Origin: an uncultured delta proteobacterium
GTDB lineage: Bacteria; Myxococcota_A; Polyangia; Polyangiales; Polyangiaceae
DNA length: 64,000 nucleotides
Assembly: GCA_963782055.1 (NCBI GenBank)
Contig: CAWAIF010000003.1
Span: 5,888,001-5,952,000, forward strand
Direction of reading: 5' to 3'
Made by a program: the position numbers and the translations under genes. Below the pieces are notes generated by a model, which was given only the letters and a program-made list of their open reading frames with translations, was not told the DNA's origin and did no database searches. Shown here piece after piece: positions 1 to 64,000 of the stretch. Numbering within the stretch: the stretch's first letter is position 1; every line of letters begins with the position of its first letter.

Positions 1-878
1 CGGACTTCCCGCGCGCGCTCATCACCAGCGGCGTGGACGTGGTCTTCAACATCGCCGAGGGGATCCGCGGCCGCAACCGCGAGTCGCAGGTGCCCTCGCT
101 CTGCGAGCTGCTCGGCGTGCCGCACACCGGCAGCGACTCGGCGACGCTGAGCATCTGTTTGGACAAGGGCCTCACCAAGCGGCTGCTCAAGGACGTGGAC
201 ACGCCGGAGGGCCAGGTGCTGGTCACCGGCCGGGAGAAGCTCAAGCCCTTCAAGTACCCGGTCATCGTCAAGCCCAACGCGGAGGGCACCAGCAAGGGCA
301 TCACCGCCAAGTCGGTGGTGGACGACGAGGCGGGCCTGCGCGAGGTGGCGCGCCTGCTCATCGAGAAGTACCACCAGCCCGCCCTCGTCGAGGAGTACGT
401 CTATGGCCGCGAGCTGACGGTCGGCATGCTGGGCGAGCGCCGCGCGCGCGTCCTGCCGCCGATGGAGGTGGTCTTCCTCGACGGCGGCACGCGGCCCGTC
501 TACGACTACGACTGCAAGCAGGACTGGCAGCGCCACGTCCGCTACGACGTGCCCGCCCGCCTGACGAAGGAGGAGCTGCGCGCCGTCGAGCGCGTGTGCC
601 GCACCACCTTCACCACCCTCGGCTGCCGCGACGTCGCGCGCGTGGACCTGCGCCTCACGCCGGCGGGCAAGGTCTACGTCATCGAGGTCAACCCGCTCCC
701 GGGCCTGACCCCCGACTACAGCGACCTGTGCCTGATCGCGAACGGCGCGAAGATGGACTACCGCGCGCTCATCGGCGAGATCCTGAGCGGCGCCATCAAG
801 CGCCTGCGGGAGAAAGCAGGCGAGACCCCGCGCGAGGGCGACGCGCGCGAGGTCACCCCCGCCCCCGCGCCGGTCTGA
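1..878 (+). CDS. D-alanine--D-alanine ligase family ATP-grasp protein (5' end outside window)
   Basis: Motifs LDKGLTK, PVIVKPNAEGTSKGI, EEYVYGRELTV, ARVDLR and IEVNPLPG; the frame is open to the window edge. Confidence 0.85.
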   Translation, partial: DFPRALITSGVDVVFNIAEGIRGRNRESQVPSLCELLGVPHTGSDSATLSICLDKGLTKRLLKDVDTPEGQVLVTGREKLKPFKYPVIVKPNAEGTSKGITAKSVVDDEAGLREVARLLIEKYHQPALVEEYVYGRELTVGMLGERRARVLPPMEVVFLDGGTRPVYDYDCKQDWQRHVRYDVPARLTKEELRAVERVCRTTFTTLGCRDVARVDLRLTPAGKVYVIEVNPLPGLTPDYSDLCLIANGAKMDYRALIGEILSGAIKRLREKAGETPREGDAREVTPAPAPV

Positions 879-948
879 GGGCGAGGCGGGTGGCGGCTGC
901 GAACGGCCTTTCTTCGCGGCGCAAGCTCGCCTACTCTCTCGCCTACCG

Positions 949-2976
949 ATGCGGATTTCCCGCCCATTTTCCGCCGCCGCGTGCGCCTTCGTCCTCGTCG
1001 CCGGCCCGGGCCGGGCGGCCCTCGCCGACGACGTGCTCCCCTCCATCGACGCGCGCACCTGGCGGCCCTCGGTGGACCCGCACGCCAACCTGGTGCTCGA
1101 GCCGGTGTCGACGCCCGGCCCGTGGGCGTGGAGCGTGGGCGGCTTCTTCGACTATGCCTTCCGGCCCGTCACGCTGACGAGCACCTCCAGCTCCGACGTC
1201 TCCTACCGGCCCGTCGACTCGGTCGTGACGATGAACATCGTCGCCGACCTGGGCCTCGGCAAGCGCGCGTCGGTCGGCGTCGGCGTGCCGGCGGTCATCT
1301 ACCAGACGGGGACCGAGGCGCTGCCCGGCGGCGTGGAGACGCTCGCCCTGCCGGCGACGGCGCTCGGGGACCTGAGCCTCCACGGCAAGGCCGCCATCAT
1401 CGACAACCAGAGCGGCGGCTTCGGGCTGGCGGCGGACGTGATGGCCACGGTACCCACCGGCGCGGTCTCCAGCTTCGCCGGCGAGGGCGCGGCCACCGGC
1501 CAGCTCCGCCTCACCGCCGACTACTCGGTGGTGATCGCGCACCTGCAGGCGTCGCTCGGCTACTTCGTCCGCACCGAGCGGCGCACCTGGCCGGAGGCGA
1601 CGCTCCTTCCGTCCGACCAGCGCTACGAGTACGGCGACGCCATCCCCTGGTCGCTCGGCATCAGCCTGCGGCCGGACATCTTCCACCTGGACCGGGATGA
1701 CCGGCAGGTCTGGGAGGTGGCGGCGCACGGGTGGGTCCCCGCCGGGCCGACGGCGCCCTTCGTCGACCCGGGCGCCGCGGCGCTCTCGCCGGTGCTCCTC
1801 TCCCTCTCCGATCGCATCGCCCTCGGCCACGACAAGGACACCTACGTCCTCGGCGGCATGGAGATCGGCCTGAGCGACGCGGTGGGCGTGCCTGGCTTCC
1901 GCGCGGTCGCGGGCATCGGGTGGGCACCGCGCGAGCACGACAAGGACCACGACGGCGTCCCCGACGACGAGGACCAGTGCGAGGACATCCCGGAGGACCG
2001 CGACGGCTTCGAGGACTCCGACGGCTGCCCGGAGGTGGACAACGACGACGACGGCATCGTCGACCGCGAGGACGCGTGCCCCAACGTGAAGGGAGCCCCC
2101 TCGAGCGACCCGAAGAAGAACGGCTGCCCCGCGGCAGACCGCGACGGCGACGGCGTGCCCGACGACGTGGACGCGTGCCCCGCGGTGAAGGGCGCGCCCA
2201 GCGCCGACCCCAAGCGCGACGGCTGCCCCACGGCGGACAAGGACAAGGACGGCGTGCCCGACGACGTGGACAAGTGTCCGGACCAGCCGGAGGACAAGGA
2301 CGGCTACCAGGACTCCGATGGCTGCCCGGATCCGGACAACGACGGCGACGGCGTGCCCGACACCCAGGACGCGTGTCCGCTGAAGGCAGGTGAGCCGTCC
2401 ACCAATCCCAAGTACGACGGCTGCCCCAACCCCGACCGCGACGGCGACACCTTCCTCAACGACGTCGACAAGTGCCCCGACGCCGCCGAGACGTTCAACG
2501 GCGTGGACGACGACGACGGCTGCCCCGACGAGGGCGGCAAGCCGCTGGTCGTGGTCGCCGGCAAGCCGGAGCACCCGACGCTGCGCCTCGCCAAGCCCAT
2601 CGAGATCGCCGGCGCGGCGGGGACCCCCTCGGTCGACCCTGCGAGCATGCCCACCCTCCGCGCGCTCGCGCTGGAGCTGAGCCGTCACCGGGACTGGACG
2701 CTCGCGGTGGGCGCGCGGCCCAAGGGCGCCTCGGCCCAGGCGCAGAGCGACGCGCTCTTCCGCGCCATCGCCGTCGTCAACGCGCTCTCCTCCATGACGC
2801 GCCGTGATGACGCGGCGGAGACGGTCGGCTGGGATGCGGTGCGCGGCCAGCCGGGCGCCGCCTCGGGCATCGGGCTGCTGGTGCTCGTGGCCCCGCCGGT
2901 GCCGCCACCCGCCAAGCCCGGGCCGCCGCCCCCGCCGGAGAAGGTTGCGCCGAAGCCCGCGCCCAAGAAGAAGTAA
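949..2976 (+). CDS. Outer-membrane protein: N-terminal beta-barrel, thrombospondin type-3-like (DxDxDGVPD..D.CP) repeats, degenerate OmpA-like C-terminus
   Basis: Signal peptide, amphipathic beta strands, about 8 Asp/Cys repeats, Pro/Lys tail. Confidence 0.8.
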   Translation: MRISRPFSAAACAFVLVAGPGRAALADDVLPSIDARTWRPSVDPHANLVLEPVSTPGPWAWSVGGFFDYAFRPVTLTSTSSSDVSYRPVDSVVTMNIVADLGLGKRASVGVGVPAVIYQTGTEALPGGVETLALPATALGDLSLHGKAAIIDNQSGGFGLAADVMATVPTGAVSSFAGEGAATGQLRLTADYSVVIAHLQASLGYFVRTERRTWPEATLLPSDQRYEYGDAIPWSLGISLRPDIFHLDRDDRQVWEVAAHGWVPAGPTAPFVDPGAAALSPVLLSLSDRIALGHDKDTYVLGGMEIGLSDAVGVPGFRAVAGIGWAPREHDKDHDGVPDDEDQCEDIPEDRDGFEDSDGCPEVDNDDDGIVDREDACPNVKGAPSSDPKKNGCPAADRDGDGVPDDVDACPAVKGAPSADPKRDGCPTADKDKDGVPDDVDKCPDQPEDKDGYQDSDGCPDPDNDGDGVPDTQDACPLKAGEPSTNPKYDGCPNPDRDGDTFLNDVDKCPDAAETFNGVDDDDGCPDEGGKPLVVVAGKPEHPTLRLAKPIEIAGAAGTPSVDPASMPTLRALALELSRHRDWTLAVGARPKGASAQAQSDALFRAIAVVNALSSMTRRDDAAETVGWDAVRGQPGAASGIGLLVLVAPPVPPPAKPGPPPPPEKVAPKPAPKKK

Positions 2977-2979
2977 GGG

Positions 2980-5097
2980 ATGCGGCGGCATCACCTCGCG
3001 CTGCTCGTCCTCGCCGGCCTCACGGTCGCCGCGCCCGTCGCGGCGCAGCCCGGGCCGTTCTTCGGGCCGCAGCTGACCGCGCCGCCGCCGGCGGAGATCC
3101 GCATCCGGGTGAGCTCGCCGGCGCACGCCTCCCTACGGAGCCGGTTCGGCGTCGACATGGCCGACCACCTGCTGCACTCCGCCGACGCCGACGACCGCCT
3201 GCGCGGGATCCGGCGCGCGGCGGCGGTGGGCTCGCCGGAGGCCGTCAGCCTGATGGTGCAGGCGGCGGGGCCGGGCGGGCCCGGCCGCGTCGACCCCCGC
3301 GCCCTCATCGAGCTGGCGCGCGGCCTGGCGCCCTTCGCCTCGGAGGAGGCGGTGCGCGAGCGGCTCTCCGGCATGCTGAGCGTCGCCGCGCCCTCCGGCG
3401 CACGTGATCGAAACTCCGAGCTGGGCGCGCGCATGGGCCTGGCGCGCGCCATCGCCGCGCTCGCGCTCGCTCGCTGCGACGACGTCAAGTGCCGCGACGC
3501 CCTCGCCGTGGCGGCGCGCACCCCCGGTCCCGGCCAGCTTGCGGCGGTGGCTGCGCTGGCCGTCAGGTCGGCGTCTCCGCTCTCCGACCCGAAGACCGCG
3601 CTCGTCGGGAGCGGGTGGACCCCCCTCTTCGTGCGATCCATCGCCCAGAGCGGAGACCTGCGGGCGCTCGACCTCCTCCGGGCGGAGGCCTCGGCGGACC
3701 CGAAGGACGTGGACGCCACCTCGCGCGCGGCCGCCCTGGTCGCCCTCGCCCAGCTCGGCGACGAGCGCGCGCGGCCCATCGCCATCGCGCGCTTCGCCGA
3801 CCAGGCGCCGCGCATGCGCCAGGCGGCCGGGGAGGCGCTGGTGCTCGTCGACGCGCCGGAGCGCTTCCGCGCGGCCGAGTCGCTCATCGGCAACGACGAC
3901 ACCGTCCACACCGGCGTACGCCTGGCGCGGCGCGCGCAGGACAAGGGCGTGGTGAAGGCGCTGGCGGCGCGCTTCGCCGTCTCGAGCGATCCGACGCTGC
4001 GGGCGGAGATCCTCGTCGCGCTCGGCCGCGGCCTCACCCCCGACGCCCTCGAGGTGCTGACGAGCCTGGTGGGCGACCCACGCTGGGGTAGCGACGCCGT
4101 CGCCGCGATCGCACGCTCGCCGAACACGGGCGCGATGCGCGCGCTGGAGAGCCTCGCCGCCGCCCCTGGTCGGCGGCGCCTCGTCGCGCGCGCCTACGCG
4201 GTGCGCGTCGAGACGCGCGGCGAGCGCAGCGCGGTGCTCGACGCCCTCGTCGGCGCGCTCTGGCGCTCGCGCGACGCGCGCGACCGCGGGGTGGCGGCCT
4301 TCGCGCGGGTGCTCCTCGGAGAGGCCGACGTGGGCGATCTACTGAAAGACCCCTCGCCCGACGTCCGGCGACAGGCGGCGATGGCCTCCGCCGCGCACCC
4401 GACCGCGGCGGTGCAACGCGCGCTGCTTACGCGCGCGACCGGCGAGAAGGACGCGACCACCGCGCGCGTGATGCTCCTCGCCCTGGCCGGCGGCGACCCC
4501 GACGCCATCGTCCCGACGCTCAGCCTGGCGCTCCGGGCGGAGAGCGGCGGCCCCGACGCCCCGCTGGCGGCGCTCGCCCTCGCGCGGCGCAAGGGCGACG
4601 CCGTGAAGGAGAAGGTGGACGCCCTCCTCGCCTCGGAGGACCCGGTCCTTCGCGCCCACACCGCGCGCGGACTCGCGTGGAGCGAGGAGGACGACGCGTC
4701 CGGGCGCCTCGCCGCCGCCTACGCCTACGAGGGGCACGCCGCCGTTCGCCGGGCGATCGTCGCCGCCCTCGCCGCGCGCACCGCCGACGCCCGGAGCCCC
4801 GCGCGCGCGGACACGCTCTCGCTCGCGGCGCGGCTGGATCCCGACGCCCTCACCCGCACCATCGCCAGGCGCGCGCTGGCCGGGCTGCCTCCGCTCGCCG
4901 GGTCGCCCATTCACGAGATCGCGTGGCTGCGCCTCGTCGACGCCGACGGCTCGCCACCCACCCGCGCCATGCTCGGCACCTACGTGACGTCGGAGGGCCT
5001 GGCGCGCCCGGTAGTCTTCGACGCCGACGGCTACGCGCTCGTCCCCGGCGTCCCACCGGGTGAGGGGCGCCTCGTGCTTGCGCCGAGCATTCCGTAG
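2980..5097 (+). CDS. Secreted HEAT-repeat protein
   Basis: Signal peptide; repeated D....VR..AA.AL helical motifs; starts 3 nt after the upstream stop. Confidence 0.7.
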   Translation: MRRHHLALLVLAGLTVAAPVAAQPGPFFGPQLTAPPPAEIRIRVSSPAHASLRSRFGVDMADHLLHSADADDRLRGIRRAAAVGSPEAVSLMVQAAGPGGPGRVDPRALIELARGLAPFASEEAVRERLSGMLSVAAPSGARDRNSELGARMGLARAIAALALARCDDVKCRDALAVAARTPGPGQLAAVAALAVRSASPLSDPKTALVGSGWTPLFVRSIAQSGDLRALDLLRAEASADPKDVDATSRAAALVALAQLGDERARPIAIARFADQAPRMRQAAGEALVLVDAPERFRAAESLIGNDDTVHTGVRLARRAQDKGVVKALAARFAVSSDPTLRAEILVALGRGLTPDALEVLTSLVGDPRWGSDAVAAIARSPNTGAMRALESLAAAPGRRRLVARAYAVRVETRGERSAVLDALVGALWRSRDARDRGVAAFARVLLGEADVGDLLKDPSPDVRRQAAMASAAHPTAAVQRALLTRATGEKDATTARVMLLALAGGDPDAIVPTLSLALRAESGGPDAPLAALALARRKGDAVKEKVDALLASEDPVLRAHTARGLAWSEEDDASGRLAAAYAYEGHAAVRRAIVAALAARTADARSPARADTLSLAARLDPDALTRTIARRALAGLPPLAGSPIHEIAWLRLVDADGSPPTRAMLGTYVTSEGLARPVVFDADGYALVPGVPPGEGRLVLAPSIP

Positions 5098-5112
5098 GGC
5101 TAGCCCTTCGTC

Positions 5113-5403
5113 ATGCCCAAGGACGAGCGACCCGCAGCGGACGAGGCGCCGCCGAAGGCGAGCTTCGAGCAGTCGATGGCCCGCCTGTCGAAGATCGTCG
5201 AGACACTGGAGAAGGGGGATCTCCCGCTGGAGGAGTCGCTCCGCCTCTTCGAGGAGGGCGTCAAGCTCACGCGCGCCGCGCAGGAGCGTCTGGACGCCGC
5301 CGAGCAGCGCGTGGAGCGCCTGCTGGGCGTCGACGGGCAGGGCAAGGCGCGCACCGCGCCCTTCGAGACGACGGGCGACGAGGACGAGGAGCCCCCCTTC
5401 TGA
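5113..5403 (+). CDS. xseB: Exodeoxyribonuclease VII small subunit
   Basis: SFEQSMARLSKIVETLEKGDLPLEESLRLFEEGVKL signature. Confidence 0.93.
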   Translation: MPKDERPAADEAPPKASFEQSMARLSKIVETLEKGDLPLEESLRLFEEGVKLTRAAQERLDAAEQRVERLLGVDGQGKARTAPFETTGDEDEEPPF

Positions 5404-5478
5404 GAGGCTGTGACGCCCGACGCGCGGCGGAGGTCCGGCGCGGGTTGGCGGCGCGTGCCACCGCCGAGCTGGTCCTCG

Positions 5479-8259
5479 TCACGCGGTGGAGCGCCGGACC
5501 TCGTCGCCCGCCGTTCGCCACACCTTCACCACCCGGCGTCCCTGATACGGGCCGGAGCTCGTCACGTCCACGCGCGTCTGCACCGGCATCTGGTGGAGCG
5601 CCATCGCCAGATCGCGATCGCCCGCGGCGGCCTGCGAGAGGACGAGCCCGTGCGGCTCCGAGGCGCCGGCGAACCACAGCGTGCGGTGCAGCGTCTCGCC
5701 GAAGTAGTCGATGCGCGTCTCGCGCGTCAGCGCGAGGCACCGCCCGCCGTGCACCGCCGACCGCACCGGGAGGTCGCGACCCGCGTCGAGCAGATCGATC
5801 GCCGCCCGCAGCGCGCTCGGCCCGGAGGGGAAGGCCGCCACCAGCGTCTCGAGAGGGCCGGGGAGCGCGGAGCCGCCCTCGCGCCTCACCGCCTGGGCGA
5901 AGGCATCCTCGAAGGCGCGCAGCGCGGAGCACGTCTCGCCGTCGCCCCTCGCGAGGAAGAGCGCCCCACAATCACTGGCGTCGACGGCGAGGAAGAAGAG
6001 GTGGCTCACGCCGAGGTGCTCACCGAAGGAGATGAGCTCGCTCCCGAAGAAGTCACGAAAGGTCGGGTGCGTGAGCGCGACCACCGCCGGCACGGCGTCG
6101 CCCCGGGCGTACCGGCTCTCGAGCCGGACCGTGCGCTCGTGGGGCGTATCGTTGACGACGCACAGGGTCACCTCGCCGTCGCCGAGCACGGCGGGGCGCA
6201 CGTCCACCGCGCCCTCGCCGACGACCACGTCCGCCGCCCGCGCGACGCCGACGGAGCTGGAGGAGAGCTCGCCCGGCACGCCGACCCCGTATGCGGCGAT
6301 GGAGTAGTCCCCGCCGGGCAGCCGCACGACGACCGTGCGCTCCTCGCCCGGGTCCAGCACGAGCTGCGCCAGCACGTGAGGGCGCCGGGCGGGCGAGCCG
6401 GCGCAGTAGGTCTCCACGTCGGTCTTGCGCACCTCCGGGTGAGCGCGAAAGACGAGCTCGACCGACGTGCCGAGATCGCGGTCGTACTCCGTCTCGCAAG
6501 CCTCGCACCGGGCGTGCGACGTGACGCCCTCCAGCCTGGGCTTCGTCTCGTGGGCGACCATGCACGTGGGGCAGACCAGGTCCCAGGCGAGCTCCAGCAA
6601 GCCGATGTGCGACGCGTGGAGCATGAGGTCGAGCGCGCGGTCGCGCGACACGCCCAGCGTCTCGGCGAGCACGAAGGGTCGCATGCGGGCGAGCCGGCGA
6701 GCCTCCGAGCGCAGCAGCACCACCGAGAGCGCGTCCACCTCCGGCTTCTCGAAGCCGGCCTCGAGCAGCTCGCGCGCGCCGGCGTGGACCCGCTCCAGCT
6801 CGGAGGCCGACGGCCGGTACGGCACGTCGTACGGGTCGCCTCGCCCGGCGACCACCGTCGCGTCGACGTGACGGTAGACGCGGTCCATCGCCCGGCGAAG
6901 CCGCTGCCCGATCTCCAGCGTCGCCGCCACGCGCCCGAAGATGCCGCGCGGGATGACGGCGATCTCGTGCGTCAGGTCGGTGCCGCCGTCCTCGCGACGG
7001 CGCATCTCCACGCGGTTCCAGAGCGCCTCGAGCGGCCCCGCGCCGTACCACCGGAAGACGGTGTGCTGCCTGTCCTTGATCCACTCGAAGGGGTACTCGC
7101 GCCAGCGCATCTCCAGGGCCATCGCCCGCGCCCGGCCGGAACGCGCCATGGTGTCGGGGGACTCGCGGCCCGCGGCGACGGCCACCCGCCCGAGCCCGGC
7201 CGCCTCGTTGAACCGGTCGGTGTCGGCCACGAAGGGCCACAGCGCCTCCGGGCTGGAGCGGAGCGACCATCGCCACTCGAAGACGCGGCTGGCCTGGTCG
7301 CGATCCGGCCGCGGCGTCCGCGGAGCGGGGCCGGACTTGCGCACGGTGCGCGGCGGCGCCACCTCGCCGCGGGCCTCGGGCAACGGCCGGCCGTCGCGCA
7401 CCGCGACGAGCGCGTCGTGCAGCACGACCCCGCTCCGGAAGCGCTCGTCTGGCGCCTTGGAGAGGCACCGGAGCACGACCTGCTCCAGCTCGGCGTGGAC
7501 CGGCGCGTGCCGTGATGGGGGCTCGGGCGTCGCGAAGACGACCTTGTGCAGCAGCGCGCCATGGTCCTGCCCCTCGTACGGCCGCCTGCCGGTCAGCATC
7601 TGGTAGAGGATCACGCCGATGGCGTGCACGTCGGTCGCCGGGCCGATCCCGCCCTCGCCGAGGATCTGCTCCGGCGCCATGTACGGCGGCGACCCGGCGA
7701 AGTTCCCGAGGTCCTGCCCCTGCGCGACCTTGATGGCGAGCCCGAAGTCCAGCACGCGCGCGCGGCCGCTGCGGTCGATCATGATGTTGCCCGGCTTGAG
7801 ATCGCGGTGGACCACGCCCTTCTCGTGGGCGGCACCGACGCCGCGCGCCACCTCGATCGCGATGCGCAGCGCCTCGCCGGACGTCAGCTTCCCGTCACGC
7901 AGGACCACCGCGAGGTCGGTCCCGTCGACGTACTCCATCGTGTAGTAGGGGCGACCGTCCAGCGTGCGACCGACGTCGAGCACGGTCACGACGCCCGGGT
8001 CCCCGACGCGCGCCGCCAGCCGCGCCTCCGACCACATGGCGGCGACCTCCTCCCCGCTGGCCTGGGAGTCCTCGGCGTGAACCTTCAGCGCCACGCGGCG
8101 GTCGAGGCGCAGCTCGATCGCCTCCCACACGACGCCCATGCCGCCGCGGCCGATCACCCGCAGGACCTGGTACCCCGCGACGGCGGGTGCACCAGGAACT
8201 CCGGGGGCTGCAGGCGCAGGCCCATCCTTGACGGTCTTGTCCTCTTCCATCGCCAGCAT
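5479..8259 (-). CDS. Ser/Thr protein kinase fused to SRPBCC-like, DUF5939-like and degenerate class III nucleotide-cyclase domains
   Basis: Kinase motifs GRGGMG, VALK, HRDLKPGN, DFG, YMAPE; then LWPFVADTDRFN, WDLVCPTC, CAGSP..PH; C-terminal DYFGETLHR. Confidence 0.8.
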   Translation of the reverse strand: MLAMEEDKTVKDGPAPAAPGVPGAPAVAGYQVLRVIGRGGMGVVWEAIELRLDRRVALKVHAEDSQASGEEVAAMWSEARLAARVGDPGVVTVLDVGRTLDGRPYYTMEYVDGTDLAVVLRDGKLTSGEALRIAIEVARGVGAAHEKGVVHRDLKPGNIMIDRSGRARVLDFGLAIKVAQGQDLGNFAGSPPYMAPEQILGEGGIGPATDVHAIGVILYQMLTGRRPYEGQDHGALLHKVVFATPEPPSRHAPVHAELEQVVLRCLSKAPDERFRSGVVLHDALVAVRDGRPLPEARGEVAPPRTVRKSGPAPRTPRPDRDQASRVFEWRWSLRSSPEALWPFVADTDRFNEAAGLGRVAVAAGRESPDTMARSGRARAMALEMRWREYPFEWIKDRQHTVFRWYGAGPLEALWNRVEMRRREDGGTDLTHEIAVIPRGIFGRVAATLEIGQRLRRAMDRVYRHVDATVVAGRGDPYDVPYRPSASELERVHAGARELLEAGFEKPEVDALSVVLLRSEARRLARMRPFVLAETLGVSRDRALDLMLHASHIGLLELAWDLVCPTCMVAHETKPRLEGVTSHARCEACETEYDRDLGTSVELVFRAHPEVRKTDVETYCAGSPARRPHVLAQLVLDPGEERTVVVRLPGGDYSIAAYGVGVPGELSSSSVGVARAADVVVGEGAVDVRPAVLGDGEVTLCVVNDTPHERTVRLESRYARGDAVPAVVALTHPTFRDFFGSELISFGEHLGVSHLFFLAVDASDCGALFLARGDGETCSALRAFEDAFAQAVRREGGSALPGPLETLVAAFPSGPSALRAAIDLLDAGRDLPVRSAVHGGRCLALTRETRIDYFGETLHRTLWFAGASEPHGLVLSQAAAGDRDLAMALHQMPVQTRVDVTSSGPYQGRRVVKVWRTAGDEVRRSTA

Positions 8260-8367
8260 GCAGGTTAGGCCAACCGTCTACGCACCGCGCGGTGGGACGG
8301 TTGCCTACTTCCTGCTACCTCGCCGGCGCTCTACACCGTCACGGTCGGGAGATCAGCCCGGCGGGGA

Positions 8368-9303
8368 TCACTTGCCGAGCGCGCCGCGGTAGACCCAGCC
8401 TTCGCTCTGGTTCTTGTCGCCGAAGTGGATCGGGTACCAGCCCGCCTCCAGCTTGCCGAGCTGGACGCGCGTGCCCCGCGGCAGCCGCGCGATGATCTTC
8501 CCGGTGTGCGGCGCATCGCGGATGATGGCGACATCCCACGCGACGACGCCCACGCCGTCGGGCAGATCGGCCGCCGCCGCCCCGGCGGGCGTGCCGCCCC
8601 TCGCGTGAGAGGGCGTGGCGGTGACGGCGGCAGGGGTCGACCCGGACGCCGCAGGCGACGTGCTCTCGCCACCCTCCGTCTCGATGTGCACGACGTACAG
8701 CACGGTGTAGCGCGGGTTGTCGTGCGCCACCGACTTGAGGCTCATCGTCTTGAACTCGCCGGCGAGCACCGCCTTGAGCGAGCCGGGGTCCTTCACGCTG
8801 GAGGACTTCCCGCTCTCCACCGAGACGCGGTTGCGCCCGAAGTCCAGGCCCAGGATGACGTTGAGCTTGCCCGGGTTCTGCGCGGCGACCGGCGCCGCGG
8901 TGAGCTTCTGGATGCGCGCCTGGACGATCGCGTCCAGCCCGAGCAGCGTGCCGCAGTCGCGTCGCTTCAGCGTGTCGCCCGCGTCGGTCTTGCACGAGAG
9001 CACGATGGCGCGGCCGACGTGGACCTTCGGCGGGGCCGCGACCGGGGTCACCGACCCGGACGCGGCGGCGGTCACGGCGACGGCCGCCTGCGCGGCGGAC
9101 GCCGACGGCGGCGCTTCCGGCGCGCGCGCGGCGAGCGCCGACAGGGCCTCGGCCGGCGCGCTGGGGCCGAGCCGCACGCCCACGATCTTGGGCCAGGCGA
9201 TGCCGACGGCGAACCCCACCACGGCGATCACCCCGACGCGGGTCCACGACGGCTGGTTGGCCTCCGGCGGGGGGATCTGGACGGCGAGGGGCTTGCTGCG
9301 CAT
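8368..9303 (-). CDS. Membrane-anchored protein with C-terminal SH3-like domain
   Basis: N-terminal TM helix; C-terminal IRDAP..GKIIARLPRGT..W..GWV (SH3b-like). Confidence 0.7.
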   Translation of the reverse strand: MRSKPLAVQIPPPEANQPSWTRVGVIAVVGFAVGIAWPKIVGVRLGPSAPAEALSALAARAPEAPPSASAAQAAVAVTAAASGSVTPVAAPPKVHVGRAIVLSCKTDAGDTLKRRDCGTLLGLDAIVQARIQKLTAAPVAAQNPGKLNVILGLDFGRNRVSVESGKSSSVKDPGSLKAVLAGEFKTMSLKSVAHDNPRYTVLYVVHIETEGGESTSPAASGSTPAAVTATPSHARGGTPAGAAAADLPDGVGVVAWDVAIIRDAPHTGKIIARLPRGTRVQLGKLEAGWYPIHFGDKNQSEGWVYRGALGK

Positions 9304-9481
9304 CGCGGGCGATCGTTAGCACGGGCGGCCAAAACGGGCGAAAAACCGGGGAGTCCTGCGGCCGCGGCGCCCCGGCACCATGTGCGCGGGGTGCAAAGGT
9401 ACGCCCGCATGCGAAGACGATGTAAACCGCATCTTCCCGCTTGATCGCGCCGAACGGCCGGTGGTACGCCGTCGCGTCGCC

Positions 9482-9691
9482 ATGAAGATCACCACCGTCT
9501 TCGTCGCCTTCGTCCTCGCGCTCGGCGCGGTCGCGTGCACCCACGTCGCTCCCTACGAGCGTGGGCAGCTCGCCAACCCGACGATGACCGGCGCCGACAT
9601 CGACGGCCTCGCCGCGTCACACGTCCGTGCGGTGCACGAGGGCGCGACAGGCGGCGGGTCGATCGCCGAGAGCGGCTGCGGCTGCAACTGA
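9482..9691 (+). CDS. DUF4266-family small lipoprotein
   Basis: Lipobox AVAC, VAPYERGQLANPTM, C-terminal GCGCN. Confidence 0.85.
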   Translation: MKITTVFVAFVLALGAVACTHVAPYERGQLANPTMTGADIDGLAASHVRAVHEGATGGGSIAESGCGCN

Positions 9692-9789
9692 GCGGCGCGC
9701 GCGCACGCTCGAGCCGCCCGCGAATCGCGTCGCGCGGGATGCGTGCCTGATCGTACCGCCCTCGCGGTACAGAGCTGCAACGCAGCGTC

Positions 9790-11061
9790 ATGCCGAACAT
9801 CCACGTCCGCGGGGCCACCACGAAGCGACATGCGCGCCCGCGCGACCGGCGCGCCGGACGCGTTCGCGCATGGGCGCTGCTCGCCATGCTCCTCGTGGCC
9901 TCCCCCGTCGCCGCCGACGACACCAAGAACGCGGTGAAGGAGGCGGCGCCCGGGCCGAGCGACACCACCACCAAGACCGCGGCGATCGAGATCGCGACCT
10001 ACAAGGACAGCGATCACATCAGCGTCTTCACGCCCTCCATCGCCGCGGGCGTCGAGAACGTCACGCGCGGCGCCTCCGTCCGCGGCAGCTACCTCGTCGA
10101 CGTGGTGTCCGCGGCGTCGGTGGACATCGTGTCCACCGCGTCGCAGCGCTGGCAGGAGGTACGTCACGCCGGCTCGCTCGAGGCCGAGTACAAGCCGCAC
10201 ACCTTCGGCGTCACCGTGGCGGGCGCGCTCTCCAGCGAGCCCGACTACTTCTCGTACAACTTCAGCGCGCTCTCCGCGCTGGACCTCTTCGAGAAGAACA
10301 CCACGCTCACCTTCGGCTTCGGCTTCGGGCACGACACCATCGGCCGACACGGCACGCCCTTCTCCGTCTTCGCGCGTGACCTCTCGCGCGGGTCCTTCAC
10401 CGGCGGCATCACGCAGGTCGTCAACCGCACCACCGTCGTCGGCGCCAGCCTCGACGTGGTGATCGAGAACGGCGACCAGTCCAAGCCGTACCGCTACGTC
10501 CCCATGTTCGCGCCGGACGTGGCGCCGACCGTCCCCAACGGCGCGTCGATCGACTCGGTCAACGCCAACCGCCTCCCGGAGCGGCTGCTCGAGCAGACGC
10601 CCCTCGCGCGCCGCCGCTTCGCCGTGACCGCGCGCTACGCGCACCGCTTCGAGACCTCCACCCTCCGCCTGCAGGAGCGCATCTACTACGACTCCTGGGG
10701 GCTCTTCGCCTCCACCACCAACGCCCGCTGGATCTTCGACTTCGGCCGGCGGCTCGAGCTCTGGCCGGAGGCGCGCTTCCACGGCCAGTCGGCGGTGAGC
10801 TTCTGGAAGCGCGCGTACGTGTCCGGCCCGGCGCCCGGGTGGGACCTGCCCGAGCTGCGCACCGGCGACCGCGAGCTCGGCCCGCTCTGGACCGTCTCCG
10901 GCGGCGGCGGCGTCAAGCTCTTCCTCGGAGGCAAGGCCGACCCGCGCGCGTGGGCGCTCTCCCTGCAGGTCACCGGCCTGTACACGGGCTTCCTCGACAA
11001 TCTGTACCTCACGCAGCGCACCGGGTTCCTCGGCTCGCTCATGCTGGAGGCGGAGCTATGA
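9790..11061 (+). CDS. DUF3570-family putative outer-membrane beta-barrel
   Basis: VDVVSAASVD, SSEPDY, YYDSWG and GDRELGP motifs; adjacent to DUF4266 gene. Confidence 0.85.
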   Translation: MPNIHVRGATTKRHARPRDRRAGRVRAWALLAMLLVASPVAADDTKNAVKEAAPGPSDTTTKTAAIEIATYKDSDHISVFTPSIAAGVENVTRGASVRGSYLVDVVSAASVDIVSTASQRWQEVRHAGSLEAEYKPHTFGVTVAGALSSEPDYFSYNFSALSALDLFEKNTTLTFGFGFGHDTIGRHGTPFSVFARDLSRGSFTGGITQVVNRTTVVGASLDVVIENGDQSKPYRYVPMFAPDVAPTVPNGASIDSVNANRLPERLLEQTPLARRRFAVTARYAHRFETSTLRLQERIYYDSWGLFASTTNARWIFDFGRRLELWPEARFHGQSAVSFWKRAYVSGPAPGWDLPELRTGDRELGPLWTVSGGGGVKLFLGGKADPRAWALSLQVTGLYTGFLDNLYLTQRTGFLGSLMLEAEL

Positions 11062-11564
11062 CGCGTCACGCCCTCCTCGTGGCGGGATTGCTCGGGGCCG
11101 CCGCGCTCTCGGCCTCGTGCGACGACCCCGTCCACGACAGCACCATCGACGCGCTCGGCCCGGAGGACCCCTCCGTCCCGCGGGGCCCGAACCACCGCCC
11201 CGGTCAGCCGTGCGTGGAGTGCCACCAGAGCGAGGGGCCGGCCTCGACGGTGTTCCTCTTCGGCGGGACGGTCTTCGCCACGCAGGGCGCGAGCAATCCC
11301 GCCTCCGGCGTCACGGTGCACCTCACCGACTCCAACGGGGACATGCACGACGTGACCACCAACGACGCGGGCAACTTCTGGGTGACGCCCTCCGACTGGT
11401 CGCCCACCCTCCCGGTCAACGTCTCCATCGAGGACACCAACGCGGGCGTGGGCCAGGCGATGAACTCGCACATCGGCCACGCGGGCTCCTGCGCCTTCTG
11501 CCACACGCCGAACGTGGGTCCCACCTCGCCCGGGCCCGTCTACGTCAACGGGGCGAACCCATGA
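11058..11564 (+). CDS. Di-heme c-type cytochrome lipoprotein with central carboxypeptidase-regulatory-like domain
   Basis: Lipobox SASC; CVECH and CAFCH; ATGA overlap with upstream stop. Confidence 0.75.
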   Translation: MTRHALLVAGLLGAAALSASCDDPVHDSTIDALGPEDPSVPRGPNHRPGQPCVECHQSEGPASTVFLFGGTVFATQGASNPASGVTVHLTDSNGDMHDVTTNDAGNFWVTPSDWSPTLPVNVSIEDTNAGVGQAMNSHIGHAGSCAFCHTPNVGPTSPGPVYVNGANP

Positions 11565-12091
11565 AACACCTCGCCGGCAGCCTCCTCGCGCTGGGCGCGA
11601 TGGCCTCGGTCGTCGCGGCGGCGTGCTCCACGCCCCCCGCCGATTCGCGCATCGGGATCGACGCGCCCTCCCGCGCGCAGTTCGACCCCGTGGGCGGATA
11701 CCTGGAGCACCGGTGCGGCTCCCTCGACTGCCACGGGTCCATCGCCCGCAACATGCGCATCTACGGCTGCAACGGCCTGCGGCTCAGCGGGTCCGACTCC
11801 CCCGGCTGCGCGTCCGACGGCTTCGCCGGCCCGGATACGACGCAGGCGGAGCTCGACGCCACGTACCGCTCGGTGGTCGCCCTCGAGCCGACCGTCATGA
11901 GCGCGGTGGTCGACGGCAACGGCGAGCACCCGGAGTGGCTCACCCTGGTGCGCAAGGCGCGCGGCATGGAAAACCACAAGGGCGGCGCCCTCATCACCCC
12001 GGGCGACCCACAGGACGTGTGCATCACCTCGTGGCTCGCCGGCAACACCGACTCCGGCGCGTGCCTCCAGGCGACCAACAAGTACCCATGA
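11561..12091 (+). CDS. Lipoprotein with atypical Cx4CH putative heme-binding motif
   Basis: Lipobox AAAC; CGSLDCH; later HKGG motif; ATGA overlap. Confidence 0.7.
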   Translation: MKHLAGSLLALGAMASVVAAACSTPPADSRIGIDAPSRAQFDPVGGYLEHRCGSLDCHGSIARNMRIYGCNGLRLSGSDSPGCASDGFAGPDTTQAELDATYRSVVALEPTVMSAVVDGNGEHPEWLTLVRKARGMENHKGGALITPGDPQDVCITSWLAGNTDSGACLQATNKYP

Positions 12092-13722
12092 TCCGCCGCC
12101 CGCGCCTCCTCCTGCCGTCGCTCCCGGCGCGCGCCCTCGTCGGCGTCGCGCTGGCGGCGGCGCTCGTGCTCACGGCGACGAGCGCCCGCGCCGAGAACAG
12201 GCGCGTGGAGTCGGCGGCGCGCCACGCGCTCCACAAGGCCGCCGACGAGTTCCTCGCGCTCAAGTACGACAAGGCCATCGCGCGACTGAGCCACGCGATC
12301 GCCGCGTGCGGCAAGAGTCGCTGCACCGAGAAGACCCACGCCGAGCTCCTGCGCGACCGCGGCACGATGCTCCTCGCCAAGGGCAGCAAGCAGCGCGCGA
12401 GCGCCGACTTCATCGCCGCGCTGAAGATCGCGCCCACGCTCGAGCTCAACCCGGACTACGCGACCCGCGCGTCCCGTGCCGCGTGGTCGGAGGCGCGGCA
12501 GTCGGTCATCGGCCTCACGCAGCCCACCGGCGACTTCACGCACACGCCGGCGCCGGAGCAGCAGGTGCACACCCCCCTGCCCGTCTACGTGGAGGACCTG
12601 GGCGAGAACCTGGCGCGCGTCATCGTGCGTTACCGCGGCGAGGGCATGGGCGAGTTCCGCACCGCGAAGCTGAAGCCCCTCGGCAAGGGCTGGGGCGGGG
12701 AGATCCCGTGCGCGGCCGTCGAGACGGGCATGATGCGCTACTACATCCTCGGCTACGACAGGCGCGGCGAGCCCGTCGCCAACACGGGCAACGTGCACCA
12801 CCCGTTCATGGTGCCCATCCGCGAGAACATCAGCTCCCCGTCCCCTCACCTGCCGCACCGCCCCGCGCCGGAGCAGTGCGAGGACTGCAACGAGCACCCC
12901 GAGTCGTGCGGGCGCAAGGAGGAGTCGCGCGGGGGCATCGGCGCGGTGTGCGACGTGGACGCGCAGTGCGAGAGCGGCGCGTGCCGCGACGACCGCTGCG
13001 TGGCAAGCGCCCCCGCGCAGTCGGGCGGCACGACCTACGCGCGCTGGTGGTTCGGCGTGGCCACGTCGATGGACCTCGTGGGGGCGGGCGCCTCCGGCGA
13101 CGTGTGCAAGCTCGACGCGAACGCCGCGCCGGTCAACGGCGACGGCTACTACTGCACCAACCCCGACGGCACCGACTTCCCCACCCGCGACTCCCCCGAT
13201 CAGAACGCCACGCTCGGCGCCGGTGACGCCGGGCAGGCCGGCGGCGGCCTCTTCGGCGGCAACGTGCGCGTGATGGCCAGCTTCGACTACGCCCTCAACG
13301 CGAACTTCCTCGTGGGCGCGCGCCTCGGCTGGGCGGTCACCTCCTACCCGGGACAGGCCGCGTCGAAGGATGGTCGCGAGCTGCCGGTCCCCATCCACGT
13401 GGAGGCACGCGCGACGTTCGTCTTCGGCGAGGCCGCCCTGGCCGACCTCGGCTTCGCGCCGGTGATCTTCGGGGCCGCGGGCGTCTCCAACTTCGACGCC
13501 GGGCAGACGGTGATGGTCACGCAGAGCGGCATCCCCGGCCAGCAGCCGATCGTTGCGTGGCGCGTGGGCGGGCCCGGGTTCATCGCGGTGGGCGGCGGCT
13601 TCCGCTACGCCCTGTCGCAGCGCATCGCCTTCAGCGCCGCGGCGAAGTTCACCGCCGCGCTCGGTCCGACGGGGTTCCTCCCGACGATCGGACCGGAGGT
13701 CGCGCTGCAGTACGGGTTCTAG
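12088..13722 (+). CDS. Secreted TPR-like / Cys-rich protein with C-terminal beta-barrel
   Basis: Signal peptide, helical repeats, Cys-rich linker, ends in VALQYGF (OMP-type terminal Phe); ATGA overlap. Confidence 0.7.
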   Translation: MIRRPRLLLPSLPARALVGVALAAALVLTATSARAENRRVESAARHALHKAADEFLALKYDKAIARLSHAIAACGKSRCTEKTHAELLRDRGTMLLAKGSKQRASADFIAALKIAPTLELNPDYATRASRAAWSEARQSVIGLTQPTGDFTHTPAPEQQVHTPLPVYVEDLGENLARVIVRYRGEGMGEFRTAKLKPLGKGWGGEIPCAAVETGMMRYYILGYDRRGEPVANTGNVHHPFMVPIRENISSPSPHLPHRPAPEQCEDCNEHPESCGRKEESRGGIGAVCDVDAQCESGACRDDRCVASAPAQSGGTTYARWWFGVATSMDLVGAGASGDVCKLDANAAPVNGDGYYCTNPDGTDFPTRDSPDQNATLGAGDAGQAGGGLFGGNVRVMASFDYALNANFLVGARLGWAVTSYPGQAASKDGRELPVPIHVEARATFVFGEAALADLGFAPVIFGAAGVSNFDAGQTVMVTQSGIPGQQPIVAWRVGGPGFIAVGGGFRYALSQRIAFSAAAKFTAALGPTGFLPTIGPEVALQYGF

Positions 13723-13769
13723 ATGAGCGGTCGCGATTCGCGAACGCGAACGCGAACCAAGGGGGAAGC

Positions 13770-13788
13770 CGCCGAATTCACTTCGGCG
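13770..13788. repeat. REP-like palindrome CGCCGAA-TTCAC-TTCGGCG between convergent genes
   Basis: Perfect 7-bp inverted repeat; near-copy at 49253-49271. Confidence 0.5.
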
Positions 13789-13820
13789 TAGCCAAATCGT
13801 GCACGCTGATTGAGGGCTCG

Positions 13821-14339
13821 CTACGGCTTCATCGTGAAGCCGATGACCAGGATGCCGCCCTGGTAGCTCTGCCCCGCGACGAAGAAGGTCTCGTTCGCCG
13901 TGGCGGTGACCTCCAGCAGCTTCAGGTAGGCGCTGCCGCCCGGCTGGTTGATCGCCGCGGCGACGCGGTAGCGGTGATCCGCCGTGACGTCCTCGAGGGT
14001 GATCTGCAGCGTGCGCTTGTTGACCATCCCGTAGGTGGCGGGCTTGCCCTTGTCCAGGCCGATGGCCTTGCGGTCGAGCAGCTTGTAGGTGTTGTACGCG
14101 GAGAAGGGCGGCTTCTTGAGCTGCGGCAGGTTGCCGATCTGCGGGTCGATGGAGCCGGCGCCCGCCTGCTGCGTGGCGTGCAGGACCATCACCTCCACCG
14201 TGGCGTGCGACGGCGCGGGAGCATGCGCCGCAGGCGGCTGCGCGTACGCGCCGGGGACAGCCGCGAGCACGAGGGCCGCCGCGGTCACCACGGAGGCCGC
14301 CAGGAGGCGGGGAGTGCGTCGGGAGAAGAGGCTAGCCAT
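13821..14339 (-). CDS. Secreted hypothetical protein (last gene of ECF operon)
   Basis: Signal peptide (AYA cleavage), GC3-rich codon usage. Confidence 0.7.
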   Translation of the reverse strand: MASLFSRRTPRLLAASVVTAAALVLAAVPGAYAQPPAAHAPAPSHATVEVMVLHATQQAGAGSIDPQIGNLPQLKKPPFSAYNTYKLLDRKAIGLDKGKPATYGMVNKRTLQITLEDVTADHRYRVAAAINQPGGSAYLKLLEVTATANETFFVAGQSYQGGILVIGFTMKP

Positions 14340-14345
14340 GGCGCT

Positions 14346-14936
14346 TCACTGGGCTCCGTTCGAGTCGTCGATCCACACGACCACGCTCTGCGCGGGGGTA
14401 TCGGCTGCGGGGGCGTTGTCCACGTAGAAGACCGACACCGCGTGCGAGCCGGTGTCGACCGAATCGACCTCTACGCTGCGAGACCGTAGCTGCGCAAGGG
14501 CCCCGGAGGGATCCGGCGTGGGGACGGGAGCGGTGGTCAGGGGGGCGGTGGCGACCGGGACGGCCGGGCCCTGGTTGGTCGCTTGCTGCGGGGTCTCCGC
14601 GCCCTGGCGGACGTAGAGGAACACCGCGGCGGCGATGGCAGCCACCGACGCCGCGACGAACGCCATCCGCACGCGGCCATGGCGCTTGAGGCGCGCCCGG
14701 TCCAGCTCGTTGGGGACCAGACGCCCCATGATCTCGTCGGTGATCTCCAGCGACGCCGCGCTCCCCGTGGGGGCGGCGGCGCGGACGCCCTCGCCCAGCG
14801 CGCGGATGGAGGCGAGCAGCTCCCGGGCCTCGACGCTGGCGGTGACCATGCCCTCGACGCGGGCGGCCTCGTCCGCTTCCAGCTCGCCGTCGGCGTAGGC
14901 CATCACGTCCAGCATCTCCTTCTCCGCGAGGGTCAC
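14346..14936 (-). CDS. Anti-sigma factor (RseA-like, single TM)
   Basis: MAYADGEL...ARVE N-terminus, TM helix; overlaps the sigma factor stop. Confidence 0.8.
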   Translation of the reverse strand: MTLAEKEMLDVMAYADGELEADEAARVEGMVTASVEARELLASIRALGEGVRAAAPTGSAASLEITDEIMGRLVPNELDRARLKRHGRVRMAFVAASVAAIAAAVFLYVRQGAETPQQATNQGPAVPVATAPLTTAPVPTPDPSGALAQLRSRSVEVDSVDTGSHAVSVFYVDNAPAADTPAQSVVVWIDDSNGAQ

Positions 14937-15796
14937 GACGACTCCTCCCCCTCCCCGCGACCGGACTTCTCGGCGGCGGCCTCACGCAGCTCGGGGCCCC
15001 GGACCTGCTCCTGATAGCAGTCCACCAGCGCCCTCTGCAGCTTCTGCCTTGCGTGAAACAACCGGCTCATGATCGTGCCCTTCGAGACGCCCATCGCCTG
15101 CGCCATCTCTTCGTAGCTCAGCCCCTCCACCTCGCGCATCACGATGACGCCGCGGTGGTAGTCCGGCAGGGCGTCGAGCGCCTGCTGTAGCCGCGCGGCA
15201 ATCTCGCCGCGACGCACCACGTCGGAGGGGTCTGAGCCGTCGATGCGGCTGACGAACGGGAAGTCGATCTCGCGTGTCTCCTCTTGGTCGTGCCGGCTGT
15301 CGTCCAGTTGGGCGACCTGCCGGCCAGGTTTTCGGATGAGGTCGATGCTCAAGTTGGTGATGATGCGATAAAGCCAGGTGAAGAAGCTCGACTGTCCCTG
15401 GAAGTTCCCCAGGTTCTTGTAAACTCGCAGGAATGCGTCCTGAACCAGCTCTCGGGCGTCGTTCTCGTCACGGACGAGCGAGAGGGCGATGGAGAAGGCC
15501 CGGCGCTGGTGACGCTCGACAAGACTGCGAAATGCGACGGTATCCCCTGCCTGCGCCCTCGCGATGAGGGCCCGGTCCTCCTCGGCCTCTTTGGCCCGTG
15601 TTTCCTTGCTGTTGGACGCCCCCGCGGCAGCCCTATTCACCCGCCCCAGCGAAACGACCTTCGCACGACGCTCGGCATCGGCGGGCCGGGGCGCGGGCTC
15701 CGGCCCCGCGTTTTCCCCGGGGTCGGAGGCCTCTCGCGGCCGGGCCGGGGCGGGCGTCGCGCCCCGCTTCTTCGGATCCTCGGCTCGGGAGCTCAT
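14933..15796 (-). CDS. ECF RNA polymerase sigma factor (RpoE-like)
   Basis: ARELVQDAFLRVY, FFTWLYRIITNLSID, GLSYEEMA...GTIMSRLFHAR. Confidence 0.92.
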   Translation of the reverse strand: MSSRAEDPKKRGATPAPARPREASDPGENAGPEPAPRPADAERRAKVVSLGRVNRAAAGASNSKETRAKEAEEDRALIARAQAGDTVAFRSLVERHQRRAFSIALSLVRDENDARELVQDAFLRVYKNLGNFQGQSSFFTWLYRIITNLSIDLIRKPGRQVAQLDDSRHDQEETREIDFPFVSRIDGSDPSDVVRRGEIAARLQQALDALPDYHRGVIVMREVEGLSYEEMAQAMGVSKGTIMSRLFHARQKLQRALVDCYQEQVRGPELREAAAEKSGRGEGEESS

Positions 15797-15856
15797 CGCG
15801 CGATCACCGTAGCCGATGCCGCCACGGATGCCGAGCGCCTCCGGCGCGGCGGCGGG

Positions 15857-17011
15857 TCAGCGCCTGGGCTGGAGAACCCCGAGCGTGACCGGCACGTCCT
15901 TCTCCTTGCCCACGCGGTCCACCTTGAGGGTGACCGTCTTGCCGACCCCGGTGGTGCTGGCCATCCACTGCAGCTCCTGCCCGCGGCCGACGGGCTTGCC
16001 GTCGAAGGCGACGATGACGTCTCCAGGCGAAAGGCCGGCCTTGTCGGCCGGGCCGCCGGGGACCACGTACTCGACCACCGCGCCCTTGTCCCCGGTGACC
16101 TTCAGGTCGGTCTTGTCGTCGACGGAGAGCTCGCGCACGTCCCGGATGCTCACGCCGATGGCGCTGCGCACGACGCGCCCATCCCGCAGGAGCATGGGCA
16201 GCAGCTGCTTGACCATGTTGATCGGGATGGCGAAGCCGATGCCCTGCGCGCCACCGCCGCGGATGGCCGAGTTGATGCCGACGACCTGGCCCTGCAGGTC
16301 CAGCAGCGGCCCGCCGGAGTTGCCGGGGTTGATGCTCGCGTCGGTCTGCAGGAAGTCGTAGTAGCCGGCCGGGTCGAGTGGCACGTCGTCCTTGGTGCGC
16401 CCCTTGGCGCTCACAATCCCCGCCGACACCGTGTGCTCCAGGCCGAAGGGGTTGCCGATGGCGACGACCCAGTCGCCCACCTGGATGGCATCGGAGTCTC
16501 CGAGGGGGATGGGCTTGAGGGCGAGGCCTGTGGGATCGATGTGGATGACGGCGATGTCAGTGGGCCAATCGCGCCCGATGATCTTGGCGGGGAGCACCTT
16601 GTCGTCGGCGAGCTTCACGCTGATGCTCTGCGCCTCCTCGCTGCCGCCCTCTTCACTCACCACGTGGTTGTTGGTGAGGATGGTGCCGTCCTTGTCGATG
16701 ACGAAGCCGGTACCGAGGCCCTTGGCCTCCCGCCGCGCGCGGTGGCCGCCCCAGCCCTCCACCACTTCCTCCCCGACGGTGGTGATGGTCACCACGCTCG
16801 CGTTCACCTGCTTGACGATGGGTGCGAAGGAGACGGGCTGGAGCTTCACCAGCGGCTTGCCCGGATCGACGGGGGCGGGCGGCGGCGCGGTGGCCGTCGT
16901 CGCAGAGGCGCTGGCCGCGGCCGCGCCGCCGTCGTCCTTCTTTCCGCAGGCCGTGAGGGCCACGAGGAAGCTCAACAGGAACGGCGCGGCGGGTCGCAGC
17001 ATGGTGGTCAC
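15857..17011 (-). CDS. HtrA/DegP-family serine protease lipoprotein with one PDZ domain
   Basis: LTNNHV, TDIAVI, QTDASINPGNSGGPL, PDZ domain; lipobox LTAC. Confidence 0.92.
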   Translation of the reverse strand: MTTMLRPAAPFLLSFLVALTACGKKDDGGAAAASASATTATAPPPAPVDPGKPLVKLQPVSFAPIVKQVNASVVTITTVGEEVVEGWGGHRARREAKGLGTGFVIDKDGTILTNNHVVSEEGGSEEAQSISVKLADDKVLPAKIIGRDWPTDIAVIHIDPTGLALKPIPLGDSDAIQVGDWVVAIGNPFGLEHTVSAGIVSAKGRTKDDVPLDPAGYYDFLQTDASINPGNSGGPLLDLQGQVVGINSAIRGGGAQGIGFAIPINMVKQLLPMLLRDGRVVRSAIGVSIRDVRELSVDDKTDLKVTGDKGAVVEYVVPGGPADKAGLSPGDVIVAFDGKPVGRGQELQWMASTTGVGKTVTLKVDRVGKEKDVPVTLGVLQPRR

Positions 17012-17280
17012 TTCTTCTTCGATTGCTCCACGTAGCGGAGGCGGAGGTCGAACAGGATCTGGGTGAGCAGGCGCTCCTCGTCCCCGTCCAGGTTTCCCTT
17101 GGTCTTGTCCTCCAGCAGGCCGAGGACGTCGATGGTCTGCTTGGCGAGGGGGAGGTTGATCTGCACCTTCTCCCCTTCGGGGTGCGGGGCATCCCCGAGG
17201 TGCACCATCGCCGAGTGGCTGAGCGACAGGATGAACGTCGCGAAATCGATGCTGGGGAGGCTCTCTTGCTCGTCCGTCAC
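17008..17280 (-). CDS. DUF1844-family protein
   Basis: IDFATFILSL..SAMVHLG...AKQTIDVLGLLEDKTKGNL..E..LL...L..LRL.YV; GTG start. Confidence 0.85.
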   Translation of the reverse strand: MTDEQESLPSIDFATFILSLSHSAMVHLGDAPHPEGEKVQINLPLAKQTIDVLGLLEDKTKGNLDGDEERLLTQILFDLRLRYVEQSKKK

Positions 17281-17486
17281 GAATCGCCCGCTTCGTTGTC
17301 CTCGGCTTCGTCCTCGTCCTCCCGGACGAGAGCGGGCTGAGGCACGCTCACCGGCTCGGCCAGCGAGGCCTGGTCGGGGAGGGAGGAATGCAGCTTCTCC
17401 ACGTCCTTGTCCGTCAAGGTGCCGTTCTTCAGGTTGCGTTCGCGGACGCGGATGTCCAGGTCCCAAGGGTTGACTTTGTTGGTCAT
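17277..17486 (-). CDS. Small conserved hypothetical protein
   Basis: DIRVRERNLKNG.LT..D.EK...SLPD; GTGA overlap with next gene; GGAG upstream. Confidence 0.7.
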   Translation of the reverse strand: MTNKVNPWDLDIRVRERNLKNGTLTDKDVEKLHSSLPDQASLAEPVSVPQPALVREDEDEAEDNEAGDS

Positions 17487-17617
17487 GGCAGCTCCGTCGT
17501 GTGGGGACGGAGCAAGTAGCACAGGCGGGGCCGAAGGGGGAGGCCGGGGGTGAAACCCGGTCCGGCCGAGCTTTATGCCCGCTTCGGGAACGCCCTGAAG
17601 GCGCGTACGATGGGGCC

Positions 17618-18402
17618 ATGGCCGTCCTGCGCTTCGCCCTGGCAATCCCGCCCCCCACCGGGGACCGAGGTTTCGCCCGGCTGCGCGCCGTGCTGGTCGG
17701 GGCGGGGCTGGAGGACGTGGAGCCGGTCTTCGTGTCGAGCTACGGCGCGCTCTACGACGCGGTCCACCTGCACGAGGCGGACGCGGCCTGGTGCCCGCCG
17801 CTCGTCGCCCGGGACCTGCAGCGGGTGGCCGCCGCCGACCCCGTGGCGACGGTGCTGCGCGGGGGCGCCGACCACTACCACTCCGCCTTCCTGGCCGGGC
17901 CGGCCTTCACCGGGGCGCTGGCAGACCTGGGGACCACGCGCGCCGGGTGGGTCTCGCGGCTGAGCGCGGCGGGCTCATCGTGCCGCGCAGCCACCTGCGG
18001 GCGAAGGGGGTCGAGCTCGCCTTCCGCGAGGAGCGCTTCTTCGACACGCACATCCGTTCGCTGGCGGCGCTGGCGGCCGGGGCGGTGGACTTCGTCGCGA
18101 CCCACGCGCTGCCCGCGGCGGACGGCACGATGACGGTGCGCGAGGGGTGCGAGGGCTCGCGGGTCGTGGACACCGTCGGTCCCATCCCGGGCGACGTGGT
18201 GGTGGTCGCGCGCGGCGTACCCGCCGCCACGGCCCGCACGGTGGGCACCACGCTCCGGGAGGTCACGCTCGGGCCGGACAATCCGCTCGCCGACCTCATC
18301 GGCGCGTCCGGGTTCGGCACCGTCCCGCCCGGTCACCTGGAGTCCCTCGCCCGGTGGATCGACGAGCCCCTCTTCGGCCGCTCGCGCCCACTCCCGAGCT
18401 GA
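17618..18402 (+). pseudogene. PhnD-like (phosphate/phosphonate) substrate-binding protein, split by a 1-nt deletion near 17974 (or sequencing error)
   Basis: First frame gives SSYGALY..DAAWCPP..SRLSAAG; second frame continues IVPRSHL..H...L.AL.AG.VD..GPIPGD. Confidence 0.65.
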
Positions 18403-18432
18403 CCGCTTCTTCTTCTGGGCCGGGGTTGAGGC

Positions 18433-19035
18433 TCAGTTCGGCTTCTTCTTGCCGAGCGGCACCAGCGGCTCGCCGTCGTGGTCGTGATCGCAGTCGGGGC
18501 CGTGGACGTGCTCGCTCGCCTCGTCGAAGCCGGACGCCGCGGCGGCGACCTCCTCCGGCGTGGCGGCGCGCACCTCGCTCACCTTGACGTGGTAGCGGAG
18601 CGTCAGACCGGCCAGTGGGTGGTTGGCGTCCACCACGACGGTGTCCTTCTTCACCTCGACCACGCGCAGCAGGGCCTCGTCGCCGTCGGGCGCCTGCGCG
18701 ATGAGCTCATCGCCCTCTTCCACCGCCGTCGGGTCGGGGAGCTCGGTGCGGTCGATCTCCATGACCAGCTCTTCGTCGTAATCGCCGTACGCCTCCTCCG
18801 CGGGGACGACGATGTCGCGCTCCTCGCCGGGGGCGAGCCCCGCGAGTCCCGTCTCCAGCCCGGGCACGAGCATGCCGTAGCCGTGGACGTAGCGGATGGG
18901 CTCGCCGTCCTCGGCGGCGCTGTCGTCGAGGAGCTCACCTTCCTCGTCGCGGAGGACGTAGTCGATGACGGCGAAGGTGTTGGGGGCGATGACGATGGTC
19001 TGGGTCACGGTGGCCTCGCGCGCGTCCTTTAGCAT
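18433..19035 (-). CDS. slyD: FKBP-type peptidyl-prolyl isomerase, SlyD-like
   Basis: YVHGYGMLVPGLE, AEEAYG, VDANHPLAG, His/Cys tail HVHGPDCDHDH. Confidence 0.88.
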   Translation of the reverse strand: MLKDAREATVTQTIVIAPNTFAVIDYVLRDEEGELLDDSAAEDGEPIRYVHGYGMLVPGLETGLAGLAPGEERDIVVPAEEAYGDYDEELVMEIDRTELPDPTAVEEGDELIAQAPDGDEALLRVVEVKKDTVVVDANHPLAGLTLRYHVKVSEVRAATPEEVAAAASGFDEASEHVHGPDCDHDHDGEPLVPLGKKKPN

Positions 19036-19061
19036 GGATCGGGTGGTGGGCTGGCGCGGGG

Positions 19062-21032
19062 CTACAGCTCCTCGGGCACCGCAATCTGGCCGGCGATGGC
19101 GCTCGCCGCGACGACCAGCGGGCTCGCGAGGTAGACCTTCCCGGGGCCGCTGCGCCCAGGGTAGTTGCGGTTGATGGCGCTCACGGTGACCTGGTCGGGG
19201 GAGTCGCTCACCCCCGGGCCCGCCTTGATGCACGCGCCGCAGGAGGGGTCCACCGTCTCGGCGCCGGCGTCACGGAAGACCTCCAGGTAGCCCTTCTTCT
19301 CCGCGTAGCGGCGGATGTCCTGCGAGCCGAACTGGATGTACAGGTGCACGCCGGGCGCGACGCGCTTGCCCTTGGCGAGCGCGTCCTTGAGGACGGAGGC
19401 GTACATGTCCATGTCCGCCTTCTTGCCGCCGGTGCACGAGCCGCCGTAGGCGATGTCGATCTTCACGTTGCTCTGCTTGCGGAGCTCGGCCAGGGGCACG
19501 CCGTTGCGCGGGTCGCCGGGGGTGGCCACCATCGGCACCACCGCGCCGAGATCCACCTGGAAGGTGGCGGCGTAGGTCGCGCCAGGGTCCGCGCGCACGA
19601 TGCGGCGGCGCACCTCCTCGGCGGGCAGGCCGCGCTGCGCGACGAGGTAGTCGACGACGACCTCGTCCGCCTCGATGATGCCGGTGAAGCCGCCGGCCTC
19701 GACGGACATGTTGGTGAGGGTGGCGCGCTCGTCGAGCGGCAGGTGCGCGACGCCCTCGCCGGCGAACTCCAGCACCTTGCCGATGCCCTGCCCCGTCTTG
19801 AAGAAGGGCAAGGACAGGATGTGGAGCATCACGTCCTTGGCGCAGACGCCCGGGCGGAGCTTACCGGTGAGCTCGAAGCGCACCGTCTCGGGCACGGTGA
19901 CGCGCACGTCCCTGGTGAACCAGGCGTTGGCCATGTCGGTGGAGCCGACGCCGAAGGCGAAGCAGCCGAGGGCGCCGGCCATGCAGGTGTGCGAGTCGGT
20001 GCCGCAGACGAGCTGACCGGGGAGCGCCAGCTCCTCGATCACCTTGTTGTGGCAGATGGCCTCGCTGCCGACGAGCTTGCCCTCGCGCTTGACCTCTCCG
20101 TAGAGCTTGATGCCGTGCTTCTTCGTGAAGCCCTCCTGCACCACCGCGAGCTTCTCCGCCGTCTCCTTCAGGCCCATCTCGCGGTGCGCCTTGGGCATCA
20201 CCAGGTCGAGGAAGGTGAGGTGATCGCGGAAGGCCCAGACGCTCGACGGGTCGTTGATCTCGGCGTCGTCGCCCAGGTACGACCGGAAGAGGGAGTCGGC
20301 CATGGGGGTGACGTACTCGTGGGAGAAGCGCACGTCGGTGCGGGCGAAGAAGGCGTCGCCCGGCTTGACCGCCGCCGCGCCGAGCGCGCCGGTCTTCGCG
20401 TCGGCGATCACGTGCGCGGCGAGGATCTTCTCGCAGAGGGTCATGGGCCGCGCGGGGGTGGTCACCGGCGGAGGCGAGACCTTGCCGCCCATGCGCGCGC
20501 GGTTGTACGCGAAGAGGCCGCCGTGCTCGACGATGGCGGCGCTGATGGGGTCCAGCCCCTTGGTGAACTCGGCGATGGGGATCTCCTCGCCGCGCTCGAT
20601 GCGCTCGATCAGGCCGAAGTCGGTGCTGGTGAGCAGGCCGATGTTCTGCGCGTTCTGCCGGTAGATCTTCTCGATGTTCTTGGCGATGACGACCTTGATG
20701 CCCGCCTTGAGCTCGCTGTAGGGCGCCGTCTCGCGGCTGGAGCCGCAGCCCTTGGAGATGCCGCTGACGATGACGCCGAAGCTGCCATCCTTGATGGCGT
20801 CCTTCTTCACCTTGCCGCCGCGCAGGCCGATGAGGCAGTACCGGGCGAGGGTCTCGTCGTAGTAGTAGCAAACCCACCCGGGCGTGATCTCGTCGGTGGA
20901 GATGTTGCCGATGAGGGCGCGGTCGGGGTCGTAGGCGAGCGCCTTCCCGCCGAGCTGCGCTTCGAGTAACTCGGGGTCTTCCGTCAGGTACAGAACGCGG
21001 CCGTCGACCTTCACTCGACCAGAAAAACCCAT
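19062..21032 (-). CDS. Aconitase-family hydratase with LeuD-like swivel domain fused N-terminally to LeuC-like domain
   Basis: ISTDEI, GCGSSRE, DHL, GTDSHT, GGSCTGG, SCGAC, NRNYPGR. Confidence 0.88.
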   Translation of the reverse strand: MGFSGRVKVDGRVLYLTEDPELLEAQLGGKALAYDPDRALIGNISTDEITPGWVCYYYDETLARYCLIGLRGGKVKKDAIKDGSFGVIVSGISKGCGSSRETAPYSELKAGIKVVIAKNIEKIYRQNAQNIGLLTSTDFGLIERIERGEEIPIAEFTKGLDPISAAIVEHGGLFAYNRARMGGKVSPPPVTTPARPMTLCEKILAAHVIADAKTGALGAAAVKPGDAFFARTDVRFSHEYVTPMADSLFRSYLGDDAEINDPSSVWAFRDHLTFLDLVMPKAHREMGLKETAEKLAVVQEGFTKKHGIKLYGEVKREGKLVGSEAICHNKVIEELALPGQLVCGTDSHTCMAGALGCFAFGVGSTDMANAWFTRDVRVTVPETVRFELTGKLRPGVCAKDVMLHILSLPFFKTGQGIGKVLEFAGEGVAHLPLDERATLTNMSVEAGGFTGIIEADEVVVDYLVAQRGLPAEEVRRRIVRADPGATYAATFQVDLGAVVPMVATPGDPRNGVPLAELRKQSNVKIDIAYGGSCTGGKKADMDMYASVLKDALAKGKRVAPGVHLYIQFGSQDIRRYAEKKGYLEVFRDAGAETVDPSCGACIKAGPGVSDSPDQVTVSAINRNYPGRSGPGKVYLASPLVVAASAIAGQIAVPEEL

Positions 21033-22017
21033 GCGGGATCCTTACCAGTCCGGGGAGTCCGTCGCTAGACGTGAGCGCGTCGCGGTGGTGACGACGAGCT
21101 ACCCGGCCGAGCTGGCGGACCCCTCCGGCCACTTCGTCAGGGCCGAGGCGCTGCGGCTGGCGGCGCGCGGCGCGCGCGTCAGCGTGTTCGCGCCGGCGGT
21201 GCGGAGTGGAGGGCGCGCAGCGGTGGCGGCATTTTTTGACGGTATCGATCGCGTGCCCATTCCCGGGGGTGACGCGTTCGGCTGGCCGGGGGTGGCCGCG
21301 CGCCTTCGCGAGGCGCCGCTGCGCGTGCTCGGCGCGCTCCGCTGGACGCGCGCTGCGGAAGACGCGCTGCGTCACGCGGGCCCGTTCGATCGCGTCATCG
21401 CGCACTGGGCGGTGCCGAGCGCGTGGCCCGTGGCGAGGCGGGCACCCGGCACGCTGGAGGTGCTCTCGCACGGCGGGGACGTGCGGCTGCTCGTGGCGCT
21501 GCCCACCGCGGCGCGGGAGCGGATGGTGGCCGCCATCACCGCGCGCTGCGCCTCGTGGCGCTTCGTGTCGGAGCCGCTGCTGAGCTCCCTGCTCGGCGCG
21601 CTGCCGCGTCCGCTGGCGGCGCGGGTGGAGGGCGTGGCGCGGGTCGAGGCGTGTCGCATCGACGTGCCCGACGTGCGCGAGCCGGCGCGGGCGCTGCGCG
21701 CGTCACTCGGGCGCTTCGGCGTGTCGGTCGCGCGGCTGGTGCCGAGCAAGGGGGTGGACCGGGTGATAGCGCACGTGGCGCGTCACGACGGCGGGCGGCT
21801 ACTCGTGGTGGTGGGCGATGGCACGGAGCGCCGGAGCCTGGAGCGGCTGGCCGCGCGCCACCGGGTGCGCGCGCGCTTCGTCGGGACGCGGCCGCGCGAG
21901 GATGCGCTGGCTTACCTCGCGGCGTCGGAGGAGCTCCTGTTCGCCTCGCAGGTGGAGGGGTGCTCAACCGTGCTGCGCGAAGCGGCGGCGCTGGGCGTCA
22001 GGGTCCGGCGGGTCTGA
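21031..22017 (+). CDS. Glycosyltransferase family 4 (GT-B); true start probably somewhat downstream
   Basis: VTTSYP....G.FV, HW..P, HGGDV, RLVPSKG, EG...VLREA. Confidence 0.8.
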   Translation: MRDPYQSGESVARRERVAVVTTSYPAELADPSGHFVRAEALRLAARGARVSVFAPAVRSGGRAAVAAFFDGIDRVPIPGGDAFGWPGVAARLREAPLRVLGALRWTRAAEDALRHAGPFDRVIAHWAVPSAWPVARRAPGTLEVLSHGGDVRLLVALPTAARERMVAAITARCASWRFVSEPLLSSLLGALPRPLAARVEGVARVEACRIDVPDVREPARALRASLGRFGVSVARLVPSKGVDRVIAHVARHDGGRLLVVVGDGTERRSLERLAARHRVRARFVGTRPREDALAYLAASEELLFASQVEGCSTVLREAAALGVRVRRV

Positions 22018-22079
22018 GGACGGGGCCGTCCTCGGCAGGATGGCCGGCAGCCCGGCGCCCCGCCGACCGCCGCCCCACC

Positions 22080-22146
22080 TGTCCCCGGCGCCCCGCCGCC
22101 CCGGCGACCCAGCTGTCCCCGGCCACCCCTTTTCTGTCCGGGGACA
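22080..22146. promoter_or_regulatory. TGTCC half-sites plus palindrome TGTCCGGGGACA (22135-22146), putative activator/operator site
   Basis: Recurs at 50491 and 53436 upstream of sigma-54 motifs. Confidence 0.55.
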
Positions 22147-22209
22147 CCCGGGGATCGTTCGCCGGCAAACGAGCGCCCTGTTTTCTGGGGAGCGCGTGGG
22201 AGGGGGGGG

Positions 22210-22225
22210 TGGCATGGGGGGTGCT
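22210..22225 (+). promoter_or_regulatory. Sigma-54 -24/-12 promoter TGGCATGGGGGGTGCT
   Basis: GG-N10-GC spacing matches TGGCAC-N5-TTGCW; identical copy at 53514. Confidence 0.65.
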
Positions 22226-22238
22226 GAGGAGTGGAGGC

Positions 22239-22850
22239 ATGACACCGCTCTTCTTCGGGACCAAGCGCGCGTACTACGCGACGCTGCGTGTGACGCGCCG
22301 GCTTCTCGCTCGCTTCGGGCTCACACCGGCGCGCTTCGACCTGCTGTACGCCCTGTTTCGCGTGCCGCACCACTTCTGTTACCAGAGCGATCTGCGCAAG
22401 GCGCTGGGGGTGGCGCGGTCGACCATCAGCAAGATGGTGACGTCACTCCAGGGCATCGGCCTGGTGGAGCGGCTGCCGCCGCTCGAGGACATGCGCCAGG
22501 TGGACGTGCAGCTCACGCCGGAGGGGCGCCGCCGCGTCTCGCGAGCCTTTCGCAGCCTGGTGCGCACGGGGCTCATCGATCTGACGACGGACTCCGCGCT
22601 CACGCCGGACCCGCACCACTGGCCCCACCCCAAGGCGTGCAGCCGCGCCCGACGGTGGCTGTCACGGCTGCACAGCCGGCTGCGCAACACCTTCGGCGAC
22701 TTCGCGACGCTGCACGCCGCGGAGGGCGATCCGTACGAGTCGGGGTGGACCTGGCTCGACCTGGTGGACAGGGTCGCGGCGAACAGGCGCATCGAGCGGC
22801 GCCGGGCGTCCGGCGACCCGTTCGAGTGGCCCGCACCGATGATCGAGTGA
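22239..22850 (+). CDS. MarR-family winged-helix transcriptional regulator
   Basis: GLTPARFDLL, QSDLRKALGVARSTISKMV..L...GLV, VQLTPEGR. Confidence 0.82.
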   Translation: MTPLFFGTKRAYYATLRVTRRLLARFGLTPARFDLLYALFRVPHHFCYQSDLRKALGVARSTISKMVTSLQGIGLVERLPPLEDMRQVDVQLTPEGRRRVSRAFRSLVRTGLIDLTTDSALTPDPHHWPHPKACSRARRWLSRLHSRLRNTFGDFATLHAAEGDPYESGWTWLDLVDRVAANRRIERRRASGDPFEWPAPMIE

Positions 22851-22901
22851 CGTCTCCTTCCACGCAGGAGTCCCCACGCGCGATCCTCGCGAGGGCGTGC
22901 G

Positions 22902-23327
22902 TCAGTCCAGCTGGCCGAGAGCGAGCTGCGCGAGCGCGGCGCGCACGGCGTTGCGCGCGTGGCGCTCTTTCCGGACCTCCGCCTGCTCCAGTGTGGCGCC
23001 GGGGCCGATGATGCCCAGGCCGACCGGCTTGTTGTTCTGGAGGGCGAGCTCGACCAGCGCACGGTGGACCACGTGGCCCATCACCTCGCCGTGGAGGGTC
23101 TCGCCGCGCTCGATGAAGCCGAGCGCGATCACCGCGTCGACGTCCACGCGCTTGAGGGCGCGCGCGACCGGGAGCGGGAAATCGTAGGTGCCGGGGACGC
23201 GCACACGCAGGGTGATGGACGCGCCCGCGGACGCCGCCTCCTCCTCCGCGGTGGCGGCCATGGCATCGACGATGGCGCGGTTGAACTCGGCGGCGACGAG
23301 GGCGAGCCTGAGAGACTTGGGGGACAT
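22902..23327 (-). CDS. ribH: 6,7-dimethyl-8-ribityllumazine synthase
   Basis: LVAAEFN, VPGTYDFP, DAVIALG.I.RGETLH, KPVGLG. Confidence 0.9.
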   Translation of the reverse strand: MSPKSLRLALVAAEFNRAIVDAMAATAEEEAASAGASITLRVRVPGTYDFPLPVARALKRVDVDAVIALGFIERGETLHGEVMGHVVHRALVELALQNNKPVGLGIIGPGATLEQAEVRKERHARNAVRAALAQLALGQLD

Positions 23328-23341
23328 GGTCGGAACGCCTA

Positions 23342-24379
23342 TCAGAAGGCGGCGCGGAGCGCGATGCCCCCGCCTGCGGGGCCGACCACCGGCGTGACGT
23401 GCGCCGCCACCGCCGCCGCCTTCTTCGGCGCGGTCAAGACGAGGATGACGCCGGTCACCACCGCCGCCGCGCCCACGCCGATGCCGATGTCGCTCAGCCA
23501 GGCGAGGGTCTTGGCCTCCTCGTTGAGGTCCACGCCCTTCTGGGTGCACTGGTCGTTCGGGCAGTTGGCGTTGCTCTGGCTGCGGCGGTCGATGGCCAGG
23601 CCGCCCATCGCACCGCCGGCGATCACGAACGCCGCGCCCACGCCGCCCACCACCCAGCCCATGGTTGCGCGCGACGACGACGACGGCCGCGCGGCGTGCC
23701 CACCCGGCCGCGACGCCACCGGCGCGTCGGCGAGCGGCGGGACGGCCGCGCGGACCGTCATCCCGGACGACACGTGGACGGTGCGCTTCCACTCCACCTT
23801 GCCCGGTGCGGTGGCGAAGATCTCGTGGTCGCCCTTGTCGATGGGCGTGAGCACCCCCCACGCCGCCTGCCGCAGCGGCGTGCCGTCGATGCGCACGTCG
23901 ATGCCGGGGGTGCGCGCGGCCTCCGGCGACACAACGACCGTGATCTTGGCGAGGCTGCCCTCGATGACGCCGATGCGCTGGCGCGCCGTCGCCTCGCGGT
24001 CCTTGCGGCCGTCCTTGATCGCCTGGCTGAGCGCCTCGTTGTACGCCTCCCACGCGGAGGCGAGCTTGCCCTCCTTCTCGCGACAGAGGCCCAGGTTGAG
24101 CAAGGTCCCGCCGCCCGGGTCGAGCCGCTGGCTCTCGGCGAGCTTCGGGCACGCCTCCGAGAACTTGCCCTGCTCCATGAGCTTCACCGCCTGATCGAAC
24201 AGGGACTGCGCGAGGGTCTGGTCGGCGGGCGAGGGTCCGGCGGTGTGCTCCTCGGCGGACGACGGCGTGGCCGAGTCCTGCGCGCGCGCCGGGGCGCTGG
24301 CGACACCCACCGCCACCGCGATGGCCGCGGCGGCCCCTCCGCGCAATATACGTGCAAGATGCATGTTATTTGCGATCAT
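23342..24379 (-). CDS. TPR + PEGA domain protein
   Basis: AQSLF..A..LM..GKF.EACPKL.ESQRLDP..GTLLNL; PEGA-like segment; C-terminal TM segments. Confidence 0.8.
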   Translation of the reverse strand: MIANNMHLARILRGGAAAAIAVAVGVASAPARAQDSATPSSAEEHTAGPSPADQTLAQSLFDQAVKLMEQGKFSEACPKLAESQRLDPGGGTLLNLGLCREKEGKLASAWEAYNEALSQAIKDGRKDREATARQRIGVIEGSLAKITVVVSPEAARTPGIDVRIDGTPLRQAAWGVLTPIDKGDHEIFATAPGKVEWKRTVHVSSGMTVRAAVPPLADAPVASRPGGHAARPSSSSRATMGWVVGGVGAAFVIAGGAMGGLAIDRRSQSNANCPNDQCTQKGVDLNEEAKTLAWLSDIGIGVGAAAVVTGVILVLTAPKKAAAVAAHVTPVVGPAGGGIALRAAF

Positions 24380-25850
24380 GCGAGATGCCGTTGATGAGCG
24401 ACGGCGTCGGGGCGGCGGTGGCGGTGGTGGTCGCCTTGGAGGTGGAGGTCGGCTTGGCCGCGGTCGAGGCCGTCCCGACGTGGTGCCACGCGTGGTGGCG
24501 CGGAGGCTTGCGGTGGGCGGGCGCCGGCGCGCTGGCCGTCGCGACGACCGAGGCGCTCGGTGGCGTCGTCGCGGTGGGGGGGGCGGTGGCGGTGACCGGC
24601 GGCGGCGCCGGCGTCAGGACCGCGCTGGGCGCGCCGGCGGCCGCGGGCGCGACGGGCGGGTGGCGGCGCAGCAGCACGGCGCCGGCGGCGGCGATGCCCA
24701 CGCACGCGACCACCGCCGCGGCGATCGGCAGCACGCGGCTGCGCTTCGGCGACGCGGCGGCGTCGAAGCCGGTGGTCGAGTCCACCGGGCCGAGCGTCTC
24801 GGCGCCCGGCGGCATGATGCGGCTCAGCGACGGGGCGGAGGGCACCGCGAGGGGCGGCGCGGTGGTGCCGAGAATGAGGCGCTGGATGCGCTCCACGCGA
24901 TGGCGCGCGGCGGGGGCGAAGGGCTCCAGATCGGCCGCGAGCTCGGCGACCGTCTGGTAACGCTCGGCGGGGTTCTTCGCCAGACACTTGACGATGACGC
25001 CCTCCAGCTCGGCGGGGGCGCTGGCCAGGTGCATGCCGAGCCGACGCGGCGACTCGGTGGCGATGACGACGGCCAGGCCCGCCATGCTCTCCGCCTCGAA
25101 GGGCATCCTCCGGGTGAGCAGCTCGTAGAGCACCACGCCGAGCGACCAGACGTCGCTCCGCTCGTCGGCCTTCGTCGCGCTCTGCATCTGCTCCGGCGAC
25201 ATGTAGAGGGGCGAGCCGAAGACGGCGTCCGTCGTGGTGACCGTCCCGGCGGTCCGCACGTCTTCCGACAGCGCCTTGGAGACGCCGAAGTCGAGGACCT
25301 TGATGACGGTCGACCCGTCGGTGTGCTGGGCGCGAAAGAGGTTCCCTGGCTTCAGATCCCGGTGGACGATCCGCGCGGCGTGCGCCTCCGCGATGCCCTC
25401 CATCGCCTCGAGCAGGTAGGAGACGGCCACCTCGACGGGCAGCGCGCCCTCGCGATCGAGGACCTGGGCGAGATCCGCGCCCTCCAGCAGCTCCATCACC
25501 ATGAAGGGCTCGCCCGACTCGAGCTGGCCCACGTCCGAGACGCGCACGATGTGATCGCTCCGGAGCTGCGCGGAGGCCTTCGCCTCGGTGAGGAAGCGCA
25601 GCGCGGCCTGCTTGGAGTCGTGGTGCAGCAGCTTGATGGCGACGCGCTGGCCGAGCTGCATGTGGCGCGCCGACAGGACGATGCCCATGCCGCCCACCGC
25701 GATCACCTGCTCGACCCGGTAGCGGCCGGCGATGACGTCGCCTTCCTTGACGCCGGCCGCGACGCCCCGGGCCGACACGGGGCCGCCGCTCGCCGGCGCC
25801 TCCCCGCCGCTCGGGGAGGCCAGCCCGCCTGGCCGGGGAGCGTTCGTCAC
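24366..25850 (-). CDS. Ser/Thr protein kinase with TM helix and Ala/Thr/Pro-rich tail
   Basis: GGMG, VAIK, HRDLKPGN, DFG, GSPLYMSPE, DVWSLG; GTG start estimated. Confidence 0.9.
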   Translation of the reverse strand: MTNAPRPGGLASPSGGEAPASGGPVSARGVAAGVKEGDVIAGRYRVEQVIAVGGMGIVLSARHMQLGQRVAIKLLHHDSKQAALRFLTEAKASAQLRSDHIVRVSDVGQLESGEPFMVMELLEGADLAQVLDREGALPVEVAVSYLLEAMEGIAEAHAARIVHRDLKPGNLFRAQHTDGSTVIKVLDFGVSKALSEDVRTAGTVTTTDAVFGSPLYMSPEQMQSATKADERSDVWSLGVVLYELLTRRMPFEAESMAGLAVVIATESPRRLGMHLASAPAELEGVIVKCLAKNPAERYQTVAELAADLEPFAPAARHRVERIQRLILGTTAPPLAVPSAPSLSRIMPPGAETLGPVDSTTGFDAAASPKRSRVLPIAAAVVACVGIAAAGAVLLRRHPPVAPAAAGAPSAVLTPAPPPVTATAPPTATTPPSASVVATASAPAPAHRKPPRHHAWHHVGTASTAAKPTSTSKATTTATAAPTPSLINGISHDRK

Positions 25851-25960
25851 CGCTCGCCTCGCGATCGCAATGCGCGCGTCATGCCACTCGCAGAGTACGA
25901 GGGCGCGCCTCGCCCCGCAACTCGGCGGCGAATTGGTGTAGGATGAACACACCGATCGGC

Positions 25961-27100
25961 ATGAACCGGCCTCGCTTCCTTACATTGGCGGCGTTCGGCG
26001 CCGCGGGCACTTGCGCCCTCGCCGCGGGGTGCCAGCTCGTCGCGGGCATCGACGACCGCTCGGTCTATGCGCCGGACGGGAGCCCGGATTCCGCGCTGGG
26101 CGAGGCGGGGAGCGACGCCGGCGACCCGTGCTCCGGGCCGGGCGTCCCCACGGCCCCCGACCTCTCCACCAGCAACTCGTCGGATCCAGTGGAGCTGCAG
26201 GCCGCGCTGAGCATGCTGCACCTCGGCCTGGACGGTGACGCCGGCATCTTCGGGTTCAACCTCGATCACGCGTGCACCTGCCCCGGGCCGGACACCTGCC
26301 AGCGCCCGATCGACGCGGGGCAGGCGTGCGACTACTCCGGCGGCGTCGACAACATCGGCCGCCAGGTCTTCGGCCTCTTCGCCTCCACCGGCGATGGCGG
26401 CTTCATCACCGAGGACACCATCAACCAGGCGATCGCGCAGGGGCTCATCGGGGCCTTCATCCGCGTGCGCAACTACAACGGCCTGGCCGACGACGCGCAG
26501 GTGCAGGTCTCGGTGTACGCGTCGCTCGGGGTGACCGGCTTCCCCACGCCCCCCAAGTTCGACGGCACCGACCAGTGGGACATCGACGAGGGCTCCACCA
26601 ACGGCGGCAGCTTCGACCAGCCGAAGTACTCGACCACCGGCTACGTCCGGAACCACACGCTCGTCGCGTCGCTCAAGTTCCCGGTCATCATCGGCAGCCA
26701 GTACATCTCCCCCATCACCGTGGAGCTGCAGAGCGGCCTCATCGTGGCCAACATCGCGCTCAACGGCAGCGGCCCGACGGCGACGCTCAAGTCGCTCAGC
26801 GGGGAGCTCGCGGGCCGCTGGGAGTCCTCCAAGCTCCTCACCAGCCTGCAGTCGGTGCCCGACCCCTTCAACGACGGCGGCTTCCTCTGCAAGGGAGGCT
26901 TCGTCTACGAGGCGGCGAAGATCGCCATCTGCAAGGACCAGGACATCGCCTCCGATCCGACCAACGACGGCACCGGCATCTGCGACGCGCTCTCCCTCGG
27001 CCTGGGGTTCGAGGCCACCCCGGCGCTGCACGGCCCGGTGAAGCCCTCGCCGGCAAACCCGATGCACTGCGGGGCGAGCTACAGCGACATCTGCCCCTGA
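25961..27100 (+). CDS. Cys-containing hypothetical lipoprotein
   Basis: Lipobox AAGC, GFNLD..CTC, GGVDN, CDALS; strong GC3 bias. Confidence 0.75.
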   Translation: MNRPRFLTLAAFGAAGTCALAAGCQLVAGIDDRSVYAPDGSPDSALGEAGSDAGDPCSGPGVPTAPDLSTSNSSDPVELQAALSMLHLGLDGDAGIFGFNLDHACTCPGPDTCQRPIDAGQACDYSGGVDNIGRQVFGLFASTGDGGFITEDTINQAIAQGLIGAFIRVRNYNGLADDAQVQVSVYASLGVTGFPTPPKFDGTDQWDIDEGSTNGGSFDQPKYSTTGYVRNHTLVASLKFPVIIGSQYISPITVELQSGLIVANIALNGSGPTATLKSLSGELAGRWESSKLLTSLQSVPDPFNDGGFLCKGGFVYEAAKIAICKDQDIASDPTNDGTGICDALSLGLGFEATPALHGPVKPSPANPMHCGASYSDICP

Positions 27101-27138
27101 GAGGCGCGGTCGGCTCGAGGGCGAAGCGGCGCGCGTCG

Positions 27139-27693
27139 CTAAGGTGATGCGCCGGGGCCCGCGGCCGGCGCGCGGAGGCGGTAGAGGACGTGGCGCCGGA
27201 GCGGATGGCCCTCCGGGAGGCGCGGGTGGTCGAAGTCCTCCGCCGGATCGCGCGTCATGCCCAGGCGCTGCATGACGCCCTGGGAGCGCAGGTTGGCGGG
27301 CACCGTGAAGGCCACGAGCGAGGCGAGCCCCAGCTCCTCGAAGCCGCAGCGGGCGGACGCGCGCGCCGCCTCGGTCGCGTAGCCCTTGCCCCAGTGCTCC
27401 GGCGCGAGCCGCCAGCCGAGCTCCACCGCGGGCGTGAAGGGCGCCTCGTAGGGGACGTGGGCGATCCCGACGAAGCCGATGAAGGACGTGACGCCGGGCA
27501 GCTCGACGGCCCACATGCCGAAGGCGTGCGCGGCGAAGTGCGCCTCGATGCGGTCGGCGACGGCGTCGCTCTCCGCGCGGGTGAGGGTCTTCGGATAGAA
27601 CTCCATCACGCGCGCGTCGCCGTTCATCGCGGCGAACGCGTCGCGGTCTTCCGGCCGCCAGGCGCGGAGCAGGAGGCGCTCGGTGCGGAGCAT
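27139..27693 (-). CDS. GNAT family N-acetyltransferase (RimJ/RimL-like)
   Basis: LRTERLLLRAW, VELGWRL...HWGKGYATEAA, N..SQ.VM.RLGM. Confidence 0.9.
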   Translation of the reverse strand: MLRTERLLLRAWRPEDRDAFAAMNGDARVMEFYPKTLTRAESDAVADRIEAHFAAHAFGMWAVELPGVTSFIGFVGIAHVPYEAPFTPAVELGWRLAPEHWGKGYATEAARASARCGFEELGLASLVAFTVPANLRSQGVMQRLGMTRDPAEDFDHPRLPEGHPLRRHVLYRLRAPAAGPGASP

Positions 27694-28301
27694 GGCGCGG
27701 AAGGATAGCGCGGCGGCCCCCCAAACGTGGAGGGCTGACGCGGTGCGGGCGGCCGCGCGGGCCACGCTCCGCGTCGGTAGCGCCCGAACGTGTAAGGATT
27801 GCCCAGGTAGATGAACTCGAGGCTCGCCGCGACGGCGTCGTTCAGGATCCGCTCCAGGAGGCCCACGCGGCGCGGGACGCCGGGGTCGGACAAGACGGCA
27901 CCGCGGTACGGGTGCGCGGGCGGGGCGACGGCGGGCTCCCGCCCGACCTGCGCCGCCAGTCGGCACGCGCGGCGTGTCTCGGCCGGCGACGGCGGCTTCC
28001 AGATACGGGTCAGGGCGGCGTACGCCGCGAAGTAGCGCCGCGCAGACCAGAGGATGCGCGCGAGGCGGAGCTGGGCGGGTCTCGCCGTGGCGCTCCGGAT
28101 CAGACACCACGCGGCGACCTGACAGGGGAGCGCCAGGGCGATGACCGGCAGCTGCAGCGCCGGCGAGCACATCGCCGCGTAGAGCGACGCTCCCGAGAGG
28201 AGAAGGATGCCGCCGCCGGCGAGGAGCCGCGATCGGCGACCGACGCGCGAGGCCGGCGCGCGGCGAGATCCCGGAGCCGGCGCGCGAGGAGAGGTGTGCA
28301 T
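27624..28301 (-). CDS. Hypothetical membrane protein (3' end uncertain)
   Basis: Two hydrophobic segments; starts 3 nt after the upstream stop; C-terminus overlaps the GNAT gene. Confidence 0.45.
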   Translation of the reverse strand: MHTSPRAPAPGSRRAPASRVGRRSRLLAGGGILLLSGASLYAAMCSPALQLPVIALALPCQVAAWCLIRSATARPAQLRLARILWSARRYFAAYAALTRIWKPPSPAETRRACRLAAQVGREPAVAPPAHPYRGAVLSDPGVPRRVGLLERILNDAVAASLEFIYLGNPYTFGRYRRGAWPARPPAPRQPSTFGGPPRYPSAPCSAPSASCSAPGGRKTATRSPR

Positions 28302-28304
28302 GGC

Positions 28305-29201
28305 TCAGCCCTTGTGGTGAATGAGGTGGTCGAGGATGGTGGCGGGGACGTCCGGAATGCACGCGTGGATGGTGATCCCGACGCCGGGTCCCACCTCCTG
28401 GCTGACGCGGCCGCACATCTCGACGTGGTCGCCGTGCTTCTCGATGCTGCCGGTCCGCACTACCGACGCGCCGGCGTCGAGGTCGATGCCCGCGCTGCCG
28501 TAGTGGGACTTGGCGTCGGCCCCGACCGCGACCACCGACGCACCGGCGGAGTAGCCCATCGTGACGTTGCCCTTCGGGTCGTGCACGATGCCGGCCATCA
28601 CGGTGACCTGCGCGGTCTTGGTGTCGACGTCCATGTGGTCGCCGGCGAGGGGGATGTGGAGCTCTCCGAGCTCCATGTGCGCGGCGCCGCCGAACATCTG
28701 GCTGTCCACCGAGCCGGTGAGCATCTTCCCGTGACCGTCCGGCGCTTGAAGCAACGTGCCGTCGGCGTGGATCTCGCCGACCGCGTTCACCGTGACGCTC
28801 CCGGTCGGCTTCAGCCCTTCGTTCCAGTCAGGCTGCGTCGTCACGGCCGGCTTGGCGTCGCCGGCGGTGGAGACAGGCGCGGTCCCGACGCCCGCGTCCG
28901 CCCGCGCGTCCGTACGCGCGACCGGCTCCGGGTCGATGAGCCTGGTGTCCGCGGGCTTCGCCGGTGGCGGCTTCGCGGGCGCGGGCGCCTTCTTCGACGC
29001 CATGTTCTTCGCCAGGCACGTGTAGTCCTGGTCGGGCAGCAGCATCGGCGTGTGCCAGCCGTCGTCCTTCTCGCAGGTCGGCGCGGGCGGTGGCGGCGGG
29101 GCCGGCGGGGGCTTGCCGCCGCAGACGAGCGTCCTGTCGTCGCAGCTGGGGTCGTCGGTCGGGGTGGAGGGGGTGCGCGGTTCGCTGGAGATGGGTCCCA
29201 T
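28305..29201 (-). CDS. Hypothetical protein with Pro-rich N-terminus
   Basis: Coding-like GC3 pattern; GAGG upstream of ATG. Confidence 0.6.
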   Translation of the reverse strand: MGPISSEPRTPSTPTDDPSCDDRTLVCGGKPPPAPPPPPAPTCEKDDGWHTPMLLPDQDYTCLAKNMASKKAPAPAKPPPAKPADTRLIDPEPVARTDARADAGVGTAPVSTAGDAKPAVTTQPDWNEGLKPTGSVTVNAVGEIHADGTLLQAPDGHGKMLTGSVDSQMFGGAAHMELGELHIPLAGDHMDVDTKTAQVTVMAGIVHDPKGNVTMGYSAGASVVAVGADAKSHYGSAGIDLDAGASVVRTGSIEKHGDHVEMCGRVSQEVGPGVGITIHACIPDVPATILDHLIHHKG

Positions 29202-29251
29202 GGTGAGACCTCATCGGCCAGCTCCCCTCCCCGGTTGCGTGGCCGCGCGGG

Positions 29252-30496
29252 CTACTGGTTCTTGCGGCTGAACGCCGGGACGTCCCAGTCGTGATCCAGC
29301 TCGGGGAAGCTCTGCGCGCGCTCGCGGATGGGCAGGCGCGGCTGGCTGGCGGCGCGGGCCTCCGCGGCGTGGCGGTCGCGGCGCGTCGTGTAGGCCGGAG
29401 CGCCCTCCATCTGCGGCGCGGCGGGGCGCGTGGACGACCCGGCGAAGCTGCGGAGCTGCTGGGAGGGGACGGTCTGCGGGGCGGGCATCGCCATCCGCGC
29501 GCTCTGCTCGCGCTCGGCCAGGCGCTCGGCGGAGTCGAAGCCGGTCGCGATGACGGTGACCTTGACGTTCTCGCCGAGGGACTCGTCGACGCTGGCGCCG
29601 AAGATGATGTTGGCGTCCTCGTGCGCCTGCTCCTGGACGAGGCTCGCGGCCTCCTGGATCTCGCGCATCTTGAGGTCGCTGCCGCCGACGATGTTGATGA
29701 GGACGCCGGTGGCGCCCTCGACCGAGATGTCGTCGAGCAGCGGGGAGGTGATGGCCATCTCCGCGGCGGTGCGGGCGCGCTGCTGGCCCTTGGCGATGCC
29801 GGTGCCCATGAGCGCGCGGCCCATCTGGCTCATGACCGTCTTCACGTCGGCGAAGTCGACGTTGACGATGCCGTTCTGCGTGATGAGGTCGCTGATGCCC
29901 TTGACGGCCTGGTAGAGGACCTCGTCCGCCTTGCGGCAGGCGTCGATGAAGGTGAGGTCGTCGTCGCCCAGGAGCAGGAGCTTCTGGTTGGGGATGGTGA
30001 TGAGGGTGTCGACGTGCTCGGCGAGCTGCGCGAGGCCCAGCTCGGCGCGGCGCGCGCGCTGGCGGCCCTCGAAGAGGAAGGGCTTGGTGACGACGCCCAC
30101 GGTGAGGGCACCCTCTTCGCGCGCGAGCTGCGCGATGACCGGCGCGGCGCCGGTGCCGGTGCCGCCGCCCATGCCGGCGGTGACGAAGACCATGTCGGCG
30201 CCGCTGATGAGCTCCTTCATGCGCTGGACGTCCTCGAGGGCCGCCTTGCGGCCGCGCTCGGGGTCGGCGCCGGCGCCGAGGCCCTTGGTCACGTTCGCTC
30301 CGATGGCGAGCTTCGTGGGGGCGGCGTTGGCGTTGAGGGCCTGCGCGTCGGTGTTGACCACGATGAACTCCACGCCCTCCAGGCCGAAGTTGATCATCGT
30401 GTTGACCGCGTTGCCGCCGGAGCCGCCGCACCCGACGACCTTGATGCGCGCCTGGTACTCCTGCGTCTCGTCCGCGAACTCGATGCTGAAGCTCAT
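29252..30496 (-). CDS. ftsZ: Cell division protein FtsZ
   Basis: GGSGGNAV, GGGTGTG tubulin signature, NVDFAD, C-terminal DVPAF. Confidence 0.98.
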   Translation of the reverse strand: MSFSIEFADETQEYQARIKVVGCGGSGGNAVNTMINFGLEGVEFIVVNTDAQALNANAAPTKLAIGANVTKGLGAGADPERGRKAALEDVQRMKELISGADMVFVTAGMGGGTGTGAAPVIAQLAREEGALTVGVVTKPFLFEGRQRARRAELGLAQLAEHVDTLITIPNQKLLLLGDDDLTFIDACRKADEVLYQAVKGISDLITQNGIVNVDFADVKTVMSQMGRALMGTGIAKGQQRARTAAEMAITSPLLDDISVEGATGVLINIVGGSDLKMREIQEAASLVQEQAHEDANIIFGASVDESLGENVKVTVIATGFDSAERLAEREQSARMAMPAPQTVPSQQLRSFAGSSTRPAAPQMEGAPAYTTRRDRHAAEARAASQPRLPIRERAQSFPELDHDWDVPAFSRKNQ

Positions 30497-30640
30497 GACC
30501 GTCCTCCCGGGGTGGGCGTCTCGCGCCCACTCGCCGCTTCGGTTTGATCGACCTTCGGAGCGCCTCTCTCCAGCCGGCCGATGTTTGTACTCTGCAAATC
30601 GTCTAGGGGGTTGCTACGAAGAAGGCAAAGAAAGTGCGCA

Positions 30641-31921
30641 TCAGAAAGCGGCCTTGAGCCACTCCCAGAACTTGGACTTCTGCGGGGCCGCGGCGGCCTC
30701 GGTGACCGCGACGTGCGAGCGCAGGCGGGTGGCCGAGGGCGACGGGTCCGCCAGGCGGACCTCCGCCTCGGCGATGGCCTGGGCGCCGTACTTCACCAGG
30801 CCGACGCCGGTGGCGTACTGCGGGCCCTGGACGAGCTGGGTGATGCCCTTGACGCCCACGGGGAAGCCGATGCGCACCGGCATGCCGAGGACCTCCTCGG
30901 CGAAGTCGGGCATGCCCTCGAGGAGCACCGCGCCGCCGGTGAGGACCGCGCCGGCGGAGAGCTGCTCCAAGAGGCCGCTGTCCTCCATGCGCTTGCGGAT
31001 GGCCGCGAACATCTCCTCGACGCGCGGCTCGATGATGTCGCTGAGGACGCGGCGCGCGGTGCGGCGGGGCGCGTGGCCGCCGACGCCCGGCACCTCGATC
31101 TCTTCCTCGTCGCCCACCATGCGGCCCAGGGCGCAGCCGGAGAGGCGCTTGAGGCGGTCGGCCTCCGCCATCGGGGTGCGGAGGCCGGCGGCGATGTCGC
31201 TGGTGATGTTGTTGCCGCCGACGGGGATGACGCTGGTGTGGGCGATGCCGCCGTCGATGTAGAGCAGGATGTCGGTGGTGCCGCCGCCGATGTCGATGAC
31301 GGCGACGCCGATCTCCTTCTCGTCGTCGGAGAGGACGGCCTCGGCGCTGGCCAGCGGCTCGAGCACGACGTCGGCGACGGAGAGGCCGCAGCGCTCGGCG
31401 CAGCGGATGACGTTCTGCACGCAGCTCGTGGCGGCGGTGACCAGGTTCACCTTGGCGCCGAGACGCACGCCGCTCATGCCGATGGGATCGCGGATGCCGT
31501 CCTGCGCGTCGACGACGTACTCGCGGGGGAGCACGTGGAGGATCTGCCGGTCGGCGTCGACCGGGATGGCGCGGGCGCCCTCGAGGACGCGCTCGACGTC
31601 GGCGCGGGTGACCTCGCCGCCGGCGATGGCCGCGACGCCGTCGGACGTCTGCGAGCGGATGTGGCTGCCGGCGACGCCGGCGTAGACGGTGCGGATCTCC
31701 ACGCCCGCCATCGTCTGCGCGGCCTCGATGGCCTCCCTGATGGATCGCACCGTCCACTCGATGTTGGAGACGATGCCCTTGCGGAGGCCGCGGCAGGGGA
31801 CGGAGCCGACGCCCAGGATGGTGATCCCCTCGGGCTCGACCTCGCCGACCACGGCGCAGACCTTCGTCGTGCCGATGTCCAGGCCGACGACGATTTCCGA
31901 TTCGGAAGACGAGTGGCTCAT
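30641..31921 (-). CDS. ftsA: Cell division protein FtsA
   Basis: GLDIGTTKV, DIGGGTTD, LTGG, YATGVGL. Confidence 0.97.
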   Translation of the reverse strand: MSHSSSESEIVVGLDIGTTKVCAVVGEVEPEGITILGVGSVPCRGLRKGIVSNIEWTVRSIREAIEAAQTMAGVEIRTVYAGVAGSHIRSQTSDGVAAIAGGEVTRADVERVLEGARAIPVDADRQILHVLPREYVVDAQDGIRDPIGMSGVRLGAKVNLVTAATSCVQNVIRCAERCGLSVADVVLEPLASAEAVLSDDEKEIGVAVIDIGGGTTDILLYIDGGIAHTSVIPVGGNNITSDIAAGLRTPMAEADRLKRLSGCALGRMVGDEEEIEVPGVGGHAPRRTARRVLSDIIEPRVEEMFAAIRKRMEDSGLLEQLSAGAVLTGGAVLLEGMPDFAEEVLGMPVRIGFPVGVKGITQLVQGPQYATGVGLVKYGAQAIAEAEVRLADPSPSATRLRSHVAVTEAAAAPQKSKFWEWLKAAF

Positions 31922-31988
31922 CGCACCCACGACTCGCATGCACGGGGCCTCAGGGCCAAAAAAACGGCGCAAAGAGCCGCGGGGGTGG

Positions 31989-32915
31989 TCACTTGACCCT
32001 CGCCACGACGCGCTCCGGGCGGGCGTCGTTGTCCAGCAGGATGGTGTCCGGCTTCTCGCCGCGGCGCTCCAGCTCGGTGATCACCCGCGCGGCGCGGTCC
32101 AGCTTGCGGCGGAAGGGGGGGCCGCCCAGCCTCAGGGTGATCGCCCCGCGGCCGACGACGAGGGTCATGCTCTCCGCCTCGCCGGTGTGGATCTCCTCGA
32201 GGGAGAGACGGGCGCCGAGGGGGGACTGGCGGTAGTCGGCGGCGAGATCCAGCGCCCGCACGACAGTCCGGGCGACGCCCTCGCGGTCGGTGGAGACGCG
32301 CGCGGGGTCGATGCCGGTGATGACGGGCAGGTCGCTCGGGTCGCCCAGCTCCACGCGCTTGAAGACCCGGCCGTCGCGCGTGACGAGGTAGCTGTCGCCC
32401 AGCGCCACGATGGCGGCGGCCTCGCGCTCCTCGACGTGGAGGAGCACCGTGGCGGGCAGCCGGCGGGCGAGCGTCACGTCGGCGATCCACGGGTCCTCGA
32501 GGAGCTTCTTCTTCGCGCGATCCAGGTCGATGGAGAAGACGTTCTCGCCCATCGCGATGCCCGCCTCGGAGAGGAGGACGGCGCGGGTGCGCGGGCGGGC
32601 GCCGTTCTGGCCGTGGACGGCGGGGGCCCCGGCGGCGCGCGAGGCCACCGGGTCGTCGACCACGACCTCGCGCAGGGCGAAGCGCGGGCTGGTCATGACG
32701 TAGCGGCGCGCCGCCCACGCCACGCCCGTGGAGACGGTGATCGCCATCGCGGCGCCGAGCGCGCTGCGGGCCAGGGAGACGGCGCGGGAGGCGCGGGGGG
32801 AGGGCGGCTCCGGCGCGACGGGCGGCGGCGCCTCCTCCCCGGCCTCCTCGGCGTGCACCTCCAGCACGTCGCGGGGCGGCGCGGCCCGCGGGATCCTGCG
32901 GTTGGAGGGGCGCAT
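31989..32915 (-). CDS. ftsQ: Cell division protein FtsQ/DivIB
   Basis: TM helix, POTRA (PWI..V...RRLP), DLPVITG; position before ftsA. Confidence 0.9.
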   Translation of the reverse strand: MRPSNRRIPRAAPPRDVLEVHAEEAGEEAPPPVAPEPPSPRASRAVSLARSALGAAMAITVSTGVAWAARRYVMTSPRFALREVVVDDPVASRAAGAPAVHGQNGARPRTRAVLLSEAGIAMGENVFSIDLDRAKKKLLEDPWIADVTLARRLPATVLLHVEEREAAAIVALGDSYLVTRDGRVFKRVELGDPSDLPVITGIDPARVSTDREGVARTVVRALDLAADYRQSPLGARLSLEEIHTGEAESMTLVVGRGAITLRLGGPPFRRKLDRAARVITELERRGEKPDTILLDNDARPERVVARVK

Positions 32916-34330
32916 CAGGGCTTCGCCTCCGCGGCGGCTTCGAGCATCGCCGCGAGGTCGCGCGCGCTCTGGTTGATGTCGCCGGCGCCCAGGGCGATGA
33001 CGATGTCGCCGGGGCGCACGACCTCGGCGAGGGCGTCCTTCACCTTCTTCTTGTCCTTCACGAAGCGCACCGAGTGGTGGCCGTGGGCGTGGATGGCCTC
33101 CGCGAGCGCCTCGCCGGTGGCTCCCTCGATGGGCGCCTCGCCGGCAGGGTAGACGTCGGTGACGATCAGGAGGTCCGCCTTGTTGAAGGCGCGGGTGAAC
33201 TCCTCGAAGAGGGCGTGGGTGCGGGTGTAGCGGTGCGGCTGGAAGGCGACGACGACGCGGCGGTCGAAGCCCTTCTGCGCGGCGTCCAGCGTGGCCTCGA
33301 TCTCGGCGGGGTGGTGGCCGTAGTCGTCGACGACGATGACGTCGCCCGTCTTGCCGTCGCGGCTGATGCTGGGCTGACCGATCACGGTGAAGCGGCGCTG
33401 CACGCCGTGGAAGGCGGCGATGGCGTCGCGCGTGACGTTGAGCGGCACCTCCAGCTCGTCGGCGGTGGCGATGACGGCGAGGGCGTTCTGCACGTTGTGT
33501 GCGCCGGGCATGCGCACGACGAACTCGCCCAGCAGCGCGTCGCGCTTGTAGGCGGTGAAGTGCGTCTCCAGCCCCTCGAAGCGGAGGTTCTTGGCGCGGT
33601 AGTCCGCCTGCCGTGCCATGCCGTAGGTCACGTGGCGGCGGCCGATGCGCGGCAGGATCTCCTGCACGTGCGGGTGGTCGATGCAGAGCACGCACAGGCC
33701 GTAGAAGGGGACCTGGTTGGCGAACTGCACGAAGGCGTCCTTCACCTTCTCGTGCGTGCCGTAGTGGTCCAGGTGCTCGGGGTCGATGTTGGTGATGACG
33801 GCCACGGTGGGGCTCAGGCGCAAGAAGGAGCCGTCGCTCTCGTCGGCCTCGGCGACGAAGAGGTCGCCCGCGCCGAGGCGCGCGTTGGAGCCGAGGGCGT
33901 TCACCTTGCCGCCCACGACGACGGTGGGGTCCAGGCCGGCCTGGCGCAGCACGGTGGCGACCATCGACGTGGTGGTGGTCTTGCCGTGGGAGCCGGCGAT
34001 GGTGACGCAGTACTTCACGCGCATCAGCTCGGCGAGCATCTCCCCGCGGGAGATGATGGGGACGTCCATCGCCCGCGCGCGCGCGATCTCCGGGTTCTGG
34101 GGGGCGATGGCGGTGGAGTAGACGACCACGTCGGCGCCCTGCACGTTCTGGGCGCGGTGGCCGACGTCGACGCGCACGCCGAGGGTCTGCAGGCGCCGGG
34201 TGATGTCGTTGGGCTTGAGGTCGGAGCCGGAGACGTCGAAGTCCATCGTGCGCAGGATCTCGGCCAGGCCGCTCATGCCGATGCCGCCGATGCCGACGAA
34301 GTGCACGTGACGGACGCGACCGCGGAACAT
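32915..34330 (-). CDS. murC: UDP-N-acetylmuramate--L-alanine ligase
   Basis: HFVGIGGIGMSG, GSHGKTTT, EADESD, DDYGHHP, FQPHRY. Confidence 0.97.
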   Translation of the reverse strand: MFRGRVRHVHFVGIGGIGMSGLAEILRTMDFDVSGSDLKPNDITRRLQTLGVRVDVGHRAQNVQGADVVVYSTAIAPQNPEIARARAMDVPIISRGEMLAELMRVKYCVTIAGSHGKTTTTSMVATVLRQAGLDPTVVVGGKVNALGSNARLGAGDLFVAEADESDGSFLRLSPTVAVITNIDPEHLDHYGTHEKVKDAFVQFANQVPFYGLCVLCIDHPHVQEILPRIGRRHVTYGMARQADYRAKNLRFEGLETHFTAYKRDALLGEFVVRMPGAHNVQNALAVIATADELEVPLNVTRDAIAAFHGVQRRFTVIGQPSISRDGKTGDVIVVDDYGHHPAEIEATLDAAQKGFDRRVVVAFQPHRYTRTHALFEEFTRAFNKADLLIVTDVYPAGEAPIEGATGEALAEAIHAHGHHSVRFVKDKKKVKDALAEVVRPGDIVIALGAGDINQSARDLAAMLEAAAEAKP

Positions 34331-35475
34331 CAGACCGCCCCCGCGTCGTGGGCCGTCAGGCCGCTGCCGTTCTGCTTCTCGCGCGGGGCGCGGAGGGGAA
34401 TGCGCGCAAGGTGCAGCAGATCGCCGGCGACCTCGTACGCGGCGTGCGGCTTGCCGGCGGCGCGCGCGGCGGCGGCCATGGTCTCGCGGTGGGCGCGGTC
34501 GCCGAGGAGCTCGCCGATCTCCTCCGCCAGGCGCTCCACGGTGGCCGCGCGCTGGACGACGCACACCGCGCCGCCCTTCGCGGCGAGCGCCTCCGCGTTG
34601 GCGCGCTGGTGGTCGTCGGCGGCGAAGGGAAACGGGACGAAGACCGCGGCGCGGCCGACGGCGGCGATCTCGGCGACGGTGATGGCCCCGGCGCGCGCGA
34701 CGACGAGGTCGGCGCGGGCGAGCTCGCCGGCGACGTCGTCGAGGAAGGGGACGACGCGGGCGGTGAGGCCGTGCTCCGCGTAGGCGTCGCGGACCGGCGC
34801 GTCGGCGCCGCGGCCGGTCTGGTGGAGCACCTCCAGCGCGGGGACGGCGCGCGCGACCTCGGCGAGCGCGAGGGGCAGGCGCTCGTTGATGGCCTGCGCC
34901 CCCAGGCTGCCGCCCATGACGAGCACGCGCGCGGTGCCGGACGCGGCGTAGGGCGAGGCGTCGAAGCCCTCGCGAAGCGGGACGCCGAGCGCGCGCACGA
35001 TGCGCGGGGAGAGCTTCGTCGCGGCCGACGGCCACGCGACGTACGCCCGCTTCGCGAAGGGCGCGAGGAGGCGATTGGCGAGGCCGAGCACGCCGTTGGG
35101 CTCGAAGACGGCGACGGGCACGCCGCGCAGGGCCGCCGCGAGGGCGACCGGGCCCGCGGCGTAGCCGCCGACGCTGAGCACCGCGCGCGGGCGGAGCGCC
35201 TTCACCAGCGACAGCGCCTCGTAGGTGGCGCGGGCGGCGACCAGCGCGCCCTTGACGGCGCGCCGCACACCGCCGCCCTTCATGGGCGCGACGTCCAGCA
35301 GCTCCAGCCGGTAGCCGCGGGCCGGCACCACGTCCTTCTCCAGGCCGCGCGGGGAGCCCGCGAAGACGACGTCCACGTCGGCCAGCTTGCGGCACGCGTC
35401 GGCCACCGCCAGGCCGGGGAAGACGTGCCCGCCGGTCCCTCCGCCGGCGACGACGAGGCAGGGACGCTCGCTCAT
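34330..35475 (-). CDS. murG: Lipid II GlcNAc transferase MurG
   Basis: GGGTGGH.FPG, GGYAAGP, GGSLGA, RAGA.T, DDHQ..NA. Confidence 0.96.
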   Translation of the reverse strand: MSERPCLVVAGGGTGGHVFPGLAVADACRKLADVDVVFAGSPRGLEKDVVPARGYRLELLDVAPMKGGGVRRAVKGALVAARATYEALSLVKALRPRAVLSVGGYAAGPVALAAALRGVPVAVFEPNGVLGLANRLLAPFAKRAYVAWPSAATKLSPRIVRALGVPLREGFDASPYAASGTARVLVMGGSLGAQAINERLPLALAEVARAVPALEVLHQTGRGADAPVRDAYAEHGLTARVVPFLDDVAGELARADLVVARAGAITVAEIAAVGRAAVFVPFPFAADDHQRANAEALAAKGGAVCVVQRAATVERLAEEIGELLGDRAHRETMAAAARAAGKPHAAYEVAGDLLHLARIPLRAPREKQNGSGLTAHDAGAV

Positions 35476-36718
35476 GTGGCCGCCTCCGCCTCGTCGGCGA
35501 CCGGGGCGTCGTCCTCCACCGCCACCGGCGGCGGCACGGTGGTGTCGTCCTTGATGCGCGGCTCTCCCTGGCGGGAGATGGAGAGCAGGATCCCCGCGGC
35601 GGCGGCGTTCACCAGCAGCGAGGAGCCGCCGAAGCTGACGAAGGGCAGCGTGAGGCCCTTGGTGGGCAGGAGCGAGAGGGCGACGGCGAGGTTGAGCAGC
35701 GCCTGCACGCCGAACATGGTGGAGATGCCGAACGCCATGTAGGTGCCGTAGTCGTCCGGGGCGCGCAGGGCGGTGCGCACGCCGCGCAGCACAAGGAGCA
35801 GGAAGGCGAGGGAGAGCGCGGCGACGCCGACGAAGCCGAGCTCCTCGCCCACGATGGCGGCGACGAAGTCGTTGTGGGCCTCCGGCAGGTAGAGGGTCTG
35901 CAGGCCGCGCCCGAGGCCGACGCCCCACGGCCCGCCCGCGCCGAAGGACATGACGCTCTGGAAGGGCTGGTAGGCCAGGTCCTGCTTGTGCGCGTCCATG
36001 TTGAGCCACGCGAGGTAGCGCTCGTAGCGGTACTCGCGGAAGCGGATCGCCGCGGCGCCGAAGGCCCCGCCGAGGATGGACGCGCCCAGGATGTAGCCGA
36101 CCTTCGCCCCCGCGACGAAGAGCAGGGTGAAGGTGAGGAAGAGCAGCACGATGGCGCTGCCGAAGTCCGGCTGCTTCATGCAGAGGAGCATGAAGATGCC
36201 CGCCACGATGAGGTGCGGGAGGAAGCCGACGGTGAAGTTCTTGACCTTGTCCGCCTTCTTGGCGAGCGAGTAGGCCAGCCAGGCGACGAGCGCGAGCTTG
36301 GCCATCTCCGCCGGCTGCACGTGGACCGGCCCGATCTGCAGCCAGCGCGTGGCGCCGCCTCCGGAGTGGCCGAAGCCGACGACGCACAGGAGCAGCAGCA
36401 CGCCCACCCCGAACAGGAGCGGGTAGGTGAGCTTGTAGAGCCGGTGGTAGTCGACGCGGCTCAGGCCGAAGAGCAGCGCGAGGCCCGCGCCCGCGTAGAC
36501 GGCCTGCCGCTTCAGGTAAAACTGCGGGTCGTGCATCTGGAGCGTCGCCTGCACGGCGCTCGCGCTGTAGACCATCACCACGCCGAAGCCGATGAGGCCG
36601 ATGACCACCGCCGCCATCACCGGGTCCATCGGGCCCTTGGCGCGCGTCGCGTTGGGCGCGGCGTCCAGCGGGGCGGCGAAGTGAAGCGAGCGCTTCACGT
36701 TGGCGGGCAGACGCATCA

Positions 36719-36722
<4 letters not shown>
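35472..36722 (-). CDS. ftsW: Peptidoglycan polymerase FtsW
   Basis: MVYSAS, QPAE.AK, QPDFG, YLPEAHNDF, LPFVSFGGSS. Confidence 0.96.
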
Positions 36723-38098
<1,376 letters not shown>

Positions 38099-38103
38099 GC
38101 GGA

Positions 38104-39246
38104 CTACCTCAGCTTCAAGCTCGACAGCGCGAGGAGGGCCAACAAAACGGAGATGATCCAGAAGCGGACGATGATCTTCGGCTCGGGCCAGCCCTTCTTC
38201 TCGTAGTGGTGGTGGAGCGGCGCCATGAGGAACACGCGCCGGCCGAGGAGCTTGAAGCTCAGCACCTGGACGATGACGCTCGACATCTCCAGGAAGAAGA
38301 CGCCCCCGAGGACGATGCTCAGAAGCTCGTTCTTGGTGAAGACCGCGCACATCCCCAGGCCGCCGCCGAGGGCGAGCGCGCCCACGTCCCCCATGAAGAC
38401 CTGCGCGGGGTAGGTGTTGTACCAGAGGAAGCCGACGCCCGCGCCGACCATGGCGCCGCAGAAGATGGAGAGCTCGCCCACGCCGGTGAGCGAGGGGATG
38501 TCCAGGTACTTGGCGACGACGAAGCGCTGCGTCGCGGAGATGCCGAGGGTCGCGCCGGCGAGGTACGCCCAGATGAGGTAGGTGCCGGCGTTGATGATGA
38601 CCGGGCCGATGGCGAGGCCGTCCAGGCCGTCGGTGAGGTTGACGGCGTTGGAGGTGGCGACGACCACCAGCACCGCGAAGATCACGTAGACGGCGAGCGG
38701 CAGCACCACCGGGTGCTTGGCGAAGGCGACGAAGGGCAGACCCAGGTGGTTGCGGATCTGCAGCCAGTCGTCGGGCAGGTGGTTGTCGGTGTAAAAGACG
38801 TAGGCGAGCACCCCGCCGCCGATGACGAACTGGCCGAGCAGCTTGTAGCGACCAGGGAGCCCCTCCGAGGTCTTGGCCTTGATCTTGAGATAGTCGTCCA
38901 GGTACCCGATGACGCCGTAGCCGGCCGTCACCGCGGTGGTGGCCCACACGAAGACGTTGCGCGGGTCGCACCACATGATGGTGGGCAAGAGGACGGAGAG
39001 CAGGATGAGCGCCCCGCCCATCGTCGGCGTGCCCTGCTTGACGAGGTGCGTGGCGGGGCCGTCGGAGCGGACCACCTGGCCGATCTGCTTCTTCTGCAGC
39101 TCGCGGATGAACCAGGGGGCGAGCCAGAAGCTGATGAGCATCGCGGTGACCGTCGACGCGATGACGCGGAAGGGCACGTAGCGCAGGACGTTCAGCCAGG
39201 AGAGCCAGGCGACGTGGCGCAGGGGGTAGAGCAGCTCGTAGAGCAC
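38104..39246 (-). CDS. mraY: Phospho-N-acetylmuramoyl-pentapeptide transferase
   Basis: KQGTPTMGG, DD, NAVNLTDGLDG, FMGDVG, MAPLHHH. Confidence 0.97.
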   Translation of the reverse strand: MLYELLYPLRHVAWLSWLNVLRYVPFRVIASTVTAMLISFWLAPWFIRELQKKQIGQVVRSDGPATHLVKQGTPTMGGALILLSVLLPTIMWCDPRNVFVWATTAVTAGYGVIGYLDDYLKIKAKTSEGLPGRYKLLGQFVIGGGVLAYVFYTDNHLPDDWLQIRNHLGLPFVAFAKHPVVLPLAVYVIFAVLVVVATSNAVNLTDGLDGLAIGPVIINAGTYLIWAYLAGATLGISATQRFVVAKYLDIPSLTGVGELSIFCGAMVGAGVGFLWYNTYPAQVFMGDVGALALGGGLGMCAVFTKNELLSIVLGGVFFLEMSSVIVQVLSFKLLGRRVFLMAPLHHHYEKKGWPEPKIIVRFWIISVLLALLALSSLKLR

Positions 39247-39248
39247 GG

Positions 39249-40727
39249 CTAGGCCTGCCTCCCGCGGGAGGCGACGAGCGCGGCGACGACGCGCTCGGCG
39301 CCCACGCTGCGCGACGCCTTCACCAGCACCACGTCGCCGGGCCGGACCACGCGCGCGGCGAGCGCGGCCGCGGCCGCGGCGTCACTTGCAGAATACACAT
39401 TCACACCGGCGGCGCCGGCGCGCGCCAGCGTCCGCTCGGCGAGGCCGCCGCAACCGATGGCCACCGTCACCCCCGCGCCGGCGAGCGCGTCGCCCAGGGC
39501 GTCGTGCTCGGCCTCCGAGGCGGCGCCGAGCTCCTTCATCTCGCCGAGCACCGCGACGCGGCGGCGCTCGCCCGCCAGGTCGGCGAGGGTGCCCAGCGCC
39601 GCGCGCATGCTCTCTGGGTTGGCGTTGTAGGTGTCGTCGATGACGAGCGTCCCGTCGGCGAGGCCGACGGTGGCGGCGCGACCGCCCACGTTGCGGACGC
39701 CGGCGAGAGCTTGCGCGACCAGCTCGAGGGCGAGGGCGTGGCCCGCCGCCGCCTCCGCCGCGGCGAGCGCGGCGCACAGGTCGATCGCCGCGGCCTCGCC
39801 GACCAGCGGCAGGTCCAGCTCCACGACGTCGGTCGCGTCGGGCGAGGGGCACGCGTCGCGGCAGGGCACGCGCAGCGTCACCCGCGAGCCCTCCGCGCCG
39901 CGCGCGACCCGGTCCTCCAGGCGGTAGCGCGCGCCGGCGGCGCGGCCGAAGAGGACGGCGCGGCGCGCGCGGGTGCGCGCGAGCTGCCCCGACGCGATCG
40001 GGTCGTCGGCGTTGGCCACCGCCACCCCTTCCGGCGCGAGCGCGGCGTAGAGGGCGCCCTTCTCGCGCGCCACGTCGTCCGGCCCGCCGCCGACGCCCTC
40101 GGCGTGCGCGGCGCCGGCGTTGGTGACGACGGCCACGTCCGGCTCGCCCACCGCGGCGAGGCGCGCGATCTCCCCGCGCACGCTCATGCCCATCTCCAGC
40201 ACCGCGAAGCGATGCGCGGGCTCGATGCAGAAGGCCACCGCCGGCACGCCCACGAGGTTGTTCAGGTTGCCCGGCGTCGCGAAGGTGGGCGCCACGGTGG
40301 CGAGGAGCGCGGCGCAGAGCTCCTTGGTCGTCGTCTTGCCGGCGCTGCCGGTGATGGCGATCAGACGCGCCGGGTCTCGCCCCTCCCTCGAGCGGCGCCA
40401 GGCGCGGAGGTGGGCGCGCGCGAGATCGCCCCACGCGGCGAGGGTGTCCGGCACCGTGACGACGTCCGGCCCGGCGGGGACGTCCGCGCCCTCCTGCACG
40501 ACGACGAGCGCCGCGCCGCGCTTCGCCACGTCGGCGAGGAAGGCGTGTCCGTCGTGATGCTCGCCTCGCAGCGCCACGAAGGCGCTCCCCTCCCCCACCG
40601 CGCGGGAGTCGGAGACGACACCGTGCGCGGTCCGCCCACCGGCCGCGCGCGCGACGCGCCCGCCGGTCGCCGCCGCCGCCTCCCAGGCGGTGAGCGCCGC
40701 GCGGTTCTGCGGGATGGGGGTCGCCAT
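39249..40727 (-). CDS. murF: UDP-MurNAc-tripeptide--D-Ala-D-Ala ligase
   Basis: ITGSAGKTTTKE, NLNN, DDTYNANP, LGEMKELG, KASR. Confidence 0.95.
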   Translation of the reverse strand: MATPIPQNRAALTAWEAAAATGGRVARAAGGRTAHGVVSDSRAVGEGSAFVALRGEHHDGHAFLADVAKRGAALVVVQEGADVPAGPDVVTVPDTLAAWGDLARAHLRAWRRSREGRDPARLIAITGSAGKTTTKELCAALLATVAPTFATPGNLNNLVGVPAVAFCIEPAHRFAVLEMGMSVRGEIARLAAVGEPDVAVVTNAGAAHAEGVGGGPDDVAREKGALYAALAPEGVAVANADDPIASGQLARTRARRAVLFGRAAGARYRLEDRVARGAEGSRVTLRVPCRDACPSPDATDVVELDLPLVGEAAAIDLCAALAAAEAAAGHALALELVAQALAGVRNVGGRAATVGLADGTLVIDDTYNANPESMRAALGTLADLAGERRRVAVLGEMKELGAASEAEHDALGDALAGAGVTVAIGCGGLAERTLARAGAAGVNVYSASDAAAAAALAARVVRPGDVVLVKASRSVGAERVVAALVASRGRQA

Positions 40728-42298
40728 CAGCTCGCCCTCTCCACGCGGCGCCGCGCGAGGGCCTTCGCCGCCTCCTCACGATCGTCGAAGTGACGCTTCT
40801 GGGTGCCCACGATCTGGTAGTCCTCGTGGCCCTTGCCCGCGATGACCACCACGTCGCCGGCGCGCGCGGCGCGCACGCACAGGTCGATCGCGCGGGCGCG
40901 GTCCAGCTCGACCACGTGGCCGCGGCCGGAGCCCACCGACGCGGGGTCCAGCGCGGGGAGCCCCGCCGCCTCCACCGCCGCCTGCACCGGCGCGGCGATC
41001 GCCTGCGGGTCCTCGGTGCGCGGGTTGTCGTTGGTCACGACCGCCACGTCGGCGCGCCGCGCGACGGCGTCGCCCATCGGCCCGCGCTTGCCGGCGTCAC
41101 GGTCCCCGCCGCAACCGAAGACGCACAGGACGCGCCCCTTGCAGACCGCACGCACCGCGTCGAGCACGCGCGCGAGCGCGTCCGGGGTGTGGGCGTAGTC
41201 CACGAGCACCGTCACGTCGTCGCCGGGCTCGCCGACGCGCTCCAGGCGGCCGGGGGCGCCGCGCTCGTGCGAGAGCGCCTCGGCCGCGGCGCGCACGTCG
41301 AGGTCGAGCGCGAGCGCCACGCCGAGCGCGACCACCAGGTTCTCCACGTTGTGCGCGCCGACGAGCGGCGAGCGCACCAGGACCGCGCCCGAGGGCGTGT
41401 GCAGCGTGGCGTCGATCCCGTCCTCGGAGAGCTCCACGCGGGAGGGGACGATGTCGGCCTCGGTGCCGCGCCGCGCGCTCACGCGGATCAGCGGCCCGGC
41501 CACGCGCGACGCGAGCGCCTGCCCGAAGGCGCCGTCCACGCAGACGACGGAGGTGCCCGGCGCGCACTCCACGAAGAGCTTGGCCTTCGCCTCGGCGTAG
41601 GCGTCCATGGTGCCGTGGAAGTCCAGGTGGTCCTGGGTGAGGTTGGTGAAGGCGGCGACGAAGAAGCGCACCGCGCGCACGCGGCCCAGGGCGAGCGCGA
41701 TGGAGGAGACCTCCATCGCGACGGTGGTCGCGCCCTCGCGCTTCATCGCCAGCATCACGCGGGCGAGGTCGTCGGCCTCCGGCGTGGTGTGCGAGGCGTC
41801 GACGTCCACCCCGCGGAAGCGGTGGCCGACGGTGCCGATGAGGCCGCAGCGCTCCGCGCCGAGCGCGCCGTCGACCGCCGCGCGAACCAGGTGGGCCGTC
41901 GTGGTCTTGCCGTTGGTGCCGGTGACGCCCACGATCTCCATGCTGAACGAAGGGTGGCCGTAGACGGCGGCGGAAGCCAGGGCCAGCCCCTCCATCGCGT
42001 CGGCGACGCGCACGACGGGCAGCGCGGTCTCGAGCGCGACGCCGCGCTCGGCCAGCACGGCCGCGGCGCCGCGGGCCTCGGCGTCGACGAGGAAGCGGGC
42101 GCCGTCGGAGCTCATCCCTCTGCGGGCGACGAAGAGGTCGCCCGTCTGCACGCGGCGCGAGTCGTGGTGCACCCCCTGGACGCGCACGCTCGCGTCGCCC
42201 TCCACCGCCGCGCCCTCCGGGAGCTCCCGCGCCAGCTCATCCAGGCGCAGGGCCGCGTCCGGCCGGATACGGTCGAGGTCGTCGGCGGTCACCGGCAT
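40727..42298 (-). CDS. murE: UDP-MurNAc-L-Ala-D-Glu--diaminopimelate ligase
   Basis: GTNGKTT, TTPE, DHLDFH, DYAHTPD, DNPR (DAP-type), AGKGHE. Confidence 0.96.
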   Translation of the reverse strand: MPVTADDLDRIRPDAALRLDELARELPEGAAVEGDASVRVQGVHHDSRRVQTGDLFVARRGMSSDGARFLVDAEARGAAAVLAERGVALETALPVVRVADAMEGLALASAAVYGHPSFSMEIVGVTGTNGKTTTAHLVRAAVDGALGAERCGLIGTVGHRFRGVDVDASHTTPEADDLARVMLAMKREGATTVAMEVSSIALALGRVRAVRFFVAAFTNLTQDHLDFHGTMDAYAEAKAKLFVECAPGTSVVCVDGAFGQALASRVAGPLIRVSARRGTEADIVPSRVELSEDGIDATLHTPSGAVLVRSPLVGAHNVENLVVALGVALALDLDVRAAAEALSHERGAPGRLERVGEPGDDVTVLVDYAHTPDALARVLDAVRAVCKGRVLCVFGCGGDRDAGKRGPMGDAVARRADVAVVTNDNPRTEDPQAIAAPVQAAVEAAGLPALDPASVGSGRGHVVELDRARAIDLCVRAARAGDVVVIAGKGHEDYQIVGTQKRHFDDREEAAKALARRRVERAS

Positions 42299-42308
42299 GG
42301 GCGCACCG

Positions 42309-44373
42309 TCACGACGACTGCTCGAGCGACAGGCGCACCGAGCTGCCCTTCTGCACCGTCGACCCGGCCGACGGCGTCTGCCGCACGATGTGCCCCGTCC
42401 CCTCGACCACCGGCACCAGCCCGGCGCCGAGCACCGCGCGCACCGCGTCGCGGGCGCCCATCCCGCCCACCTCCGGCACCGCGACCGCGTCGGCGGGCGC
42501 GACGGCGGCGACGATGGGCGGCGCCGCGGCGGGCTCGGGGGGCTTCATCGCGGCGAGCGTCTTGTCCGCCGGGTCGCCGGCGCGCGACACCTGCATGCCC
42601 TTGGACGCTCCGCGTGGGGTCACCCCGAGGTAGCGCAGGCTCGCCTCCGCCACGCGGCGGAAGACCGGGCCGGCGAGATCGCCGCCGTAGTGGCCGATGG
42701 TGGGCTCGTCGAGCACGACCGCGATGACCAGCCTCGGCTTCTCGGCGGGGACGAAGCCGACGAAGGACGCGGTGAACTTGTCGGTGGAGTACCTGCCGGT
42801 CCTGGGGTCGGCCTTCTGCGCGGTGGAGGTCTTGCCGGCGACGCGGAAGCCGGGCACGGCCGCCTCGACCGCGGTGCCGCCCGGCTCGGTCACCGCGGTG
42901 AGCATCTCCGCCATCAGACGCGCGACGTGTGGCGGGATGGCCTGGCGCCGGACGTGCGTGGCCGCCTCGCGCACCACCTCCCCCGTCGTCGTCGTCACGC
43001 GCTTGACGAGGATGGGCTCCAGCAGCTTGCCGCCGTTGGCCACCGCGGCCATCCCCATCGCGAGCTGGATGGTGGTCACGCTGATGCCCTGCCCGAAGGA
43101 CGCGTTGGCGGTCTCCACGTCGTACCAGGGCCGCCCGCGCGGCCGCAGCACGCCCGACGCCTCGCCGGGGAGCGGCAGGCCGGTGACCTCGCCGAAGCCG
43201 AAGCGGCGCAGGGTCGCGTAGAGGCCGGGCTCGCCCAGCTTGAGGCCGATCTTCAGCGCGCCGATGTTGGAGCTGCGCGCGAGGATCTGCGTGGGGGTGA
43301 GCCAGTCGTTGAGGTGGGTGTCGTGGATGACGACCTTGCCCATCGCGTAGGTGCCGTGCTCGCAGAAGAATCTGCTCTGTCGGCTTGAGCGTGCCCGCCG
43401 CGAGCGCTCCGGAGAGCGTGAAGACCTTCATCACGCTGCCCGGCTCGAAGCGGTCGGTGATGGCGCGGTCGCGCCGCGACTCCACCTGCGACTCGGTGTA
43501 GTCGTTCGGGTTGTAGCCGGGCGTCGACGCGATGGCGAGGATCTCTCCGGTGCGCGGGTCCACCACCACGGCCGCGCCGCCCTTGGTCTCGTAGGTGCCC
43601 ATCGCCGCGTCGAGCTCGCGCTCGACGACGTGCTGGATGGCCTCGTCGATGGAGAGGGTGATGTCGTGGCCGGTGAGCGCCTGGTCGTCGGTCTGGCCCT
43701 CGGCGAAGATGAGGTGGCCGGCCCGGTCGCGCACGCCCTTGACGTCCTCCACGTGACCGCGCAGCTCCTCGTCCAGGGAGAGCTCCAGCCCGTCCTTGCC
43801 GAGGCCGTCGGGCGCGACGAAGCCGATGACCGGGCCGAGCAGCTCGCGGCCCGGGTAGTAGCGGTGGCCCTCCCCCTCGATGGCGATCCCGTGGATGGGC
43901 CGGTTCTGCTTCCTCGGGTCGGTGAGCACGCGCACGGCCGCGGCCTCTTCCCCGCTGATGCGTCGCTTGACCCAGAGGAAGCGGCGGCGCGTGGCGAGCC
44001 GCTCGTAGAGGGTGTTGGCGTCCAGCGAGAGCGCGGCGCCCAGGCGCAGCGACGCGTCCCGGAGCGTCGCCGTCTGCTCCTCCGGCGTGTCCACGCCGTG
44101 GAGCATCTCGACGACGTCGGCGGTGACGCTGGGCACCTCCACGCTCACCGCGAGCGGCTGGCCGTTGCGGTCGACGATGCTCCCGCGCTTGGGCTCCACA
44201 TGCAGGCGACGCTGGCGCTGCTTCTCGGCCGTCTCACGCCACGCCGGTCCGTCCTCCACCTGCACGCGGTACGCGCTGGAGACGACCGCGCCGAGCGAGA
44301 GCCCCATGACGCCGCACAGGACGCCCATGCGGACGCGGATCCAGCTCGCGCGCTTGGGGTCGAGGTTGCGCAA
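42309..44373 (-). CDS. ftsI: Septal transpeptidase FtsI/PBP3 with C-terminal PASTA domain; +1 frameshift at 43368-43372 (probable sequencing error)
   Basis: 5' frame RGSIVDRNG..EPGSVMK; 3' frame SSN, KTST; removing one base restores EQIFCEHG. Confidence 0.92.
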
Positions 44374-44376
44374 GGG

Positions 44377-44708
44377 TCAGAGCTCCCCCGCGCCGCCGGC
44401 GGCGAGCTTGGCGTGCTCGTGGTACGCGGGAGCGGGCAGCTCGATGGTCCGCTCGGGCGGCGCCGGACCCATCCCCAGCAGGGTGGTGGCGATGATCTCG
44501 ACGCGCTCGGGCGTCTTGTAGCTCGCCGACTCCAGCTCCAGCACGCGCTTGACCTCGCGCAGGCGGGCCTGGTGGGCGCGCGCGCGGCCGAGCTCGTAGC
44601 CCAGGGAGATGGTGCGACCGCGGAGCGCCAGGTGCACGACGAAGGCGCAGACGGTCGCGATGGTGGCGAGCGTCCAGATGAGGATGAAGTGGCGGGAGTG
44701 GCGACTGC

Positions 44709-44712
<4 letters not shown>
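44377..44712 (-). CDS. ftsL: Cell division protein FtsL
   Basis: TM helix, coiled coil, PERVE.IA...LGM; lies between rsmH and ftsI. Confidence 0.85.
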
Positions 44713-45727
<1,015 letters not shown>

Positions 45728-45731
<4 letters not shown>

Positions 45732-46174
45732 AGGCCGAGCTCCGCCAGACGCGCCGCCATCTGCACGCGCTCCTCGTCGGAGGTGATGTCGCAGTGCTCG
45801 CGCCAGGTCTTCTTGTCCCAGAGCTCGGCGTACTTGCCGCTGCCCGCCCACACGACGTCCTTGGTGAGCCCCGCGTGCTGGCGCAGCGTCGGAGGCACCA
45901 GGATGCGGCCGGAGTCGTCCGCCTCGCACTCGACGGCGCCGGAGACGTAGATGCGCCGGAGCTTCTGCACCGCCCTGTCGAACTGCGAGAGCTTGGCGAT
46001 GCGCTCCTCGAACGCCAGCCACTCCGGCATGGTGTACGCGACGAGGCAGGGGTCGAGCGCGCTGGTGATCACGATGCGCCGCTCGCCGATGGACGCCAGC
46101 GTGTCGCGATAGCGCGCCGGCAGGCTCGTGCGGCCTTTCTGGTCGATGGTGTGCTCGTATCGACCGCGGAACAT
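45728..46174 (-). CDS. mraZ: Transcriptional regulator MraZ
   Basis: MFRGRYEHTIDQKGR..LPA, DDSGRILVP. Confidence 0.95.
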
Positions 46175-46262
46175 CGTGTGGGCCTGCCTCATCGACGGGG
46201 AGGGAAGTGGACTTGGCCAGGCGCCGGGATCGCTGCTCTACTCGCCAGCGATCGGGAGCCAT

Positions 46263-46287
46263 GGCACTTCTTGCCACTTCTTCCCAC
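46263..46287 (-). promoter_or_regulatory. MraZ-binding direct repeats GTGGG-AAGAA-GTGGC-AAGAA-GTGCC
   Basis: Three boxes at 10-nt period upstream of mraZ. Confidence 0.75.
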
Positions 46288-46298
46288 GTGCAATTCGC

Positions 46299-46328
46299 AC
46301 GGTAGGGAAGACGAGGACCTGCTGTCAA
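46299..46328 (-). promoter_or_regulatory. Sigma-70-type dcw promoter TTGACA-N18-TACCGT
   Basis: Consensus -35 and TAnnnT -10 just upstream of the MraZ boxes. Confidence 0.55.
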
Positions 46329-46428
46329 TAATCGGGCGGTTGCGAGCTGAGGGTTTCACGGCCCCACCCCGGGTCAATGATTACCCCGCACCCCTTTCGC
46401 GAGCCGGCTGGCGGGTTATGTTGTTCGC

Positions 46429-46743
46429 ATGATGCCGAAGAGGCCCCGGACGGTGAGGCGCGAGCTGGCGCGCGAGCAGGACAAGCTGGCGCGCGCCCGC
46501 GAGCAGCTGGCCGCGCTGCAGGCGGGAGGCAACCCGGAGCGTCCGGTCGTGGTGGAGTCGGCCAGCCAGATCGAGCCCCACGCGCGCTCGATGACCTGCC
46601 CCGTCTGCGGAGATCACTTCCGCGTCCTCGAGCACACCGTGCAGCACCGGCCCGGGGGATCGCTCCGCCTGGTGAGCGTGGTCTCGCCCCAGTGCGGGCG
46701 CCGGCGGACGATCTACTTCGCCATCCGGCCGCACGCCAACTGA
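46429..46743 (+). CDS. Small hypothetical protein with coiled coil and Zn-ribbon-like segment
   Basis: GGNPERP...SASQIE, CPVC, QCG..R.IYF. Confidence 0.7.
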   Translation: MMPKRPRTVRRELAREQDKLARAREQLAALQAGGNPERPVVVESASQIEPHARSMTCPVCGDHFRVLEHTVQHRPGGSLRLVSVVSPQCGRRRTIYFAIRPHAN

Positions 46744-46760
46744 CCGCGGAGGACGCCTCG

Positions 46761-47372
46761 GTGCAAGAGGACAAGCCTGTCAGCGACCCGGCGTTCTGGG
46801 AGGCGGCGTACCTGGACGGCAGGGACGGCTGGGAGCTGGGGACCGCGGCGCCGCCGCTGGCCCGGTGGCTGGGCGAGGTGCTTGTGAGCGGATCCGCCCT
46901 GGTGGTGGGCGCGGGACGCGGGCACGAGGCGCGCGCGGCCGCGGAGGCGGGGTGGCCGCGGGTGGTCGGCCTGGACTTCGCGGCGACGGCGACGGCGGAG
47001 GCGGCGCGGCTGACGAGCGACGCCCTGGCCGCCCGCATCGAGTGGCGAACGCAGGACCTCTTCACCCTGGGGGAGACGGACCCGGAGCGCTACGGGCTGG
47101 TCGTCGAGCACACCTCCTTCTGCGCGATCCACCCGGACCGGCGCGCGGAGTGGCTACGCGCGGTGGGCGCGGCGCTGGTGCCCGGGGGGACGCTGCTCGC
47201 CCTCTTCTACACGCACGGCCGCCCAGGCGGCCCGCCCTTCGGCGCGCGCCGCGAGGACGTGGAGGCGCTGCTGCGCGCGGGCGGCTTCCGGATCGAGCGC
47301 GCGGAGATCCCGCTGGACAGCGTCGAGCGCCGCAAGGGCGACGAGTGGCTCGTCCTCGCGCGCCGCGGCTGA
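46761..47372 (+). CDS. TPMT / thiocyanate-type SAM-dependent methyltransferase
   Basis: FW...Y....GWELG, VVGAGRGHE, DLF, EHTSFCAI, GGPPFG. Confidence 0.85.
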   Translation: MQEDKPVSDPAFWEAAYLDGRDGWELGTAAPPLARWLGEVLVSGSALVVGAGRGHEARAAAEAGWPRVVGLDFAATATAEAARLTSDALAARIEWRTQDLFTLGETDPERYGLVVEHTSFCAIHPDRRAEWLRAVGAALVPGGTLLALFYTHGRPGGPPFGARREDVEALLRAGGFRIERAEIPLDSVERRKGDEWLVLARRG

Positions 47373-47384
47373 CGCGGGCAGGCG

Positions 47385-47954
47385 TCAGCGCTTGACCGCG
47401 ACGCACACGTGGCGACGGCAGGCCGCGCGCAGCTCGAGCGCATCCCGGACGGCGGGGCAGTGGACGTCTGGCCGCGCGGGGCAGTCGCGGGCGCACATCG
47501 CCTCGAGCTGGTCGAGAGCAGACTTCGGGACGGCGTAGGCGTCCGCCTTGCACGGGCCGCAGCAGCCGGAGAAGTTGCTCACGGTGCAGTCGGCGTCCTT
47601 CGCGCAACGCCCCGGCCTGCTGAAGGGGGACGTTGCGATGGGCGGGATGACCCCGTCCGCGCCGAGCGGCGAGACCCAGCTCGACGGCACAACGCCGGCG
47701 TCCTGCACAGAAGTCGCGGCGGTCGACGTGGCGGAGGGCGTCGGTGGGGGCGTCGCGGTCGTGGACGGAGGACCACTCGGCGCGGGCGCCGTCGTGGTGG
47801 CGGGGGTCACCGCGGACGGGGTCACCGCGGACGGGGTCACCGTGGCGGGGGTCACCGCGGAGGGGGAGCCGGGCGGCGGCGTGTCCGCTCCGCAAGCGAC
47901 CACGAGCGCGAGGAGCACGACGCTCGCCGAACACCGGACGGGGGCGCGACGCAT
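47385..47954 (-). CDS. Cys-rich lipoprotein with Thr/Pro linker
   Basis: Lipobox VVAC; C..DADC...CC..C domain. Confidence 0.7.
   Translation of the reverse strand: MRRAPVRCSASVVLLALVVACGADTPPPGSPSAVTPATVTPSAVTPSAVTPATTTAPAPSGPPSTTATPPPTPSATSTAATSVQDAGVVPSSWVSPLGADGVIPPIATSPFSRPGRCAKDADCTVSNFSGCCGPCKADAYAVPKSALDQLEAMCARDCPARPDVHCPAVRDALELRAACRRHVCVAVKR
47803..47862. repeat. 4 x 15-bp tandem repeat (GGGGTCACCGYGGMS) encoding VTP[SA][AT] linker
   Basis: Copies start at 47803, 47818, 47833 and 47848. Confidence 0.85.
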
Positions 47955-47984
47955 CTGCCGGATGCTACCACCGGGCCACGATGG

Positions 47985-49130
47985 CTACGCGCTCAGGATG
48001 TGCTTGGCGATCACGATGCGCTGCACCTCGCTGGTGCCCTCGCCGATCTCGCAGATCTTGGCGTCGCGCAGGTGGCGCTCCACCGAGAACTCGCGCGTGT
48101 AGCCGTAGCCGCCGTGGATCTGCAGCGACTTGTTGCACGCGCGCGTGGACGCCTCGCTGGCGAAGAGCTTCGCCATCGACGCCTCCTTGGAGTACGGGTG
48201 GCCCTGATCGCACAGCCACGCGGCGCGGTAGGTGAGCAGCGCGGCGGCGTCCAGCTCGGTCTTGCAGTCGGCCAGCATCCACTGGATGGCCTGGAAGTCG
48301 GCGATGGGCTTGCCGAACTGCTTGCGGTCCTTGGCGTAGGTGAGGCCCATCTCCAGCGCGCCGTAGCCCAGGCCGAGCGCCATGGCCGCGATGGAGATGC
48401 GGCCGCGGTCGAGGATCTTCATGGTGTCGGTGAAGCCCCGGTCCACCTCCCCCACGCGCTGGGCGTCCGACACGCGCACGTTCTCGAAGGTGAGCTCGGC
48501 GGTGTCGCTGGAGCGGCAGCCCAGCTTCTCCAGGTGCTTGCTCGGCGAGAAGCCCGGCGTGCCGTGCTCCACCACGAAGGCGGTGATGCCCTTCTGCTTG
48601 GCCACCCCGGTGTTGGTGCGGGCGAGCACGACGACGAAGCCGCCGACCGAGCCCTGCGTGATGAACATCTTGGTGCCGTTGATGACCCAGTCGTCGCCCT
48701 CCCGCTTCGCCGTGGTGGCCAGGCCGGCGGAGTCGCTGCCGCTGCCCGGCTCCGTCAGCGCCCACGCGGCGAGCCACTCCCCGGCGGCGGCCTTGGGCAG
48801 GTACTTGCGCTTCTGCTCCTCTGTCCCGAAGGAGAGGAGGTGCCCGGTGCCCAGGCCGTTGTGCGACGCGACCGTGAGCGCGAGGGAGCCGTCGACGCGG
48901 GCGATCTCCTCGACGCAGATGGCGTAGCTCGTCGTGTCCATGCCCGAGCCGCCGTACTCCTCCGGGATGCGGATGCCGAGCAGGCCGAGGGCGGCGAGCT
49001 TGGGCACGATCTCCTTCGGGAAGCGCTCTTGTTCGTCCCACTTGCGGGCGTGGGGGGCGACCTCGCTGCGGGCGAAGTCGCGCACCGTCTTGCGCAGGAG
49101 CTGGTGATGCTCGGAGAAGTCGAAATCCAT
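47985..49130 (-). CDS. Acyl-CoA dehydrogenase
   Basis: LTEPGSGSD, INGTKMFIT, GRISIAA, QIHGGYGY, EIGEGTSE. Confidence 0.95.
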   Translation of the reverse strand: MDFDFSEHHQLLRKTVRDFARSEVAPHARKWDEQERFPKEIVPKLAALGLLGIRIPEEYGGSGMDTTSYAICVEEIARVDGSLALTVASHNGLGTGHLLSFGTEEQKRKYLPKAAAGEWLAAWALTEPGSGSDSAGLATTAKREGDDWVINGTKMFITQGSVGGFVVVLARTNTGVAKQKGITAFVVEHGTPGFSPSKHLEKLGCRSSDTAELTFENVRVSDAQRVGEVDRGFTDTMKILDRGRISIAAMALGLGYGALEMGLTYAKDRKQFGKPIADFQAIQWMLADCKTELDAAALLTYRAAWLCDQGHPYSKEASMAKLFASEASTRACNKSLQIHGGYGYTREFSVERHLRDAKICEIGEGTSEVQRIVIAKHILSA

Positions 49131-49232
49131 TCGGGTGCCACTAGTTAGGGCCCCCCCGCGGGCGCCGTCAACGCCCTCCGCTGCTCCCTCTCCCACGGGA
49201 CGGGCGAGGACGGGATCCCGAGGCGTAGCGGT

Positions 49233-49333
49233 GGCCCCCTGGGGAGGGGCCCCGCCGAGTTCGCTTCGGCGGGGCGGGCGGCGCGTGCCGCCCCCGTGAG
49301 CTGTCCTGAGCAGGACGTGAATTCACTCACGTC
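49233..49333. repeat. Cluster of short hairpins including two REP-like palindromes
   Basis: GGCCCC..GGGGCC; CCCCGCCGA..TCGGCGGGG; GGGCGGC..GCCGCCC; GTCCTG..CAGGAC; GACGTGA..TCACGTC. Confidence 0.5.
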
Positions 49334-49336
49334 ATC

Positions 49337-50389
49337 TCAGTGGGCGACGCACACGTCGGTGTCGCCGACGTGGGTGCACCAGTAGCCGTTGGGGCACCTG
49401 TCGCCGTGGCCGCAGGGGCGCGAGCAGTACTTGTCCCCGCTGTCGTCCACGCAGACGCCGGCGGCGCAGTCGGCGCCCTTCTCGCAGGGCTCGCCCATGT
49501 CGCTCTCCGGCTTCTGCTGCTTGGGCGGCTTGACGCCCGCGTCCTTCTTCACGGTGACGACGCCGCCGTCGGTGTCGGCGGGCTCCTGCCCGCTCTTGGC
49601 CAGGGCGGAGGCGATGAGGTCGGCGAAGGCGTCCGCCCGCGTGTAGATGTTGTGCACGTCCTTGCCCTCGCAGCTGGGGCCGCCGCGCGAGACGACGCCC
49701 ATCACGTCGCCGGTGGACTCCTCCAGCGCGGGGCCGCCGGAGTCGCCGTTGCAGGTGGCCTCGCCCACCTGGAACTCGCTGTCGGTCGCGCTGAGGATCC
49801 GCACGTGATCGCGCAGGAGCTTGACGCCGGCGCTCTGCAGGTCCCCCGCCTTGCCGAAGCCGACGGCGCGCACGGTGCCGTTCTTCCTGGGGACCTTCTT
49901 GCTGATGTGCAGCGGGGCGATGCCGGCGACGTCGCGGTCCAGGACGATCGCCGCGATGTCGTGGTCGCAGAGGGTCTTCGCCTTCGGCACCACCAGCTCG
50001 CGACCGCGGGCGACGAAGGTGGAGTGCTCGACGTCGTCGCCGACGTAGATGGCGAGGGAGCTCGCCGGCCGATCGCCGCTGATCTGCACGCCGTCGGCCG
50101 GGCAGGCGACCGACTCGCTGGTGATGGAGACGCAGTGCCGGGCCGTGAGGACGACGTCGGTCGCGATGAGGGTGCCGCTGCACAGTCCCTCGCCCCCCAC
50201 GTCGATGGCGACGACGGCAGGGTCGCGCCCGTTGTCGGGCACGCCCTTGACGATCTCGGTGGTGTCGACCTGAACGGCCGCGTCGGCGCCGGCGTCGGAC
50301 GGGACGGGGCGCGCCTTGGCGGTGAGCGCACCGGAGCAGCCGGTGAGCAGGGTGGAGAGAACGAGCGTTCGAACGATGACAGCTTGCAT
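49337..50389 (-). CDS. Trypsin-like (S1) serine protease lipoprotein with Cys-rich C-terminus
   Basis: CSGTLI...VLTARHC, HDIA, CNGDSGGP; AGGAGG RBS; lipobox LTGC. Confidence 0.9.
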   Translation of the reverse strand: MQAVIVRTLVLSTLLTGCSGALTAKARPVPSDAGADAAVQVDTTEIVKGVPDNGRDPAVVAIDVGGEGLCSGTLIATDVVLTARHCVSITSESVACPADGVQISGDRPASSLAIYVGDDVEHSTFVARGRELVVPKAKTLCDHDIAAIVLDRDVAGIAPLHISKKVPRKNGTVRAVGFGKAGDLQSAGVKLLRDHVRILSATDSEFQVGEATCNGDSGGPALEESTGDVMGVVSRGGPSCEGKDVHNIYTRADAFADLIASALAKSGQEPADTDGGVVTVKKDAGVKPPKQQKPESDMGEPCEKGADCAAGVCVDDSGDKYCSRPCGHGDRCPNGYWCTHVGDTDVCVAH

Positions 50390-50419
50390 GGAACGTGACC
50401 TCCTTCGAGAGGTCGTCTC

Positions 50420-50435
50420 CGCAACGCGCGTGCCG
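50420..50435 (-). promoter_or_regulatory. Sigma-54 promoter CGGCACGCGCGTTGCG for the S1 protease gene
   Basis: Near-consensus GGCAC-N5-TTGC; TGTCC palindrome at 50491-50502. Confidence 0.65.
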
Positions 50436-50522
50436 GCCACGGCGAGGCTGATTTCCCGAGCGCGCGCCTGTCCCAGGTGTCCGCGCCGCCTGTCCGGGGA
50501 CACCCCGGGTCCCGCGGAGCGC

Positions 50523-51212
50523 TCAGCGACGGCGGAGCACCATGCGCATGACCACCCAGAAGGCCAGCACGATGGCGATGGCGAAGAGCCGGGAGGTGCC
50601 CCGCGCGGCGTCGAGGACGAAGGGAAGGAAGAAGAGCGCCACCACGACGAAGACGACCAGCAGCGCGCGCACGACGCGGCTCAGGTGGCGCGGGGGCTCG
50701 AGCGGGCGCATGCGCTCCAGGCCGGCGCGCAGATCGCCGAAGCCCTCGCCGCCGCGGGGGATATCCACGACCTCCGGACTGTCCCGGCGGCCATCCCAGC
50801 CCGGCGCCAGGTCGAGCTCGAGGCCACCCAGCACGCCGGGCACCTCCCGCAGCGCGGTGATGGCGGTGGGCGGAAGCTCGTAGAGGCCGCGGAAGGTGCG
50901 CACGACCAGGGTCATGTCCTCGAGGCGCACGGTGAAGGCCCGGAGGTGGCGCTTCATGCGCGACAACGTGTATCCTGCACGTATTGCGGCGAGCAGGACC
51001 ACGGCCCCGGCGGCGCCGACGAGCCAGCCGGCCGGGGCGACCAGCAGCCGCGCGAGGGCCAGGAGCACGAAGACCGCCGGCGCCACCGCCGTCGCGGAGG
51101 AGATGGTGGCGGCGAGCAGGGCGCGCTTGCGGAGCGCTTCCTCCGACAGGCGGTACTCGGGCGCCATTGCCCCCGGTCCGCCTGGTGCCGACGGCGGGAT
51201 GTCCTCGGGCAA
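50523..51212 (-). CDS. Hypothetical membrane protein
   Basis: Four hydrophobic segments; follows the B12-binding domain gene; start uncertain. Confidence 0.65.
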   Translation of the reverse strand: MPEDIPPSAPGGPGAMAPEYRLSEEALRKRALLAATISSATAVAPAVFVLLALARLLVAPAGWLVGAAGAVVLLAAIRAGYTLSRMKRHLRAFTVRLEDMTLVVRTFRGLYELPPTAITALREVPGVLGGLELDLAPGWDGRRDSPEVVDIPRGGEGFGDLRAGLERMRPLEPPRHLSRVVRALLVVFVVVALFFLPFVLDAARGTSRLFAIAIVLAFWVVMRMVLRRR

Positions 51213-51213
51213 G

Positions 51214-51624
51214 TCAGGCGTGGGGGTGCACGTTGTCGCGCACCCACTGGATGATGGTCTCGAGCGTGGTGCCCGGCGTGAAGACGCCCTGCACGCCCGC
51301 GGCCTTCAGTCGCTCCAGATCGCCCTCGGGGATGATGCCGCCACCGAAGACGATGACGTCCCCGGCGTCCTTGGCCTGGAGGGCCTCGATGACGGCAGGG
51401 AAGAGGGTGTTGTGGGCCCCGCTCATGATGGAGAGGCCGACCGCGTCGACGTCCTCCTGGACCGCGGCCGCGGCGATCATCTCGGGGGTCTGGTGGAGGC
51501 CGGTGTAGACGACCTCGAAGCCGGCGTCGCGAAGGGCGCGGGCGACGACCTTGGCGCCCCGGTCGTGGCCGTCGAGGCCGGGCTTGGCCACCAGGATGCG
51601 GACCTTGCGAGAGCTCTCGGGCAT
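51214..51624 (-). CDS. Cobalamin-binding subunit of methylmalonyl/acyl-CoA mutase
   Basis: [33 protein letters not shown]. Confidence 0.93.
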
Positions 51625-51798
51625 GGCGAACGCTTAGCGCGGGGTGGGGGGCGGCGTAAAGCGCGACCGGTCGGCCGCCCGGGGCGGGGTGAGGCGGGCG
51701 CACCGGAGCAGGGGACGCCTCGTCGGGCGGCGATTGCGCACTACCGGAGGCGTTCATGGGACTTCCGCTCGCGCACCCTTTGGGAGACACTCCAGATC

Positions 51799-53373
51799 AT
51801 GACGGACATTCCCGGCCAGGGGGGCGAGCGGGGGCATCTCGGGGGGGGCGCGGATCCGGAGAGCCGCGCGGCGCGCGCGGAGGCGCTGGTGGAGCGGCTA
51901 CGTGGGGTGCTCGCCGCGGAGGGTCTGGTGGCGTGGGAGTGGGAGGTGCCGGAGGACCGCTTCCACCGCGACGGGGGCGAGCACTTCGGTCCTGCTCCGC
52001 TCGACCTGTCCACCTTCCTGGCGGTCGTGGACGAGGAAGATCGCCCCGGCGTGGCGCGCGCCGTACGCACGTCCATCGATACCGGCGAGCCGTACCACGT
52101 CGTCTACCGCAAGGCGGTCGGCGGGGAACGGCGCTGGTTCGAGGCGACGGCGGACGTGATGCGCGACGAGCAGGGGCGCGTGGCGCGGCTCATCGGGGCG
52201 ACCGCCGACATCACCGCGCGCCGAGGCCTGGAGGAGCAGCTGCGGCGGGCGCAGAAGATGGAAGCGGTCGGGCGGCTCGCCGGCGGTGTCGCGCACGACT
52301 TCAACAACCTGCTCACGGCGATCGTCGCGTGCACCGACCTGCTGCGCACACGCCTGGCGCAGGACCCGACGGCCGTGCGCGATCTCGACGCCATCACCAG
52401 CGCCACCACCCGGGCCACCGCGCTCACGCGCCAGCTCCTCACCATCAGCCGGCGGCAGCCCGTCCAGCCGACGCTCCTCGACCTGAACGACGTCGTGTCG
52501 GAGATCGCCCGGATGGCCACGCGCATCGTCGGTGAGGACGTGGAGCTCAACACCACGATCTCGCCGGAGGCGCTCACCGTGCGGGCGGACCCGGCGCAGA
52601 TCCACCAGATGCTCCTCAACCTCGTGGTGAACGCCCGCGACGCGATGCCTGGGGGTGGAACGCTCACCCTCACGACCTCGAAGAAGGCGCTCGGCGTCTC
52701 CAACACCTTCCTGCTCCCCGCCGGGTCCTACGTGTGCATGACGGTGTCGGACACGGGGGCCGGCATGGATCAGGGCACGCTCGCCCGCGTCTTCGAGCCA
52801 TTCTTCACCACCAAGCCGGTGGGTCAGGGGACGGGGCTGGGACTCGCGACGGTCCACGCCATGGCCACGCAGCTCGGCGGCGCGGCGACGGCGACCAGCC
52901 GTCCGGGGGACGGCGCCACCTTCTCCATCCTCCTGCCGTGGCACGAGAAGCCCCCCGCGGAGGCGCGGCCGGCGCGACCCGCGACCGCGGCGCCCCGCGG
53001 CGAGCGCGCGTGCGTGCTGCTCGTGGAGGACGAGGACGCCGTGAGGCGCGTCGCCCGGCGCCTTCTGGAGTCGCACGGGCACACGGTGGTCGAGGCGACC
53101 AACGGCGTGCACGCGCTCGAGGTGTTCGAGGAGCGAGCCGCCGACATCGACGTGGTGCTCACCGACGTGGTCATGCCGAAGATGGGCGGGGTGCAGCTCG
53201 CTCGCGAGCTCCGCGAGCGTGTGCCGGAGCTGCGCATCGTGTTCACGTCGGGGTACACCGACGACGACGTCCTCAACCACGGGGTGGAGATGGGCGAGGT
53301 GAACTTCGTCCGCAAGCCCTACACCCTCGAGACGCTGCTTGGCGCGATCGCAAAGGAGCTGGCCCGTCGCTAG
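51799..53373 (+). CDS. PAS-domain hybrid histidine kinase / response regulator
   Basis: AHDFNNLL, NARDAM, DTGAG, FEPFFTTK, GTGLGL; receiver VEDE..TDVVMP..SGY..KP. Confidence 0.93.
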   Translation: MTDIPGQGGERGHLGGGADPESRAARAEALVERLRGVLAAEGLVAWEWEVPEDRFHRDGGEHFGPAPLDLSTFLAVVDEEDRPGVARAVRTSIDTGEPYHVVYRKAVGGERRWFEATADVMRDEQGRVARLIGATADITARRGLEEQLRRAQKMEAVGRLAGGVAHDFNNLLTAIVACTDLLRTRLAQDPTAVRDLDAITSATTRATALTRQLLTISRRQPVQPTLLDLNDVVSEIARMATRIVGEDVELNTTISPEALTVRADPAQIHQMLLNLVVNARDAMPGGGTLTLTTSKKALGVSNTFLLPAGSYVCMTVSDTGAGMDQGTLARVFEPFFTTKPVGQGTGLGLATVHAMATQLGGAATATSRPGDGATFSILLPWHEKPPAEARPARPATAAPRGERACVLLVEDEDAVRRVARRLLESHGHTVVEATNGVHALEVFEERAADIDVVLTDVVMPKMGGVQLARELRERVPELRIVFTSGYTDDDVLNHGVEMGEVNFVRKPYTLETLLGAIAKELARR

Positions 53374-53413
53374 CCGGTCGCGGTCACCGCCCGACCCTCC
53401 CCGGCCGCCCCCC

Positions 53414-53529
53414 TGTCCCCCCTGTCCCCCTCCCCTGTCCCCGGACACCAAACGTCGAAGTGCTAGCACGCTGACAATCCGACGTTTCAGCGGGAATCTG
53501 CGGAGAGGGGGGGTGGCATGGGGGGTGCT
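53414..53529 (+). promoter_or_regulatory. TGTCC half-sites, palindrome TGTCCCCGGACA (53436-53447) and sigma-54 promoter TGGCATGGGGGGTGCT (53514-53529)
   Basis: Same architecture as 22080-22225. Confidence 0.6.
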
Positions 53530-53541
53530 TTGGGGGTGGGG

Positions 53542-54139
53542 ATGGATCCTGTGTTCTTCTCGATCAAGCGGGCCTACTACGCGACGCTCAAGCTGACGCG
53601 GCGGGCGCTCCGGGCGATGGGGCTCACCGCGGCGCGGTTCGACCTGCTCGATGCGCTCTACCGGCTCGGGACGCGGTGCGTTCACCTGCAGAGCAACCTG
53701 CGGCGCGGGCTGGGCGTGGCGCGCTCCACCATCAGCCGCATGATGATTCTCGCTCGAGCAGCTCGGGCTCGTCACGCGGCGGCGCGATGGGCGCGATTGC
53801 ATCGTCGCGCTCACGGCGGAGGGGCGTCGCCGGGTGCGCCGGGCGTTCTACGGGCTGGTGCTCGTCGGGCACGTGGGGCTGGCGCTCGACGGCGCGCTTG
53901 CGCCGGGTGAGCGCCGCTGGCCCGCCGCGCGCGCCTGCGCCAGCGCGCGCAGACACCTCGAGGCGCTCTGCATGCGCATTCGCGTCGGGTTCGGCGACGA
54001 GGCCACGCTCGACAGGCTCACCGAGTACGGGTTCTGGGTGCCGAGGGAGCAGGACCGCATCCGCCGTTCGCGGAAGCATCGGGAGCGTCACCGCAAGGAG
54101 CTCGACCGCGCACACGCCCCGCCGGCGTCCACGTCGTGA
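53542..54139 (+). CDS. MarR-family regulator, paralog of 22239-22850; +1 frameshift at 53745-53749
   Basis: KRAYYATL, RFDLL, QSNLRRGLGVARSTISRM; removing one T gives ISLEQLGLV..LTAEGRRRV. Confidence 0.78.
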
Positions 54140-54208
54140 CGGCGCCACGCGTGGTCGTCAGGCCCCCACCGGCGCGCCAGCCTGCGAAGGATCACGCCCG
54201 GCCGCGCG

Positions 54209-55468
54209 TCAGTGGCAGGCCGGGCGAGAACCGGGCTCACGAAGCCAGCAGGCGCCGTCGAACACCTCGCGCGGGCCTGTCCCGTCCTTGGCGAGCTTGC
54301 GCAGGATCTCGCCGTCCGCGTCGGGGTCGACCAGCCGCGCGGCGATGCGCGGGTGCGGGTTGCTCCTGTCGAGCACGTGCTCGTTGTCCGTCCACACCAG
54401 GTGATAGCCCCAGGCGAGGGCCGGCTTGCCTGCGTCGTCGAAGCTCCAGGAGAGGTCGGCGATCATTCCCAGCCGCGTCCAGCCATTGAGGTAGACGACG
54501 TGCCGGTCCTGCTGCCGCGCCGGGAAGCGCGGCGTCCAGGACTCGCCCTGGTTGGAGACGAGGTTGCCGACCGAGGCGAAGACCGGCACGCGCCGGCCGT
54601 CCTCCGTGGTCACCACCTGCAGCGGGCTGACCACGTGCGGGTGGTGAATGACGACCGCGCTCGCGCCCGCCTCGGCGACGGCGCGGGCGAGCCCGAGCAT
54701 GGCGGCGGTCTGGGGAAGGTACTCCTCGCCACCGTGGAAGATGGCGATCGTGGCGTCGCACCCGGCGTGGAAGGCGCGTGCGATGCCCAGCGCCGCCTTC
54801 AGCTGGCCTCGCCGGTCGGGTGTGGCGACCGCCAGCTCGGCGGAGCTCGCGCAGGCGGAGCGGCGCTCGTTGGAGAAGGTGGTCCACGCCACCGCGCACA
54901 CGCGGAAGCCGGGCGTGTCGACCAGCACGCGCGCCTTCCACGGGTCGTCCGCGGCGGCGCCGAGCGCGGTGGTCCCCGTGGCGTCGGCGGCGGCGAGCGT
55001 CGCGCGCAGACCGCGCCCGCCCAGGTCGCAGGTGTGGTTGTTCGCCACCGTCAGCGCGTGAAGACCCGCGTCGTGCAGGGCGCGCATCCACTCCGGCGTC
55101 GCCGCCAGCGTGAAGGTGTGGGGGACCATCCCGCTCGGATCGCCCGTCGCCGTCTCGTAGTTCGCCACCGCGACGTCGGCCGATGCGAACAGCGGCGAGA
55201 GCGGCCAGAGCGCCTCCGCCACGCGCGGCGGGTCCACCAGCTGAGGCCGGTGAGGCAGCACGTCGCCCGCGACCAGCACGCGCACCGGCCGCCGGGCGAC
55301 CTTCGCGACCGCGGCATGGGCCGGCGCCCCCCCCCGACGCGGAACCTTCGGCGGCTCCGCGGCGACCGCGAGCTGCGCGTGGTTCGCCGGGACCTGCGCC
55401 GCCGGGTCGGGCGCCCCGCACGCCGCCGCGAGGCCCACGAGCGCCAGGATCACGCGGCCGAGCGTCAT
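54209..55468 (-). CDS. CapA-family (PGA_cap, metallophosphatase-fold) lipoprotein
   Basis: AGD, N.ET, ANNH..D.G, FHGG.EY, HHPHV, S.GN. Confidence 0.85.
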   Translation of the reverse strand: MTLGRVILALVGLAAACGAPDPAAQVPANHAQLAVAAEPPKVPRRGGAPAHAAVAKVARRPVRVLVAGDVLPHRPQLVDPPRVAEALWPLSPLFASADVAVANYETATGDPSGMVPHTFTLAATPEWMRALHDAGLHALTVANNHTCDLGGRGLRATLAAADATGTTALGAAADDPWKARVLVDTPGFRVCAVAWTTFSNERRSACASSAELAVATPDRRGQLKAALGIARAFHAGCDATIAIFHGGEEYLPQTAAMLGLARAVAEAGASAVVIHHPHVVSPLQVVTTEDGRRVPVFASVGNLVSNQGESWTPRFPARQQDRHVVYLNGWTRLGMIADLSWSFDDAGKPALAWGYHLVWTDNEHVLDRSNPHPRIAARLVDPDADGEILRKLAKDGTGPREVFDGACWLREPGSRPACH

Positions 55469-55572
55469 GAGCGGAATTGTCACGTGGCGCTCTCGCGATG
55501 GCCAAGAAGCCGGTGGCGACCAGCCCGCGCGTCCGCTCACCCGCGCCGAAGCGTGACCGCTCGGCGCGCCGG

Positions 55573-56805
55573 TCACTTCAGCGTGATGCGTGCCAGGCGG
55601 CACGCGCCGCCGAAGTTGGGCAGCGGGTGCGCGTAGCCCACCACGATCTGCTTCCCGTCGACGGAGCGCAGCGCCCCGTGCTCCTTGGCGAGATAGTTGG
55701 TGCCCGCGTCGCCCGTCACGAAGGCGCTGCCTGAGACCACCACCTCCGGGTCGGTCCACGGACCCGTGATGGCGTCGGCGGTGCGCAACGCGACGTCGTC
55801 GGAGAGCGGCTTGCTGTAGACGGCCAGCCACTTGCCGAGCCACGGGTTGCGCTGGATGGAGATCCCGTAGCTCGCGCGGTCGATGAACCACGCGGCCTGC
55901 GTCACGTCGGCCACCCACCCCGCGCCACTCCAGAAGGTGTACGCAGCCCTCGTCGTGGCGCCGGCGACCGGCGCCTTGGCGATCTTGCAGTGGTAGTCGA
56001 ACCCCAGCGCCTGCTCGCAGTCGAAGAGGTAGACGGTGTCGCCGTCGACCGTGGCGCCGCCGACCCCGAAGAGCGGGTCGGGCGGCTGGAAGAGGAAGCT
56101 GGGATCGCGCGTGGCCTGCGTCGAGTCCTTCGTGACGTGCGCGGTGCCGACGGCGTCCACGGCGAAGCCGCTCCCGCCGCTGCGCACGACGTGGTTGAAG
56201 AGCACCACGCCCTCCGTCGCGCTGGTCGGGATCACCGAGCCGGGCCAGAGGGCGAAGCCGTTGCCCGCGTCCGCCTGGTTCTGCGCCACCTCGGCCGGCG
56301 TGTAGGGGATGAACTCCATCGGCAGCCCGGCGTCGTCCAGCGGCTCGGTGAGGGCCAGCGGGCTCGCGGGCGTGCTCCACCCCGCGGTGCTGGAGCGCAC
56401 CGAGGTGCCGTCCTGCGCGTTCGGCTTGGTCAGGAAGGTGTCGCCGAACGTCCAGACCAGCTCGCCCCCGATCAGCCCCGACGTCGTCCCGTCGCGCCCG
56501 ACCACCGTCCCCGGCGCGCTGAAGGCGCCCAGGTCGTCGACGTGGTCGACGGCGAGCACGTGCCCCCCAGCGTCCGCTGCGGCGTCGACTCCGGCGTCGC
56601 CCGGCGCATCCGGGTTGCTGCACGCAACAACGAGCGGCAGCGCGACCGCCAGCGCGAGGACCGGCGCGCGTTCCCGGGACGTGCGCCGCGGCGCACCACC
56701 CTCCCCGTGTGGCGCGCGAAGCGCGACACCGTGGGGAGGGCGCCCACGCGCAGGGCCCGCGCGCAAGCTCTCGTGCGCGGCGACGTCCGTGTACTCTGCA
56801 CCCAT
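55573..56805 (-). CDS. DUF4185-like beta-propeller lipoprotein (start uncertain)
   Basis: Lipobox VVAC; W.FGDTF, WPG, Y.FW.G..W, LRTA..ITGPW. Confidence 0.7.
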   Translation of the reverse strand: MGAEYTDVAAHESLRAGPARGRPPHGVALRAPHGEGGAPRRTSRERAPVLALAVALPLVVACSNPDAPGDAGVDAAADAGGHVLAVDHVDDLGAFSAPGTVVGRDGTTSGLIGGELVWTFGDTFLTKPNAQDGTSVRSSTAGWSTPASPLALTEPLDDAGLPMEFIPYTPAEVAQNQADAGNGFALWPGSVIPTSATEGVVLFNHVVRSGGSGFAVDAVGTAHVTKDSTQATRDPSFLFQPPDPLFGVGGATVDGDTVYLFDCEQALGFDYHCKIAKAPVAGATTRAAYTFWSGAGWVADVTQAAWFIDRASYGISIQRNPWLGKWLAVYSKPLSDDVALRTADAITGPWTDPEVVVSGSAFVTGDAGTNYLAKEHGALRSVDGKQIVVGYAHPLPNFGGACRLARITLK

Positions 56806-56870
56806 CGACCGGCGCGCGCGAGAGCGAGCACGGGCCCGAGCATGGGCGGGGAGGGGCATCCCTCCTCCTC

Positions 56871-58154
56871 TCATCCCTCGGTCTCCCCGAACGCCTGGTA
56901 CCGCGCGCGCTCCTCCTCGCTCGGCCATGCCTCCTTCACGATCGCGAACTTTCCATGATCGAAGGGCAGCCCCGGCGCCTCCGCCACCTTCACGATCCGC
57001 TCCCGCTCCCCGCTCGCGAGCAGCTCCAGCGCGCGGTGATGGCAGTACGGGTTGTCCCCCGCCTTGCCGAAGAGCACGTGCGTCGTCCAGTTGCAGCCCG
57101 CCATGCACGCCTCCGCGTAGTAGCAGGTGCGGCAGAAGCCGCCGAGGTCCTCCACCGTGCGGTCGCGGGTGAAGCGCAGCTCCTTGCTCTGCTCCCAGAT
57201 GTCCAGGAGCGTGGCGTCGCGCACGTTGCCGCCGACGTACTCCTCCGTCGGGAGGGAGGGGCAGCCCTTGATGTCGCCGTTGGCCTCGATGCCCAGCACC
57301 AGGCGGCCCGCGCCGCACGGCCCGCGGTGCTTCTGCGCGTACATGCTGCGCAGGTGCGCCTCGAAGGGACCGAAGTACCCGATGTTGTTGCCCGCCCAGA
57401 AGCGGACGCCCGTCTCGTCGGCGCGCGACTTGAGGCGCGCGAGCATCGGGATCACCTCCAGCACCTGATACGGCTCCAGCAGCATCTCCGGCTCGTCGCC
57501 GGCGCGGCCCATGGCGGTGGTGAGCTGCATCTGCCAGCCGTGGATCTTCTTCTTCACGAAGATCTCGAAGACCTCGGGGATCTCGTGCAGGTTGACGCGG
57601 TTGATCTGCGTGTTGGCGGCGATGGCGATGCCGGCCGCCTTGGCGTTGTCCATCGCCGCCATGGCGGCGGCGAAGCTCCCCTCCACGCCGCGCAGCAGAT
57701 CGTGTGTACTCTGCAATCCATCCACCGACACGCTGATGCTCTGGATGCCCGCCGCCTTCGCCGCGCGCGCGCGCTCCGCCGTCAGCCCGCGGCCGCCGGT
57801 GGTCATCGTGCACTGCATGCCGAGGCGGCGGATCTCCCGGGCGATGTCCACCCAGTCCTCGCGCAGGTAGGCCTCGCCGCCGATGAGGGTCACCTCCAGC
57901 ACGCCGAGCTCGTGCATCTGCCGGACGAGATCGAGCGCCTGCGCGGTGTCCAGCTCGTCCGGGCGGCCGCGGCCGGCGCGCGAGCCGCAGTGGCGGCAGG
58001 CGAGATCGCAGGCGAGGGTGATCTCCCAGACGGCGTAGATGGGGCGGACCTTGTCCTTGTCGCGCACCTCCGCGGCGAGCGGCAGCCGCCGCTTCGACGG
58101 CTCCGCCATCGGGGCGATGGGGAGGCTGCGCGGGCGGGCGCCGAGGATGGTCAC
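56871..58154 (-). CDS. Radical SAM/SPASM peptide/protein maturase (PlpX/splicease-like group)
   Basis: AVWEITLACDLACRHCGSRAG (CxxxCxxC), IGGE; SPASM CGAG..GDIKGCPS..CRTCYYAEACMAGC..NPYC; GTG directly after upstream TGA (alternative ATG at 58109). Confidence 0.92.
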   Translation of the reverse strand: MTILGARPRSLPIAPMAEPSKRRLPLAAEVRDKDKVRPIYAVWEITLACDLACRHCGSRAGRGRPDELDTAQALDLVRQMHELGVLEVTLIGGEAYLREDWVDIAREIRRLGMQCTMTTGGRGLTAERARAAKAAGIQSISVSVDGLQSTHDLLRGVEGSFAAAMAAMDNAKAAGIAIAANTQINRVNLHEIPEVFEIFVKKKIHGWQMQLTTAMGRAGDEPEMLLEPYQVLEVIPMLARLKSRADETGVRFWAGNNIGYFGPFEAHLRSMYAQKHRGPCGAGRLVLGIEANGDIKGCPSLPTEEYVGGNVRDATLLDIWEQSKELRFTRDRTVEDLGGFCRTCYYAEACMAGCNWTTHVLFGKAGDNPYCHHRALELLASGERERIVKVAEAPGLPFDHGKFAIVKEAWPSEEERARYQAFGETEG

Positions 58155-58520
58155 TCAGTCGCCCCCGGAGTCGAGGGTTCCGGCGTCGGGCGGCGGGCCG
58201 CCGTAGGCGCCCTGGAGCGCGTCGGGGCCGGCGTCCTTCGCGGCGGCGTCGGCGTCGGGCCCGCCGTCCGCCAGCGCCGCGTCGTCTCCGTTGCCGCCGT
58301 CGTACGGAGGGGCGGGCGCCCCGTACACGGGCGTCAGTACCACGCCGCTGCCGCAGGCCGTCGCCACCATCGTAGCGCCGGCGACGAGCACGGCGCGGCT
58401 CACGCGCCCCGGAGCCACGCGCGCAGGAATGGAGTCGACGCGCGCCTCGCCGCAGAAGGGACAGCGGGCGTCCTCCGCGCGCACGTGGCGGCGGCAGTGC
58501 TCGCAAAGGTGAAAGCTCAT
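58155..58520 (-). CDS. Zn-ribbon/lipobox/YG-P precursor lipoprotein 1 (putative rSAM substrate)
   Basis: CEHC-x10-CPFC; VATAC lipobox; VYGAP and AYGGP. Confidence 0.85.
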   Translation of the reverse strand: MSFHLCEHCRRHVRAEDARCPFCGEARVDSIPARVAPGRVSRAVLVAGATMVATACGSGVVLTPVYGAPAPPYDGGNGDDAALADGGPDADAAAKDAGPDALQGAYGGPPPDAGTLDSGGD

Positions 58521-58532
58521 GACGTGAGCGTA

Positions 58533-58607
58533 TCAACCGCCGCAGAAGGGGCAAGCAGCGTCCGCGCGCGCGCGCGGCGGCTGGCAGCCGTCGCGGGTGA
58601 AGCTCAC
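58533..58607 (-). pseudogene. Degenerate remnant of the precursor Zn-ribbon leader
   Basis: Translates VSFTRDGCQPPRARADAACPFCGG*, compared with MSFHLCEHCRRHVRAEDARCPFCG. Confidence 0.6.
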
Positions 58608-58619
58608 GGCCTCAGGCCA

Positions 58620-59081
58620 TCAAAGGTCCGGTGGGTGGTCCTTCGGCGGCTTGTGGTGACGCGGGGGCGGCGGGCCTCCGTAGACGGTGACGTGCCTGCG
58701 ACGCCCGGCGTCGGCGGCGTCCGGCGAAGCGGTGTGATCGCTCACGCCGGCGTCCGGTCCGGCCGTGTCCTCGCTCGCGCCGGCATCGGGGGGCGCGACG
58801 GTGGGGATGGGCGGGGGAGGCGCCCCGTAGGCGGGCACCGCGACCACCGTCGGCATCGGCGCGGGCGGAGACGCGGACTTGTCGGTGAACCACCCGCGCG
58901 GATCGGCGGTCGTGTTGCAGCCGACGGCGACGGCCGCGACGCCGACGAGGGCCGCGCGGGTGAGGCGAGCCGGCGCCGTCCGTGAGGGCGCGGAGGCGGC
59001 CCCGGCGGATGCACCACAGAAGGGGCACGCGGCGTCGGCGGATCGCACGTGCCGGCGGCACGCCGCGCAGACGACGAGCAT
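58620..59081 (-). CDS. Zn-ribbon/lipobox/YG-P precursor lipoprotein 2
   Basis: CAAC-x10-CPFC; VAVGC lipobox; AYGAP and VYGGP. Confidence 0.85.
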   Translation of the reverse strand: MLVVCAACRRHVRSADAACPFCGASAGAASAPSRTAPARLTRAALVGVAAVAVGCNTTADPRGWFTDKSASPPAPMPTVVAVPAYGAPPPPIPTVAPPDAGASEDTAGPDAGVSDHTASPDAADAGRRRHVTVYGGPPPPRHHKPPKDHPPDL

Positions 59082-59443
59082 CAGTCGGTTCCGGCGTCGG
59101 TGGGCGGGCCCCCGTACGCCGCGATCGGTCCCTCGTCGGCCGCGTCCTGCGGCGGCGCGGCGTCGAGGGGCGGGCCGCCGTAAAAGACGAGCGGCCCGTC
59201 GATCGACGAGTCCTTGGCGGCGTCCAGGCCGGCGGCGTCGGCGCCGCCGTCGGTGGGCTCGGTCGTGCTGCCGCCACACGCCACCGCCACCGCCGCCACG
59301 CCGATGAGCGCCGCCGCACGGCTCTTGCGCCAGGGCGAGCCCGGCGATCGCCCGGCGCCGACGATGGTGGCGCCGCAGAAGGGACACGCGGCGTCCTCCT
59401 GCTTCACGTGACGCGCGCACCCGGAGCAAATGCAGAGCGGCAT
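59081..59443 (-). CDS. Zn-ribbon/lipobox/YG-P precursor lipoprotein 3
   Basis: CSGC-x10-CPFC; AVAC lipobox; FYGGP and AYGGP; GGGAGG RBS; TGATG overlap with next gene. Confidence 0.85.
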   Translation of the reverse strand: MPLCICSGCARHVKQEDAACPFCGATIVGAGRSPGSPWRKSRAAALIGVAAVAVACGGSTTEPTDGGADAAGLDAAKDSSIDGPLVFYGGPPLDAAPPQDAADEGPIAAYGGPPTDAGTD

Positions 59444-59562
59444 GGGCGAGACCTCCCGAGACGTCGAGGATACCGCACCGCGCCACCGCAGGGGCACGAA
59501 ACCACGGCGGGGCCGGTATCCATCCCCCTCGATGGGGTTTGGCGGGTGCTAGCGTGCAGTCC

Positions 59563-59628
59563 ATGGCGCTGGTCCCCTGTCCATCGTGCCGACGCCACGT
59601 GCGCGAGGAGGAGTCGTGCCCCTCGTGA
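59563..59628 (+). pseudogene. Truncated divergent fourth precursor paralog
   Basis: MALVPCPSCRRHVREEESCPS*. Confidence 0.6.
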
Positions 59629-59632
59629 CTGA

Positions 59633-60028
59633 CTACACCATCAGTCCCGGCAGCGGCCCCTGACCGGCCTGCCCGAAGGTGGGCGTCGGGTCCCCCATCG
59701 CCCGGGCGATGCTCACCAGCAGATCGGCGTGCCGGTGGTAGCCCACGTCGTGGAGCTGGCCGGTGTGGACCGCGCCGCCCCCGCCGCCCCCCAGGATGAA
59801 CGCCCTGACCATGTGCTTCGACACCGCCGACGCGCAGTCGCCGGTGCACTTCTTCGGGTCGTCGAAGGGCATCTTGGCGTCGACGAAGCTGGTGAGCGAG
59901 GCGAGGTCATAGCGCGGCCCGCGATCGCGCAGGGAGGGGCCGCTGCCGCCCTCGCCCTGCGCGCCGTGGCAGCTCGCGCATTGCGACGCGTAGATCGGCT
60001 TGCCGTCCTGCGCAAAATTCCGCCACAT
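59633..60028 (-). pseudogene. Cytochrome c fragment fused to a DUF1552-like C-terminal fragment
   Basis: YASQCASCHG..GPSL..MP, then GGGGGAVHTG..HADLLVSIARAMG..FG..GPLPGL; no signal peptide or clear start. Confidence 0.5.
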
Positions 60029-60172
60029 TCAGCGCGGGCGCCCGACCTCTGGTCCCGGCGGCAAGGCCGACCCAGCCAGGCGTTGCAGGCGTTCCACGCC
60101 GACGACGCGCTCCTTGCACCGCACCGCAGCCGGTGCACGCCGGACAGGCCGAAAACCTGCGCGAGGCCGCGT

Positions 60173-60188
60173 TGGCATCCCCGATGCT
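60173..60188 (+). promoter_or_regulatory. Sigma-54 promoter TGGCATCCCCGATGCT
   Basis: GG-N10-GC spacing, 15 nt before the ATG at 60204. Confidence 0.55.
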
Positions 60189-60203
60189 CTGTAACGGGTC
60201 GTC

Positions 60204-60974
60204 ATGAAGTTCCGCAAGCTCACCGGCCTCGCGCTCGCGGTCATCGTCGCGGCGATGCCCATCGCAGCATGCGAGAACACCTACACCTACGTCCCGACCA
60301 CCAGCGCCACGGTGGCCACCGGCGGCGACCTCGCAGCCGAGTATCCCATCCCGGCCGACGCGCCGCGAGGCACGTTGCAGGTGGAGTCCTTCGGCTTCGC
60401 CGACGTGAGCTCGCCCTCGGCGCCCGATCAGCAGCTCTCCGCGCTGCACCTGCGGCTGACACTCGTGAACCACGGCACCAAGGCCTGGACGCTCGACACG
60501 CGGGCGCAGCGGCTGGACCTCGACCACCGCGGCGCGGGCGCGCCGGCGTTCGCGTCGGCGGACAAGGGGACGCCGCCGGTCGTGATCGTCCCCCCGTCGG
60601 GCAAGCGCGTCGTGGACCTCTTCTTCATGCTCCCCGCCGACATGCAGAGCGCCGGGCGCCTCCCCGCGTTCGACGCGATGTGGCAGGTGAACGACGGCGA
60701 TCAGCTCGTCCAGGGGCGCACGCCCTTCGAGCGGCTCGTCGTCGAGCCCACGCCGGCGTACACGTACGACTACGGGTCGTACGACTACTGGGGACCGCCA
60801 TACTGGTACAACCCGCACTACGCGTCGTACGGCTTCCGGGGCGAGCTCGTCGTCCCGCGCGCGTACCACCGCCACCCGGTCATCATCCACCGCGGCATCC
60901 ACAACGGTGAGCACCGCGGTGCCTTCCACGATCCGCTGCGCGCGACGCCGCACGGCGGCGGCCACCACCGCTAG
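60204..60974 (+). CDS. Hypothetical lipoprotein with Tyr/Trp/His-rich tail
   Basis: Lipobox IAAC; GC3 bias. Confidence 0.75.
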   Translation: MKFRKLTGLALAVIVAAMPIAACENTYTYVPTTSATVATGGDLAAEYPIPADAPRGTLQVESFGFADVSSPSAPDQQLSALHLRLTLVNHGTKAWTLDTRAQRLDLDHRGAGAPAFASADKGTPPVVIVPPSGKRVVDLFFMLPADMQSAGRLPAFDAMWQVNDGDQLVQGRTPFERLVVEPTPAYTYDYGSYDYWGPPYWYNPHYASYGFRGELVVPRAYHRHPVIIHRGIHNGEHRGAFHDPLRATPHGGGHHR

Positions 60975-61064
60975 GTGGCACCGGCCGAGGCCCGAAAAAG
61001 AACCCTGCCCGACCCAACTATTTCCCCCGACCGGTTCCTTCCATCATGAAAGGCAGGGACTACG

Positions 61065-61427
61065 ATGTCGGACTACTTCGTCGCGGGCGGTTGGGGAATG
61101 TATCCGGTGACGCTCTTCGGGTTCTTACTGGTGGCGGTGACGGCGCTGCACGCGCTGCGGCCCCGGCCCGTCTACGCGCGGCTGGCGCTCGTCCTGGGGA
61201 TCGCCACCTTCATGGCCGGGCTGCTCGGCACCGCGACGGGCATCAGCGCGACGGCACACTACATCCAGCACGTCGCGCAGCCGAAGCAGGTGGAGATCTT
61301 CGCCCTCGGCCTGGACGAGTCGCTGCACGACCTGGTGCTCTCGATGATCCTCGTGGTCGTCGCGTGCCTCATCGCCACCGTCGGCGTCCTCCGCAACGGG
61401 AGGACCTCGGCCCCGGCCGCGGCGTGA
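61065..61427 (+). CDS. Small three-TM membrane protein (MotA/TolQ-like segments)
   Basis: F..GGWGMYP, GLLGT..G, GLDES. Confidence 0.7.
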   Translation: MSDYFVAGGWGMYPVTLFGFLLVAVTALHALRPRPVYARLALVLGIATFMAGLLGTATGISATAHYIQHVAQPKQVEIFALGLDESLHDLVLSMILVVVACLIATVGVLRNGRTSAPAAA

Positions 61428-61431
61428 GGGG

Positions 61432-61953
61432 ATGGACTCCGACGAGGCCCTCTTCCGGCGGTGGGTCGGAGGCGACATGCGCGCCTTCGACCTCCTCCAT
61501 GACCGCTTCGAGCGCCCGCTCTTCGGCTTCATACGCGCGCAGGTGGGCGACGCCGGCGAGGCGGAGGACGTGCTGCACGAGACCTTCATGGCGCTGCTGC
61601 GCGAGCGCCCGGACGAGCTGCGGAGCTTCCGCGCGTGGGTCTACACCGTCGCGCGTCACCTCTGCCAGAACCGCGTGCGGTCGCGCAAGCGCGCCGGCCG
61701 CGCGCACGAGGCGGCGGCGGTGACGGCCACCGTCCCCGCGGGAGCGCACGAGCAGCTGGAGGCGCACGAGCGCGGCGTGCTGCTGGAGCGCGCGGTCGCC
61801 CGCCTCCCCTCCTCCCTCGCGGAGGTCTACCGGCTGCGGGGCGCCGGGATGTCCTACGACGAGGTCGCCGAGATCCTCGAGGTCCCGGTGACGACGGTGA
61901 GGTCGCGCGTGCACGAGATGGTCAAGCGGTTGCGAGAAGAGGTGGCGTCATGA
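61432..61953 (+). CDS. ECF sigma factor
   Basis: AEDVLHETF, FRAWVYTVAR..C.N, MSYDEVA..L..PV.TVRSR. Confidence 0.9.
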   Translation: MDSDEALFRRWVGGDMRAFDLLHDRFERPLFGFIRAQVGDAGEAEDVLHETFMALLRERPDELRSFRAWVYTVARHLCQNRVRSRKRAGRAHEAAAVTATVPAGAHEQLEAHERGVLLERAVARLPSSLAEVYRLRGAGMSYDEVAEILEVPVTTVRSRVHEMVKRLREEVAS

Positions 61954-62309
61954 GCTGCGCGGAGATCGAGCAGGAGCTCGTCGGGTATCACTTCAACACC
62001 CTGCCCCAGGACGTACGGCGGCGGGTGGAGGCGCACCTGCCGGAGTGCGACGCGTGCGTCCGCGCCTTCGTCGAGCTCAAGCGCGACATCGAGACGGGCG
62101 AGGAGGCCCCGCGGCCCTCGGAGGCGGCGCGCCTCCGACTGCGCCGCGCGGTGGCCCGGGAGCTGGGCGTGGAGGCGCCGCGGTGGCGCTGGTGGGAGCG
62201 GCCGGCGGCGATCGCCTTCGCCGCCTCGGTGGTGCTCGCCGCCGGGATGACGACGCGCCTGCTCACCTCGCGGCCGGGCGCGCCGCCGCACGCCATCACC
62301 GATCGCTGA
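61950..62309 (+). CDS. Zinc-binding anti-sigma factor (zf-HC2/ZAS)
   Basis: HLPECDAC (HxxxCxxC), TM helix; ATGA overlap with the sigma gene. Confidence 0.85.
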   Translation: MSCAEIEQELVGYHFNTLPQDVRRRVEAHLPECDACVRAFVELKRDIETGEEAPRPSEAARLRLRRAVARELGVEAPRWRWWERPAAIAFAASVVLAAGMTTRLLTSRPGAPPHAITDR

Positions 62310-62353
62310 GGGACGACGCGCGCCGCCCCTCACGGTCCGTCACCGACCGGGGT

Positions 62354-62959
62354 TCAGCCGCCGAGGAGCCTGCGCACGCGCGAGAGCACGCCGGCGAGGG
62401 CCCCTCGCGCGGCCTCGGAGGCCGGCGCCTCGTCCGGCGAGGGGGCGGCCAGCCCCGCGGCGTCGCGCACCGCGTCGGCGAGCTCGGCCGCGTCGAACCA
62501 GATCCCGTGCACTCTACACACATCGACGGGCAGCCCCCGGTGGCCGTCGAAGGGAACGCGCTCCATCGCCGCGCGACAGACCGGGCAGGTGGCCAGCTCC
62601 CCGAGCGCGTCGCGCTGCGGGCCCTGCTCCGCCGGCAGCGGCGCGAGGTCCTCGCCCGGCACCGGGCCGAGGCTGCTGGTGTGCTCCAGCATGAGCGCCC
62701 AGTCCACCGGAGGCACGAAGCAGCCGTGACAGCCGATGCAGTAGAGCAGCGCGGCAGGCTCATCAGGCGTTTCCTGCAGCTCCAGACCGATGAAGCACCG
62801 CGGGCAGACGACCTGGAGCTCGCGGGCGCGCGGTGCCCCGGCCGGCGGCGCGGGGGCGTTGCACGCGGCGCAGCGGCCCTCGGTGAAGAAGCCGCCGCAC
62901 GAGAGGCACCGCGACGCCAGGTCCGGGGCCGACCCCGTGTCGCGGTATGGTGAGCTCAC
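62354..62959 (-). CDS. Multi Zn-ribbon (zf-TFIIB-like) protein
   Basis: CLSC, CAAC, CPRC, CIGC, CPVC, VDVCRVHGIWFD..EL. Confidence 0.78.
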   Translation of the reverse strand: MSSPYRDTGSAPDLASRCLSCGGFFTEGRCAACNAPAPPAGAPRARELQVVCPRCFIGLELQETPDEPAALLYCIGCHGCFVPPVDWALMLEHTSSLGPVPGEDLAPLPAEQGPQRDALGELATCPVCRAAMERVPFDGHRGLPVDVCRVHGIWFDAAELADAVRDAAGLAAPSPDEAPASEAARGALAGVLSRVRRLLGG

Positions 62960-62963
62960 GACG

Positions 62964-64000
62964 TCAGTCCCCCCGGACGCGCAGGCCGGAGAGCTCCATC
63001 CACGAGCCCTTCCTGGCGACCAGCGCCACGTCGCCGTGGGCGAGGGGCGACGGCGCGACCGCCTCCAGCCGCAGGGGCGTGCCCTTCTGCCCCTTGCGGG
63101 TGAGCGTCGCCTGCAGCTTGCGGTCCTTGATGGAGAGGCGCACGTGGTCGACGCGCGGGATGGTGGAGGAGCCGGCGAGCTCGCGCTCCACGTGGCGTGC
63201 GTCGATCCACACCAGCGACACGCGCCAGGGCGTGCCGGGCACGATGCGCAGGCCGGTGCCGACGCCGTCGCGCGAGGCGCCGGCCCGCAGCAGGATGGCC
63301 ACCGGGCCCTGCGCGCGAATGTCGGCGTCGACCACGACGTCGTCACCGGGGGCGGAGAGGGCGGCGGCGTCCAGCGTGCTGGTGCCGACGACCCGCACGC
63401 GGGGGCCCGCCACCGCCCCGACCATGACGTTGCCCAGCAGGTGCGAGAGCGTCAGGCCGCCGCCGCTCCACGAGGCGCCGCCGGAGACAGGAATGCGTGC
63501 ATCATGCAACATCCCGAAGGTGAGGGGCTGCCCGTTGCGGCGCACGCCGGTGACCGTGCCGCCGGCCCCCCGCGCGACCTCCCACCGGTCGTGGCCGATG
63601 GTGAAGCCGACCGCCGCGCCGTTCGGCGCGAGGCGGATGCCGGTGACCCCCAGCCACTCGCTCGAGCCATCCGTCGCCGGCTTCCCGAGCGTCGCCGAGG
63701 CGCCCGCCGCGGAGCCTGGCGGGCCCGCCGCGACGAGCACGCCCAGCGCGTCGCACACGAGGGCGAGCGACTGCGGGCGGCCGCCGAGGAAGCGGGCCAG
63801 CGCGAGATCCAGCGTGCGCGGCGCGTCCGCGAGCAGCAGGCCGAGGGCGCCGGCGACGGCGGACTCCGGGGTACCGTCCCCCGCCGGGCCGAGCAGCTTG
63901 CGCGGATCGCGCGCGGCGGACTGCGCGTCGTGCTGCGCGGCCAGCCGCAGCTCCCCGCGGTTCTGGAGGACGCGCGGCGCGACGTGCGCGGCGAGCGCGG
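62964..64000 (-). CDS. Hypothetical protein, 5' end outside window
   Basis: Frame appears open to the window edge; beta-rich C-terminal part. Confidence 0.55.
   Translation of the reverse strand, partial: ALAAHVAPRVLQNRGELRLAAQHDAQSAARDPRKLLGPAGDGTPESAVAGALGLLLADAPRTLDLALARFLGGRPQSLALVCDALGVLVAAGPPGSAAGASATLGKPATDGSSEWLGVTGIRLAPNGAAVGFTIGHDRWEVARGAGGTVTGVRRNGQPLTFGMLHDARIPVSGGASWSGGGLTLSHLLGNVMVGAVAGPRVRVVGTSTLDAAALSAPGDDVVVDADIRAQGPVAILLRAGASRDGVGTGLRIVPGTPWRVSLVWIDARHVERELAGSSTIPRVDHVRLSIKDRKLQATLTRKGQKGTPLRLEAVAPSPLAHGDVALVARKGSWMELSGLRVRGD

Follow-up and report, generated by a model that had tools for sequence, protein, structure and literature searches.

A radical SAM/SPASM splicease relative paired with zinc-finger-tagged, lipoprotein-like proteins in a Polyangiaceae genome: a candidate two-component tyramine-splicing system

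What does a radical SAM (rSAM)/SPASM enzyme do when its gene follows three small paralogous ORFs that resemble lipoproteins and share a Tyr-Gly motif? This question is raised by a locus within a window of 64,000 nucleotides (the whole stretch of DNA that was analyzed) from an uncultured member of the Polyangiaceae. An earlier note on this DNA read the locus as a candidate splicing system in which an rSAM enzyme modifies the backbone of membrane-anchored lipoproteins. Its observations were confirmed and its interpretation was supported. On the basis of sequence comparisons, we propose, with a probability of roughly 0.6, a two-component tyramine-splicing system that acts on lipoprotein precursors, with export after cytoplasmic excision. 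Because a splicease relative is paired with three zinc-finger-tagged, lipoprotein-like targets, keto-amide groups are probably shown on lipid-anchored envelope proteins, and a free peptide is probably not secreted.

The locus and its enzyme

Four minus-strand ORFs run in one direction, namely, substrates A, B, and C and the rSAM gene. The features of the locus are as follows.

56871 to 58154, minus strand: radical SAM/SPASM enzyme, 427 amino acids; splicease (PlpX-like) clade by Pfam, TIGR04103/TIGR03913 scores, alignment, and trees
58155 to 58520, minus strand: substrate C, 121 amino acids; zinc finger (residues 6 to 23), h-region, lipobox Cys56; VYGAP (residues 65 to 69) and AYGGP (residues 105 to 109)
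58533 to 58607, minus strand: degenerate fragment of a zinc finger, located between B and C; from sequence and translation
58620 to 59081, minus strand: substrate B, 153 amino acids; zinc finger, lipobox Cys55, Pro-rich tail; AYGAP (residues 84 to 88) and VYGGP (residues 133 to 137)
59081 to 59443, minus strand: substrate A, 120 amino acids; zinc finger, lipobox Cys56; FYGGP (residues 87 to 91) and AYGGP (residues 109 to 113)
59563 to 59628, plus strand: truncated, divergent fourth substrate copy; leader HMM match (E 7e-05) and translation

These coordinates bear out the three co-oriented ORFs of 120 to 153 amino acids that had been described, including the 1-base overlap of A and B (TGATG) and the junction at which the stop codon of substrate C adjoins the GTG start of the enzyme gene (TGA-GTG); a gap of 99 bp separates B from C. 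A, B, and C each contain two X-Y-G-[AG]-P motifs and no more, in line with the earlier listing, and the one additional Tyr, the third of substrate C, sits in PYDGG, not in YG. Six of the seven Tyr residues in the three proteins fall within YG[AG]P, compared with 47 of 37,555 (0.13%) across 4355 coding-like ORFs of the genome, and the density of this motif is therefore above chance.

Two features were overlooked by the earlier note. The fragment at 58533 to 58607 has lost its first CxxC, retains CPFC, and then meets a stop, and its translation indicates that it is a remnant of a duplicated substrate start. The fourth copy comprises 21 zinc-finger codons, followed by a stop within the CPFC motif. 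A scan of the locus for promoters and terminators found nothing above the shuffle level. The neighbors in the window (DUF4185, a CapA-like protein, cytochrome c, and an ECF sigma pair) were ruled out as parts of the system; across 80 enzyme loci, DUF4185 recurs in 1 and ECF sigma in 2.

By its SPASM domain, its PlpX affinity, and its clade, the enzyme appears to be a splicease relative, in agreement with the affinity first proposed for it. Its Radical_SAM domain scores 81 bits and its SPASM domain 31.5 bits, each above the Pfam cut-off. Scores against TIGR04103 (PlpX-type; 481 bits, cut-off 725) and TIGR03913 (444 bits, cut-off 591.75) both lie below the thresholds, the match to the latter stopping at model position 391 of 477, and the TIGR04103 cut-off is passed in none of 151 genomes of the order. 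The next-best family is that of the Bacteroidetes lipoprotein system, TIGR04133, at 156 bits (cut-off 425), which leaves the analogy drawn earlier with Bacteroidetes gene pairs unsupported as homology. The alternative placement that the earlier note had raised, among PqqE, NirJ, and AhbC, yields scores of only 113, 121, and 117 bits. Kinship with PqqE, NirJ, Ahb, mycofactocin, or TIGR04133 enzymes was rejected on these family scores, and a careful tree places the enzyme in the core splicease clade (support, 100/100). A quick tree had made it the sister of the TIGR04103 group with a support of 91, a relation that was dropped since the careful tree does not uphold it.

The enzyme is 52 to 55% identical to seven named TIGR04103 proteins. 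In an alignment of 71 rows that takes in six of the named TIGR04103 proteins, C49, C53, and C56, as well as the SPASM cysteines C280, C298, C341, C344, C350, C354, and C371, are invariant or nearly so, and 50 invariant columns are common to the enzyme and the TIGR04103 proteins. Neither a C-terminal zinc finger nor an RRE was found on the enzyme.

A zinc-finger leader and its substrates

Substrates A, B, and C share a common plan, in which a zinc finger is followed by a lipoprotein signal placed unusually late and then by an acidic tail that bears X-Tyr-Gly sites. The earlier note named the zinc finger only in a proposed check, without a role for it; it is found in all three ORFs, N-terminal of the lipobox, with the pattern CxxC-RHV-x6-7-CPFC. 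The predicted structure of substrate C residues 1 to 62 contains a beta-hairpin, with a pLDDT of ~90 over residues 1 to 20. A fold search with the leader model returned no match with an E value of 0.001 or better, and its matches to RanBP2/NZF zinc fingers were weak (E 0.9 to 4). In a profile comparison, the leader aligns with the C-terminal domain shared by 14 TIGR03913-like enzymes (HHalign, 97.7%; E 1.6e-12), among which P0011 passes the TIGR03913 cut-off, and residues 2 to 39 of substrate B weakly match TIGR03913 positions 428 to 465 (E 0.11). Small zinc ribbons resemble one another, such that generic ones in this genome reach 13 to 15 bits, while TIGR03913-type tails score mostly 10 to 29 bits and at best 37. 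As judged by these alignments, the leader zinc finger is homologous to the C-terminal Cys4 domain of TIGR03913 enzymes, a relation that is new here. The leader was rejected as a PlpY homologue (HHalign, 0.06%), and a helical leader did not match PlpY (0.1%). Scoring with a single-sequence leader, a weak test, found none of the longer fused forms; an alignment search found them.

The proposed check for zinc-finger YG ORFs beside enzyme homologues found a zinc-finger ORF at 70 of 80 homologous loci. All 136 such ORFs lie on the enzyme strand, and 129 of them have YG. Across the substrates of these loci, Tyr is followed by Gly in 343 of 373 cases, compared with 14% Gly, and Pro occupies position +3 at 282 of the 343 YG sites. 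When only the leader was used for retrieval, 116 of the 119 proteins obtained likewise had YG, the other three having Tyr-Arg in its place. Among 151 genomes, 93 have both leader and enzyme, 4 the leader only, 3 the enzyme only, and 51 neither, although these counts overstate independence because the genomes are related; the 4 leader-positive genomes (of 97) without the enzyme all rest on weak matches, with E values above 1e-5. Tagged substrates number up to 27 per genome. In some genomes, most leader copies are far from any enzyme gene, and the distant copies keep YG (26/28, 23/25, and 31/32). Some tagged proteins also score above the Pfam cut-off for envelope domains, namely, OmpA (L021 and L206) and AgmX/PglI (L186). 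This apparent repertoire, in both its size and its fusions to envelope domains, is new here.

The sites themselves recall known systems. Of 136 substrates, 10 contain PLYGLP, the hexamer of a splice tag (Table 1 of PMC10533398), and 20 contain AMYG, the PcpA site; in known substrates, some YG sites are unmodified (e.g., RcsA DYG). The enzyme and leader pair also occurs in a cultured group, in Polyangium fumosum DSM 14668, and a protein atlas search matched nameless Myxococcota clusters only. The three biggest neighbor clusters at the 80 loci proved to be shadow ORFs on the strand opposite the enzyme and substrate genes and were discarded; the largest real one is a D-Ala-D-Ala ligase, at 11 loci.

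A distant clade joins the enzyme and a lipobox to YG repeats within a single polypeptide, an architecture that is also new here; P0061 (GenBank MBI5487372.1) is an example. The lipobox lies directly behind the SPASM domain in 25 of 111 representatives, with YG in 21 of those 25. Because this clade is distant (31 to 42% identity), it speaks for the architecture more strongly than for the chemistry. Computation establishes the anatomy of the genes, the clade, the conservation of the motifs, and the co-occurrence.

Proposed mechanism and competing readings

From this groundwork we infer tyramine excision, lipidation, and a protease-inhibitor function, in the following order. The Cys4 zinc finger of the substrate would fold in the cytoplasm and dock on or activate the enzyme, filling the role of PlpY or of the RhaA leader. 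The enzyme, by homology, would then excise a tyramine unit of ~135.07 Da (C8H9NO) at every X-Tyr-Gly, with alpha-keto-beta-Phe and -Ala (A), -Ala and -Val (B), and -Val and -Ala (C) as predicted products. After splicing, the disordered tail would be exported, Lgt would lipidate Cys55 or Cys56, and signal peptidase II would cut off the entire zinc-finger leader, so that no dedicated protease or ABC exporter would be needed; as the earlier note had anticipated, none was found among the recurrent neighbor clusters inspected at the 80 loci. Speculatively, electrophilic ketoamides carried on the lipid-anchored acidic tethers might trap Ser/Cys proteases, either in the periplasm or at the outer membrane. 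The zinc finger would serve as a genome-wide address tag, and substrates far from the enzyme gene would therefore be modified in trans. The single-chain fusions would splice their own tail and then be lipidated and cut free.

The substrates have the pattern of a lipoprotein signal. A test for a basic n-region, an uncharged h-region, and an [LVIA]-[AST]-[AG]-C lipobox was positive for 188 of 212 substrates (shuffles, mean 12 and maximum 22; generic ORFs, 141 of 4355) and negative for 24, and this result, together with the OmpA and AgmX/PglI fusions, strengthens the lipoprotein reading. The lipobox Cys seen earlier is real; its placement is late, behind the zinc finger. The lipid Cys usually lies ~15 to 35 residues from the start, a rule that these substrates do not follow (median position, 59.5; 5 to 95% range, 50 to 63), as the zinc finger extends the n-region. 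Twin-arginine export was rejected (3/188), and the NCBIfam "lipo-invert" domain gave weak matches only (15 to 20 bits; cut-off, 37).

It is conceivable, though unlikely, that splicing occurs as proposed while the signal serves export only, with host proteases freeing a diffusible RiPP in the form of short ketoamide peptides or with the product remaining an uncleaved single-pass membrane protein. The last YG lies no more than 12 residues from the C terminus in 130 of 180 substrates, and the cores are repeated, as in multi-core RiPPs; the Cys lies far from the start of the protein; and inspection by eye shows a signal-peptidase-I-like site in place of the lipobox in L180 and L187 and a membrane helix at the C terminus of L212. 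Nevertheless, in tether make-up and in residue frequencies from -3 to +2, the substrates match the 505 ordinary lipoprotein-like ORFs found in this genome, a double-glycine leader was rejected (0/212), no protease or exporter recurs among the neighbors, and YG sites adjoin folded envelope domains, all of which favors display on the envelope.

It is more doubtful still that the ORFs are substrates for Tyr-Gly chemistry other than tyramine excision, such as crosslinking of Tyr through a C-C or C-N bond or cleavage confined to the side chain. The enzyme scores below both splicease-family cut-offs, its position inside the core clade is not settled by the tree, Pro at +3 is more strictly kept than in the known cores examined, and there is no solved splicease structure for active-site comparison; however, its identity to TIGR04103 proteins, the invariant columns in common, an identical XYG target, and flanks near-identical to those of known systems argue for excision. 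Finally, that the zinc-finger proteins are unmodified membrane sensors or structural lipoproteins, with YG[AG]P as a binding motif and a regulatory linkage, is very improbable: in some genomes most copies do lie away from enzyme genes and the finger is like protein-binding RanBP2/NZF fingers, but leader-positive genomes almost always have the enzyme, distant copies retain YG, and enzyme-lipobox-YG fusions exist.

If the products of the proposed tyramine splicing stay lipid-anchored, membrane fractions would be the place to look, signal peptidase II would be the leader protease, and backbone splicing would take in many native envelope proteins in addition to small peptides. More tentatively, we posit that tyramine splicing in Polyangiales-type myxobacteria could serve to modify envelope proteins genome-wide and not to make peptide natural products. 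Before export, up to ~27 lipoproteins per genome, OmpA- and AgmX/PglI-domain proteins among them, would be routed to one to three enzymes by a portable zinc-finger tag that forms part of an extended signal peptide. The design might recur in a version with a helical tag and in single chains that fuse enzyme, signal, and YG repeats. If true, beta-amino-acid backbones would be a normal feature of native envelope proteins, and this would be new to the literature. The Scott 2022 survey reportedly defines splicease types and may already list this group.

Comparison with known systems

The type I systems PlpA/PlpX/PlpY and PcpAXY (Pleurocapsa, TIGR04103) belong to the same rSAM/SPASM clade and likewise have several XYG sites, similar flanks, and substrates encoded beside the enzyme. 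Type I, however, has a Nif11-type leader, a double-glycine site, and a Y protein, none of which is found here; in their place are a zinc finger and a lipoprotein signal, with a leader unlike Y proteins and an enzyme that misses the TIGR04103 cut-off. The TIGR04133 pairs of Bacteroidetes also set an rSAM/SPASM gene beside a lipoprotein-type gene, but the score against that family is no better than those against unrelated SPASM families, indicating an analogy of layout, not kinship.

The TIGR03913 "GDL motif peptide-associated" maturases, which we take to be spliceases, share the core clade, and their C-terminal Cys4 domain is the homologue of the leader. These enzymes carry the finger themselves and, per the family name, act on small GDL-motif peptides, whereas the enzyme described here is without it.

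The binary RhaXA, RcsXA, and RasXA systems of Rheinheimera (type II; PMC11414181 and PMC11626197) have two components, as here, and in both cases the N terminus of the substrate itself is the likely activator or docking element. The Rheinheimera leader is an alpha-helix like PlpY, in contrast to the Cys4 zinc finger and membrane signal of the present substrates (RhaX/RhaA were compared by description); the supplement of PMC11414181 aligns leaders for types II, III, and V only, omitting type IV. An activator element that works from the enzyme C terminus was engineered in the Rheinheimera systems and is natural here. A zinc finger that moves naturally between the substrate N terminus and an enzyme terminus would thus mirror the engineered activator fusions of PMC11414181, and such a mobile element may offer new single-component tools for site-specific protein labeling.

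The gene array and proposed export of its products

Four genes occupy the minus strand as the earlier note had placed them, including the TGATG overlap of substrates A and B and the TGA-GTG junction where the stop of substrate C abuts the enzyme start. Two broken substrate copies beside the array point to ongoing duplication.

Features of the array
59081-59443 (-), substrate A, ORF
58620-59081 (-), substrate B, ORF
58155-58520 (-), substrate C, ORF
56871-58154 (-), radical SAM/SPASM enzyme, ORF
58533-58607 (-), broken zinc-finger copy flanking an array member
59563-59628 (+), broken zinc-finger copy (truncated fourth copy) flanking the array

From N to C terminus, the substrates comprise a Cys4 finger leader (CxxC-RHV-x6-7-CPFC), a linker, R-x-x-R-A, a hydrophobic stretch, a lipobox Cys (at 55-56 in A to C), and a tail, rich in Asp, Ala, Gly, and Pro in A to C; no Pfam or NCBIfam family matched them. 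Six of the seven tyrosines in A to C lie within YG[AG]P, versus 47 of 37,555 in the genome's coding-like ORFs.

A small cytochrome c gene (59633-60028, -) ends beside the truncated fourth copy, DUF4185 and CapA-like genes lie at 54212-56844 (-), and a membrane protein, ECF sigma factor, and zf-HC2 anti-sigma form a trio at 61065-62309 (+); none recurs consistently beside homologues. Also, a 256-aa lipoprotein-like ORF (60204-60974, +), without a Pfam family or zinc finger, has a Tyr-rich C-terminal stretch with two YG.

The most likely reading, at a probability of roughly 0.6, is a chain running from recognition to ketoamide display. The enzyme would recognize substrates in the cytoplasm through the finger and excise tyramine at each XYG; the spliced tail would then be exported and lipidated, and signal peptidase II would remove the leader. 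Ketoamides displayed on a flexible tether might trap proteases, an idea extrapolated from what PMC11626197 describes for synthetic and recombinant spliceotides.

Of 212 distinct substrates, 188 have a lipobox behind the finger, suggesting export as lipoproteins (shuffled windows, mean 12 and maximum 22 in 200 rounds; generic ORFs, 3.2%). Residues around the Cys and the next 30 nearly match those of 505 lipoprotein-like ORFs of the same genome, chosen by a simple rule. The Cys lies late (median position 59.5), twin-arginine motifs are not a substrate feature (3/188), and double-glycine motifs are absent from the substrate set. Among 11 long or atypical substrates scanned, two exceeded the Pfam cut-off for the OmpA peptidoglycan-binding domain; an NCBIfam scan of 10 of these detected the AgmX/PglI domain in five, one above the cut-off and four below it. 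Both are envelope domains. Alternatively, spliced products might be released as peptides, or the proteins might stay uncleaved in the membrane; we consider this unlikely. No protease or transporter occurred among the recurrent neighbour clusters inspected in homologous loci, for which the note's remark on a missing leader protease and exporter holds.

Some zinc-finger YG proteins lack a lipobox (L180:1468-2130, L187:1471-2103, P0381, L212:1297-1599) and have a signal-peptidase-I-like site or C-terminal membrane helix instead. In 3/188 substrates and one distant copy, the X position of XYG is occupied by the lipid Cys, which splicing would turn into a keto-beta residue.

Cys-Tyr-Gly substrates
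G000:C3:1478310 (+); L029:2218, L175, L179, lipobox Cys then Tyr-Gly

A splicease-like enzyme and its probable Tyr-Gly targets

The system probably works like a splicease system. The enzyme scored highest with TIGR04103, which we take to be the family of PlpX (481 bits; cut-off, 725), and TIGR03913 (444; cut-off, 592), with all other NCBIfam models at or below 156, including NirJ, AhbC/D, and PqqE. By the cut-offs of TIGR04103, TIGR03913, and TIGR04133 it belongs to none of the three. The predicted splicease affinity was supported; homology gave no backing to the supposed likeness to Bacteroidetes rSAM/lipoprotein pairs, TIGR04133 scoring among unrelated families. Over approximately 365 residues, the enzyme is 52 to 55% identical to seven TIGR04103-side proteins, named "nif11-class peptide radical SAM maturase 3" or bearing a cyanobacterial label; PlpX itself, assigned to TIGR04103 on the basis of PMC11002830, was not among the compared sequences.

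In a careful phylogeny built from 42 selected rows, the enzyme fell in a myxobacterial group (support, 96/98) inside a core clade (100/100) with TIGR04103 and TIGR03913-like proteins, without support for any one branching order of the three groups. A quick tree (103 rows), whose long-branch root was doubtful, had grouped it with the TIGR04103 side at 91. A second splicease-like enzyme of this genome (C3:2324320-2325519) shares 60% identity with the first and has a zinc-finger substrate of its own after it.

Second pair and distant substrate in the window's genome
G000:C3:2323866-2325519 (-), second splicease and zinc-finger lipoprotein; single PYGC site near the substrate's C-terminus
G000:C3:119002-119448 (+), distant substrate; VYGGP, MYGGP; degenerate lipobox

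Known splice flanks recur among 136 zinc-finger ORFs at homologous loci: PLYGLP in 10, a hexamer within a splice tag of Table 1 in PMC10533398, and AMYG in 20, which belongs to the PcpA site in the supplement of PMC11414181. None of the 136 has the complete PcpA hexamer, AMYGAV. Splicing, leaving export aside, is highly probable; other radical chemistry at Tyr-Gly is improbable.

As predicted, homologues co-occur with YG ORFs. Within the best 80 of 259 homologous loci, nearly all Polyangiales/Myxococcota MAGs, 70 have a zinc-finger ORF; the other 10 are mostly short contigs. All 136 such ORFs share the strand of the enzyme, and 129 contain YG; Gly follows 343 of 373 tyrosines, where 14% would be expected from background. 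The X position is variable (L, A, M, R, F, E, P, V, D), A or P stands at -2, and P stands at +3 in 282 sites. A separate set fetched by leader alone has YG in 116/119 proteins. That the zinc-finger proteins undergo no modification is very improbable. Three leader-bearing proteins (P0369, P0370, P0375) have their only Tyr in a conserved Tyr-Arg-Ala motif, not YG.

Across 151 genomes of the order, which are related and hence non-independent, 93 have leader and enzyme (92/150 without G110, marked unpublished), 4 leader only (weak matches), 3 enzyme only, and 51 neither; at E 1e-6, the leader occurs in 28/201 genomes of a phylum sample. Genomes of the order hold up to 27 leader matches with 1 to 8 enzyme matches, and YG is kept in substrates mostly far from the enzyme: 26/28 (genome G073), 23/25 (G044), and 31/32 (G019, G137, G105), sets containing a few partial duplicates or false matches. 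The window's genome has two substrates remote from any enzyme, C3:119008 and C3:1478310; on visual inspection, the former has a toxin-antitoxin-like pair and fragments resembling a nuclease or polymerase close by.

Single-chain fusions and helical-leader relatives

Among 150 representatives at 50% clustering, 111 extend to the end of the SPASM domain, of which 25 run directly into an h-region and lipobox, 21 with 1 to 10 YG sites. At the genomic level, 65 loci were scored (80 minus 14 with the enzyme not recovered by pattern and one too short); 13 of them keep this arrangement in one open frame, 11 having YG, and no close homologue is fused (0/77). These one-frame fusions are candidate self-splicing lipoproteins, in whose tails Tyr-Ala, Tyr-Ser, and Tyr-Met variants occur as well.

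Next to unfused relatives lie ORFs that combine a short helical N-terminus with a lipobox and YG (17 in 13 loci, a count that is no test, as the pattern required those features); in some, acidic double-disulfide repeats (NF033662) separate the YG sites. They may form a second lipoprotein-type substrate family. Fusion-related enzymes fall outside the core clade, so their chemistry is less sure. Beside distant fusion-clade enzymes, L152:2671-2900 and L160:4181-4800 encode short peptides that are not lipoproteins and carry closely spaced YG repeats.

Fusions and helical-leader family
P0061, P0069, P0090, P0100, P0114, P0128 and others, single-frame proteins: rSAM/SPASM, h-region, lipobox, 1-10 YG repeats
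L082:2887-4440, L102:2914-4509, L142:2944-4737, genomic loci of single-frame fusions
L093:4710-5138, L098, L099, L105, L109, L111, L113, L116, L118, L120, L149, helical-leader ORFs beside unfused relatives of fusion enzymes

Comparison with known systems

The system is real, widespread, and well supported as a candidate. Among the literature listings searched, none dealt with splicease substrates that are zinc-finger proteins or lipoproteins, and none joined PlpX with lipoproteins. According to PMC10533398 and PMC10849128, respectively, the survey of Scott et al. 2022 reported 27 characterised and 939 predicted systems and, across 189 genera, counted the YG motifs next to homologues of PlpX; it may well, and rather probably did, catch the zinc-finger lipoprotein group. 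What is added here is a mobile zinc-finger tag, numerous candidate trans substrates bearing envelope domains, and single-chain fusions.

The leader is modeled as a beta-hairpin Cys4 finger (pLDDT ~90) whose fold weakly resembles RanBP2/NZF fingers, which bind proteins. HHalign matched it to the domain at the C-terminus of 14 TIGR03913-like enzymes (97.7%, E 1.6e-12; single matches also seen), and P0009, a representative clustering with an Arenibaculum protein, has the finger at the enzyme's N-terminus; the window enzyme has none. The enzyme P0007 ends in apparent TPR repeats. HHalign comparison found no sequence likeness of the leader to Y proteins. PMC11414181 shows PlpY and the leader of RhaA to be activators, equally active when fused to the enzyme's C-terminus. 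By analogy, a finger sited on enzyme or substrate would fit this activator logic; there the fusion is by design, whereas here the finger occurs on one or the other naturally.
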